Shown here one piece after another: positions 1-64,000 of a DNA stretch of 64,000 bases. The stretch covers positions 496,087 to 560,086 of the forward strand of contig CBFFRQ010000062.1 of assembly GCA_965644315.1 (NCBI GenBank), written 5' to 3'. Source of the DNA: Caecitellus pseudoparvulus. Its lineage: Eukaryota; Protista; Bigyra: Bicosoecida. Under the pieces are notes generated by a model, which worked only from the letters and a program-made list of their open reading frames with translations, was not told the DNA's origin and did no database searches. How positions within the stretch are numbered: position 1 is the stretch's first letter; each line of letters begins with the position of its first letter. Position numbers and translations under genes: made by a program.

Positions 1-3000
1 CTGTCATCGGTCGCTGGGACGCTGCTAGGCGCTGTGTGCTTGCTTTGGGCTGTGTGCTCCGACGCAAGCTTCCAGAGTCAGTGAGTGGCAAGCGACGATG
101 CATTTCACGTGCACGATGCCTGGCGTGCCGATGGCACTTCTCCAAAGTTGTTCCCATACACGACCGCGCCCACCACTTTGCAGGGGCCGGTTTCATTCTC
201 ACAGCACTCTAGCAACGGCGCGACGTGGCCGCGCTTCGACTCAGCGGCAATCAAGAACCAAGGAAAAACTTTCGATTGCTCTGTTTGTGTTCCTGTGGGT
301 CTTCTCTATCCCCATGCTCGTCACGCTGAGCCGCATGCTGGCTTGCTTCCCCGCCCTGGACCCAGCGGTCCGGGCTCCTCACCTCATCCAGCGATGGGGC
401 ACCGCCACCAACGCCATCTGGGGCAAGCCGGGAGCGCTGCTGCGGAGCACGGTGTTGCCACTGAGCACGCCCCTTGAGCACGGCGTGAGCATGGTGCCGG
501 CGATGTTCGGGGGCGTGGAGGCGTGCTACACGGGCTGGCACCTGGTGCATGCAGGGGTGTCAATGGCATGCCTTGGCCTGGTGAATGGCCTCTGCGTGCT
601 TGGTCGTCTCATGATGGCTTTCCCTGACCCGACACTGCTGGGCAGCCGGTCTTTTGCGGAGGAAAACTTGACGGCCTCCCTCGGCGTACGGTGGGCTGTG
701 CTTCTGGACATCGGCCTTGTCTTCAACACAGCACTGGCGCTAACTGTCATTGCGGAATTCTTCCCATCATGGGCTCTAGGGTCCCTCCTCCCTTTGATTG
801 GCGTGCTGTACCCTGCGTGGACGCTCCACAGGCAGGTGCATGTGAACCCTCGACAGTTCAGAATCTGGTCTGCCGTTTGCTCAGCCATGGTGACGACTGG
901 CCTCTGCAGCATGTTCATCGCAGGGGGCAGCACGGTGGACTACTTTGCCTTCGTGTCAGTTCTAGGGCTGGCCACCATCATCGTCGGTGCGGCGTCTGTT
1001 GACAGCTTCAGGCAGCGGGTGCTGGCCAAATCCCACGTGCAACTGTCAGTGCACGCACAGCTGTTCGTAGCAACTCTGCACGAGTCCAGGCGCTTCAGTA
1101 AGCGCCTTGCACGAGACCTCTTTGGGCGAGACACTGCGACAGTGGAAGTGTCCCGTGCACTGGCCCTGGCAGCTGGATGTGGCCCACAAGTGTGGAGTTC
1201 CGCTGACATGGCCCAGCTTCGATCTGCAGCCCACATTGCCCGCCTGCGGACTGCCCTCGCCGACAACCCCGCTCACGCCATCATCGCCCGCATGCGCCGC
1301 CTGCACCCCGACTCTGCCACCGCCGCCATGTACGAAGCCATGTGGCGCGGCAGTCCCTGGAGCGGGCACGGCGTGGGCGGCGAGGTGGCGGCCCTGCGAC
1401 GCCTGTGGGCGCTCACGCCTGCCCCCGACTTCCGCGTGTACATCTTGCACCGCCTGCAGTGTCTGTGGCGCCTGGAGAGCGCCGCCATGCTGGGGCTGGT
1501 GCGCCGGGCTGAGGTGCAGGGGCGCATGACGCTGGGTGGCTTAGTTGCGGCGGCTGGGCGACTGCGTGTGGCTGTGCAGGATGCGCAGGGAGGGGCGGGA
1601 GCAGGCAAGGGCCGGCGCGTGAGCGGCAGCGAGGCGTGGGAGCACAGCGCCGCATCGGCACACTGGGTGATGCGCGAGGTGCGCAGTGTGGTGGCAGCAG
1701 CTGGTGCTCGGTACGAGTACTTGCGCAGCGTGGGGGGCATGCCTGGGCAGACGCGCCGGCAGTTCGAAGTGGCAGCGGTGGAAGGCGCGGTGGCTGGGCG
1801 CGAGGTGGGTGCTGGCGAGGCAGGGGGTATGGGCGCTGTGGTGAAGGGTGGTGGTGGGTCGGGTGTCGTGCGGGGTGCGTCCGGTGCGCTGGGTGGGTGG
1901 GTGCAGTTTGTGGGTCGAGGTGGGCAGGGCAAGGAGCCCCGGCAGCCCGTGCTGTGGGCAGAGGTGAGTGGCACTGGCAGCACACGGGGCATGGTGCTGT
2001 CAGTGAGCGAGGGCATGGTGAGGCTGCTGGGGTGCAGCAGTGAGGGCGAGCTGGTGGGGCGAGGGTGGGGCGAGGTGATGGGCCTGGGTGGGGATGTGTG
2101 GTGGGGCGGCGTGGTCGCGAAGGGGCTGACGCCGGGGGACGTGGGTGTGCCGCGGTGTGTGAAGCTGGGTCGGCAGGGGCAGGAGGGCGTGGCGTGCCAG
2201 GTGTGTGTGTTGGAGGGCTGGGCGTTGGGCGGCGGGGGTCCTGAGGTGCGGTGGGTGGTGCTTGTGGCTGTACAGGGGGATGGCGGTGGTGGCGGTGGTG
2301 GCGGTGGCGAGATGGAGGAGGGTGATGTTGTCGAGGGGGGCGGTGAGCATGTGGCGGGGGATGGGGGTGCGGGTATGCAGGGTTGGGCAGTGCAAGCGGT
2401 GCGTTTGAGCAGTGCGAGCTGGAAGTCGGCGGGAACTTCCCACGCCGCATGGGGGTCCAACATAGCATGTATCATCATCATGCTCATTGGGTACATGTCG
2501 GTGGTACTCACCAACCTTGACACATCGCTTGGAGGGTCCACAGGATTGCAAGTGGTTGGGCCTCGTGCCTTCTGGCGAGCCAGCTGGGCCAGCGACGCTG
2601 CCTCCACGTGCCTCGCACTGGGCACCATCAACGCCTCCCGCCCCCATGGCACGTCGCAGGACAGTGACGCACAAGTGGCGCACCTGCTGGATGTGTGGTC
2701 GGGCGGGCTCCGTCAAGGCAGCCATGTGATGGCAGAGTACCGGGAGCCGCGGGCGTTCTTCGACGAGGGCAAGGTGGCCCGCGTGTTTGGTGCAGTGATG
2801 GTGGATGAGGTGGTGACTGTGGGGGGTGCGGAGGGGAATGTCAGTGTGATGGGCGGGGGGGTATTGTCGATGCATGCGGCAGGTGGGGGCACGGGTGGCG
2901 TGGGAGGGTGGGGCGAGGTGACGGCGGCGTTGAACGTGAGCGGGTCGGTGTTGCAGGGGAGCGCGACTCGCTTCCTTGAGGCGCGAGGAAACTTCGACCT

Positions 3001-4113
3001 GCTTAGAGGTACTGTTGGTGCATTTACTGTCATTGGGGCAACGTATCTGGCAAGTATTTTTGTAGAGCGCTGGATGCAGCGTGCCGAGACCCGTGCTGAG
3101 CGGGGCGAGGACAAGGCCAGTGACATGCGCTCACGGCCCCTGCTGCACAGCGGGTCGCTGGTGTGGGCGACATGCGCGTCTGGTGTGCCGCTTGTGGTGA
3201 TGTTTCTCGTCGTGTTCGTGACAAGCCGACTGGCCAGCCCGACGGGAGGTGCGCTCACGTTCATGGGTCGTGCCACATCTGGTGCCGTCGGACACCTCAC
3301 CTCCACATCCACCTCCCTCCTCCAAACCCACATCGACTTGATGCGCGGCCAACCCATCCACCCGCCGCTCCTGCTCGAAGCCCAGCAACACCTGGCTGCA
3401 GCGCAGTGGTGGGCGCTGCAGGCCGGTGCCATTGCTGGGCAGCAGGACCACAGTCGGGAGGATGTCGTGGGTGTGCTGAGCCGAGCCATGCTGCGTGATG
3501 CATGTGGTCTACTGGGCGTGGTGGAGGGGGGCGACATGCAGGCCGTGGCAAGGGCCAGTGCATACACGCCTGACGGCGTGGCGGGTCTGTGGAGCAGTGG
3601 ATGGGGCGAGTCGTACCGATCACAGTGTGGTGGTGCGGGGGGAGGCGTGCTGTCGACGGGGGGCGTGACACGGGGTGTGCTGTGGGTGGCTGGGCACATG
3701 GAGCAGGTGGTGGGCGTGATGGCGAGGTGTGCGGGTGTGGGGGGCGGTGGGAACGCGACGGCAGAGGCGGCGTGTGTGGGCGGGAGGGGGTGGATCTGGC
3801 GGGGGCTGTGGGGGGGATGGGGAGTGGTGGTGGCGGGCTGGGGGAGGTGTTGGATGTGAGTGTGGTGCAGCTGGGCATGGTGCGGAGCGCGGTGGATTGG
3901 CTGGTGCTGGTTGGGTATGCTGCCATCGAGGCCGGCAGCTATACGCTGTATTGGGCTGCGCTGTACATTCCATTGGCACTCAACTTTGTCATTTTCCTTG
4001 GTGTTGTGCTCCCCATGGTCAGGGCGAGGAGTGCCAACGTAGTTGCTCTTCAGCTTCGAAGCGTTTTGAGAGGGCTTGGGGCGCGTGTTCAATCATCCAA
4101 AGTAGAGGTTTAG
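1..4113 (+). CDS. TmcB/TmcC-like multi-pass membrane protein with TPR-like segment and degenerate PAS domain, copy 1 (5' partial; apparent -1 frameshift near 3781-3790)
   Basis: Frame-1 stretch 1-80 (LSSVAGTLLGAVCLLWAV) joins ORF 98..3859 through a GTGAGT donor at 81 and an in-frame AG acceptor at 183 or 204. Motifs: CYTGWHLVH, RRLHPDSATAAMY, PDFRVYILHR and PAS-like GMVLSVSEGMVRLLGCSSEGELVGR. The true C-terminus continues in ORF 3589..4113 (GVDLAGAVGG...), matching copies 2 and 3. Family name from motif recall. Confidence 0.7.
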
Positions 4114-7100
4114 CCCACGCAAGGTGACAGCCCGTTCACCAACGTTGAAGGCTGCGAAGCTCCCTTGGGATTTTCGTTTGCCGGTCATGCCTTCTCAAGT
4201 GCGAACGCGAAGTATTGTTCAGTTGTGCATCGAGACACCTGCAGCTACCTCTGTGACAGCCTCAGCCGCGGCACAAATTCATGTCAATGGCCTAGTCTAG
4301 AGTGCTCCACGTCGATCATGCATTCCTGGTCTGTTGATTCTGCTTGGTGGATTCTCACCGAGAGATGAAGTACCAAGCTCCTGGAAACAGTGGCAATGAT
4401 GATAGTACTGTCGCTCTTGACACGGTTCACAATGCAGCAAAGAGACCCTTCAAGATGCACTTTCTCGCACTCGGACACCACAGAAGCACGAGTTACTTTG
4501 CCACACATGGCATTAGGTCTCTCTGGCTATCCCTTGTGTTGGAATCTGCTCCTGCATGCAGAGCAACAGTCCGCAGAAGGGTCAGGGCTAGGAGATTGCT
4601 GCTGCGAGAGCGCACCACAGGGCGAACACACACCCAAAACACAAGCCAGCTCACCATAAGCGGGAGCACCACCTCGAACATGAGCAACGAAGGTATGGAA
4701 AGGTCGATGTCACCCCCAGCAACCAGCACCAGCCAATCCACCGCGCTCCGCACCATGCCCAGCTGCACCACACCCACATCCAACACCTCCCCCAGCCCGC
4801 CACCACCACTCCCCATCCCACCCACAGCCCCCGCCAGATCCACCCCTCCCTCACCCACACACGCCGCCTCTGCCGTCGCGTTCCCACCGCCCCCCACACC
4901 CGCACACCTCGCCATCACGCCCACCACCTGCTCCATGTGCCCAGCCACCCACAGCACACCCCGTGTCACGCCCCCCGTCGACAGCACGCCTCCCCCCGCA
5001 CCACCACACTGTGATCGGTACGACTCGCCCCATCCACTGCTCCACAGACCCGCCACGCCGTCAGGCGTGTATGCACTGGCCCTTGCCACGGCCTGCATGT
5101 CGCCCCCCTCCACCACGCCCAGTAGACCACATGCATCACGCAGCATGGCTCGGCTCAGCACACCCACAACATCCTCACGACTGTGGTCCTGCTGCCCAGC
5201 GATGGCACCGGCCTGCAGCGCCCACCACTGCGCTGCAGCCAGGTGTTGCTGGGCTTCGAGCAGGAGCGGCGGGTGGATGGGTTGGCCGCGCATCAAGTCG
5301 ATGTGGGTTTGGAGGAGGGAGGTGGATGTGGAGGTGAGGTGTCCGACGGCACCAGACGTGGCGCGACCCACCTGAACCGTGACCCTTTTAGAGCTCCCAG
5401 TGGACCGGCTCACAAGGAACACGACGAGAAACATCACCACAAGCGGCACACCAGACGCGCATGTCGCCCACACCAGCGACCCGCTGTGCAGCAGGGGCCG
5501 TGAGCGCATGTCACTGGCCTTGTCCTCGCCCCGCTCAGCACGGGTCTCGGCACGCTGCATCCAGATCTCAAAGAAAGGTGCAACTGCTAACGCAAGGAAC
5601 ACGAAGAGGAAGGCCCCAACTGTCCCTTGGACAAAATCGGCCGCCCACTTCATCTCGAGAAAGCGAGTCGCGCTCCCCTGCAACACCGACCCGCTCACGT
5701 TCAACGCCGCCGTCACCTCGCCCCACCCTCCCACGCCACCCGTGCCCCCACCTGCCGCATGCATCGACAATACCCCCCCGCCCATCACACTGACATTCCC
5801 CTCCGCACCCCCCACAGTCACCACCTCATCCACCATCACTGCACCAAACACGCGGGCCACCTTGCCCTCGTCGAAGAACGCCCGCGGCTCCCGGTACTCT
5901 GCCATCACATGGCTGCCTTGACGGAGCCCGCCCGACCACACATCCAGCAGGTGCGCCACTTGTGCGTCACTGTCCTGCGACGTGCCATGGGGGCGGGAGG
6001 CGTTGATGGTGCCCAGTGCGAGGCACGTGGAGGCAGCGTCGCTGGCCCAGCTGGCTCGCCAGAAGGCATGAGGCCCAACCACTTGCAATCCTGTGGACCC
6101 TCCAAGCGATGTGTCAAGGTTGGTGAGTACCACCGACATGTACCCAATGAGCATGATGATGATACATGCTATGTTGGACCCCCATGCGGCGTGGGAAGTT
6201 CCCGCCGACTTCCAGCTCGCACCGCTCAAACGCACCGCTTGCACTGCCCAACCCTGCATACCCGCACCCCCATCCCCCGCCACATGCTCACCGCCCCCCT
6301 CCACGGCATCGCCCACCTCCATCTCGCCACCGCCACCACCGCCACCACCGCCATCCCCCTGTACAGCCACAAGCACCACCCACCGCACCTCAGGACCCCC
6401 GCCGCCCAACGCCCAGCCCTCCAACACACACACCTGGCACGCCACGCCCTCCTGCCCCTGCCGACCCAGCTTCACACACCGCGGCACACCCACGTCCCCC
6501 GGCGTCAGCCCCTTCGCGACCACGCCGCCCCACCACACATCCCCACCCAGGCCCATCACCTCGCCCCACCCTCGCCCCACCAGCTCGCCCTCACTGCTGC
6601 ACCCCAGCAGCCTCACCATGCCCTCGCTCACTGACAGCACCATGCCCCGTGTGCTGCCAGTGCCACTCACCTCTGCCCACAGCACGGGCTGCCGGGGCTC
6701 CTTGCCCTGCCCACCTCGACCCACAAACTGCACCCACCCACCCAGCGCACCGGACGCACCCCGCACGACACCCGACCCACCACCACCCTTCACCACAGCG
6801 CCCATACCCCCTGCCTCGCCAGCACCCACCTCGCGCCCAGCCACCGCGCCCTCCACCGCTGCCACTTCGAACTGCCGGCGCGTCTGCCCAGGCATGCCCC
6901 CCACGCTGCGCAAGTACTCGTACCGAGCACCAGCTGCTGCCACCACACTGCGCACCTCGCGCATCACCCAGTGTGCCGATGCGGCGCTGTGCTCCCACGC
7001 CTCGCTGCCGCTCACGCGCCGGCCCTTGCCTGCTCCCGCCCCTCCCTGCGCATCCTGCACAGCCACACGCAGTCGCCCAGCCGCCGCAACTAAGCCACCC

Positions 7101-8307
7101 AGCGTCATGCGCCCCTGCACCTCAGCCCGGCGCACCAGCCCCAGCATGGCGGCGCTCTCCAGGCGCCACAGACACTGCAGGCGGTGCAAGATGTACACGC
7201 GGAAGTCGGGGGCAGGCGTGAGCGCCCACAGGCGTCGCAGGGCCGCCACCTCGCCGCCCACGCCGTGCCCGCTCCAGGGACTGCCGCGCCACATGGCTTC
7301 GTACATGGCGGCGGTGGCAGAGTCGGGGTGCAGGCGGCGCATGCGGGCGATGATGGCGTGAGCGGGGTTGTCGGCGAGGGCAGTCCGTAGGCGGGCAATG
7401 TGGGCTGCAGATCGAAGTACTGTTTTTCCGCAATTGTCTACGCTCTCTGGCCTCGTCCCATTGATCGCTTCAAGTGCGAGAGCTGCTTGGATCGGGCTGG
7501 TGTCCTTCCCCAAGACGCGGTCCAGGGCAGATCTGAAGGCCAAAAAGTTTACGTTGATGGCCCGCAAGAAAAGCTGGCCAGGAACAGTGAGCTTCGTTGC
7601 AACGGAGGATGCAATCCAGTTGTGTGTGGTGATCAAGAGCGCCGCCACAAGCACGAGCAAGATGGAGCCAACTGCCACAAGCGACAGCGTGAGGTCAACT
7701 CCGCGCTGCCCCAGCGTTGTGATGCCCACGATGAGCCCAGAAGTCAGCATGGACGAGCAGGCACCACCCCACAGACCGAGTTGGTTTGGGTTTGCATGAG
7801 GCTGGGTTTGAGAGGACACCACCAAGTACAGCCCACCCACAGCTGGCGCGAGGAAGGACATGAGCCAAAGTGGAATCAAGTCCAACAGGAGAACGAAGTT
7901 AATGGCACTCGAGGCAGTGAAGAGCACTTCAAGAACGAGTGAGACCCGCTGGTTTGTTGTGGTGGTAATGCCCTCTGAGGCGTTCCGCTGGGCAGTCAGC
8001 CTGGCTGGATGGGGCAGGCTGTGCAGCAGGCGAACCACAAGGGACAGGTTCGTGATGGTTGAAAGGCACACGGCGCTGATGAGCACGTGCACCAGGTGCC
8101 AGCCCGTGTAGCACGCCCCCACGCCCCCGAACATCGCCGGCACCATGCTCACGCCGTGCTCAAGGGGCGCGCTGAGCGGGAAAACCGTGCCTTTGGACAG
8201 CGCTCCCGGCTCGCCCCAGATGGCGTTGGTGGCGGTGCCCCATCGCTGGATGAGGTGAGGAGCCCGGACCGCTGGGTCCAGGGCGGGGAAGCAAGCCAGC
8301 ATGCGGC
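330..8307. repeat. Large imperfect inverted repeat (arms ~330-3913 and ~4720-8307, ~0.8 kb unrelated spacer) formed by two convergent paralogues
   Basis: Mirror-image ORFs on opposite strands with a constant coordinate sum of 8634 (1273/7361, 2487/6147, 3451/5183, 3589/5045). Direct comparison shows near-identity in the shared blocks. Confidence 0.95.
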
Positions 8308-8797
8308 CCAGAATCAGCGTCAGGGGGACACTGAGTGCCCAGAAAGTGAAGTGAAGGACTCCGCTCAGGAGTTTCTGCCGCTGTCGCAGCGGCTGCAGCC
8401 AAGTTTCTATGGCTGGAGGAAGGAGACCTGCGCCTTTCCCCCGCCCGAACGAGGAGCTCTCCTTTGATCTCCCAACCAGAAAGGTTGGAGTCAGGAGCCC
8501 AGGCAACAGCAGCACCACCCAGGCTGTGCCGGCGACAGCGACGGAGCCGAGCCAAAGCCCGTAAAACACGGCAGGAGAAAGGTCCACGTCAGCTCGCCCG
8601 GCAACGAGATACACAGAAAGTCGCCCAAATAGCGTCAGGCCGCTGTTTTCTTGCCCCACTGCCAGTGCAGGCACGTACGCGGCCAGGCATACTACCTGAA
8701 CTGCCCGCACCAGCACCAGGGTTTGCATGAATGCATGGCTGAGTCGGGGAAGGCGCAGAACCGCTAGGATCCAATGCCACAATGGGATAGAGGGCAT
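4493..8797 (-). CDS. TmcB/TmcC-like multi-pass membrane/PAS protein, copy 2 (intact, single ORF)
   Basis: ORF 4493..8821, first ATG at 8797 (MPSIPLW). Same motifs as copy 1; many hydrophobic helices N-terminally and several C-terminally. Confidence 0.8.
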   Translation of the reverse strand: MPSIPLWHWILAVLRLPRLSHAFMQTLVLVRAVQVVCLAAYVPALAVGQENSGLTLFGRLSVYLVAGRADVDLSPAVFYGLWLGSVAVAGTAWVVLLLPGLLTPTFLVGRSKESSSFGRGKGAGLLPPAIETWLQPLRQRQKLLSGVLHFTFWALSVPLTLILGRMLACFPALDPAVRAPHLIQRWGTATNAIWGEPGALSKGTVFPLSAPLEHGVSMVPAMFGGVGACYTGWHLVHVLISAVCLSTITNLSLVVRLLHSLPHPARLTAQRNASEGITTTTNQRVSLVLEVLFTASSAINFVLLLDLIPLWLMSFLAPAVGGLYLVVSSQTQPHANPNQLGLWGGACSSMLTSGLIVGITTLGQRGVDLTLSLVAVGSILLVLVAALLITTHNWIASSVATKLTVPGQLFLRAINVNFLAFRSALDRVLGKDTSPIQAALALEAINGTRPESVDNCGKTVLRSAAHIARLRTALADNPAHAIIARMRRLHPDSATAAMYEAMWRGSPWSGHGVGGEVAALRRLWALTPAPDFRVYILHRLQCLWRLESAAMLGLVRRAEVQGRMTLGGLVAAAGRLRVAVQDAQGGAGAGKGRRVSGSEAWEHSAASAHWVMREVRSVVAAAGARYEYLRSVGGMPGQTRRQFEVAAVEGAVAGREVGAGEAGGMGAVVKGGGGSGVVRGASGALGGWVQFVGRGGQGKEPRQPVLWAEVSGTGSTRGMVLSVSEGMVRLLGCSSEGELVGRGWGEVMGLGGDVWWGGVVAKGLTPGDVGVPRCVKLGRQGQEGVACQVCVLEGWALGGGGPEVRWVVLVAVQGDGGGGGGGGGEMEVGDAVEGGGEHVAGDGGAGMQGWAVQAVRLSGASWKSAGTSHAAWGSNIACIIIMLIGYMSVVLTNLDTSLGGSTGLQVVGPHAFWRASWASDAASTCLALGTINASRPHGTSQDSDAQVAHLLDVWSGGLRQGSHVMAEYREPRAFFDEGKVARVFGAVMVDEVVTVGGAEGNVSVMGGGVLSMHAAGGGTGGVGGWGEVTAALNVSGSVLQGSATRFLEMKWAADFVQGTVGAFLFVFLALAVAPFFEIWMQRAETRAERGEDKASDMRSRPLLHSGSLVWATCASGVPLVVMFLVVFLVSRSTGSSKRVTVQVGRATSGAVGHLTSTSTSLLQTHIDLMRGQPIHPPLLLEAQQHLAAAQWWALQAGAIAGQQDHSREDVVGVLSRAMLRDACGLLGVVEGGDMQAVARASAYTPDGVAGLWSSGWGESYRSQCGGAGGGVLSTGGVTRGVLWVAGHMEQVVGVMARCAGVGGGGNATAEAACVGEGGVDLAGAVGGMGSGGGGLGEVLDVGVVQLGMVRSAVDWLVLVAGGDIDLSIPSLLMFEVVLPLMVSWLVFWVCVRPVVRSRSSNLLALTLLRTVALHAGADSNTRDSQRDLMPCVAK

Positions 8798-9878
8798 GGC
8801 TGCTGTATGACCCCTGTTCAATCACCCTTGCGGGCTCTCTCTGACTGCCGGCTGCCCGGCGCAGCGAGCGGGAGAATCGGCTCGCTCTCGCCAACACGCC
8901 ACGCACGCTTCCGAATCACTTGACGGCCGTGAACGGCACGCGAGGGTCTGGCAAGCTCAGGCTTGCGAGACTATGACGAGAACGCCACGCCTTGTGTCTC
9001 TCCCTGTGACCGCTTGGCGCCATGTGCGGAGAGTGCGTGGCAGCTGTGAATTGGTCAACTTCTCTGGCTGCGCGGCTGCAGCGTGAGCGCATTGGCTCTG
9101 GAAGCTGGTGGTTGGTGACAGACGGCCGAGGGCAAGGCGGAACCGTGAGTCCGTGGCAGCCGAAGGCGCTGGTTGTGAGCTACCTTCGCTGGGCTAGTTT
9201 CCTGCCCCGCGGGAGCAAGCTATATGTTGCCGCGAGAGGCAAAGATGGCACGCTGGAGTGCAGGGGGACGAGGCAGGCTTGAAGCTCACGCACAGCTTGC
9301 CGTCGAGAGCGAAGTGGGTGTCACATGTCGGGATGGAGAGCTGCAGTGGGCGCAATGAGGGGGGAGGCGCTTGGGGCCGTGGTCTTCCCTCCAGACCCAA
9401 AGCGGGTGTGCGCCCTCTCTCCGCAGTGTGACGTGGCTCAAGCCACTAAAGTGTGCCACCGTTGGCGTCGACCAGTTTCCGCACCAAAACCTGAGGGATG
9501 CTGGCTTTCGGGCCGATATCTTGGCCAACTGAAGAAGAACTTGAGAAGTACACTCTACATACTAAAGAATCACCAAACGGCCTGCATTTATAATCCGAAG
9601 ACTCACAGGAGCTGCGCAGGGTGTCTTGATAGGGTTGAAGCAGGCTCCTTACCAAAATCCGCATTTGTTCACACGGCGCTGCACGAACGGTGCGCGAGCA
9701 GCCCCTTGGAACAAAATCACTAAGTCCTCACAAATGCGTACAGCGCCAAATATTTCGTGCCTTGTCCAAACGTGCAAGTGTCCCCCAGGCTGCGAAGCTG
9801 GCTTGGCTGGCTCCTTTGGCGATTGAATTGGAGCGACATTGCTTGGGACGGTTGTGCCCCTTTCCTGCCTGTGGCGCA

Positions 9879-11841
9879 ATGGCAGCCCAGCCTAATCCAA
9901 AGGGCACTGTGCACATGCCAGCTTCCCGTTTGAGGTCCCTGCCTGCCAAGGTTGCGGTGGCATTGCCGCTTCGCTTCACGACGCCGCAGCAGGCAGTGGT
10001 GCACTTGCACGGGGCAAAGCGCCTGGCCAGGGCAGTGTACGGCCAGCAGGGCGATGTGGCCTCCTTGCCCGTCTTCAGCACTCATCCTGAAGATGCAGCC
10101 TGTGCTCCGCTGACGGGGCAAGCAGTGGCACCGCTGCCTCCCACGCTGGTGCTGTCGGTGCGCAAGACCAGGGACAGGCAGAGCGGCCTGAGCAGCGTGT
10201 CAGCGGAATTGACGGGCATCGTTCACCAGGCATTTGACTTTCGCCAACTCCCTGACTTTTGCTTCTCTGAGGCGGCACACGCGGTGCAGTTGCCGCAGCA
10301 GGGCGAGCTTCTGAATGCCATAGGCCGTGGTGCTCGAACCAGTTTCCGCAGCTCTGCGCTGTGTGGGCGGGGAGATGACGCGTTAGGCACCTTGACCGAT
10401 CGCGATGGCCCTCTCGCCCTTCCCATGCCTGTGCTGGGTGCCTGTGATTATCTTCCAGTGGGGCACCGCTTGCTGCCTGTGCGGGCACCGTTGGATTACA
10501 AGTGAGCCTGCACCCTTCGCCCCAGGCCAGGTTCGTGTGCTAACTCGCCCCTCTCACACTGCACAGGTTCGTCGGGGCACCGTGTGAAGCAGGAGAGGGG
10601 ATTGCTCCTCGTGGCGTGCCGTACTCGCTCCAGGAGACGGTCTTCGACCTGCACCAGGAGGGGGCGGCGGTACCCAGCCAGCCCTTGGAGCTGCCGCCTG
10701 GAGACGTGTGGCGCGGCATCCACCTTCCCGTCGTGCTGAGTGTGCTGCGAGTGGTGCGTGGGCTGCTTGCATGGGCGCACATTGCTTGATGTTTGCACTT
10801 CCCCACCTGTGCTTTCACCCGCCCCCTTCAGTTGTTCTCCCTGACGCCGCTGTGGCAAGGGGTCGACTTGGACACCATCTTCGCACTCGCTCTTCCGGAC
10901 TCCAACAGGGCATGGCGCACCGCCCTGCGCGGCGTCGCATACAACCTCAACCGCATCCCTTTCCGCCACACTTGGGCACGCCTCGGCTTTGACCCTCGCC
11001 GGCACGCTGAGTCTGTGCTGCACCAAACAGTTGAAGTGCACCGCCCACACCGCAGGTCGCATGCTACGGGCTCAGGGGCCGCCACCGCACCACAGTTGCA
11101 CAGTTCCATGGCCGAGGCTGGAACAGAGCTTTGCTTTGCAGCAGGCCTGCTCGGAGAGGGCAAGCAAGGGTGCACGTTCACCGTGTGTGGCGCGCTGACC
11201 GAGCCAGGCGTGGTCGCAGTGCCGCTGACATCGCAGTCGGCGGGCGGCGTCTTCGAGCCGCCATTGGCGGCTGCAGAGACCCCCCAGGTGCGCACATGCG
11301 GCACTGAAGGGACGCTGATGCATGCCTTGCTCACTGGCCGCGCCGTGGTCAGCGACACCCTCGAACTGGAGCAGGACGATGTCGAGCTGTTCACAAACGC
11401 GGCAGCCAATGCCAGGGCGAGCATGCGCCCGGGCCAGGCAGCAGATGACATCGCGTCGCAGTGCAGCACTCTCGCTGGCTTCTTCTCTGCCCTGGTGGCC
11501 CCTCTACGCAGCGAGCAGGCCGTCATGCCTTCATTGGCCTCCCTGCAACTTGTGGCTGACACGGTGGCGCTGCAGGTGTGCCCCGCCCACCAGGAGGCTT
11601 GTTTGCAGGTGTTGGCGCCTGTCACTTCAGAATGTGAGTCGCCGCGCGCTGGCTAGCAGGCGCAACCACCCACCTGCAGGCTGGTCGAGCCCGCCGCCAC
11701 TGCACAGGGAACGGACGGCAAGGCTTCTTGACGAAAGACACTGAGGAGGAGCTGCGGGCGAGACTGGCCCGTGTCGCTTTTGGCACTGCGGAGGGCGCTG
11801 CCCCACCGTTCCACTTGTGGCGAAGCCCGCCCAAGGCTTGA
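9879..11841 (+). CDS. GTF3C5: Transcription factor IIIC subunit 5 (tau95/Tfc1)-like
   Basis: Motifs AELTGIVHQAFDFRQLPDF, LFSLTPLW and PFRHTWARLGFDPR. In-frame splicing with introns 10502-10566, 10754-10831 and 11634-11707 gives a last exon WNGRQGFLTKDTEEELRARL...KA-stop. Confidence 0.8.
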
Positions 11842-11945
11842 CGCCGTCGCGGTCTGCATGGCCGTGAGTGGGAACAGCAGCTCCCGTGCATTGTGCTGCA
11901 TGACTGGTGGCAAAGGGTGCCGCCACGCGATACGCCCCTGCTGCG

Positions 11946-14045
11946 CTAGACACGCTGCAGAGACTGCGCATCTAACGCACCTGCGGCGACTCCTGCATCT
12001 GCCTGAGCCCTTGTACTGAGTGCCGCCCCCGCCACGCCGTCCAACGCCTCGTCTGTCAGCTCCCGCAGCCAAGAGTCAATGTCGGGCGTGGAAGTGCGGG
12101 GCGGCGTGGAGGCCTGCAGCGGCGCGCCGTAAGTCACACCCGCCCATGCCTGGAGCTGCTCCTCCTCACTCTCGTGCAGAGTGCCGGGCAGCGCCCATGG
12201 CTCTTGTGTCGGTATGCCGGTCGTGTTGGCGTGCCGCACGATGGGGAGGGCGGAGGAGTCCACTTGCTCCGAGCGGGGCAGCGCCAGCTGGTCCCACACC
12301 TGGTCCAGGGCGTGCAGGAGGTCCCGCAACATGGACATGGTGTGCACTGGCGTGACGGTGAAGCGCAGGCGCTCCTGTCCCCTCGGCACGGTGGGGAAGT
12401 TGATGGGCTGCACGTACACGCCGTGCTGCTGGCGGAGGATGTCCGAGGCGGCCTTGGCCTTGGCGGCGTCCCCGACAAAGACGGGGATGATGTGGGAAAT
12501 GGAGTCCATGAGAGGCAGGCCCGCCCCCACCAACAGCTCCTTCAAGCGGTGTGCCTTGGCGTGCATGATGCGGCGCTCCCACTTGGAGTTGGCCAGGTGC
12601 TGCACACTGGCCTCGGCACCCGCCGCGACGACGGGGGGGATGGACGTGGTGAAGATGAACCCTGGCGCAGTGGAGCGCATGGTGTCGATGAGGGGGGCAG
12701 AGGCGGCCAGGTACCCCCCCACCACACCGTACGCCTTGCCCAGCGTGCCGGTGATCATGGTGAGTCTGCTTGCCTGCCCGTCGCGCTCCGAGATGCCGCC
12801 GCCCCTGTCGCCGTACAGCCCCACGGCGTGCACCTCGTCGCAGAAGGTCATGGCGCCGAACTCGTCCGCCAGGTCGCAGATGTCGGACAGCGGCGCCACC
12901 GTGCCCTCCATGCTGTTCACGCTCTCGAAAGCGATGAGCTTGGGCGCCTGCGGGTCTGCCTCGGCCAGCAACCGGCGCAAGTCGTCCATGTCGTTGTGTT
13001 TGTAGATGACCTTGCGCACACGGGCGTTGCGCACGCCGTGGATCATGCTGGCGTGGTTCATGGCGTCGGAGAAAATGATCAGCTCAGGGAACACCTTGCC
13101 CAGCGTGGCCAGCACAGTCTCGTTGGCGACATAGCAGGAAGAAAACACCAATGCACTTTCTGCACTGTGCAGGTCTGCCAGCGTGCGCTCCAGGGCGACG
13201 TGGTGCACGTTCGTGCCGGAGATGTTGCGCGTGCCGCCTGCGCCGGCGCCGCAGTCGTCCAGGGCGCGGTGCATGGCAGCCAGCACTGCGGGGTGCTGGC
13301 CCATGCCCAGGTAGTCGTTGCTGCACCAGGACACAAGGGTGGCTGCGCCTCCATCTGTCGTGGTGTGTGGGAAGTTGCCAGCCTGGGAAGGGAGGGTGGC
13401 GGTGCGGGTGCGAGTGTGATGTGCGGTCCAGGTGAGGGAGGGCAAGTGCACCGTACCTTTCGAGCCTGTTCCAGGAACACACGGTATCGCCCCTCAGCCT
13501 TGATGGTGTCCACTATGCCCTGGAACTTGTCACGGTACCAGCCTGCACAGGGGCGAGGGCGGTGTGTCGGCGTGATCACACCACATGGATGCACGGAACT
13601 CTGCTGCATCAGCTGCACTCACCGCTTGAAAGGTGCGCCTTGGCACCAGAGGCAGCACTGGCGTGGCCCTGGGTCTCATCTTGCGAATCTTCAGTCACGC
13701 AAGGTGCGCCACATGCAACTGCAGCGGCAGGGCAGGCAGTGAAGTGAGGTGACACGCAGGCGATGCCGTCAGCGTTTCGCCGCAGCAGCTGGCCTCGAAC
13801 GCACCCTGAACCCCGCAGGCGCTGCATGTGGTCATGTCGTCCAGCTCACGATTCGATGCTGCTGCATCTGCCAGGTGCAGGTATGGGGACTCATGTGTCC
13901 GGACCATGTGCGGGCACTGCACAGCCAGCTGCGGCACCTGCCCCGTCACGGCCGCTGCAGGTGTGCCTGTCTGCGTGATACTGTGCAGGAAGGGGCACTT
14001 CCGCACAGCCCCAGCGGCCCGAGTGGCCACACGTGGGGCAGACAT
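11946..14045 (-). CDS. HEM1: 5-aminolevulinate synthase, mitochondrial (three short 5' introns)
   Basis: Motifs [40 protein letters not shown] (PLP lysine), GFIFTTS and [11 protein letters not shown]-terminal presequence carries CP heme-regulatory motifs (KCPFL, QCPHM). Confidence 0.95.
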
Positions 14046-14741
14046 GGCTGATGCAGCGCACGGTAATCAGATGCAGGAAGGAGGCGCGCGAGGCGATGAA
14101 GGTAGTTGAGATTTGCCCAGCAGCGCGGCCACCCAGCGTTTCGTGCCGAAACGTGCGGGGGCAGACTGCCCCCCTTGCGGTGGTGGTCCCGCTTCACCTT
14201 TGCACCTGGCCACTGCAAAAAACAACTCACAGCGTGATAAACAGACCCGAAAGACACGTCCTGTCCAGCGAAGCCGGAAGCCATCGCCCTCCGTCGCCTG
14301 CCTCGTCGCTGCGAGTGCTGGCACCAGGGCAAGCCCTGGAGCGAGGTGGCTGGGCAGAATCAAGTGGCTGAGGACTGCGGCGTGCTCACCCTGTTGTCGC
14401 AGGGAGTGTTAGCACTTTCGTCATCGCAGCATGGGCTGCTGCTCCAGCAAGGCAGATGGTTCGCTCGTGCAGTGCACCTGCGGAAGTAGAGACCACGCGC
14501 ACAGACATGCCTCCTCCCCGCGCCACAGAGCCAGACAGGCAAGGTCTCCTGGACGGAACACAGCATGAAGACGACGTGCTGGCATCGTCAGCCCCAGGTG
14601 CTGCCTCTCGCGCCGCGCCCATGTCCATCGGCCACCGTGGCTCTCGCGCTGGCCTGGGAGGACCAAGCCCTGGCCTCGCAGCTTCGTGCGTCTGCCGCCC
14701 ACGCCCCGCAGCCCGACGCCGGTGTCGCACTGCGTGCCGCC

Positions 14742-15220
14742 ATGCTTCGCAACAGAGTTCCAAGCAGCATGCCCATGCCCAGCAGCAGCATGCAGCGCCG
14801 GGCGTTTCACGAGGAGCACTTGAAACGCGTCGTGGACCGAGCAGAGGAGTGCGTTGCGCCACTGCTGCCCACGCCTGTGCATTGCCAAGCACACCTGGCC
14901 CCGCCCTGTCCCGCAGTGACATGATTGACATTTTCCAGTCTGCACTGGACTTCGAGCAGGAGGACCCATCCCACGCGGGTGCCCTCGCCTACATTTCCAG
15001 CATGCGCAGCACACACGTCAACTGCGCGGCAGTGCAACCCCGCTTCCCAGCCTGGTGGCCCGCCACCGGAGACGGCGCCAAGGCCAGCGTGCAAGCAGAC
15101 CCTCAGGCTGCCGGGAAGGCGCAGGCTGTGGCGGAGAAGGTGAGCGCTGCCGTGGCGCGTGCCGCCCTCAGCCGGGAAGCAGTGCGGCCCATCGTCACCA
15201 CCTTCACGTCGGCGGCGTGA
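14742..15220 (+). CDS. Hypothetical protein (start uncertain)
   Basis: ORF 14565..14924 (RAFHEEHLKRVVDRAE) splices in frame via GTGCGT...CCGCAG (14849-14916) into the 3' part of ORF 14456..15220 (DMIDIFQSALDFEQE). No family recognised. Confidence 0.45.
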
Positions 15221-15222
15221 AG

Positions 15223-15984
15223 TCAGATGTCCACAATCACATACACGTGCACGCCCTCTGAGGAGGCACCCTCGTCCACCTGCTTGTCACCCCCGCCCAG
15301 TCCGTGCACTTGCATGTTGGAGTAGGTGATGGCCTTCACCTCGGTGCCTTGTGGGTGCTTGGCCAGGCTGAAGCGCTCCCCTCGGCAGGCCAGCGTGACG
15401 CTGTACTGGCCTGCGGCGTCTCCAGAGCAGGCGCCAGAGGTGCTGCTCGGCATGACCAATCGCGTCACTTGCACGTCGCAGGCAATGAGGTCGTCAGTTG
15501 CGAAGCGGAAGAGAGCCTCGTCCAGCAGATGAAACACCAGTCCCAGCACATCTTTACCGGTGGCTGTGACTTCCCAGTCCAGCGCTGGGTCAGGTTCCAC
15601 AGTGCCCAATTCAGTCATGTACCCAAACATGGCCAGCGTCACCTGTTCAAGGGCCTGTGCGAGGTCGCTGCCCCCTGTGGGCACAGCAGGAGCAGAATTG
15701 CGCTGGCGAAGGCGTGGCGAAACGCGCATGGAACGCACAGGCATGCAGCTGCACGTCCGCTGTGTGGTCCAAGTCTGTGAGGCCAATGCAGCATGGTGGG
15801 GACATGACTACACAGCCTCACTGCTTCGCTGCGCCTCACATTCGTACTGCTGCTCAGTCACATGAGGCCAGGTCAGCTCCTTGGCGGGCGTGGCTGCTGC
15901 GACGGGGTCTGGCTGGCTTGCCTCTCGCCTGCGCTTGCGCCGCGCTCTCTGGGGCAACTGGGGGACAGCGGCTTGGCTTGCCAT
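15223..15984 (-). CDS. ZBTB8OS: Archease (RtcB tRNA-ligase cofactor)
   Basis: Spliced product reads QYEYLDHTADVQLHA...LAMFGYMTEL...LLDEALF...GERFSLAKHPQGTEVKAITYSNMQV...VYVIVDI; two short introns. Confidence 0.93.
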
Positions 15985-16322
15985 GGCGCCAGTGGCTAGA
16001 TCCGGCCCAGGGGAACGGTTTGGTCAGTTGCGACGCTTCATTTTGGCAAACCTGGCGCATTGACTTCATCTACTGGTAATAATCCATGCACGAATTGCAA
16101 ACATGGGTCGTTGTCTCCCCGTATGTCGCATGCCCCCACGCATCGGGTGCCTTCCTCCGTTCACAATCCAACACATTCCTGCGCCGGACCCTCACCGAGA
16201 CATCCTCTTAGGGCCCCTCTCCACCGTAGGCACAGTCCTGCTCTGCTGCGCCAGCTGCGCTCCGGCGCCTGCGCGTTTCAAGCTGTGTTTGAGGCTCTGC
16301 GTGCCAGCACGTCTTCACCACC

Positions 16323-17992
16323 ATGGCTGCCTCCACCTTGCCCGTCAGCTCCATGCTGACCATGTCTCTCGATGACATCACAGCACAAGCATCAAAGGCC
16401 CGCCGCCAAACGCGCCCGTACGTGTTGCTCGTGGCGTGGTGGGGCGGCAGTGAAACGCGTGCCCGCCGCCCACGCTGAACGCTCCTGAGCTTGCCTTGCC
16501 CGTGGCGCCCATCTGGGCAGAGTGCACCGGACTCGTCATGAACTGCCACACCCACGCATCCCTCATGGAAGCGCGAGCTGTCTATCGCGGGACGGCGCGT
16601 GCCTGCGGCTGTCCGTGTCCCCGGTTGGCCCCGTCTCAAATGCCGCTGCGGCGCACCTCCCAACACGAACCCTGCTCGCCCTGCCGCAGTCGCCGCGTGG
16701 ACACAACTGCGCCTTTCGCGCGGTCTCCAGGTGGTGGGAGTGGCCGTAAGAACATGATGGGTGACCAGGCCTGCCGCGTGTACGTGCACAACTTGGACTG
16801 GTCCGTCACCTGGCAGCAGCTGAAAGACCACATGCGCCAAGCCGGCGACGTGGCTCACGTGGACCTGCTCACGACCGGCAACGGCCGCTCTCGAGGGTGT
16901 GCCATCGTGGAGTTCGCTTCGCCCGCCGACGCACAAGCCGCCATTTCAACGCTGAACGACTCAGAGCTGGCTGGGCGGCAGATGCTGGTGCGGGAAGATC
17001 GGGAGGCGGTGCACAAGGGACCCCCTCCGTCGGCGGCAGCGGGAGCGGCAACCGGCGGTGGCAGCGCTGCCCCTGACGTGCAGGCCATTTACGTGGGCAA
17101 CCTCCCCTGGGAGTGCACGTGGCAGGATTTGAAGGACCTGGTGAAGGCGCATACATCTGGCCACATCGTGCGAGCTGATGTCGCGGCACACGCCGACTCT
17201 GGGCGCAGCGCAGGCTGGGGCCGAGTGGAGTTCAACTCGGCTGGCGCGGCGGCTGCCGCTGAGCGGGCCCTGCAGGGCGTGCAGGTGGCGGGTCGGGCTG
17301 TGAACGTGTACCTGGCATCTGGGGCCGTGCCGCCGGGCAAGGGCACTCTGGGCGCACCCCTCATCCCAGGCGGGGCGCCTGCGCGCCCAGCAGCTCCCAT
17401 GGGCGGCGCCGGCCGTGGGGGGGGTGGCCAGCGTCAGGGCCCCGCCGCCTGCCGAGTGTACGTGGGCGGCCTGCCCTGGAGTGCGACGTGGCAGGATGTG
17501 AAGGACCACTTCCGCAGCGTGGGCAGCGTGGCACACGTGGACGTGCTCATGCGGCGCGATGGCAAGAGCACCGGCAGCGCCATTGTGGAGTTTGATTCGC
17601 CCCAGGCGGCCCGCGCAGCCATCGCCACGCTGAACGACACCGACTTCATGGGGCGCTTTCTGAACGTGCGGGAGGACAGGGAGGCTGGTGGGGGCGCGCC
17701 ACAGCCCGTGCCTGGCCTGCGGGGCTCCGGCGGCCTGCACGTGTCGGGTGGCGCCGCTGGCCGTGGCGCGCACGGTGACTCGGGCATCGTCATCTCTGGC
17801 ATGCCAGGCGGGCTGACGTGGCAGGACCTCAAGGACGAATTCTCCAGCAAGTTCCCGTCTGTCACGTACGCCTCTGTGTCAGGGCCCACCGGCATCGTGC
17901 GTTTCAACAACGCCACAGACGCGCGCAACGCTGTGCGGGACTACAACGGTGTCGAGTTCAATGGCGTGCGTGTCACTGTGCGGCTGGAGTGA
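16323..17992 (+). CDS. GBP2/HRB1/hnRNP-M-like RNA-binding protein with four RRMs
   Basis: Four RRMs, each with a TWQ[DQ][LV]KD helix, and RNP motifs (RVYVHNL, SRGCAIVEF). Putative exon 1 16323-16417 (…LTMSLDDIT…) joins in frame through intron 16418-16689. Confidence 0.85.
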
Positions 17993-18224
17993 GGCGACGC
18001 CCCCTGCCCCGGTTGGCATTGGAGGGCAGCGGCAAAACTCCGCTTCGAACGACATCGGAATCCAATTGGCTAGACACGCTCACCACTCCCTGCAACTGGT
18101 TTATCCCTGCCTTGCCGCTGTGCGTGGCAGGCGGTGAGTCCTTGGCCTCGTTCATTCCGCACCGCTCACCACGCCGAAGCATTTCCAGCGGCGTCCAAGG
18201 CACCAAACGGCACACTTCGGCGAG

Positions 18225-19905
18225 ATGGACTGCCCGGTATTAGATTTCCTAGGATCAGACGTCTCAGAGGTGTCCCAGACAAGTGGTGCGAGCCCGTTGG
18301 CCCCCAGTTTGCCGACCCGCAGCCTGGCACCAGATCCCCTGGCCTGCTCCATCCTCAGGCATCGAAGTTGTCACTTGCGAAGAGCCAGACGCCACTGAGG
18401 AGGCTCGACTCGCTCACGAGCTTCGAGAGTCTGCAAGTGTTGCTGGAGATGTCATCTTTAGATTCAGCCCTTCCTCAGCTGCGACGGGTGAAGCGACATC
18501 CTCAACCCCAGTGACAGCTGCTGCAGCGGCTGCAGGATGGGGTGGGGGTGAGGAGCAGGCACTGTACACTACTGACCCCTCCACCGCCATGGTGCCCCTG
18601 ACAGTGCGCCACCAACACACCCAGGTGGACGTCGAAGGAGAGCCTGAAGATGTCCGGTGTTGGGCCCTGGCCCTCGCCCGCGACCCTGCCCTCGCTCGGG
18701 CGCTGGCTGAGCTGCGGGTCGACCCCCCCTCCACCGCAAACCCCCTCATCGTCCACGTACCCAAGTCACTGCACGCACATAGAGAAGACATCTGCACTGC
18801 TCTGGACACGGGCTTTGTCAGCGGGGGCGCCTTGACTTCGCGCAGCATACAGTGTTTGCGGCGCGTGTTGGGAGTGCACGTAGCCGTCCCCGAGCCACCC
18901 CAGGCGGGCCTAACGCTGGTGGAGCACCTGCTCATGTTCACTTCCAGCGCCATTTTGGACGAGCTGTCCTCGACCGGGACGGCTGCAGGGACACAGGTGG
19001 CGCTGGCACCAGGAACGCAGCAACGCATGCGCGACCTGCTGCAGTGGGCTCAAGAGTACGAAGACAACACCCTGACGCCAGGCTCGTGGCCCCCTCACGA
19101 CGCCCAAGTCCAAGTGCAGAAGGTGGACCTCCCACTGCACCGGTGCCTCACGCAGCACTGCTCGGACTTCCTGTGGGCTGGCCTGTCGGAAGTGTGGGCT
19201 TCGACGGAGGGCCCGCTGCCCACGCTCGCGTGGAGTGACGGCACCTTGCCCCCCAGCACCATGGCAGCTGCCCTCGTCATGCTGTACGCCCCTCAAGCAT
19301 CCCTGCCACTGTACCATCAGGTGGATGCGCTGCAGGTGGCTGTGCTGCTGCAGCAGCTGCAAATGCCGCAGGCGGTGCAGGTGATCTTGACAGCAGTGGG
19401 GCACTCCATGGACACGGACACAGCGCTGTCCCTTGCCCACGCTGATGCAGAGGGTGCAGCTTCCCTGCCTGAGCAGGTGTATGAATCCGCCATGACGCAG
19501 CTGCTGAGCAACTTGGAGGAGTTGCAAGGCAGCGAGCAGTGGCAGGCCATGCCCGAGCCCCTACGCAAGCGCGTGACAGCCTTGTCCACAGCGCAGCGGG
19601 CCAACCCTCTGGGGGGTGCAATGATTGTGCGCCCTTCGGAACTCCTGGGCATCGCTGCCGAGTCCCTGGAGCACATGGCTGACGCACAGGCGGTAACGCA
19701 GGAGAACATCGAACGCACCCGCCGAACGATGAGCACGGAGCTGCACACTGGTGCCAACCCCGCAACTGCCGCCCAGCGCCAACGCTGGCACTTGTACCTG
19801 GGTCAGCAGGAGGCGGCTCTCGCGAGACGGGCGAAGGCGATCCAGGAGCTCTCAGCGTTCTACAAGGAACAGAAGGCTGTCTTTGCAGCCATTGACACCA
19901 GCTGA
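18225..19905 (+). CDS. Hypothetical protein, possible degenerate BTB/BACK-like region and C-terminal coiled coil
   Basis: ATG at 18225 plus intron 18286-18358 joins ORF 18283..19905. The segment LLQQLQMPQAV...AMTQLLSNLEELQGSEQWQAMP resembles BTB/BACK helices (weak). Confidence 0.55.
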
Positions 19906-20118
19906 GCATCTCGGCAGCGTGCTGAAGCCGACTTGCTGTAGCTAATGATTGAAGGGTGTGTGCGCGACCAGGCACAGCCCCTGTGCCCGTCTTGGATTTG
20001 CGTGGCTTGGCCTGCAGCAACAGCGCCAGTTGCGCCACCTGCACACAATCCAACACACCCCCCGACACACACCGCCGACACACAGCAGGGTTGTGCGAGT
20101 CCCACCTCCTGCACCACC

Positions 20119-22947
20119 ATGCCGAAGCGCAGGAAGAGCTCCGGCGGCAGTGCCGCCTTCCCCAAGGGCGGCACGCGGGTGTGGTTCGATGTGGGTGTCG
20201 GCAGCAAGTCCGCAGGGCGCCTGGAGTTCGAGCTGTTCGACAGCGTCACGCCCAAGACGGCGGCCAACTTCAAGGCCCTGTGCACTGGCGAACGAGGACG
20301 TGGCAAGTTCGGCAAGCCCCTGCACTACAAGGGCTGCCCTTTCCACCGCATTATTCCAGGTGCGTGTCCCACTGGCGCTGTTCCACGCCGAACTTGTCAG
20401 CTCACCCAGCGCCGCCCGCATGCAATTTCAGAGTTCATGATTCAAGGTGGCGACTTTACAAACTTTGATGGCACTGGTGGCGAGTCCATCTACGGAAAGA
20501 CCTTCAAGGACGAGGTGTGTGGCGCGCACTCATTGCGGCGCGTGAACGGCGCAATTTCCGCACGCTGCGCCGCCTCGCCCCTGCCGCAGAACTTCAAGCT
20601 GAAGCACACCGTGCCTGGCCTGCTGTCCATGGCCAACGCGGGGCCGAACACGAACGGGTCCCAGTTCTTCATCACCACGGCAGCGACACCCTGGCTAAAC
20701 GGCAAGCACGTCGTGTTTGGGCGGGTTGTCAGCGGCATGCCGCTGGTGGCCACGATGGAGCGCCTCGGAACACAGTCCGGCAAGACGCGCAAGCGCGTTT
20801 TCATCATTGACTGTGGCGTCGTGGGCGACGACAGCGCTGGTGCTGCCCCAGCAGCCGCTGCCGCTGCCGCTGCCGAGCCAGCCACTGGCGGTGTCAAGCG
20901 TGCGCGCGAGCAGCCAGCGCCAGTGGCTGCCGATGCAGGAGAAGGCAAAGCTGCCGCCGCACCCGAGGCGCAGGCAGCTGAGGATGCAGCTGCCGCCAAG
21001 GCTGCACGCAAGGCGGAACGGGCGGCGGCAAAGAAGGCCCGGCGCGAGGCAGAGGCTGCAGCGGAGGCTGAAGCAGAGGCGTCCTCCCAGGCGGCTGCCG
21101 CGGCATCCGGGGGAGGGGGCAGCGACTCTGCTGCCCAGGAAGTGTCTGGTGGCTCTGCCGCCCGCGGTGGCGCCCCCCAGAAGGACGGCTTCTTCTCCGG
21201 GCAGCGCTTCGACTCGCTGCCCCTCAGTGAGGGCACGCTGTCGGCCCTGGAGGAAGCCGGGTACTCCACCATGACCAAGATCCAGGCGCAAGCCATTCCC
21301 CCCCTGCTGCAGGGCAAGGATGTGCTGGGCGCCGCCAAGACGGGCAGCGGCAAGACGCTGGCCTTCCTCATCCCCGCCATGGAGATCCTGGCCAAGGCGC
21401 AGTTCAAGGCGCGCAATGGGCTGGGCGCCGTCATCATCACGCCCACGCGTGAGCTGGCCCTGCAGATTTACCAAACCCTGCGGGAGCTCATGGGGCACCA
21501 GAAGCAGACGCACGGCCTGATCATGGGCGGCGCCAACCGGCGCAACGAGGCGGAGAAGTTGGAGAAGGGCGTCAACATCCTCGTGGCCACGCCAGGGCGC
21601 CTGCTGGACCACCTGCAGAACACCCAGCGCTTCCTCTTCGACAACCTGCAGTGCCTCATCATCGACGAGGCTGACCGCATCCTGGAACAGGGCTTCGAGG
21701 AGGAGATGAAGGCTATCATCAAGGCCCTGCCCAAGACGCGCCAGAGCATGCTCTTCAGCGCCACGCAAACGCAGAAGGTGGAGGACATGGCCCGCCTGGC
21801 CATCCGAGGCACCCCCGTGTACGTGGGCGTGGACGACCGAGACGCCATCGCCACGGTGAGCACACTGGAGCAGGGGTATGTCGTGTGCCCCGCCGACCAG
21901 CGCCTGCTGCTGCTGTACACGTTCCTCAAAAAGTACAGCAAGAAGAAGATCATTGTGTTCTTCTCCTCCTGTGCCAGCGTCAAGTTCCACGCGGAGCTGC
22001 TGAACTACATCGACGTGCCGGTGCTGGACATCCACGGGAAGCAAAAGCAGGCGAAACGCACCACGACCTTCTTCGAGTTCTGCAATGCGAAGACCGGCAC
22101 GCTGCTGGCCACTGACGTCGCGGCGCGTGGGCTGGACATTCCTCACGTCGACTACGTCATCCAGTTCGACCCCCCTGATGATCCACGCGAGTACATTCAC
22201 CGTGTCGGGCGAACAGCTCGAGGTGCCACTGGCGCCGGCCGAGCCCTGCTCTTCCTCATGCCCGAGGAGCTGGGCTTCCTCAAGTACCTGCGCGCTGCCA
22301 AGGTGACCCCCAACGAGTATGTCTTCCCTACCTCCAAGCTTGCCAAGGTGCAGGTACGTGCACGTGTCGTGCTGTGCCTTTACATCTGTGTAGTTCTCGT
22401 GTCTGTGCCAATGTGTGAGCTGAGGAGGTCGATGATGTCTTACCAAGATCTGTTCTGAACAACTCATGTCGATTGGGCTCTGCCCACCAACCCCTGAGAC
22501 CTTCCCTGCTCCCCACTGCTGCCTCGCACGCACTGTCTCGCCGCTCTCGCTCCCCGCCACACCTTCCCTCGCCCCCTGGCCCCGCAGGACCAACTTGAGA
22601 AACTCATCTCCAAGAACTACTTCCTGCACAAGAGCGCCAAGGAGGGCTACAAGGGGTACATCCTCTCCTACTCCTCCCACGCGCTGAAGCACATCTTCAA
22701 CGTGCACGCCATTGACCTGGGCGGTCTGTCCAGGTCCTTCGGTTTCGCGACACCCCCTCGGGTGCCCCTGAACCTGAAAACCACCGGCGCCAAGGTGCGC
22801 AAGCGCGGCGGCGGTGGCGGCTTCGGGGACAAGGACCGCAAGTCTGTGCACGATAAGATCCGGGCGCAGGGCAGCGGGCATGCCTTCTCCGCCGCAAACC
22901 CGTACGGCAAGCGTGGCGGCGATGATGGGCGGCAGTTCCAGCACTGA
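20119..22947 (+). CDS. HAS1: Fusion protein: N-terminal cyclophilin PPIase plus C-terminal DEAD-box helicase HAS1/DDX18
   Basis: Cyclophilin motifs: [58 protein letters not shown]. Helicase motifs: [46 protein letters not shown]. Introns 20360-20431, 20515-20589 and 22354-22587; last exon has the HAS1-type [19 protein letters not shown]. Confidence 0.92.
22426..22502 (+). ncRNA. Intronic box C/D snoRNA (predicted LSU rRNA 2'-O-methylation guide)
   Basis: Terminal stem AGGTC/GACCT, box C-like ATGATGT (22432-22438), D' CTGA (22455-22458) and D CTGA (22494-22497). Guide ACCAAGATCTG is complementary to the conserved LSU sequence CAGAUCUUGGU. Confidence 0.8.
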
Positions 22948-23204
22948 GACTGGGCGCTGTTGACGTGAGTGCTGCCTGCTGCTGTTGTTCTGGCGAGTGA
23001 GGGGCGTGCTGGGAGTGACGAGTCTTTCTCACCTTAGCTTCAGGCATGCTGATACTCTATCTTCAAAGTTCGCTGACCCAGCCCGCCCCTCCGCTGCAGT
23101 CCCCTTCGCTGCGCGTGCCTGCGACCACTGTTCCCACACACGCACATTTCGCGCACTCCATCACAGAGACGCAGCCCAGGCCGATGCCCTTGCAATGCAT
23201 TTCT

Positions 23205-24073
23205 TCACTGCTCAGTGACGGAGGCCAGCAGCTGCTTCCACCCGCGACCACTGTGGGCCGACACAGTGAAGCAGTCCACATCCACGTGGCAGTCGGCAGC
23301 GAAGGTGAAGGCCTTGCCGCGCCGGCCCAGCACCGCCCCAGACCCGCCGTCACTGGTGTCTGCCAGGCTGCTTCGAGTGTCCTTCACCGCCGTCACGGCC
23401 CGCTCCAGGGCGCTCTGCAGCTCGCCCGCTGTCAGCGCGTCCGCCGCGTCAGCCTTGCACCCCAGCAGGGTCAGGCGCAGCCCCCGCTCCACCATGGCCG
23501 GGGTAGTCAGGAGGTCGAACAGCATTTCCCCCGCCTGGGCCATGTGCTGCGCGTCCCCTGCGCAGTCCACGGCGAACACCACTCGGCGGGCGGTGGGCAA
23601 GAAGTCTCGCACGGCTCCAGCGACACGGGGGTGGCCCGGCACATCGACGAGGTGCACCTTGTGGTCTGGAAGGTCTGCCAGTGCCACCGTCTTGTCCAGG
23701 GGCTTCACCGACAGCACAGTCTTCTCCACATGGCCCTTCCACAGCTGGGAAGGTGAGTGTGAGGTTGGCCGTGGCCACCGCTGTGCATCGGCGTCGTGGG
23801 CGGTGCACGCACCTTGTGCACAATCGTGGTCTTGCCTGCGCCCTCAGGGCCTGTAAATACAATAGCTGACCCCCCTTTCCCTGCCACAGCCCCTGTCAAG
23901 CTCGGCAGGAGGCCTGCACAGGCAGGGGAGAAAGCGTGTGGAGCCAGGCTGGGCAGCATGCACAGGAGTCACATGCCCTCACCGATGACTGCTGGCAGCA
24001 CCACCACGGCAACGAGGAGGGCTGCAAGTGCCACGCGCCAGTCGCTTGTAAGCGTCTCCAGCACCCCTTCCAT
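23205..24073 (-). CDS. SRPRB: Signal recognition particle receptor beta subunit
   Basis: N-terminal TM helix (VALAALLVAVVVLPAVIG), P-loop GPEGAGKTT, VHLVDVPGHPRV, VVFAVD and G4-like CKAD; two introns. Confidence 0.85.
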
Positions 24074-24347
24074 TCTACTTGAGCCCTGCAGCAGTTGCGG
24101 TGCGGAACTTGACAGCTGTCCCGAGCGCACGTCAGACAGGTCGACTGTGGAAGCGCAAGGCAGAATGGGGCCCGTCGTAAATCGTTCTTAAGAGCTAAAT
24201 TACATTGTTGTTGCCACTGTGGGATTTTACCTGCATGCTGCGACTGAGGAAGGGTCCGCAGGAAGCAGCAGTGGGACGGCCTTGACTTGGCGTTTCGGCG
24301 TTTCGACGCACGTGTGCAGCCGGGCCTAGTTTCGCCACCCAGGCGCC

Positions 24348-26094
24348 ATGGCAGATGTGCGTGCGCAGTCAAGGCCCCAAGATGCTGAACGCAGTGCTTC
24401 ACACACCCCTCACTCGCCTGGGCGCCTCTGCAGCTCTTTAGTTTCCTTGGCGCAGCCCTCGGCGGCAGCCAGACGTAAGCACCACGCCGGCGCACACGCA
24501 CTGCGATTGCGAGTCACGCCAGGCCCCACCGCGCCTCGCCACAGCTTCATCCAGCAGTACAAGTGCCACAGCTTGGCCATGCTGGGTGACCATTTCCAGG
24601 AGTACAGTGACAAGGGTGCGAGCCAGTCGGCGAAGCTTGCAGCCAGTCCTGCCTCACAACCACTTGGCTCTCCCCGCAGTCGTCCTGCCCCCCTCCGCCC
24701 TGGACCGCCTGTGTACGTGACCAGCAGAGTCCCAATGTCCCGCCAAGTGTCACGCCCTGCCACTGTCTCCTCCCGCTGCAGCGCGCATGCAAGTGCAGTA
24801 CCCGATGCTGTTTGAGCTGCGCCACGATGCGCTGGGACTGACGACACACGTTGGCACGCTGGAGTTCACGGCAGCAGAGGGCTTCGTGCACGTCCCTCGC
24901 TGGCTCATGGCCAGCCTGCACATCCCCGAGGGCGGCGTGGTCACCCTCACCAACAAGGCCCTGCCCAAGGCCAGCTGGGTGAAGCTGCAGCCACAAAGCA
25001 AGGAGTTTCTGGACCTGTCTGACCCGAAGGCGGCCTTGGAGGTCGTCTTGGCGCAGTTCTCCTGCTTGACGCAGGGCCGCACCATCACGTTTCAGCACGC
25101 TGCGCGGGAGTACCAGCTCCTGGTGCAGGAATTGAAGCCCGCGGTGAGCAGCGCACAGCGACACGCACGCCACTGAATCGCCGCTGCCCACACCGCGGGA
25201 CACGCCGCGCCTGCACAGGATGCCTGCTGCATCATAGAGACGGACATGGAGGTGGACTTCTCTGCCCCGCCTGGCTACGAAGAGGAGATGGCGGCCCAGG
25301 CCGCCAAGGCAGCCGCAGCCAAACAAGAGGCGGAAGCGGCTGCCGCAGCTGCAGCGGAGGCTGAGGCGGCGTCCAGCGCCTTCACAGGCACCGGGCACCG
25401 ACTGGTGTCTGACAAACGCACGACGAACAGCACCACCAACGCGAACAGCGGCACGCCCTCCCCCATGCTGACGGCGGCGCTGGGCGGCACGTTGCTGGGC
25501 AGGAGTGTTGTTGGACGCCCAGCTTCCAGCGCATCGCCTGCCACGGCGCCCAAACAGTCTTCAGAGGCAGAGGAGCCCAGTGGGGGGAGTGCTTTCAAGC
25601 TGGGGGGCGTGAAGAACCCCGGGCGCAGGCTGGGCGGCACGCCTGCTCGCCGCACGAACTTCGCCGGAACAGGCGGGGGGCGGCGCGTGGATGGCGCTCC
25701 CGCCCCGGCGCCCGTTCCCGCCAGCCTCGCCGCAGCAGCCGCGGCACCCTCCGCACCCAAGCGCCCTGCCCTGGACCTGGGCGACTCACCGCCGCCCAGC
25801 TCGGCGCCTGCCCCTCCCGCAGGCCCAGGCCACGTTTTGGGCGGCAACGACGTGCGCCCGACGGTGCAGCCACCGCCGGTCCCTGGCCAATCTGCTCCGG
25901 CGACTGCTTCCCCCGCAGGCGCCACGCCGGGTGGTACAGGCGGTGGCCACCGTCTTGGGGGTGGTGACTCACCCTCCCGCCCCCCCAGTGCAGGTGGGCA
26001 CCGGAACAAGTTTCTGGAACGGTTCCGTGCGCGGCAGGAAGCTGCGCAAAGCTCCGCCGCCTTTTCCGGCACAGGCCGCACACTGCAGGACTGA
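24348..26094 (+). CDS. UFD1: Ubiquitin fusion degradation protein 1 (p97/Cdc48 cofactor)
   Basis: Spliced exons give VVLPPSALDRL, YPMLFEL, THVGTLEFTAAEG, KLQPQSKEFLDLSDPKAALE and IIETDMEVDFSAPPGY; terminal SHP box FSGTGRTL. Confidence 0.93.
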
Positions 26095-26205
26095 GATCAG
26101 GCGCGGGGCACGTGGCGGCAGTGCCTGGATGCGGGGGTGTCAGACAAATGCATGCATTCTTCGTGTGCGCTTGCGCCCCTGCGCCAGGCTGGCGTCCTGA
26201 GCGCG

Positions 26206-27211
26206 CTACCACTCACCGTCCACCTCTGTGACAATGTCGCTGATGCAGGGGTAGTGTAGAACCCCCCCTGCGACTTCAGGGCGCAGGGTTTTCATGTGCT
26301 GCACAGCTTTCTTTGCTGCCCAGCCGTTGGCGATGAAGTGAGCCAGCACGATGGTGGCAGAGCGCCCCATGCCGGCTTTGCAGTGCACGAGCACTCGGTT
26401 GGTGGGGGTGGCCAACGCAACAGCCATCCAGCGCAGGGCCTGCTGCACCTGGGGCGTCCGAGGCACATCTCCATCCGGTACCGGCACGTACAGCTGCTCC
26501 ACGCCGGCCTTGGCGTACGCTGCGATGGGCCCCTCATACTCCGCGCACATGTTCACAACATGCGTCACGCCGCGGTGCCGCAGGTGCTTCACATCCCACG
26601 AGAAAGGGATGGAGCCCAGGAACACCTGCTGCGTCATGGGGGTCATGAGGCTGTGCAGGCGCCAGCCGCATGCCGCCCACGCCACTGCTGCCAGCGTGAG
26701 TGGCGTATCCCAAAGCACTCGCAGGGCCAGCACCAGCCAGGCTGGAAATGGCGCCTGGTCGTCCCTCCACGCAAACAGGAACGCGGGAAGGGTCCCTGCC
26801 AGCCACAGCCAGTCCCACCCACTGCCGAGCATCCAGCAAAGGGGGGCGAGGAGAGCTGCCACCCTGCGGTGAGAGGTCACATGGGGTGGCGAGGTGCCCG
26901 TGCGGCGAGGGTGCCTGGGCGCACGCACCAGACGTGCATCCACATCACCACGAGGAGCAAGCGGAACTGGCCAACCAAGCGACGGTGCTGGACAGGAATG
27001 AACTTCCTGTGCACCACGGGGAGCGGCAGCTGTGTGTGCGCATCTCGAAGCCAGGCTGCAAGCTCAGGCCGTACCTGTACACCGCCACGGCGACCGGCAC
27101 GATCGCTGCGTAGGCAAGCCAAGGCGCCCCAAACCAAATGCAGACTGCACCAAAAGCAACTACGCCTGCAAGCAGCACCCTGAGCAGCGTAAGGGAGCTC
27201 TTCCTGTCCAT
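26206..27211 (-). CDS. Dual-specificity/PTPMT1-like phosphatase with N-terminal membrane segments
   Basis: Catalytic motif VLVHCKAGMGRS, acid loop VPDGDVP and GVTHVVNMCAEY; hydrophobic exon 1 from ATG 27211. Exon boundaries approximate. Confidence 0.8.
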
Positions 27212-27472
27212 GCCTGGCTCTTGCCGTGCGGAAATTGGTGCCAGTTTCAAGAGATTGACAGCGTAAACGTCGAGCGGCAGCTTCTGGAGTGGAGATGGGG
27301 AAAGTAGCAGTGGGAGGGAAAAATAAAGTTTGATGTGCCAAGGGTTTTATTCGCAGATGGATTCGTGGAAGGGTGTTTGTGCTGCTGCATTGGCGGAGAA
27401 AATATGGAGTCTGTGCAGCAGCTCCAAGCGCTGGGCAACAACTCCCTGGGCCAGGGGAGCGCCCCCGCAATA

Positions 27473-30400
27473 CTAACACATGTCTTCCTTGACGCTCTTC
27501 ACTTTGATGCCTTCTGATGCAAGGCGCATGGAGCCCAGCTCACCCACCATCCACACACCTCGCAAGCCTCCGACACGCTTGCCCACGGCGGGCAGCACCA
27601 GCCAGCTAAACACGCTCCATGCCAGCACCACGCCAATGCAAAGGCACAAGACCGTGCCTGCGATGCCGGCACTGTACACAGAACCGCTGCCCACTGCCAG
27701 GCTAGCCTCAAGGAGTGCCAACACTACGCCCAGCTGCACCACGCCCACATCCAACACCTCCCCCAGCCCGCCACCACCACTCCCCATCCCACCCACAGCC
27801 CCCGCTAGATCCACCCCTCCCTCACCCACACACGCCGCCTCTGCCGTCGCGTTCCCACCGCCCCCCACACCCGCACACCTCGCCATCACGCCCACCACCT
27901 GCTCCATGTGCCCAGCCACCCACAGCACACCCCGTGTCACGCCCCCCGTCGACAGCACGCCACCCCCCGCACCACCACACCTTGACCGGTACGCCTGCAT
28001 GCGGAGGCTGGTCAGCGTGGAGGTCAGTCCTCGGGGGGCATACAGACTGCCACTCGCAGCTCCACCCAGGGGCGCGTCACCATCCAGCACGGAGCCAAGG
28101 AGGCACGCATCGTGATGCACCGCATCGTACACAGCAGCCTGCGCCGCCGACACGGGCGGGACTGCAGAAAGCGCAGGCAGGCGCGGAAGAGAGTCGAGGC
28201 GGAACGTCCACCAGCGCGCAGCGTGAACACTGTCAGCGGCCACTGCAAGCTGAGGCGAGGACAGGGGGCGGCCGTCGTGCAAGTCAGCTGCTGCAGACAG
28301 CACCCCTGCCAGGGCGATGTGGGTGTGCCCGATGCTGGCGACGCTGGCCACTGCCACCGCCCTGAAGCCAGTGTCGATGCTGCTTTGTGTCATGTCCACA
28401 AGCAGGATGCCGATGAAGCACGAGAAGAACACCGCCCCCACAGCCTGCAGCGGGCCCAGCAGCGAGCCGTGGGCGCGACACAGCCTGCCGCTGCAAAGCA
28501 CTTTCACTGGCCGGGCGCTGATGCCCAGAGCTGCAGCAGCAGCAGACACAGCCTCGTTCTCTGTGCGCTGCAGCCTCGCCTCGGCGCAGCACGCGGTGGC
28601 AGTGGACACCGCGATGATCGTCAGCATAGCGACAGTACCGCCAAGCACCTGCCCAGCGCTGACCTGCATCAATGCAGCCTCGACATCCTGGTACATGCTG
28701 GTCCCTGTCTCATTCATGGCTGCAAGGGCGGTTGTGTCGTTGCTGGTCATGCTCTGCCAGGCGCTGCCCGGAGTCTGGTCATGCTGTGCGCGGAACAGCA
28801 TGCCATCCACTGCCGCCATGACAGGCTGTGACTGGGACGAAGTGTCGGCGTTTGCATCGCGCAGGATGCGGTTCTGCCACTCCTGCACGGCTGGTGCCCC
28901 AACAAGGTAGTCAAGAACGTCGGCACGTGCGAGGAGGTCCATGACATCACGGCGTGAAGTGATCCAGTCTCCGACAGCTTCGTCAGCCGCCTGGGCAAGC
29001 TGCGAATGGGTGGAATTGCCGGCCAGCTGTACCATGGAGGCCCACTGGCGGCTTTGGTGCCCATGCGTCGCGCAGCGCCACAGTGCCAGGGGGGTCAAGA
29101 GCCGCTGGCCATGTGTGCTGTCCGGGCCAATGACGAGGTTGGGCAGCACGACAGCGCAGAAAACGCACACAACCAACACCATGGCCACACGTTGCTGCCA
29201 AAGTGCGCCCCGATACACCACGTGACTGGTCACTGGCTGGGCGGCCACATGCAGAGCTTGCACGGCCGCCTGCTTGAGGCGTGGCTCGCTCGAACGCATT
29301 GTGTGGCCGGAAAGAGCGTCTGAATGTTGGCAAGCCTGAGTGGGCTGACGAGGGGTGACGCGATCACCCTGCACAGCTACAAGCACCACCCACCGCACCT
29401 CAGGACCCCCGCCACCCAGCGCCCAGCCCTCCAACACACACACCTGGCACGCCACGCCCCCCTGCCCCTGCCGACCCAGCTTCACACACCGTGGCACACC
29501 CACGTCCCCCGGCGCCAGCCCCCTCGCGACCACGCCGCCCCACCACACATCCCCACCCAGGCCCATCACCTCGCCCCACCCTCGCCCCACCAACTCGCCC
29601 TCACTGCTGCACCCCAGCAGCCTCACCATGCCCTCGCTCACTGACAGCACCATGCCCCGTGTGCTGCCAGTGCCACTCACCTCTGCCCACAGCACGGGCT
29701 GCCGGGGCTCCTTGCCCTGCCCACCTCGACCCACAAACTGCACCCACCCAGCCAGCAGCTTGGCAGGATCGGCAAGTGCTTCGGGGGCTCCACTTTCTTT
29801 CAGTCCGTTTTGAGCAGAAACTTGGCAGGTTTCGGCGCGGAGGGCAAGCCCCGAATCGAGCCCAAACCCGCCAGTCTGCGCCGCATCTGTGGCTTCAACA
29901 GCCGCCTCCACTGACGTAGCAGCCACCTGGATGGGTGACTGCGCGCTGCTCGCATTGGAGGATCGCTGCGCAGCAGCACTGAACTGCACAGCCGCAGAGG
30001 CAAGGGCCCGCAAGTCCCGCACCAGGCGGCTGCCTGCGTGCAGGATGTTGTTTGTGGCAACGCCTCCAGCACTGGAGACACCTTTCAGGCGGCGGAGGGC
30101 AAAGTTCAGGTCGGACGTGAAGCGCGCCTGGGTATCGGTGGCTTTGGCCGCGCTTGCACGAAGCAGTGCAGAGCGCTGCACGACGAGCCCCAGCATGGCG
30201 GCGCTCTCCAGGCGCCACAGACACTGCAGGCGGTGCAGGATGTACATGCGGAAGTCGGGGGCAGGCGTGAGCGCCCACAGGTGTCGCAGGGCCGCCACCT
30301 CGCCACCCACGCCGTGCCCGCTCCAGGGACTGCCGCGCCACATGGCTTCGTACATGGCGGCGGTAGCAGAGTCGGGGTGCAGGCGGCGCATGCGGGCGAT

Positions 30401-31944
30401 GATGGCGTGAGCGGGGTTGTCTGTGAGGGCAGCCCGCAGGCGAGCTACACGGCACGGCGACTTTACGGCAGTTGCGTGAGACGCTGTCCAAATGGAGGGG
30501 CCGAACTGGTTCAACTCCGCCAATGCCTTCCCAACCTCTCGAGTGCTCGCTTCCAGCCCGATAACCTTGGCCGTTGCAGCTTTGGCTGCCTCATGTGTCT
30601 CGGCCAGCGCACACATGCTCAGCGCTTCGACTCGCACCAGGTGCTCGCGGAATGACCCGAGAATACTGTGCCTGACTGTGTCAACAGTCGCCCCTCCAAA
30701 CACCACAACAGCTAGGATGATTATCATGGTCATGAGGGACACGTCCACTCGATGGTCTGAGGCAAGCGCCACTCCAGCGCTGACGGAGCTGGCGCCCAGT
30801 GCGGCGCAGGTCGCCGCCCACACCCGGAATTGGTGCGGGTTCGCGTGGATGTTGAACCACAGAGCTCCCGTGATGTATGACACTGCGACCTGCGGCACAA
30901 GGGCGGGCCCCACCCACAGTGGCAAGAGGTCCAACAGCGCGCCAACTGTCAGGGTCGCCCCTGCAATGATGCCAACGTCCAGAAGGAGAGCCCATCGAAT
31001 GGACAGGACTGCAGCAATGGGGAGAGAGGTTGCGGGCAAAGATGTAAATAGTTCCGGGTCTGGCAGCGCATACATCAGCCGCCCCGGCACTGAGGCAAAG
31101 AGGATGACGAAGAAGCACGCGGCGCTGATGAGCACGTGCACCAGGTGCCAGCCCGTGTAGCACGCCTCCACGCCCCCGAACATCGCCGGCACCATGCTCA
31201 CGCCGTGCTCAAGGGGCGTGCTCAGCGGCAACACCGTGCTCCGCAGCAGCGCTCCCGGCTCGCCCCAGATGGCGTTGGTGGCGGTGCCCCATCGCTGGAT
31301 GAGGTGAGGAGCCCGGACCGCTGGGTCCAGGGCGGGGAAGCAAGCCAGCATGCGGCCCAGCACAATCAAGCAAGGTATGGATGCAGCCCAGAATCCCCCG
31401 TAAATGACCAGGCCAACGACCAATGCGAGCGTGGAGGATTTTGTCGAGGCGGTGAACCTGCGAGGTGAGTCGCGGGGGCCAGGTTTGGGCGTTGCCGTCG
31501 GCGGGGACAGCGTGACGGGACGTACAGCTTCACTCTCTGAGCCCACGGTGCATGTTCTCTGTCTTTCTGACGTGATGTCCCCGCCCCTTTGCCGGCGAGC
31601 TGTGCAGCGCCGACGGCTGCTGAGGATGCAGTTGCGGCAGCCGCCCACCGCCACCAGCACCACACCGCAGCCAAGGCGCCAAGCATGGCAAGGGCGACGA
31701 AGACGGACGTCATCCATGCTAAGTAGAAGACTAAGGGGGACATGTCAAGGTCCAGTCGGCCGCCCAGGATGACAGCCGCGAGGCGCCCCAGGACTGCCAA
31801 GTCTGGACTGCCTACGTTGGCCCCCATCGCTGAAAAGTAGAACGCCGCTACCAGCAACTGCGCAGCTTTGCAGGCCACCACAATACTTTGCAGGCGCGAG
31901 GACGGTAAGGGAAGCAGGAAGAGGGGGAGAATTACTGCCTCCAT
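27473..31944 (-). CDS. TmcB/TmcC-like multi-pass membrane/PAS protein, copy 3
   Basis: ORF 31366..31944 (homologous to the N-terminus of copy 2) joins ORF 27473..31717 in frame via a 68-nt intron 31525-31458 (GTACGT...CTCACCTCGCAG). Shares four near-identical DNA blocks with copies 1 and 2. Confidence 0.8.
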
Positions 31945-32426
31945 CGCTATTCAGGGCAGAAAGGAAACGGGTACGCGGACTGTGCCGCAGCGAATCTAGC
32001 TGTGCCGAGAAACGCCCCCTCAGCCCACTGCCTCGGTTCGCAGCCGAATGGGCAGTGGGGGGCCGTTTTGGGCGATATGACGGGAGATCAGAGCTCCTTT
32101 GGCACGCTGGCCCCATGTTTCATGTGCATTTTTGCCGGGCACGCCGTCTGCGCTGATGTGCGGGTGGCATGCCGCAGATTCTCTCGTTTCGCATCAGCTG
32201 GCCTACGCTTGTGCGTGCAGCAGGCCGCCTGCGGTGCTGCTCGTCACAGAGCAAAGCGGGCGGGGAAATGTGTGGGGCTTGCCCCACTCCGTACTCACAG
32301 AAGTCGCCCCTTGCCCCGGATTGAGCAGAGGCCCCAGAGCTTTGCGCTGGGGTGCAGGTGTCGGAACGGCTCCCGCAGCAGTCCAACGCTCACCTCACAG
32401 CGGGCAGCTGACAGGCGCCAGCGCTG

Positions 32427-35400
32427 TCAAGGCCAGGCCGCGGCACCAGGGCGCATGGCCCCACCCACAGAGCGATGCTCCTCACCGAGGGCGGGTTTCG
32501 GGAACTGCCCCAGCACCCTGGCCACGAGGTGGGACGCCAACGGGCTGCCGAGGTGCATGAGGGAGTGCAGGACGCCCCACTGCAGGTCCACGTGGGGGGA
32601 GCCAGAGTGCGCCCCCGTCACCCGCATGAGCAGGTCGGGCGGAAGGGTGTGCCCGTCGCCGTCGGCGAGGGCGCGGAGGACGGTGGGGGAGCAGTGGGGC
32701 TCGTCGCCGCCTACCACGCGCCGCATGATGGAGGTGATAGCGGGCACGGGGCCGTCGTCAGCCAGCACCGCCTCCAGCACTGCATGCACGACGGGCGCCG
32801 TGGACGCCGCCAGTGTGGCTGGGGAGGCTGCTTGCCCCACCCGTTGCAGCGCTGCCTGGTGGGCGGGTGGCTGGCCCAGCGCCAGCAGGCGGATGAGGTG
32901 TGCGAGGACTTCCGCCAAGCCGCGGGCAGTGGAGGCGGCTGGCTCGCCGTCCCCCGCCTTGGCGCGGCGCAGGGCAGTGCGCCACAGCGCCACCACGTGG
33001 GGCACGGCCCTAGCGAAGTCCCCTGCTCTGTCCAGCAGTGCCGCACACAGGTGCTGGGCAGCCAGCACCGCGCCCTCTGCGTCCTCCTCCACGGCGCTGT
33101 CACCGTCGGCCAGCGCCAAGTTCCGCGCGGCCTGGGCCGCAGCCAGCGCCTGCAGCGCCGAAGTCAGGGCAGCCTTGGCGTCCTTGGCTTTGTGCTGGAT
33201 GCAGGCCATGGCCCGGTGCAGCACCGCCTGCGTGAGGGCGCTGCGGGGCGTCAGGGAGGGCGCCTTGCTGGCCAGCACCAGCGCCCGCAGGATGGGCGCC
33301 GTGCCGGCGGTCAAGTTGCCGCAGCTCACGGCGGCCAGGCCAGCTTGGGCGTACAAGGGCTGCAGTGCGGCGTGCGCCGGCCCCAGCATGGTTGCACACG
33401 CCGCACTGGCGCCCTGCAGGAGGGGCAGGGCGGGGGCGGCCTGGGCCTGGACCAGCAGCGCTGAGCCGTGAGCGGCGTCCAGGAGGGGCGCGTGGATGTG
33501 CGCTGGGCCTAGGACCAGCCGCGCCATGTGCTGCGTGGCAGCGAGGGCGGCCGCCGCACAGGCCCCGCTGCCTGCCACGGCTGCCGCCTGGCCCAGCACG
33601 CCCAGCAGGCGCACGGCCAGGGGAGTTCTGAGGTCGCCCACTGCAGCCAGGCCCTCCAGGGCCACTGCCGCACTGTTGTCACCGTTGCCCTGCGCCAGCT
33701 CCACGCGGGCTGCTGTCAGGGCGGCAGCCCCCACAGCCTGCTGCAGACGGTAGGTGCTGATGGGCACGCCGTGCTGGGAGGGTGGCGGGCTGCCTGCTAG
33801 GAGGGCGGCCTGGGCCAACGCCAGGCGCAAGTGCGCGGCATCTGCTGCCGGGCCTAGCGTGCCTGCCGCCAGGTACTCCTCCACTGACGCGGCGAGGGCC
33901 GCCCGCTCCGGGGCGTGGGGGTGAGGGTCCAGGCACTTGTGTGTGGCGGGGAGGGTGGTGAGGGACGCCAGGTGCACGGGGGTGCCGCTGCGCCAGTCCA
34001 GGGCTGGCGCGCCAGCCAGGGCAGTCAGGGACGCCGTCAAGGCGTCAGTCCAGGGCGAGCTGGGAGTGGGTCGAGGCAGGGCAGGGTCCCCCACTCGCAA
34101 GGCCACGCCGCAGTGGTGCTGCAGCGCGGCGAGCAGGGCGCCCTTGAATGCACCAGTGGCAGTGAACTGGGGCTGGGGCGGCGTGGTGGCCAGCTGCAGG
34201 GTGTACTGGAACTGGCGCTGCACGCCGGGTACGAGGACGTTGCGGTGGAAGGCAGCGGCATCCGGCCCCGCGCCCAGGCACAGGTTGAACACGTCCGCCG
34301 TCTCCAGCAAGATGCCCCGCGCGACGCTGCCGTGTGGCGCGCCGTGCCCCGCGCCTGTGGCGTGGTGGGCAGCGGCAAGCGAGCCGAGGAACGCTGCGAG
34401 GCGGCGCGTGAGGACGCCCTTGGCGATGCGAGCGACCATGTCCACCTCGCACAGACTGCGGGCGGGCTCGGCAGTGGCCTTGGCAGCGACGGCGCCCAGG
34501 TAGCGCATGTTCACGCCGTGGGAGTGGAAGAGGCGGGCCAGGCTGGCGGCGTCCCCTGGCGCCACGTGCAGGGCGCTGAGGGCGTCGGCCAGGGCAGGCA
34601 CCAGGCGGCCCGCCAGCACCTTGGACACCAGCCCCGCCGCCGCATCGTGCTGCCCCGCGTCGGGCGCCTCCCCGATGCGGGGCAGGTCCGTGCTGCCCGG
34701 GGCGCCCGCCGCGCCCCACAAACTGCGGTGGGAGGCGGCAGAGGCGAAGCTGTCAGCGGAGAGGGGCGTGGCGGGGGCACCCACGTCGGCCAGGGCGCCG
34801 TGTGCCGAGGCAGTGACCAACTCCGGCCGCAGCAGGCGCACGGCGTGGTCGGCTGGCACGCCGCCGGGCGCATCGGGGGGCATCAGGCGAGCCGCGCCAA
34901 ACGCGTAGAAGCGGCGGTCGAAGCCCAGGTGCACGGTGAGGCCCACACACAGCGGCAGCGCCACTTGCCGCGCCGCGAGGGAGGTGGGGGAGGGCTGGGG
35001 CAGCAGCATGTCCTTGGCGGGGGGAGCGGGTGCGGCCTGTGGCGACCCGTACGTCAGCAGTGTCGCGGCGTGTGGGGCCAGGCCCAGGCCCTTGCCCACG
35101 TGGCCCAGCATGGTGGTCAGGGGCGGGCACCGCTGCTGGAAGGGCTGCCCGTCCCCGCTGCGCCCGTGCACGAGTGTGGCGGCGCCGTCGTCAAGCTCGG
35201 GGATGCCCACCATGGCCAGGATGCGCAGGCCGCCCACGTCGATGGTGGCGGCGAGGGCGGTGCACAGGGGGGGCGGCCGGCGTGCGGCAGGGCGCGTGTC
35301 TGGGCGCCCCGCCCGCTTCAGCCACGTGGTCACGAGGGCCGCCGCCTGGCCCCGCAGGAGGGACAGGTGCCGCACCTCTGCCGCAGCCACCTTGCCTGCC

Positions 35401-38400
35401 ACCACGTCGTCGTCCAGAGTGCCTGCTGGCGCCTGCACCTGGCCGCTGCCGTGAGCTGGGCGAGCAGCGAGGGCAGCTGCTGGCACACCCCGCGCCACAC
35501 GCAGCACCATGCCCTCTGTCGCGTACAGCAGCTGCCCTGCCGTGGCAGCGTCTGGGGACTCTCCCGCGGAGCTGTCAGCGTCAGAGTCGGCGTCGGAGTC
35601 GTCACCCGTGGACAGGAAGCCCTGCAGCGTGCGCTGGTGGGGCGGCAGGGGCCACTCCAGTGCAATGGTGGTGGCGGCGGCGGCGGCGGTGGCCAGGAAT
35701 CGCCCACGGAAGACACGCAGCACGAGGGCCTTGGCCACAGCTGCAGAGAACGTCCACTCCTGCCCCTCCACAAGGCGTTGGTAGGTGGCGTTCCACTGCT
35801 CCGCCTGCAGCGGCAGCGTGGCCACCTCTTGCACCAGCCCCAGCAGGCTGCCTGGCGCCGGCACGGCGTCCCGCGCCACCTCCCCCACCGCCACCATGCG
35901 CCTGTCAGCGGCGGAGGCGAGGACATCCGCCATGGCGGGGCCGTCCCCCGCCAGGGCGTGTGGCGCTTTGGCCCTCCCGGCTGCCGCGGCGGCTTGCGCC
36001 TGCATGGTGGGCGTCACGTCCAGTGCCGCTGCCTGGGGCGTGGTGAGTTCCCAGCCAAAGGCACGCCCCAGGCCGATGCCTGAGGGTGCGCGGTGGTACC
36101 GGGCAGCAGTGGCCACGGCTGGCTGTGTCGCCATGCAGGCGACGAGGGGCGTGTGGGACACGGGGCTGCCGTGTGCCCCGAGCAACGCGGCGTGCTGCGT
36201 CACCAGCGCCGCCGGTGTGACGTGGTGGGCGAGGGGGGGCAGCGGCATGGGCGGCAGAGCCTGGGGGGGGGACATGGGGGGGGGTCTGGCAGACGGGAGG
36301 GGGGGTGCGGGCTCGCCGTCTCCGTGTGGTAAGAAGGCCTGCGCTGCGGCGGGGGCGGCAGCGTCTGCCTGGGGCTGCCTCCGAGGCGCCGGTGGGGACG
36401 CCAGCTGCATCTGGGCACCCTGTGGCGTCGTGTGGGGCGATGGGCCGGGTGCCGCGTCCCCACCAGCAGGCGGGTGGCTTGGCTGGTGGGCACGGTACTT
36501 GGCGAGCCAGTCCGATGCAGCGCCAGGGGGGAGAGGGGCGAGTTGCCGAGAGGGAGCAGGGGTGCTGTGCTGCTGAGGCGTGGTGAGGGTGGCGGCCTGG
36601 GCCAGGGCAGCGTCCAGGCTGGCCACGACAGAGGCCATGCCGGCGCCGGGCGCCTGGGACTGGCGCTCAGTGACGGCGAGAGGGGAGGCACGCCCCTCCT
36701 CTGGCGAGTCAGCGGCAGCCTTTTGCTCAGTGTGCGCCGATGGGGGAGGGCTGGGCGGGTCAGCGGGCGCGGCAGGGCGCCCCCCGCCCTCGGCCCACCA
36801 CTGCGCAAAGGCGCGCTGGGTGACGAAGCCCCGCCCGGCAGGGTCCAGCGTGCGTACGAGGGCGGGGGACTCTGCCGCAGGGGGGGGCAGGTCACCCCCC
36901 AGCGCCGCCACGAGAGCAGGCAGCGCTGGGAGGGGCAGGACACCCCCTGTGTGGGAGGTGTGCTGTGCCCACACATGCCGCATCTTGCCGGGGCTCCGCT
37001 GGCGGGCTGGGCTGCGCAGGGGGGCCCCCTCGCTCGGGGGGCGCGGCCGCCGCGTGTCGGGCGACGTGGCGGCCGCGACCTGGTCTGCCGCCGCCTGGGC
37101 CGCCTGGGCAGCCTCCCGCAGTGCATGCAGCATGCCTTGTCCCTCTGGAGACAGCGCATGCGAGTGCTGGGCAGTGCGGGGTGACATGGTACTGCCCAGG
37201 GGGCCGTGAGACGCCGTCGGCGTGCTGGCGCCAGACGTGGCGGGGGTTGTGTCCTCGCTGCCCGCGACAGCCCCCCCTGCGCGCCCCGAGCCGATGAGCG
37301 GCATGCGCGTGGCCTGGCTACCCGTCGCTGGTGTCTGCCCTGCGCCGCCCCCTCGGGGGTATCCCTGTGACGGCGAGGGCTGTGCCGCCGCTGGGCCATC
37401 TGAGGCAGGCACATCCTGCTCCGCCTGCGGTGGGGGCGGCGGGGCGACCGCAGCGCCCGGAGGCGCAGGCACTGGCGCCAGCGTCGTGCCGTGGATGTCA
37501 GCGCCAGCAGGCAGCACGCCGCGGGCCCCCCGAGCGCGCTGCTTGGCTGCACGGTCCATGGCGGTCTGGCTGCCGCCGCCCACGCCCGATGTGTGGCGGG
37601 GGGACCGCCCCATGTGTGCTTCCCGTGCAGAGCGAGCCCTGTGCCCCCCCCGCACCTGCCCCGACAGCGGCACGGCAGCGTGGGCGGTAATGACGCCCCC
37701 CGCCTCCTTCGCAGCGTGCGGCCCGCCAAACGCCGCGGCGCCTACAGCGCCGTGCCGCCCTCCTGACGTGGGGTCGCCGCCGTGGCCGATGCCGGGCGCT
37801 GACAACAGGGCTGTGGGCGGCGTGGGCATGGGCAGCACGGCGGCGTTGCCTGAGGAGGCGTTCATGGCGGGGGGCGCGTCTGCGACGGCAGGCACGCTGG
37901 GGGTGGCAGACGTGGGGTGCGTGGAGGAGGCGGTGGCGGTGGCGGTGGCGGTGGGGCCAGCGGATGCCTCCGCCTGCGCTGCCACGGCCACCTGGCTGAC
38001 AGCCACTGAGCGGGGAGCCGGCTTGGCGCGGCCTGACGCTGCTGCGGGGCGCTGCGGCGCAGGCGCCGGTCGCGCGCCTGCCAGCCCGCCCAGGGGATTG
38101 GCGCTGGGAGCGGGCTGCGGGCTGGACTGAGGGGGCGGCGCGGGGGCGGCTGCCGTTTGCGGGGGGAGGGGGGCTGTCCCGCGTCCCGCCTCGTGGGCTG
38201 GCGGTGGAGGTGGTTGGCGCTGGGCTGGCTCTGCGTGGCGCGGGGGGGGGGGTGGCGCCCCGTGCCCCTGCCCAGGGGGCGCCGGAGGCGTAGGCGCACT
38301 GCCGTCTCCCCCTTGGGGGGGGGGTGGTGGCGTCGGCTTGGGGGGCTGAGCGGCGGGCGGTGCTGGCGCCTGCGCCGTCTCCTCAGCCCCCGCTGCCCCT

Positions 38401-39389
38401 GACGGCGGGGGGCGCTCTGCCGCTGTCGGCTGCTGCTGCTCGGCAGGCGCAGGCACACCCGTCCCAGCAGCAGCAGCCGCTGCCGCTGCAGCCGCCGCCG
38501 CCGCCGCTGACGCTCCCGTGGGCTCCTCGCTGTCGGCGGACATGCCTGAAAGGACGCTGCCGTCTTCGAAGGGGCTGAACTTGAGCGTGCCGCCGCCGTC
38601 GTACATGCGGCCGTCCTTCTCCAGGTTCCACCCCTGCTCCGCGGCGTAGTTGGCCATTTGGCAGTAGTCAGTCAGCGTGTCGCGCCACAGGATGTACTCT
38701 TGCAGGTCATTGGCAGCCAGTGCGATCTGCTCCTTGGGCGGGCGCAGGTGGTCTGCGTCAGAGCCCTCCTCCAGGTCCCGGGGGTCGGGCACGAACAGGC
38801 GCATGATGTAGGGCACGGCGTCATCCCCGAACTGTGCAGGGCGCAGAGCAGTGCAGGTTGACCTGCTCGCTAACGCCACTTGCAGCTGGGCCGTACCTCT
38901 GACTCGCCCACTTCCTCGCACATGGTGTGCGCTTGCAGGTCAATGATGCGCCGAGGCTTCTCCCCGATGGGCGGCTTGTCGGAGCGCTGCGGAGAGCCAT
39001 GGCGCCGTGTGCAGGGGGTGCAACGCTGGCTGCAGTGGACAGGTGCAATTTCCGCAGCGCGCACACCGTACCTTGTAAATGTGCACTTCCACAGCCTCCA
39101 CGACGACCCATCGTTCCTCCCACTTGCCCCCTCGAATGAGGTTCGGCTTGGTGTACTGCAGGGGCAGAGCGCGCAGGGCGCTGTCCGCTGAGTCGGCGCC
39201 AGCCCGCGCTGCCGTGCACGCTCACCTTGCGCAACAACCCCTCCAGCACGATGTTGTCCGGCTGGTACGCTGCACAGGAAGGTCGGAAGGGGGAGTGGGT
39301 GCCACGCATGCCACATGTAGGCCGTGCCTGGTGTGGTGCTGGGCCCTGCCGCAGCACTCGCAGCCCAGCGCCGCGCACGCACTGGTCAT
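32427..39389 (-). CDS. Clu-domain (clustered mitochondria-like) protein with N-terminal PH domain, Pro/Ala-rich linker, EF-hand-like motif, CLU-central and TPR-like tail
   Basis: ATG in GCCACCATG context at 39389. Small exons build a PH fold (VLEGLLRK, WEERWVVV, IIDL, LAAND...W). Clu motifs: AATIDVGGLRILAM, HLGFDRRFYAFGAARLMPP, LLRPELV, FHSHGVNMRYLG, DMVARIAK. Confidence 0.8.
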
Positions 39390-39579
39390 GGTGGCGGGTC
39401 AACGCTTGCGCCCGCCAGGCCTCTTCCTTCACTGCTGAACCCCGCTCCAGGCCGTGGGGGTGGTGGTTGGGCTATCGCTTCCTTACAGTGTGCATTGTGC
39501 CTGGTGCGGCAGATTTGCCCGGCACCGCTCCCTGCACCGCCCGCGTTCCTGCGTTGCTGCCAGGTGTCACACACTGAGC

Positions 39580-40812
39580 TTACCGCGCCACGGCCACCTT
39601 CACAGCCGCCTCCAGCGCAGTGGCGGGGCACGCCGCTGCCTTGAGCTCTGCTGCTGGCTGCGCCTCGTCGGGCCGAGCTCGGCTGGTTTCGTGGGGGCAC
39701 AGTGCCTGGCCCAGTGCCCTGCGGGCATCCCCAACGTGCTCGCCGCCGCCCCGCTCCCCGGCACCCCACTCCGTGCTGAAGAACACCATGAGCCCCATCA
39801 TCAACGGCAGGTACCAGAGACTCCACAAGAACACCCGCCTCGCCCCCGCATCGTCGGGCGCCTTGGCAAACGCCGCCGTCGTGTACAGCGCGTAGGCGTT
39901 GATGGGCGCCGCACACACCGCGAACATGGGACTGGTGACTCCCCCTGCAACGCAGAGGAAGGGCAGGGCTGCCAGCCCCGCTGTGTGTGCCAGCGACCAC
40001 TTGCCGATGGCTGTGCCAGTCGGCTCTGTCACGCTGAGCATGGCGTACCCGCCAGCTGCGTAGTCGGCACGGTGGCGCCAGGCCAGTGCGTAAAAGTGCG
40101 GCATCTGCCACAGGTGCAGCAGGGCGGCGGCTGCCAGGGCGCCGGGGGCCAGAGCTGTGCCTGTGGCGGCGGCCCAGCCCATGAGGGGGGGTATAGCGCC
40201 CACCACAGCCCCCACGTCTGTGTTCCAGGGGGTGACTTTCTTCAGGGGCGTGTACACGGCAGAGTACAGGGCGATGTTGCCCAGGCCCAGCGCTGTCGTG
40301 AGGGGGTTCGTGCCAGCTGCCAGCACCGCCGCTGCGCCAGCTGCCGTGGCCAGCCCGAAGCCAGTCGCGTGTTGGCGCGAGATGCGGCCGGAGGGCAGGG
40401 GCCGTGCCCGTGTGCGTGCCATGCGGGCGTCTGATGCCACCTCGTACAGCTGGTTCCACGTGTTGGCGGAGGCTGACGCGAGGAGCGTGCCCACTGTGAC
40501 TGCCGCCAGGCTCTGCCAGTCTGCCACCGGCCCCGCCATGACGAAGCCCATGGTGGCTGTGCCAGCGACAAAGGCAGACAGGCGCACCTTGGACAGTTGC
40601 AAGTACATGCGGGAGAGCCGTGACAGGGTCAAGGGCTTGGGGCGGCGCCGTCTGGGGACGGCTGCCGCCTGACGCACGTCTGATGCAGGTGCGGAAGTTG
40701 GCAGCGAGGCGCACACCGGCGAGCAACACAGCACGCGGGCTGGCGCTGGTGCACGCGCAGCACGCAGCGCTGCACGCAGCAGGTGCAGCGATCGGTGCTG
40801 TATGACTGCCAT
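39580..40812 (-). CDS. COX10: Protoheme IX farnesyltransferase (heme O synthase)
   Basis: Motifs YLQLSKVRLS, ANTWNQLYEVASDARMARTRARPLPSG, YTPLKK, VGAVVGAIPPLMGW, LWQMPHFYAL and DYAAGGY; Arg/Ala-rich presequence. Confidence 0.95.
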   Translation of the reverse strand: MAVIQHRSLHLLRAALRAARAPAPARVLCCSPVCASLPTSAPASDVRQAAAVPRRRRPKPLTLSRLSRMYLQLSKVRLSAFVAGTATMGFVMAGPVADWQSLAAVTVGTLLASASANTWNQLYEVASDARMARTRARPLPSGRISRQHATGFGLATAAGAAAVLAAGTNPLTTALGLGNIALYSAVYTPLKKVTPWNTDVGAVVGAIPPLMGWAAATGTALAPGALAAAALLHLWQMPHFYALAWRHRADYAAGGYAMLSVTEPTGTAIGKWSLAHTAGLAALPFLCVAGGVTSPMFAVCAAPINAYALYTTAAFAKAPDDAGARRVFLWSLWYLPLMMGLMVFFSTEWGAGERGGGEHVGDARRALGQALCPHETSRARPDEAQPAAELKAAACPATALEAAVKVAVAR

Positions 40813-40999
40813 GGGTTGCCTGTGGGGAGGGCGCTGGGCCCAGCTGGGCTCGTTCCGGCGCCTGCTGCCGTTTCGCGTGCGCTGCGCAGCTGATGGGCAA
40901 GCACGCCCGAGGGCAAGAGAGGTGGGGGCAGCAGGCACAGCCACGTAAGTGCCACCAGTTTGTACACAAAAGTGCTGACAGCGATGCATTGCCGCAGGT

Positions 41000-43280
41000 C
41001 TACTCTGCAATGGTCATGATGTTGGCGCCGCCGACGGCAGCAAAGGCCGCATCAGCTGGCGCAGCACCGGCGCTCTCCCCCGCCTCCACCGCCGAAATCT
41101 TGCGCCGCAGCAACTCCCGCAGGGCGACGAACTGCTTGCGTTGCTTGGCGTGCGAGCCGGCGTTCTCCTTCAGGTCCTTCTGCTTGGCGCGCAGGCTCTT
41201 GGCCATCTGCTCCTGCTGCTCCAGCTTGCCCTTGTACACCGCCTCCCACGAGGGGAAGTCTCGCAGGAGACGGGAGGAGCCAGACCGGAAACCCGCCTCT
41301 GCCGTGGCCCGGGCCACCTGCTCCTCCAGCACCTTCAGCTGGATGGAGCTGGAGTGGAACGTGCGCTCCTGCTCCCGCACGCCGCCTTCCATCTCAGCCA
41401 CCTGCTTGGCCAGGTCCATGCGCTGGGCGTCGAACTTGGCGGCCGCTGCGTCGTACTTGCGCTTGGCAGCCATGTACTCACTCTCCACGTCCGCGTGCTG
41501 CTCCCGCACAGACTTGAGCTCCGTCACCTGCGGCTGCAGCTGGTCCTTGCAAGCGGCGATCTTGGCGGTGATGATGCCGACGATGCGGGAGATCTCCTGC
41601 AGCGTCGCGCCCTTGTAGTCATTCACCACCGCCGCCTCAGCCGACACCTTCTCCTTGGCCGCCTGCACGCCCATGTACCCTGTGATGCCGCGCTGCTCCT
41701 CCAGCTTGGCCAGCACGGCATCCACGCCAGTTGCACGGCTTTTCAAGGTGGACACGGTCTTGCTCAGCACGACGCCCTCACTGCGCAGTGCGTTCAGCTT
41801 TTCGCGCAGGGCGCGGTAGGTGGCGGTCTTTTTCCGCAGCCCCTCCGCATACGCCTTAAACTCGTCCCGGCGCATGTAGTTGGGGCCGGAAATGGCCGAC
41901 ATGCGCGCCTCCAGCCCCTCTACTTCCCGCTCAGCCTCCTCCACCTCCATGCCCGCCTTGTCCAGTGCCAGCTCCTTGTCGGCGCGCTTGCGTGCCACCA
42001 GGGCGGCCTGCTGCCGGAACATGGCCAGTTTGTCGTCTCCAGCCGCACGCTGGGCCTCCGCCACCTTGGACGTCAGGTCGGCCACTGTGGCCTCCGCACG
42101 GGACACCTGTGCCCGCAACGCAGCAACTTCGGAGTCACTCTTGGGCGGCTCAGACAGCGCCCGTTGCAGGCGCGTCAACGTCGCTGACCGTGCCTTCAGC
42201 GTGTTGGGCAGCAGCGTCTCCACCAAGTGCCGCCCCTCGTCGAACTCCTTCCGGGCCGCCGCAAACACCTCCTCTGCAGACAGCTCCTCACGTGTGTTGG
42301 CTCGAGTCTCGGCTAGCTTGCGTGCCGCCTCCGCATACCTGCCCTCGGCAAGGTGCAGTGCCTGGCGCTGCTCCATGGCGCGCTCCGCCAGCTTGGCCTC
42401 CTCCTCCTGCTCTTTGCGCAGGGCGGAGGTGGCGGCCAGGAGCGGCGCGAAGCCGTCCACTTCGGATGTGCGTTTCTTCAGGCCCTCGATCTTCTCCACC
42501 AACTGCCGCCGCTCGTCCTCCAACTGTGTGATGTTGCTGCGGAGCTCCGACGGAGAAGCAGAAGCAGTCTTTCGCTGCGCCAGGGGGACGGGAGGGGTGA
42601 GCGGAGTGTGCCCCGCAGACGGTGCACGCGGCGTGGCTCTTGCGCCTGGCGTTGCGCTGGCGTTTCACGCACCAACGTTTCCAGCTGCTTGTGTGTCTCC
42701 CGGAACTCCAGTTGCAGCGCACGGTACTGCTGAAACGCCTCATTGCCAGCTGTGGGCCAATGGACATGGTGTGTTTCGAGGTGCGCACACGCAATCGCCC
42801 GCTGGCGCCGCCTGCCGCACCTTCATCTGCCAACAGCTCCGGAGGCACCTCCAGCGGCAGCAGGTACCGGGCCACATACGCGCGCTTCTTCAAGCTCTTG
42901 AACTTGGACAGCAAATAGTACAACACTGGGTACACTGCAGACTTGATGCCTCGACCCAGCGCGGCCTTGAAGGCGTCCCTGTGGCGTGGCGGCGCAGGTG
43001 CCAGCACGGCGAAGCGACGCCCAGCGAGGCGGCCGACGCACTCCTTGCCCTTGGGCACCTTGAACTTGAGGACGGAGAGGAACGTCACGATGCGCGTGCC
43101 ACGTTCCTCTTCGCTTTCGTCCCTGACGTCCTTCTTCTGGCGGTCGTCCAGCTCGGCGCAGACATCGCTCAGCACCTGCAGCAGTCCCTCGGGCGTTTTT
43201 TCGTCCAGCGCAACGAGGGACAGGCCCATGCTGAAGGGCGGCTCGTTGAGCCGGTCCTTGATCAACTTCAACTCTGCCAT
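41000..43280 (-). CDS. IFT81: Intraflagellar transport protein 81
   Basis: N-terminus MAELKLIKDRLNEPPF...FLSVLKF, LKKRAYVARYL, LRKEQEEE, DDKLAMFRQQA, EFKAYAEGLRKKT and KGATLQEIS; about three introns. Confidence 0.93.
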
Positions 43281-43681
43281 ATTGACCTGACTTCGTCCTC
43301 ACAGCACCCTTTCCCTGCTGGGGTCACTGGGCCAAGGCTGGTCCTCTGCCCGCCAGCAACGGCTGGCGTGTCTGCCTGGCCTCGCCTCGAAGCGGCTGAA
43401 GCGCAACGCAACGAACAGCAGCGTGACAGACAGCCACACTCAAGGCATCTTTTGGACGACCGATTGGATGTGGATGTATTTGCGCAGTGTGCCCGTTGCT
43501 CGGCAGGGGCGCAGGCCCCGCTGCAGGAAGCACAAAAAGGGGGGAATGCCAGCACTGGTTGGCAGCCACACCACCGGCTGCAGTGTGGCCGCTCGAGAAA
43601 GACGCAGGTGGAGCACTCGGAAATAAATGCCCTGCGCGGCGGCTGGGCACCAGCACCCTCACTCCATGCCTCGCACGCGTT

Positions 43682-44200
43682 TCATGCCTCGGCGCGCATC
43701 GCCATACCTGTGTCGTGAGGCGGTGCGGGGTCAGCGACAGCGCCAGCTGCAAGGGCAGGCAGTGCATGGCTACGCACCCGGCGTAGTCAGTGCTGCCGCC
43801 AGAGTGTCCCCGCATCAAGCCGGAAGACGCGTGCCTCGCCGAGTCCAGCGCCGCACCAGCACTCCTGCTGCTGGCCGAGAAGATGCGGTTCGCAGGGTCG
43901 CTGCTGCCGCTCTTGCGCACGGGGAGGGACTTTGAATCTGTGATGCCTTCCCAACCCTGTGCATGGCGCGGCCACGGTGGCTCAGTCAAGGCACGGGCGG
44001 CAAGGGTATGTGTGCGTTTCGCCGGCGTTGCGCACATGCACCAAATTGCCTGCCTGCTGTGCGTCATCCAGGTACCGCTTCTCCCTCTGGGCGATGGCTG
44101 CTTCGATGTGACCCAGAGAGACGCCGAGACTCTCTTGCATTTGCTGCATCTGCTTCAGCACCGTGGCAGCATCGGGCTGAGAGCCGGCTGCTCCAGCCAT
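43682..44200 (-). CDS. EAF6: Chromatin modification protein EAF6 (NuA4 subunit)-like
   Basis: IEAAIAQREKRYLDDAQQAGNLV plus GWEG...RIFSASS match the EAF6 pattern; the 3' exon is tentative. Confidence 0.7.
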
Positions 44201-44447
44201 GCTCGGCCGGTATCGAAAACGCAGCCGCAAGGCTGGGGGCAAGGGGCTGGCAGAGGGCAGGGGGGGTTGGTGCACAAGTACTCTGCCGCAAGAACAAATT
44301 CACGCAAACCAAGTCACAACACAGGGCCTGTGCATGCACCGCTCTCTGGTGGGTTTGATTTGTACCAGGCAGGCACAGACGCTGCACCTCGCCAAGCAAG
44401 GTCCAGAGGCCCCCCAGCCCGCCTGAGCTTCCGTGGCCTCCACAGCC

Positions 44448-45482
44448 ATGGCAGCAGCACCTCAACAGGGTGGCACCCAGCTGCGCTCTGCCGACCAAGG
44501 CGTCGGCATCCTGGCATGGTGCGCCGCGAAGCCTTGGCCCGTGCGGATTTCCGCGCAAAGCACGGCCGCCTCCGCCACGCCCCCTGCACAGCCTGGGGCG
44601 CCAGAGCCTGGACACCATCGTGAACATCATGCGCTTCATCAACTTGTGCAACGCTGCACTGCTCATGGCGTCCTGCATCTTCTCCTTCCAAGTGGTGGGC
44701 GGCAGCGTCACCCGCATCTTCCTGGCGCTGTACATTGGGTGCGTTGGGCTGGCCTGGCGAGAGCGCTGCTCACGCACACCCGCGGCACCCGCCCTCGGCG
44801 CAGGATTTTCGCGGCGATGCTGGGCATCTTCGAGCTGCGTGTGCCGTGGACGGCGCCCTTCATCAAGCGCCTCTTCGGCTTCATGTTCACGTTCTGGGGC
44901 CGCACCATCTTCCTCATCTTCTGCGGCGCTCTGAACTTTGGCATCCTGGACCCCGACAACACGGACACGCTGGGCGCCAAGCTGGCCATTTCTGCCGGCG
45001 TCATCACCCTCGCCAACGCCGTCTTCAACTGCGTCGTGCTGTGCTCCCACCCCGCCTTCCGTGGCGACACCACCGCCGCCGAGCGGCCCGACCAGCTGTC
45101 TGAGGAGCAGGTCAAGATGTACCTGGCCAGCCACCCCGAGCTCATGCACAGCGCAGCACAGGGCATGAGCACGGAACAGGCCCAGCCCGCGCCGGCAGCT
45201 CGCCCAGACTTCGGCGCTGACAGGGCAGCGGCCGGCGGCTCCAGCTACACCCCGCCAGCGGTGACCTCCACGCCTGCTGGCAAGAACTCCCCCACACCCT
45301 TTGCTGGCATGATCACCAGCGAGCCAGCCCCAGCGCCGCCTGCACCGACGCCGGCGCCAACGCCGGCGCCGGTCCCAGCCCCAGCACCGGCACCCACCCC
45401 GGCCCCAGCTCCAGCCCCGGCTCCAGCGCCGGCACCTGCAGAGGACAACCCCTTTGCCTCAGACGACAACCCCTTTGCCTGA
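44448..45482 (+). CDS. COPI-associated/TVP15-like Golgi membrane protein with Pro-Ala tail and two NPF motifs
   Basis: MRFINLCNAALL, IFLALYI, LFGFMFTFWGRTIFLIFCG and HPAF across spliced exons. Confidence 0.75.
   Translation: MAAAPQQGGTQLRSADQGVGILAWCAAKPWPVRISAQSTAASATPPAQPGAPEPGHHREHHALHQLVQRCTAHGVLHLLLPSGGRQRHPHLPGAVHWVRWAGLARALLTHTRGTRPRRRIFAAMLGIFELRVPWTAPFIKRLFGFMFTFWGRTIFLIFCGALNFGILDPDNTDTLGAKLAISAGVITLANAVFNCVVLCSHPAFRGDTTAAERPDQLSEEQVKMYLASHPELMHSAAQGMSTEQAQPAPAARPDFGADRAAAGGSSYTPPAVTSTPAGKNSPTPFAGMITSEPAPAPPAPTPAPTPAPVPAPAPAPTPAPAPAPAPAPAPAEDNPFASDDNPFA
45322..45482 (+). repeat. Coding (Pro-Ala/Thr)n hexanucleotide repeat plus a 21-nt tandem duplication (EDNPFAS/DDNPFA-stop)
   Basis: CCRGCN/CCNACN units; GAGGACAACCCCTTTGCCTCA followed by GACGACAACCCCTTTGCCTGA. 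Confidence 0.9.
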
Positions 45483-45512
45483 GGGAAACCAATGCATTGC
45501 GAACTCGACTGT

Positions 45513-48500
45513 TCACTGCACGCGGGACCCCCGCAGCCCGATGACGAGCTTGGCGGACTTGTCAGCAGAGCCTGGCACACTGGTTGACCGCACCACCAGC
45601 TCTCGCAGTCTGCCCAGCGCCACTGACACGTGGCCTTTCTCCACCTCATCCACGCACACGTGGTAGCACTGGTCCAGCACAGTGGCCAGCCGCCCTGCCA
45701 CACGCAGCACCTCCTCATCTCCCAGGCGAGCGTCAGGAATGGCACCCACAGCGCGCCACAGTACGTGCGCGGCAGTGCGGCGGAACAGCGGCAGGTGTTC
45801 GCGCTCAGCTGCCGCCATGGCAGGAGAGGGCCACTTGACCCCACGCAGGAGCAAGGCGGCAGCCACCTCCACCACCTCAGCCACGCAGGGCATGGTGCAG
45901 CTGGCGTGGGGACAGGCGCCAGCCAACGCCTCCACAGCACGCCCCGTCACGGACAGGTACCCTGCGCGGGCTTCTAGCTCCCGCACGGCGCCGTCGTCTC
46001 CCTCTTCCAGGCGCCCCTGCACATGTGCCACCCGAACAGGTAGGGGCTGCGTGGCCCGGCGCAGAAGCACGGCAATTGCTGCGGGAGCCAGGCTGGCGAG
46101 CGCGACGCCTGCGGCCGGCAGCGCTTGGTCCAGCGCCTCCACTTCCTTCAGAGCTCGGGAGCTGGTGAGGGGTTGCCGCTGCAGGGATGCCAGCATAAAC
46201 TGCAGCGTGGTGTCTGCGTCGGCGGCCGTGCACGTGGCCAGCACGTGCTGTGCGGCACTGTACACGAAGCTGTCGCCGTTTCCGAGCTGGGCGTGTGCCA
46301 GCGCGGCAATGTGTTGCACGAGGCCCGCAGCACGAACCTGGGCAGGGCATTCTTCCAGCATGTTCGCAAGGTCAGCCAGGGCACCGCCACGGAACGCCGC
46401 TTCTCGCTCCAGCAGCATGGTGCTGTTGGTGTGCACGCGAGCACGCAGCGCGTCCAGCGCCTCTGCCTCTGCCTCGCCCGCACCCCCCTCGCCATCCCGA
46501 CCAAGGGACAGCACGCTTGTGAACAGTGCAGCTGACATTTCTTGAACATGTGCCGCCGGGTACTGGCGCAGGGCGGCCAGTGCAGGCAGTGTGCTGCGCA
46601 GTTGGCGCACGTCTGCCGCCTGGGTGGCCGAAATGCCGCCCGCCAGCATGGCTGTCAACAGCCCCAGGCACAGCGTCAGAAGCTCCTCGGCGTCCTCCCC
46701 CCCATCACTGGCGTCCCCTTGATGGGGAGCCAGGTCAAGTGCGCCTTGCAGCAACGTGCGGATGGCAGCCACAGTGACAGCTGCAGAGCGCAGGATGAGT
46801 GGACCGGCCTGCTCAGTGAGCAGCAACAGGCCGCGAAGCAGTGCCTGTGTCGATTGCAGGCTGCGCTGCCCTGGGTGCGGGGTGGCCGTGCGCCGTGTGG
46901 TCGACCGGGCGACCATGAGGGGTGTGCCACCATCGTCGCAGCCGCCGACCACCTCCTCTGCGCCTGGCAGTGCCGTGTGCAGGTCGCCACCACCGGCGAT
47001 GGCGCTTGCCACGGCGCGCCGAACGTCCACATACTCCCGCAGCAAATCGTTGAACACCTCAGCCGCCAAGTGTTCGTTCTGTGATGAAGACTTGCAGACG
47101 CTCGGCAAGATGGCGACGAGTGGGTGTTGTTCCCCGTGAGACGGCGCAGAGCGCAGTGCGCCAGCTGACACGAACACGCCGCCTTGCCCCTCGCCTTCCG
47201 GGCTGCCGAACACCAGGCGGCTGCCGGGCTTGGAGGCACAGCGAGGAAGCCAGGCAGCTGTGTCCTGGAACGCCTGCCCTGTCAGCCCGAACACCAGCAC
47301 TGCACGGGCGGCGGGAGCTGGTGCGTTTCGCAAGAAGGCAGTCAGCAGCTCCGCGAGCGCGCTCGTCGCTGAAACGCCCCGCGCGGACACGTGTGCCAAG
47401 GCGAGGGTCCAGCCTGCTGCAGCATGTGTCAATGTACCCCACACTTCTGGAGTCACAACACCTGCCATGAGGATGCGATGGCATGTTTCTGCGCTCAGCA
47501 GCAGTTCCGTCTGCGGCGCAGCGCTGTCTGCCGCGTCGATGGTGAACCGAAACATCCACTCCCAGGGGGCCAGCAGAGGGCTAAAAAATGCCTGTGTAAC
47601 GGCTTTCCAATGTGGCTTGCGCTGACATGCAGCCAGGTCTGAGGCGTGTGAGGCAGCGTGTTTGGCGGCGAGGGCTCGCCAAACTCGCAGCATGGTTTGG
47701 GCAGCGGCGTGCTGCACTGCATCAAAGTCCCCGCCCTTCAGCTGCACGAGGGAAATCAAATCAGCAGCCACAAGGGGCAGGGCCGTGGGTGGAAGTGTAC
47801 TGGCGAGCAGCAGCGGTGTCACGCGGCGCACAACCCCCTCGCAATCGTGAGTCTGCACCCCCCGCACCAGGTACTGCAGCACAGCGGAGCACCCGCCCTT
47901 CTCACACATGGCCAGCGTGAGCTGGCCCCCGACGTACGCCACCATGGTCTGTGGAGGAGGTGTGTGCCCGCCACCGGCGCCTCGTAGGGCTTGAAACAGG
48001 GCTGGCACGCGCACATGCAGGGGCAGCGCCGGTAGAGGAGGCAGGGGCGGTTGGAGCAGGAGAGGCGAGGCAGCTGCCAGGTGAGCGAAGCAGGCATCTT
48101 GGACGCGGTCTGGGACCCCCTCGGCAACGCAGCCAGCGCGCAGGGTGTCCAGGAAACTGCACGCCTCTGCCTTGGGCGGCAGCGCTGCAGCTGCGATGGC
48201 TCGCGTTGCGCCAGCCAGGCGTGCCAGAGACGGCCTTGCCCCTGGTGGAGCAAGCACACCTGCTGGCAGGTGCGGCAGCAGGTAGTACGCTGTGCAGGTG
48301 TCCAACAAAGCCATCAGGGTGCCAATCAGTGTCACAGAGACTGTTCCTGGCGCCTCGGCGGGGTCTGGCTTGGCCAGCGTGTGCAGGAGAGCCTGCCCCA
48401 GCAGCTCCGCAGCCTGCAGCAGGAAGGGAGCTTCTTCTCCCTCAGGAACTGGTTTGGCCCCTTTTTTGATCCAAGATCGGGCGGCCCTCATCCATTGGGG

Positions 48501-48539
48501 CACGTCACTGCCCGCCTGCAGGGCCGCGCCCGCCTGCAT
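45513..48539 (-). CDS. TANGO6: TANGO6/Rtp1-like HEAT-repeat protein
   Basis: ~1000-aa helical ORF with LTLCLGLLTAML, AAFRGGALADL and LGNGDSFVYSAAQHVL (RTP1 C-terminal-like DS[FY]VY motif). Confidence 0.65.
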   Translation of the reverse strand: MQAGAALQAGSDVPQWMRAARSWIKKGAKPVPEGEEAPFLLQAAELLGQALLHTLAKPDPAEAPGTVSVTLIGTLMALLDTCTAYYLLPHLPAGVLAPPGARPSLARLAGATRAIAAAALPPKAEACSFLDTLRAGCVAEGVPDRVQDACFAHLAAASPLLLQPPLPPLPALPLHVRVPALFQALRGAGGGHTPPPQTMVAYVGGQLTLAMCEKGGCSAVLQYLVRGVQTHDCEGVVRRVTPLLLASTLPPTALPLVAADLISLVQLKGGDFDAVQHAAAQTMLRVWRALAAKHAASHASDLAACQRKPHWKAVTQAFFSPLLAPWEWMFRFTIDAADSAAPQTELLLSAETCHRILMAGVVTPEVWGTLTHAAAGWTLALAHVSARGVSATSALAELLTAFLRNAPAPAARAVLVFGLTGQAFQDTAAWLPRCASKPGSRLVFGSPEGEGQGGVFVSAGALRSAPSHGEQHPLVAILPSVCKSSSQNEHLAAEVFNDLLREYVDVRRAVASAIAGGGDLHTALPGAEEVVGGCDDGGTPLMVARSTTRRTATPHPGQRSLQSTQALLRGLLLLTEQAGPLILRSAAVTVAAIRTLLQGALDLAPHQGDASDGGEDAEELLTLCLGLLTAMLAGGISATQAADVRQLRSTLPALAALRQYPAAHVQEMSAALFTSVLSLGRDGEGGAGEAEAEALDALRARVHTNSTMLLEREAAFRGGALADLANMLEECPAQVRAAGLVQHIAALAHAQLGNGDSFVYSAAQHVLATCTAADADTTLQFMLASLQRQPLTSSRALKEVEALDQALPAAGVALASLAPAAIAVLLRRATQPLPVRVAHVQGRLEEGDDGAVRELEARAGYLSVTGRAVEALAGACPHASCTMPCVAEVVEVAAALLLRGVKWPSPAMAAAEREHLPLFRRTAAHVLWRAVGAIPDARLGDEEVLRVAGRLATVLDQCYHVCVDEVEKGHVSVALGRLRELVVRSTSVPGSADKSAKLVIGLRGSRVQ

Positions 48540-48978
48540 GACGGCGCAGAGTTTCGTCGTGAAACGCAAGCTGCAGCTTCTTGTCGAAGCATGAGAGTAT
48601 GGTAAAAAGCTGCACAAGTGGCGCTATGGCAGTGAATCTAAGGGACGGCTCTGAATGATCGTGGTTTCATATTTGCCCTCGCTGCGCTGCTGCAAATGGA
48701 GTGCGCGTTCTGCCGAGCTGAGGAATCAGTGCATGGGCAAGGCACAGCCCGCTGCAGTGGCTGAGCAAATCACATATCATCCAAGAACCAATTCGAAGTA
48801 AAAAAAAGATGTAGTAGGAATGCACCTGTTTTGTGCTGCAGCGTCTTCCATCATTCACACGCTTCCAGGCAGGGTCGCGGGCGGGCAGCGGTTATTGGCC
48901 CACCACGCCGACTCCCGGCTATCGCGGCTCGCAACTGAGAGGAGCAGGCGAGTGCTTGTCCACTGGAGGTACACCAGC

Positions 48979-50941
48979 ATGGCAGCTGCAGGGGAAGGTG
49001 GTGGTCCTCGTGGAACGGCTCTGCTGCGTTCTCTGCGAGGCAGTGCCCTGGCAGAGCTGGCGTCGTACTTGGACCTGCACACGTTTGTGCGCCTGGCTCG
49101 TGTGGTCAGCAAGGAGACGACGGCCGTCCTGGAAGAGTTCCGAAACGTGTGGCTCACTCGGCTGCAACTTGACTGCGGTGCGTCGTCTCTTCCCTGCGCC
49201 CCGCCGGGCCTTGGTCGGCACCCTCCCGCCCCTCTGCGCAGGGCACATCCCCCCCTCTCTGCGGGGCAGAGGACGAGGGCGAAAGGGGCGTAAACGCAAG
49301 GGCAGCGCCAGTGCCGCGGAGACTGGCCACCAAGTGGCGCAGTTGTACTGGGAACGCCTGGCAGCGCTGCTGGCTGAGCGGCAGGCGCTCGGTGCGGACT
49401 TCGACTTGGCGGTGTTTTCCTGGGCGCACCCACAATCCCTCATGCAGGGTCGGAGTTACGAGGCGGCAGCAGGCGCAACGAAGGGAAAGGCACCCCAGCC
49501 CATCTTCGGCCCAGTGCGAGGCATCCTGTCCTGCGCGCTGACGGACCAGCTGACCTGCACAGCGGGGCAGTGGCCCACAGACCCGCGTGAGCCACAGGCC
49601 ATCGCGGCGCGAGGGGCGGTGGCCACAGGCGGCTACGTGGTGCCCTTCGAGGAACGCGGGCAGGAGGCTGAGGCCATGATCGCAGGGCACCGTACAGGGG
49701 AGCGCGTCAGTCCTTGGGAGCGAGAGGCAGTGGGGCTGGCAGAGGCTGCAGGTGAGGCTGCCGCGCCGCTGCCGGCAGCTGATGCGGAGAGGGCGCTGAC
49801 GACGCACTTCACACAGGCGCGGCCGCTGGTGTACACTGAGCAGGCCACTGTCATGCTGCCTGCAGCAGGCTTGTTGTGCCAGCACAGGCAGTCGGTGCTG
49901 GGTTTCACCGCCGACCGCCTGGCCGCGCTGCTGCCTCCAGTGCGTGGGGCAGATGCCGCCGCACATGCGACCCGCCCTGCACCTGACGCACACGATGTGC
50001 AGCTGCGGGTAGTGGCGCAGCGATTTGTGGACCCCGACAAGAAGGGTGTTGCATCCCTGCAGAGCACTGGGAAGGCCACAGTGCCAGTGCTGGCCCGGCT
50101 GCTCCGAAAAGGGGAGGCGGCCCAGCCCGAAGCAACGCCTGCTGAGCTGCAGGAACTCGCCTTGAAGGCCCCTGCGCGATACAGACCTTGCGAAGATCAA
50201 CACCGCAACCGCCTTCCACCGCTTGTGTGCCACCTTCGGAGCCGAGACTTGAGTGCCAAGGCTCAAACAGGAATTCGCCAGGGCTGGCCAGCCATCGGCT
50301 GCACGGAGTGCATGACGCTGGTAATGCTGCCCCCTCTCGCCGTCGCGAAAACCCTGCACGCTCAGTGCAACCCCCTAGTCCACCTTTCCAAGCTGAACCT
50401 GGCCCTGTCCTCTGTCAGGGATGCGGAGAGCTTCTGGGCCCAGCAGCTCGCCACGCAGGCCAGCTGTGACCCAGAATTCGCCAGCAACATCCGGGGCGTC
50501 GTTACAGCAGTCAAGAACAACGCAGTGTTGCCACACTGTCTCTGGGACACGCAGTGGGAGGAGTTCCCACAGGAGCCGGGCCTTGCAGCAGGCGCTGCAG
50601 TGATGCCGCCGCTGGAGGCTCAAACGAGCACGAGCAGCGCAGTGGGCGATGGCGGGCAGTCCTCGACTGCGCTGCGCCACGCCCAGGCGGCCCAGGCGGC
50701 CATGCACAGCCTGCCTGAACAGCCATACACAAGCCCTATTTTGTACGCGCGAAATAACTTCTCAGCGTTGCCCCTGGACCAGCTGCGGGAGCTCGCAGCG
50801 TTGCAGGCGGCAGACTCTCTCGACCCCCGGCGTCCACCTGCGCTGCACCTGCCAGGCACCACCTCGGATGTGGACCCAAAGCTCAGCAAGGTCCCTACCT
50901 TCTTGTGGCAGGCAAAGATGAAGGACGACTACGATTGGTGA
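48979..50941 (+). CDS. Hypothetical protein with F-box-like N-terminus and basic NLS-like patch
   Basis: Exon 1 (LRSLRGSALAELASYLDLHTFVRLARVVSK...W) splices via 49178-49241 in frame into ORF 48833..50941 (RGRGRKGRKRK). Confidence 0.55.
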
Positions 50942-51045
50942 GGCTCCCTGCAGTGTGGATTGTAGCAGCTGCAATGCACTGGCTTACAGCTTTGTACGGG
51001 ACAGGGCTTGCAAGGTGTGCAAGCGCAGCGGTTGAAAATTGCCGT

Positions 51046-54000
51046 TTACTGTGTCCCGGCGCCCGTTGCGCTTGGGGATCCAGCCGCCAGAGCACTTTCA
51101 AGGGCTTGCGCAAGGTCTGGGGTACTGGGGACCTCCGAGCTCCAATGTGGCGGGAATGCAGGCAGGGCAGCGCGGCAGTGGATCATGGCCGCAGGCTGGA
51201 AGGAGTCAGATGCCGCGGCTACTGCCGCCGCGTCGGCTTCAGCAGCTGCGGACTCGGCGAGGCATGCGTCTTCTAACAGTTGCCGTGCGTCGTTGAAGTG
51301 GTTGACGGCGGGATTCAACTCGGCAAGCACTCCCTCCAAAATGCTGCGCTTCGCAGGGTGCCCTGGCAAGACCGAGCCCATTGCGTCTCGATACGCAACG
51401 CCGTCAAAGAAGACACCCGGCGGAAGCGGCGCGCCTTGGCTGCGCTGTGCCACAAGGCGCTGCTGCGTTGGGCGGGGAATGTCACCAATCGCCCACGTTG
51501 GCAGCGTAGCGGGCACAGCAGGAGTGGCGGCGTGGAGGGTTGACAGAAAACTGGGCAGTGCCTTGTCCACGTCCACAGGTCCAAGGCATGTGATGGCGAT
51601 GGACCCTGGCACATGGGCGCCAGATGTGCGGGGCGTGCACGCGCCTGCAGCAAAGACTACATCAGGGGCGCTGTCTGCTGGCCACAGGTGAACGCCAGCG
51701 CGAGCAGAGCCAGCCACAGCATACCACACAGGGCTGGGGGCGCCCGAGTCGGAGAAGATGAGGGGCAAGACGGCGTGGATGTGGGTGACAGGAGAGCCAA
51801 GTGGCGGTGCCTCGGTGCCAGCTGGCCACAGGCAGCGCTCAGGCGAGTCAACGCCAGGAGTGTCCACTAGCAGCGCTGACAGCGCGCGCAGTGCCCGGGT
51901 CCCGTCAAGAGGACGGTGCACACTGACTTCAAGGACAGTCACGTCCCATGCAGCGGGGCAGTCCTTGCTGTCCGGGTGGCATTCTGGCAGAGGCGTCGGC
52001 TGCTGCACTGGGACTGTTTCAGCGACATCCCTCACCCACTCCAGCGGCAGCGCCAGGTCCCAACCCTGGTGCCCGACGCTGCCATCAATGAGCCCATCCC
52101 GCGTGACCCGCTTCCCGGCAGGATGTGGAATGCTCTGCAGTCGCACGTTGGGGTTGACGTTCGCAAGCCAATCGCGGCCGAGGTCTCGCATCGTGTCCTG
52201 TTCAGCCGTCAGCCCCAAGGCAGCCTGCAGCTTCGCAGCCTTGGCTTCTGCATGCGCTTGCAACGCGACCTGTTCCTGCACCTCGCCGCTGGCTGCGGTG
52301 GCGAGGGGCAGAGATGGCGTGCTGAAAGGTGAGCCGCCGCCCGCCGCTAGCACCCGTGACAGCGCGCCAGTGCGGGGCACGGGAGGGGGCAGGGCGGCCA
52401 CTGGCTTGGGAGCAGGTGCCCTTGCAGGGGCTTTCGCGCTGGGCGGCTGCAGTATGACAGCGTGCTTGGTGGCCGGGTGACACATCCAGGAGCGCACGTC
52501 AGCGCGCACCTCCCCACCACGCGTGGATGTCCACGTGTCGGCCGGGTCCAGCACCGGGACAATGCCTTGCACGACGCACATGGCACGGCCGGGCACGGGC
52601 CATGCAGAGTCAGCGAGTGCCGCACACCGCCGTGCCGCGGGAGGGCCGCACTGCGACGCGATGATGCCTGCGACGAGGCCAGCGTCGGCTTCTGGCGGCA
52701 GCACGAGTGCGATGCGGAGGGGGCGGGGTGGATCGGCGAGTGCGATCCGGATGCCGCTAGGCTCCAAGGCGATGCGAGAGGGCGTTGCTGGCGCGTCAGG
52801 CAAGGAAAGGGCGGTGAGGGCCTGGGAGAGTGCGCTCTGCACAGCAGCTCGAGCGTGGGGCGCGGGGCCCGTTGGCCACGAAGTGCCCCTCGTCGAAACG
52901 CAGTGCTGGCCAGTCAGGGACACAGCAGGGGGCGACAGTGACACGTGGACCACTGCCCAGGCATACTGCTGGCTCGTGGCTCGTGCCATGGCAGCGGCAA
53001 CGGCGGCGGTGTTGGCAGCGTTGGGCCCCGCAAGGAGTGAGACACCCACTGGCATAAAAGACGGAAGCACCTCTGTGCTGTGGCCCGTGCTGCTGTCGTG
53101 CGAAGCGGGCGTTGCCGCGGCACACGTGACGTGTACCAGGGCCTGGCAGGCGAGAGTCCTGCTGACGCTGACAAGCGGCGACAACACCGCCCCTGTACTG
53201 GCAGCGGCGCGAGGGTCCAGCGAGGAGCCGCTCAGGAACAGAGGGGAAGCGATCCCAGAAGCTGCAGGTGCGGCAGCACCTGCGCCAGCATTTGGGGAAG
53301 CTTCACTAGCTGATCGCAGCACCAAGTCTCGAGCTTCTGCAGAGGCTGCCATGCTGGTCGTCCACGCCGGCATGCGGCCTGACAGCGCCCCTCGCACGGG
53401 GTGGCTGGCTGGGAGAACCACACACAGCACGATGGCTGCGGGAGCCGCGCCAGTGCTGCCGAGCCCCAAATCTGCCAGGTCAAACGAGTCGGGCGCAGCG
53501 GGGCCTGTGACGGCGGCAACCGCTCGTGCCAGCGCTGCACTGTGTGCGGGCAACTCAGAAAGCTGCTCGCAGGCACTGGTCAGGTCCGACTGCAGGGCGG
53601 ATGCCGTGCCGCTCGTGTGCAACTCCAACGCCAGAACAATGGGGCAGTCTGAGTCGGGGCTGTCTGGCCGGGAGGGTGGCAGACTGTTCCCTGTGCCAAG
53701 CAACACTTGCGGCAGAGTGCGGCCCGCCTCGTCAAAAGCTCGGCCGGTGGACATGTGCGAAGCCAGGCACCCTGCCACGGCGTCCACAACTCGAGCGGCG
53801 CGGCCATGAGGTGCTGCCGGTAGCCCGACCGTTGGCGATGCCGCCGCCAGCCTGGCCAGCAGCTGCCTGTGCTGCCCGGCAGGTGCCGACAGCAGCATGT
53901 GCGACAGGTTGCGTCTGGCCGGTGCTAGGTCTGCGACGCTCAGCATGCGTGCGCCAGTGACATGCCTCTGCATGGACAGCGGCAAGATGCCGAGGGCTGG

Positions 54001-64000: not shown

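Follow-up and report, generated by a model that had tools for sequence, protein, structure and literature searches.

Three TmcB-like genes within a 64,000-nucleotide window of the Caecitellus pseudoparvulus genome (the whole stretch of DNA analysed here) are mosaics of near-identical blocks and islands that barely align. We consider it very probable that these genes are ancient local duplicates under homology-driven interlocus conversion, with loss of homology, and probably selection too, preserving the islands. The trio bears the signs of recurrent interlocus gene conversion: silent sites are homogenised, every pairwise grouping of the copies occurs, and the shared blocks are enriched in GC.

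Copies 1 and 2 lie tail-to-tail as inverted, convergent genes that match at 96% over 2.7 kb in blastn, and copy 3 lies 23 kb from this pair. Copy 1 starts ~265 bp upstream of the window, where an N-terminal match is found in a different frame, and GT/AG signals together with the reading frame make a 5’ intron near 81-212 probable. At ~3781-3790, inside a G run, a one-base frame break shifts its tail, which runs to 4113, into another frame; this break is a candidate one-base sequence error near 3785. An N-terminal match upstream in a different frame makes a 5’ intron probable in copy 3 as well. All three copies were analysed by their main open frames, with 5’ exons kept separate from them rather than joined into spliced models. 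In a related species, the pair formed by copies 1 and 2 is absent from the syntenic site, and a Symbiodinium KB8 contig carries the neighbouring ALA synthase gene and ends short of copy 2. Word-indexed homologue searches returned nothing, JGI metagenome scans with a protein query and a block-B DNA word query gave no match, and an exact look-up of the partial copy 2 protein of a second strain found no record.

A two-state segmentation of DNA identity between copies 1 and 2 confirmed the alternation of near-identical and divergent blocks that a sequence-only reading of this locus had described, with edges within a few bases of those it had placed (Table 1). The homogenised share of the two copies amounts to ~70% of the aligned gene. 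Block A is 99% identical between them at 330-439 and 468-549 and of low identity at 440-467, where copy 2 has a private 28-bp variant. Copy 3 has only blocks A, B, C and D in common with the pair, at 96-99% identity.

Table 1 Gene copies, shared blocks and variable islands in window positions, with segments given on copy 1 and identities between copies 1 and 2
Feature	Positions	Strand	Content	Identity, length and counterparts
Copy 1	1..4113	+	Putative TmcB-like sensor gene; ORF 29-3856	
Block A	330..549	+	Conserved Cys/His loop, N-terminal membrane region	Copy 2 8311-8088, copy 3 31361-31137; common to all three copies
Island V1	550..1216	+	Most helices of the N-terminal membrane bundle	Copy 2 8087-7418; 46% DNA, 23% protein identity
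Long homogenised arm	1217..2973	+	TPR-like block B, helical linker, PAS block C, Gly-rich linker, one membrane helix, most of ectodomain 1	99.5%, 9 differences
Block B	1241-1497	+	TPR-like; inside long arm	Also in copy 3
Block C	1888-2277	+	PAS; inside long arm	Also in copy 3
Island V2	2974..3069	+	End of ectodomain 1 and following membrane helix	42%; 96 bp in copies 1 and 2
Block E	3070..3217	+	Short loop and bulk of following membrane helix	100%; 148 bp; absent from copy 3
Island V3	3218..3263	+	Membrane exit leading into helix 1 of ectodomain 2	40%; ~46 bp
Homogenised ectodomain 2	3264..3913	+		98%
Block D	3625-3876	+	G-skewed; inside ectodomain 2 segment	Also in copy 3
Unique centre of inverted repeat	3914..4719	.	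V4 (C-terminal membrane helix and tail) of both genes plus 379-bp spacer	806 bp; 40% after 3913
Copy 2	4493..8797	-	Intact reading frame; ORF 8821-4496, 1442 codons	
Copy 3	27473..31944	-	ORF 31744-27476	Four blocks only in common with copies 1 and 2

Judged by profile and predicted structure, the trio represents a divergent TmcB-like subfamily of putative sensors in a heterotrophic stramenopile. A Pfam scan of the three copies gave no hit, and none of them is among the 33 matches to PF25474 (TPR_TmcB) in this genome. Aligned by hhalign to 20 PF25474-positive genes of the same genome, the membrane bundle and TPR region of the trio scored a probability of 99.4% (E 4e-21, 331 columns), which together with an Atlas score of 0.97 supports the TmcB-like identity proposed from the letters; a profile search also reached the PF25474 proteins P0012 and P0019. 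The predicted order runs from an N-terminal membrane bundle through TPR and PAS domains to two membrane-anchored four-helix ectodomains. Residues 569-675 of the model match the PAS domains of FixL and LOV proteins (probability 1.0, E ~0.01; TM-score 0.71 by target for FixL), and the distant paralogue C80 has a weak PAS_9 hit. TmcB/TmcC-like proteins (PF25474; Dictyostelium tmcB) likewise combine a membrane bundle bearing a Cys/His motif with TPR and PAS domains and with helical domains anchored in the membrane at the C-terminal end; unlike them, the trio lacks a PF25474 hit of its own, and no catalytic output domain was seen in it. In Dictyostelium, such proteins are reported to act in cAMP signalling or in sexual development, as cited in PMC8516963 and PMC12750705.

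In a low-confidence model (pLDDT 61), the C-terminal half folds into two four-helix bundles between membrane helices. Its best structural match is NasR (4akk; Z 16.2, 276 residues aligned, rmsd 4.7), chemoreceptor ligand domains match at Z ~10-11, and Foldseek with this half returned nothing significant. This arrangement resembles the four-helix sensor modules of NarX/NarQ and the NIT module of NasR, although helical bundles match easily, and inspection of the family alignments showed no evident nitrate-binding P-box motif G-x-x-R (PMC8199190) at the corresponding place. The likeness of the trio to these nitrate sensors is one of fold only.

Silent sites carry the mark of conversion. Copies 1 and 2 differ at 3 of 386 four-fold degenerate sites in the long arm versus 23 of 36 in V1, where saturated silent sites and the low protein identity bear out the proposed ancient paralogy. 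The longest identical run of four-fold sites was 243, compared with at most 155 across 20,000 permutations (p < 1e-4), and clustering of these sites reached p < 1e-4 for each of the three pairs. Runs uniting copies 1 and 2 against 3, 1 and 3 against 2, and 2 and 3 against 1 are all present within blocks A and D, and the tree distance between copies 1 and 2 falls from ~2.3 changes per site in V1 to 0 in blocks B and C, the incongruence between blocks that had been expected. The three-way blocks are also the closest to distant paralogues (30-47% versus 14-24% elsewhere, to C80), with block A at the top value of 47% protein identity. GC at four-fold sites is raised in the shared tracts (copy 2, p 3e-4; copy 3, p 1e-5), a signature described for converted tracts (PMC2720389); in four other TmcB-like pairs it is 0.78-0.80 in shared tracts versus 0.54-0.69 (p 1e-23). 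Segmentation, four-fold sites, groupings and GC thus all support the ongoing segmental conversion claimed from the sequence. In the metagenome X5, shared blocks contain variants absent from the reference copies at ~2x single-copy depth, and X5 and X9 both hold non-reference variants at multi-copy depth; because Logan contigs merge bubbles, these variants are suggestive only.

Extreme purifying selection on the protein could by itself make blocks identical, and the three-way blocks are indeed the family's most conserved motifs. Yet silent sites match as well as replacement sites, and 100% identity between copies 1 and 2 extends to the Gly-rich linkers, which are poorly conserved; the four-fold site counts refute protein-level conservation as the sole cause, to which we assign a negligible probability. 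An artefact, with the identical blocks being collapsed or mis-polished repeats, is scarcely more credible. G-rich homopolymers are error-prone, copy 1 has a probable one-base error, and either X1 or X3 may be the assembly's own source run. A step from 46% to 99% identity is, however, beyond the reach of polishing, and the block junctions were reproduced in contig graphs from four public runs. Depth in run X1 was 75-89 in unique parts, as for single-copy sequence, and 96-230 in shared parts, overall ~2-3x on shared blocks, and the same branch points, with shared blocks at raised depth, recur in the graphs of X1, a marine metagenome and a differently labelled organism. A 19.5-kb contig joins block A of copy 2 to block D of copy 3, as in the assembly, and an independent strain contig carries copy 2 from the gene start through V1 at 98.6% identity. 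With junctions reproduced and depth raised, assembly collapse—the outcome that would have dissolved the pattern—is very unlikely, and artefact is refuted as its cause; individual SNPs within the arms may still be errors.

The sequence-only reading had gone on to propose a cassette-like diversified receptor repertoire with distinct specificity segments, for which we find no support. Only three close copies exist; the differences between copies 1 and 2 lie mostly on membrane or juxtamembrane helices, while ectodomains and PAS are mostly identical; and block ends are ragged and differ between pairs, with no common motif at eight block borders. An internal repeat search found short chance-level or low-complexity matches and no border repeats, and no recombinase was found in the subset of window ORFs scanned. 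Had the genes duplicated recently and then received divergent segments from silent donor cassettes of the vlsE, msp2 or chicken Ig type, this would fit the abrupt borders and the length-conserved islands (96/96 bp for V2, 667/670 bp for V1), which look like cassette replacement. We rejected this scenario as highly improbable since the 30.6-Mb assembly holds no donor copy of any variable island; moreover, the raised silent GC of the shared blocks indicates conversion over a long period and not a recent copy, the islands are conserved between strains, and the V1 tree still unites the three copies, although weakly (84/89). Somewhat less remote, though unlikely, is a combinatorial switch, shufflon-like and without a dedicated recombinase, in which crossovers between the inverted arms would flip the centre and swap V2, V3 and V4 between N-terminal bundles, so that a population would contain chimeric sensors. 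The layout permits such crossovers, since the convergent genes have identical, collinear arms of 1757, 148 and 650 bp; the centre is 8-10% diverged in X5 compared with ≤0.4% for V1 and the 5’ flank, and short-read graphs do not phase across the arms. On the other hand, no recombinant combination was seen: in the second strain, the kind of sample suggested for detecting new block combinations, the one phased piece retains the reference order V0-A-V1 of copy 2. There is no boundary signal, a paralogue locus free of conversion likewise has patches in which strains diverge by 6-12%, and the same patchwork is found in direct, divergent and inter-contig TmcB-like pairs and is thus independent of inverted geometry. 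Equally doubtful is a working combinatorial sensor locus, in which R-loop-prone, G-skewed arms would drive exchange and re-pair the N-terminal bundle of one gene with the C-terminal helices of the other. If it existed, clones would carry different PAS/four-helix sensor variants with their identity in the membrane core, and the same principle would hold throughout this protist's TmcB-like family.

Under interlocus conversion, the three genes would descend by ancient local duplication from a multi-pass sensor of TmcB-like type, and tracts would keep being copied between them wherever near-identity survived, a process that proximity and the inverted arrangement would favour. Copy 3 would exchange no more than the four motifs best conserved in the family, whereas in the adjacent copies 1 and 2 the whole homogenised share would remain in the conversion regime, and repeated conversion would raise silent-site GC. 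The islands would have left this regime long ago and would now be too divergent to pair. V1 and V4 are explicable by such plain loss of homology, without selection. V2 and V3 lie inside identical arms, where a tract anchored on both sides could overwrite them; since they are kept nonetheless, they are probably held by selection. The most plausible cause that we infer is helix co-adaptation, whereby the membrane helices of each paralogue must pack with their own bundle. The net result would be two or three sensors with common soluble domains and private membrane cores.

Hydrophobic segments are marginally enriched in the islands, which hold 123 of 190 such residues versus 30% of the length (circular-shift p 0.04), and two membrane helices lie in homogenised sequence. 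Homogenisation also covers the N-terminal membrane region in the C86 and C30/C68 sets, so membrane enrichment is not a family rule and the notion that membrane helices are always variable is ruled out. V1 of copy 2 differs in the second strain by 6 silent and 3 replacement changes (~1.3%, the same as its flanks) and V4 of copy 3 by 0.8%; variation in these two islands is background-level and mostly silent, and hypervariability was found in neither. V4 of copy 2 and the spacer, 8-10% diverged in X5, are the exception.

The family comprises ~40 uncharacterised TmcB-like putative sensors. Compared over 3.3-kb loci, the patchwork recurs in five other pairings of this genome, one of them spanning 280 kb and another linking separate contigs, and no conversion is seen between the adjacent genes of the C13 pair. 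The converted tracts of the trio have a strong sense-strand G-over-C skew, in the long arm from ~1500 and in block D, for which ordinary GC-biased conversion does not account. As a family-wide mark of conversion, G skew was rejected (pooled p 0.44 in four other pairs).

The locus had been put forward as a candidate novel system. It is instead a striking case of gene conversion, by a mechanism long known, and its pattern is the described ‘mosaic evolution’ or ‘peak of divergence’ outcome, in which segments are homogenised including silent sites around islands of divergence, with raised GC3 and constant copy number (PMC3924837, PMC2720389, PMC3728101). Human red/green opsins, RHD/RHCE, clustered protocadherins, BMP8A/B, DDX19A/B, TUBG1/2 and Tigriopus GOT1p1/p2 have the same mosaic concerted evolution. 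Compared with these, the contrast in the trio is far deeper within one long exon (99.5% beside 40-46%), islands are as short as 46-96 bp, exchange forms a three-way network accompanied by G-over-C skew on the sense strand, and six or more sets of a single family show the pattern. Constant and variable blocks, with G-rich, G4-prone sequence near the exchanged tracts, are likewise features of Borrelia vlsE, Anaplasma msp2, Neisseria pilE, trypanosome VSG and plasmid shufflons. In contrast to those systems, no silent donors, single expression site, recombination signal or recombinase were found for the trio, and its conversion strips variation from the constant blocks and adds none to the variable ones. 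The TmcB-like family of a widespread marine heterotrophic stramenopile thus evolves by frequent segmental gene conversion, which calls for caution in duplication dating and short-read assembly of its members. The preserved islands provide a natural map of residues that may distinguish paralogues, and so a practical point of entry into a family for which functional data are almost absent.

The assembly searched comprises 30.6 Mb in 215 contigs, the window forming the end of contig C62. Self-comparison revealed three close copies of a TmcB-like gene, all inside the window: c1 and c2, arranged tail-to-tail, and c3, ~23 kb away. Segmentation recovered the alternation of near-identical and divergent blocks that the sequence-only reading had claimed for c1 and c2, with four variable islands (V1–V4). 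Four blocks of c3 (in c1 coordinates: A, 330-549; B, 1241-1497; C, 1888-2277; D, 3625-3876) match c1/c2 at 96-99%, the remainder at ~45%. No near-identical DNA block with the trio occurred in four remoter paralogues (contigs C80 and C18) or in a fragmentary match on C15. A one-base frame break in a G run of c1 (3781-3790), possibly a long-read error, is followed by an intact-looking membrane helix and tail through to 4113.

Gene copies, c1/c2 segments, G-skewed stretches and family members with shared tracts
Feature	Position or locus	Strand	Detail	Basis
c1	ORF 29-3856	+		self-comparison
c2	ORF 8821-4496	-		self-comparison
c3	ORF 31744-27476	-		self-comparison
c1/c2 shared block	330-549		99% identity except 28-bp cluster	segmentation
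c1/c2 island V1	550-1216		46% identity	segmentation
c1/c2 long arm	1217-2973		99.5% identity	segmentation
c1/c2 island V2	2974-3069		42% identity	segmentation
c1/c2 shared block	3070-3217		100% identity	segmentation
c1/c2 island V3	3218-3263		40% identity	segmentation
c1/c2 shared block	3264-3913		98% identity	segmentation
c1/c2 island V4	beyond 3913		40% identity	segmentation
G-skew stretches	1500-3000, 3500-3913, 4650-5100, 5600-6950, 27600-28000, 29350-29750	sense strand	skew up to 0.69	
Other TmcB-like sets sharing near-identical or patchwork tracts	L040/L041/L045 (C94), L046/L048 (C44), L049/L050 (C31), L058/L059 (C86), L060/L061/L063 (C68, C30)			

Silent positions carried the same two-level signal: c1 and c2 differ at 3/386 four-fold degenerate sites in the long arm versus 23/36 in V1, and in every pair, identity runs at these sites were longer than in all 20,000 permutations. 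The per-block relationships proved incongruent, as the earlier reading had anticipated. The c1-c2 distance is deep in V1 (~2.3 changes per site) and zero in B and C; block A pairs c3 with c1 at 440-519 and with c2 at 550-565, and block D contains both the 12|3 and the 23|1 grouping. These conflicts imply that exchange was repeated and multi-way. Of all segments, the four blocks shared by all three copies most resemble distant paralogues, as expected if conversion persisted where homology survived. Four-fold GC is elevated in the trio's shared tracts; this speaks for conversion sustained over a long period and against a single recent copying event. One contig of the marine metagenome run X5, at ~2x single-copy depth, carried five ectodomain 2 variants missing from reference c1 and c2, and a block C variant lacking in all three reference copies was found in X5 and a further run, X9. 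These variants fit concerted change within the species, a reading weakened by merged bubbles in the contigs.

Whether the identical blocks reflect assembly collapse was assessed with contigs from four public runs, compared with positions 3930-9500; the assembly's own source may be X1 or X3, whereas the other two runs are not. In X1, depth was 75-89 on unique stretches and 96-230 on shared blocks. As depth does not equal copy number, the junctions bear the weight of this test. Side branches in X1 diverge and re-merge precisely at block borders, carrying the c1 and c3 island versions, and a single 19.5-kb contig connects c2 (block A) with c3 (block D), matching the assembly. Identical branch points appeared in the marine metagenome and in a differently labelled organism, and the 5' third of c2 was present at 98.6% on a contig of a separate strain. 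We rejected assembly artefact as the cause of the pattern.

The idea of a cassette-like repertoire fared less well: no donor for any island was found in the 30.6-Mb assembly, borders vary between pairs and have no common motif, and in a second strain two islands vary like their flanks (c2 V1, ~1.3%, 6 silent and 3 replacement differences; c3 V4, 0.8%). The spacer plus c2 C-terminus (4135-4773) was 8-10% diverged on two X5 contigs and showed no differences in X1, X3 and X9 over the parts covered; patches of strain divergence were equally deep at an unconverted paralogue locus. A crossover between the inverted c1/c2 arms, across which the contig data give no phase, would swap the 3' islands; such a switch has a low probability.

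None of c1-c3 matched the Pfam model TPR_TmcB (PF25474). The trio nevertheless aligns to PF25474-positive genes of the genome across the membrane bundle and TPR region (probability 99.4%), and in the Atlas it neighbours TPR_TmcB clusters (score 0.97). Structure models of modest confidence (pLDDT 61-67) predicted an N-terminal half in which a helical membrane region is combined with TPR-like helices and a PAS fold that matches FixL, and a C-terminal half with two four-helix bundles between membrane helices. The latter best matched the NIT domain of NasR (Z 16.2), but the nitrate-binding P-box is not evident in the trio. No catalytic domain was seen in the proteins, which likely act as membrane sensors or scaffolds.

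In these models, the greater part of the N-terminal membrane bundle falls in V1, the helices following the two ectodomains fall in V2 and V4, and the passage from the membrane into ectodomain 2 falls in V3. Islands make up 30% of the length and hold 123 of 190 hydrophobic-segment residues (circular-shift p 0.04). With islands concentrated on membrane segments, TPR, PAS and the greater part of the two ectodomains are common to c1 and c2, and the membrane core is where these copies differ, the reverse of what a ligand-binding repertoire would show. For the short islands, co-adapted helix packing would be the likeliest selective barrier, the signal being marginal; counter to this reading, N-terminal helices are homogenised in the C86 and C30 sets.

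The genome encodes at least 32 PF25474-positive genes. Over 3.3 kb per locus, five further pairings showed the two-level patchwork (a third copy on C94; C44; C31; C86; C30/C68), with members placed in tandem, divergently, 280 kb apart or on different contigs, while an adjacent C13 pair showed none. Four-fold GC in four of these five pairings was 0.78-0.80 in homogenised tracts versus 0.54-0.69 (p 1e-23). Tracts in the other sets mostly centre on the TPR region. An unconverted C18 paralogue (L029:2307-6560) has 91% protein identity to its second-strain counterpart, compared with 98% for two others. In both strains, the in-frame ORF of this C18 paralogue stops early.

Divergence peaks inside gene-converted duplicates are known from opsins, RHD/RHCE and protocadherins (PMC3924837), mammalian pairs combine mosaic evolution with raised GC3 over >100 million years (PMC2720389), and copepod GOT1 is a comparable mosaic (PMC3728101). 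Literature searches yielded no report of such a mosaic for TmcB-like genes. The patchwork is an extreme and recurrent example of a known process, in a family about which little is known.

Across the window and six loci, the trio's homogenised tracts were the only strong GC-skew patches, bar one marginal patch. Sense-strand G is 0.51-0.59 in blocks C and D and the stretch B-C, with the skew also present at four-fold sites; blocks A and B lack it, and c3 is balanced in its homologous unconverted parts. Many G4-type motifs are, like the skew, confined to converted tracts, and the G-skewed tracts encode Gly/Val-rich protein, PAS domain included. Skew ranged from -0.22 to +0.40 in other converted pairs and from -0.12 to +0.11 in singletons. 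Non-template-strand G skew is described as promoting R-loops (PMC3787257), and the trio's skew could be either cause or product of exchange.

Near-identical DNA occurs in marine metagenomes from several studies, and 97-99% identical contigs in other assemblies. DNA 97% identical to the present genome in the Symbiodinium sp. KB8 assembly (L070, GCA_905221625.1) looks like contamination from this protist or a close strain. The neighbouring 5-aminolevulinate synthase has its nearest named relatives in Cafeteria roenbergensis (65%) and oomycetes (~63%), which would make the host a heterotrophic stramenopile, probably a bicosoecid other than Cafeteria. Upstream of c1 lies a 1807-codon ORF (L033:1032-6452) that encodes response-regulator, IQ, SAM and ankyrin domains and has been conserved in a related species. 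There (L068:5672-12397), this gene and the ALA synthase gene both flank the site and no TmcB-like gene lies between them, which means that the site either acquired or lost the c1/c2 pair. Towards the contig end (56000-64000), GC falls abruptly to ~57%, and two ORFs span 1429 codons (weak kinase match) and 967 codons (no Pfam match). At 19942-22455, a DEAD-box helicase is in frame with a cyclophilin domain, an 837 aa gene also called in the second strain (L071).
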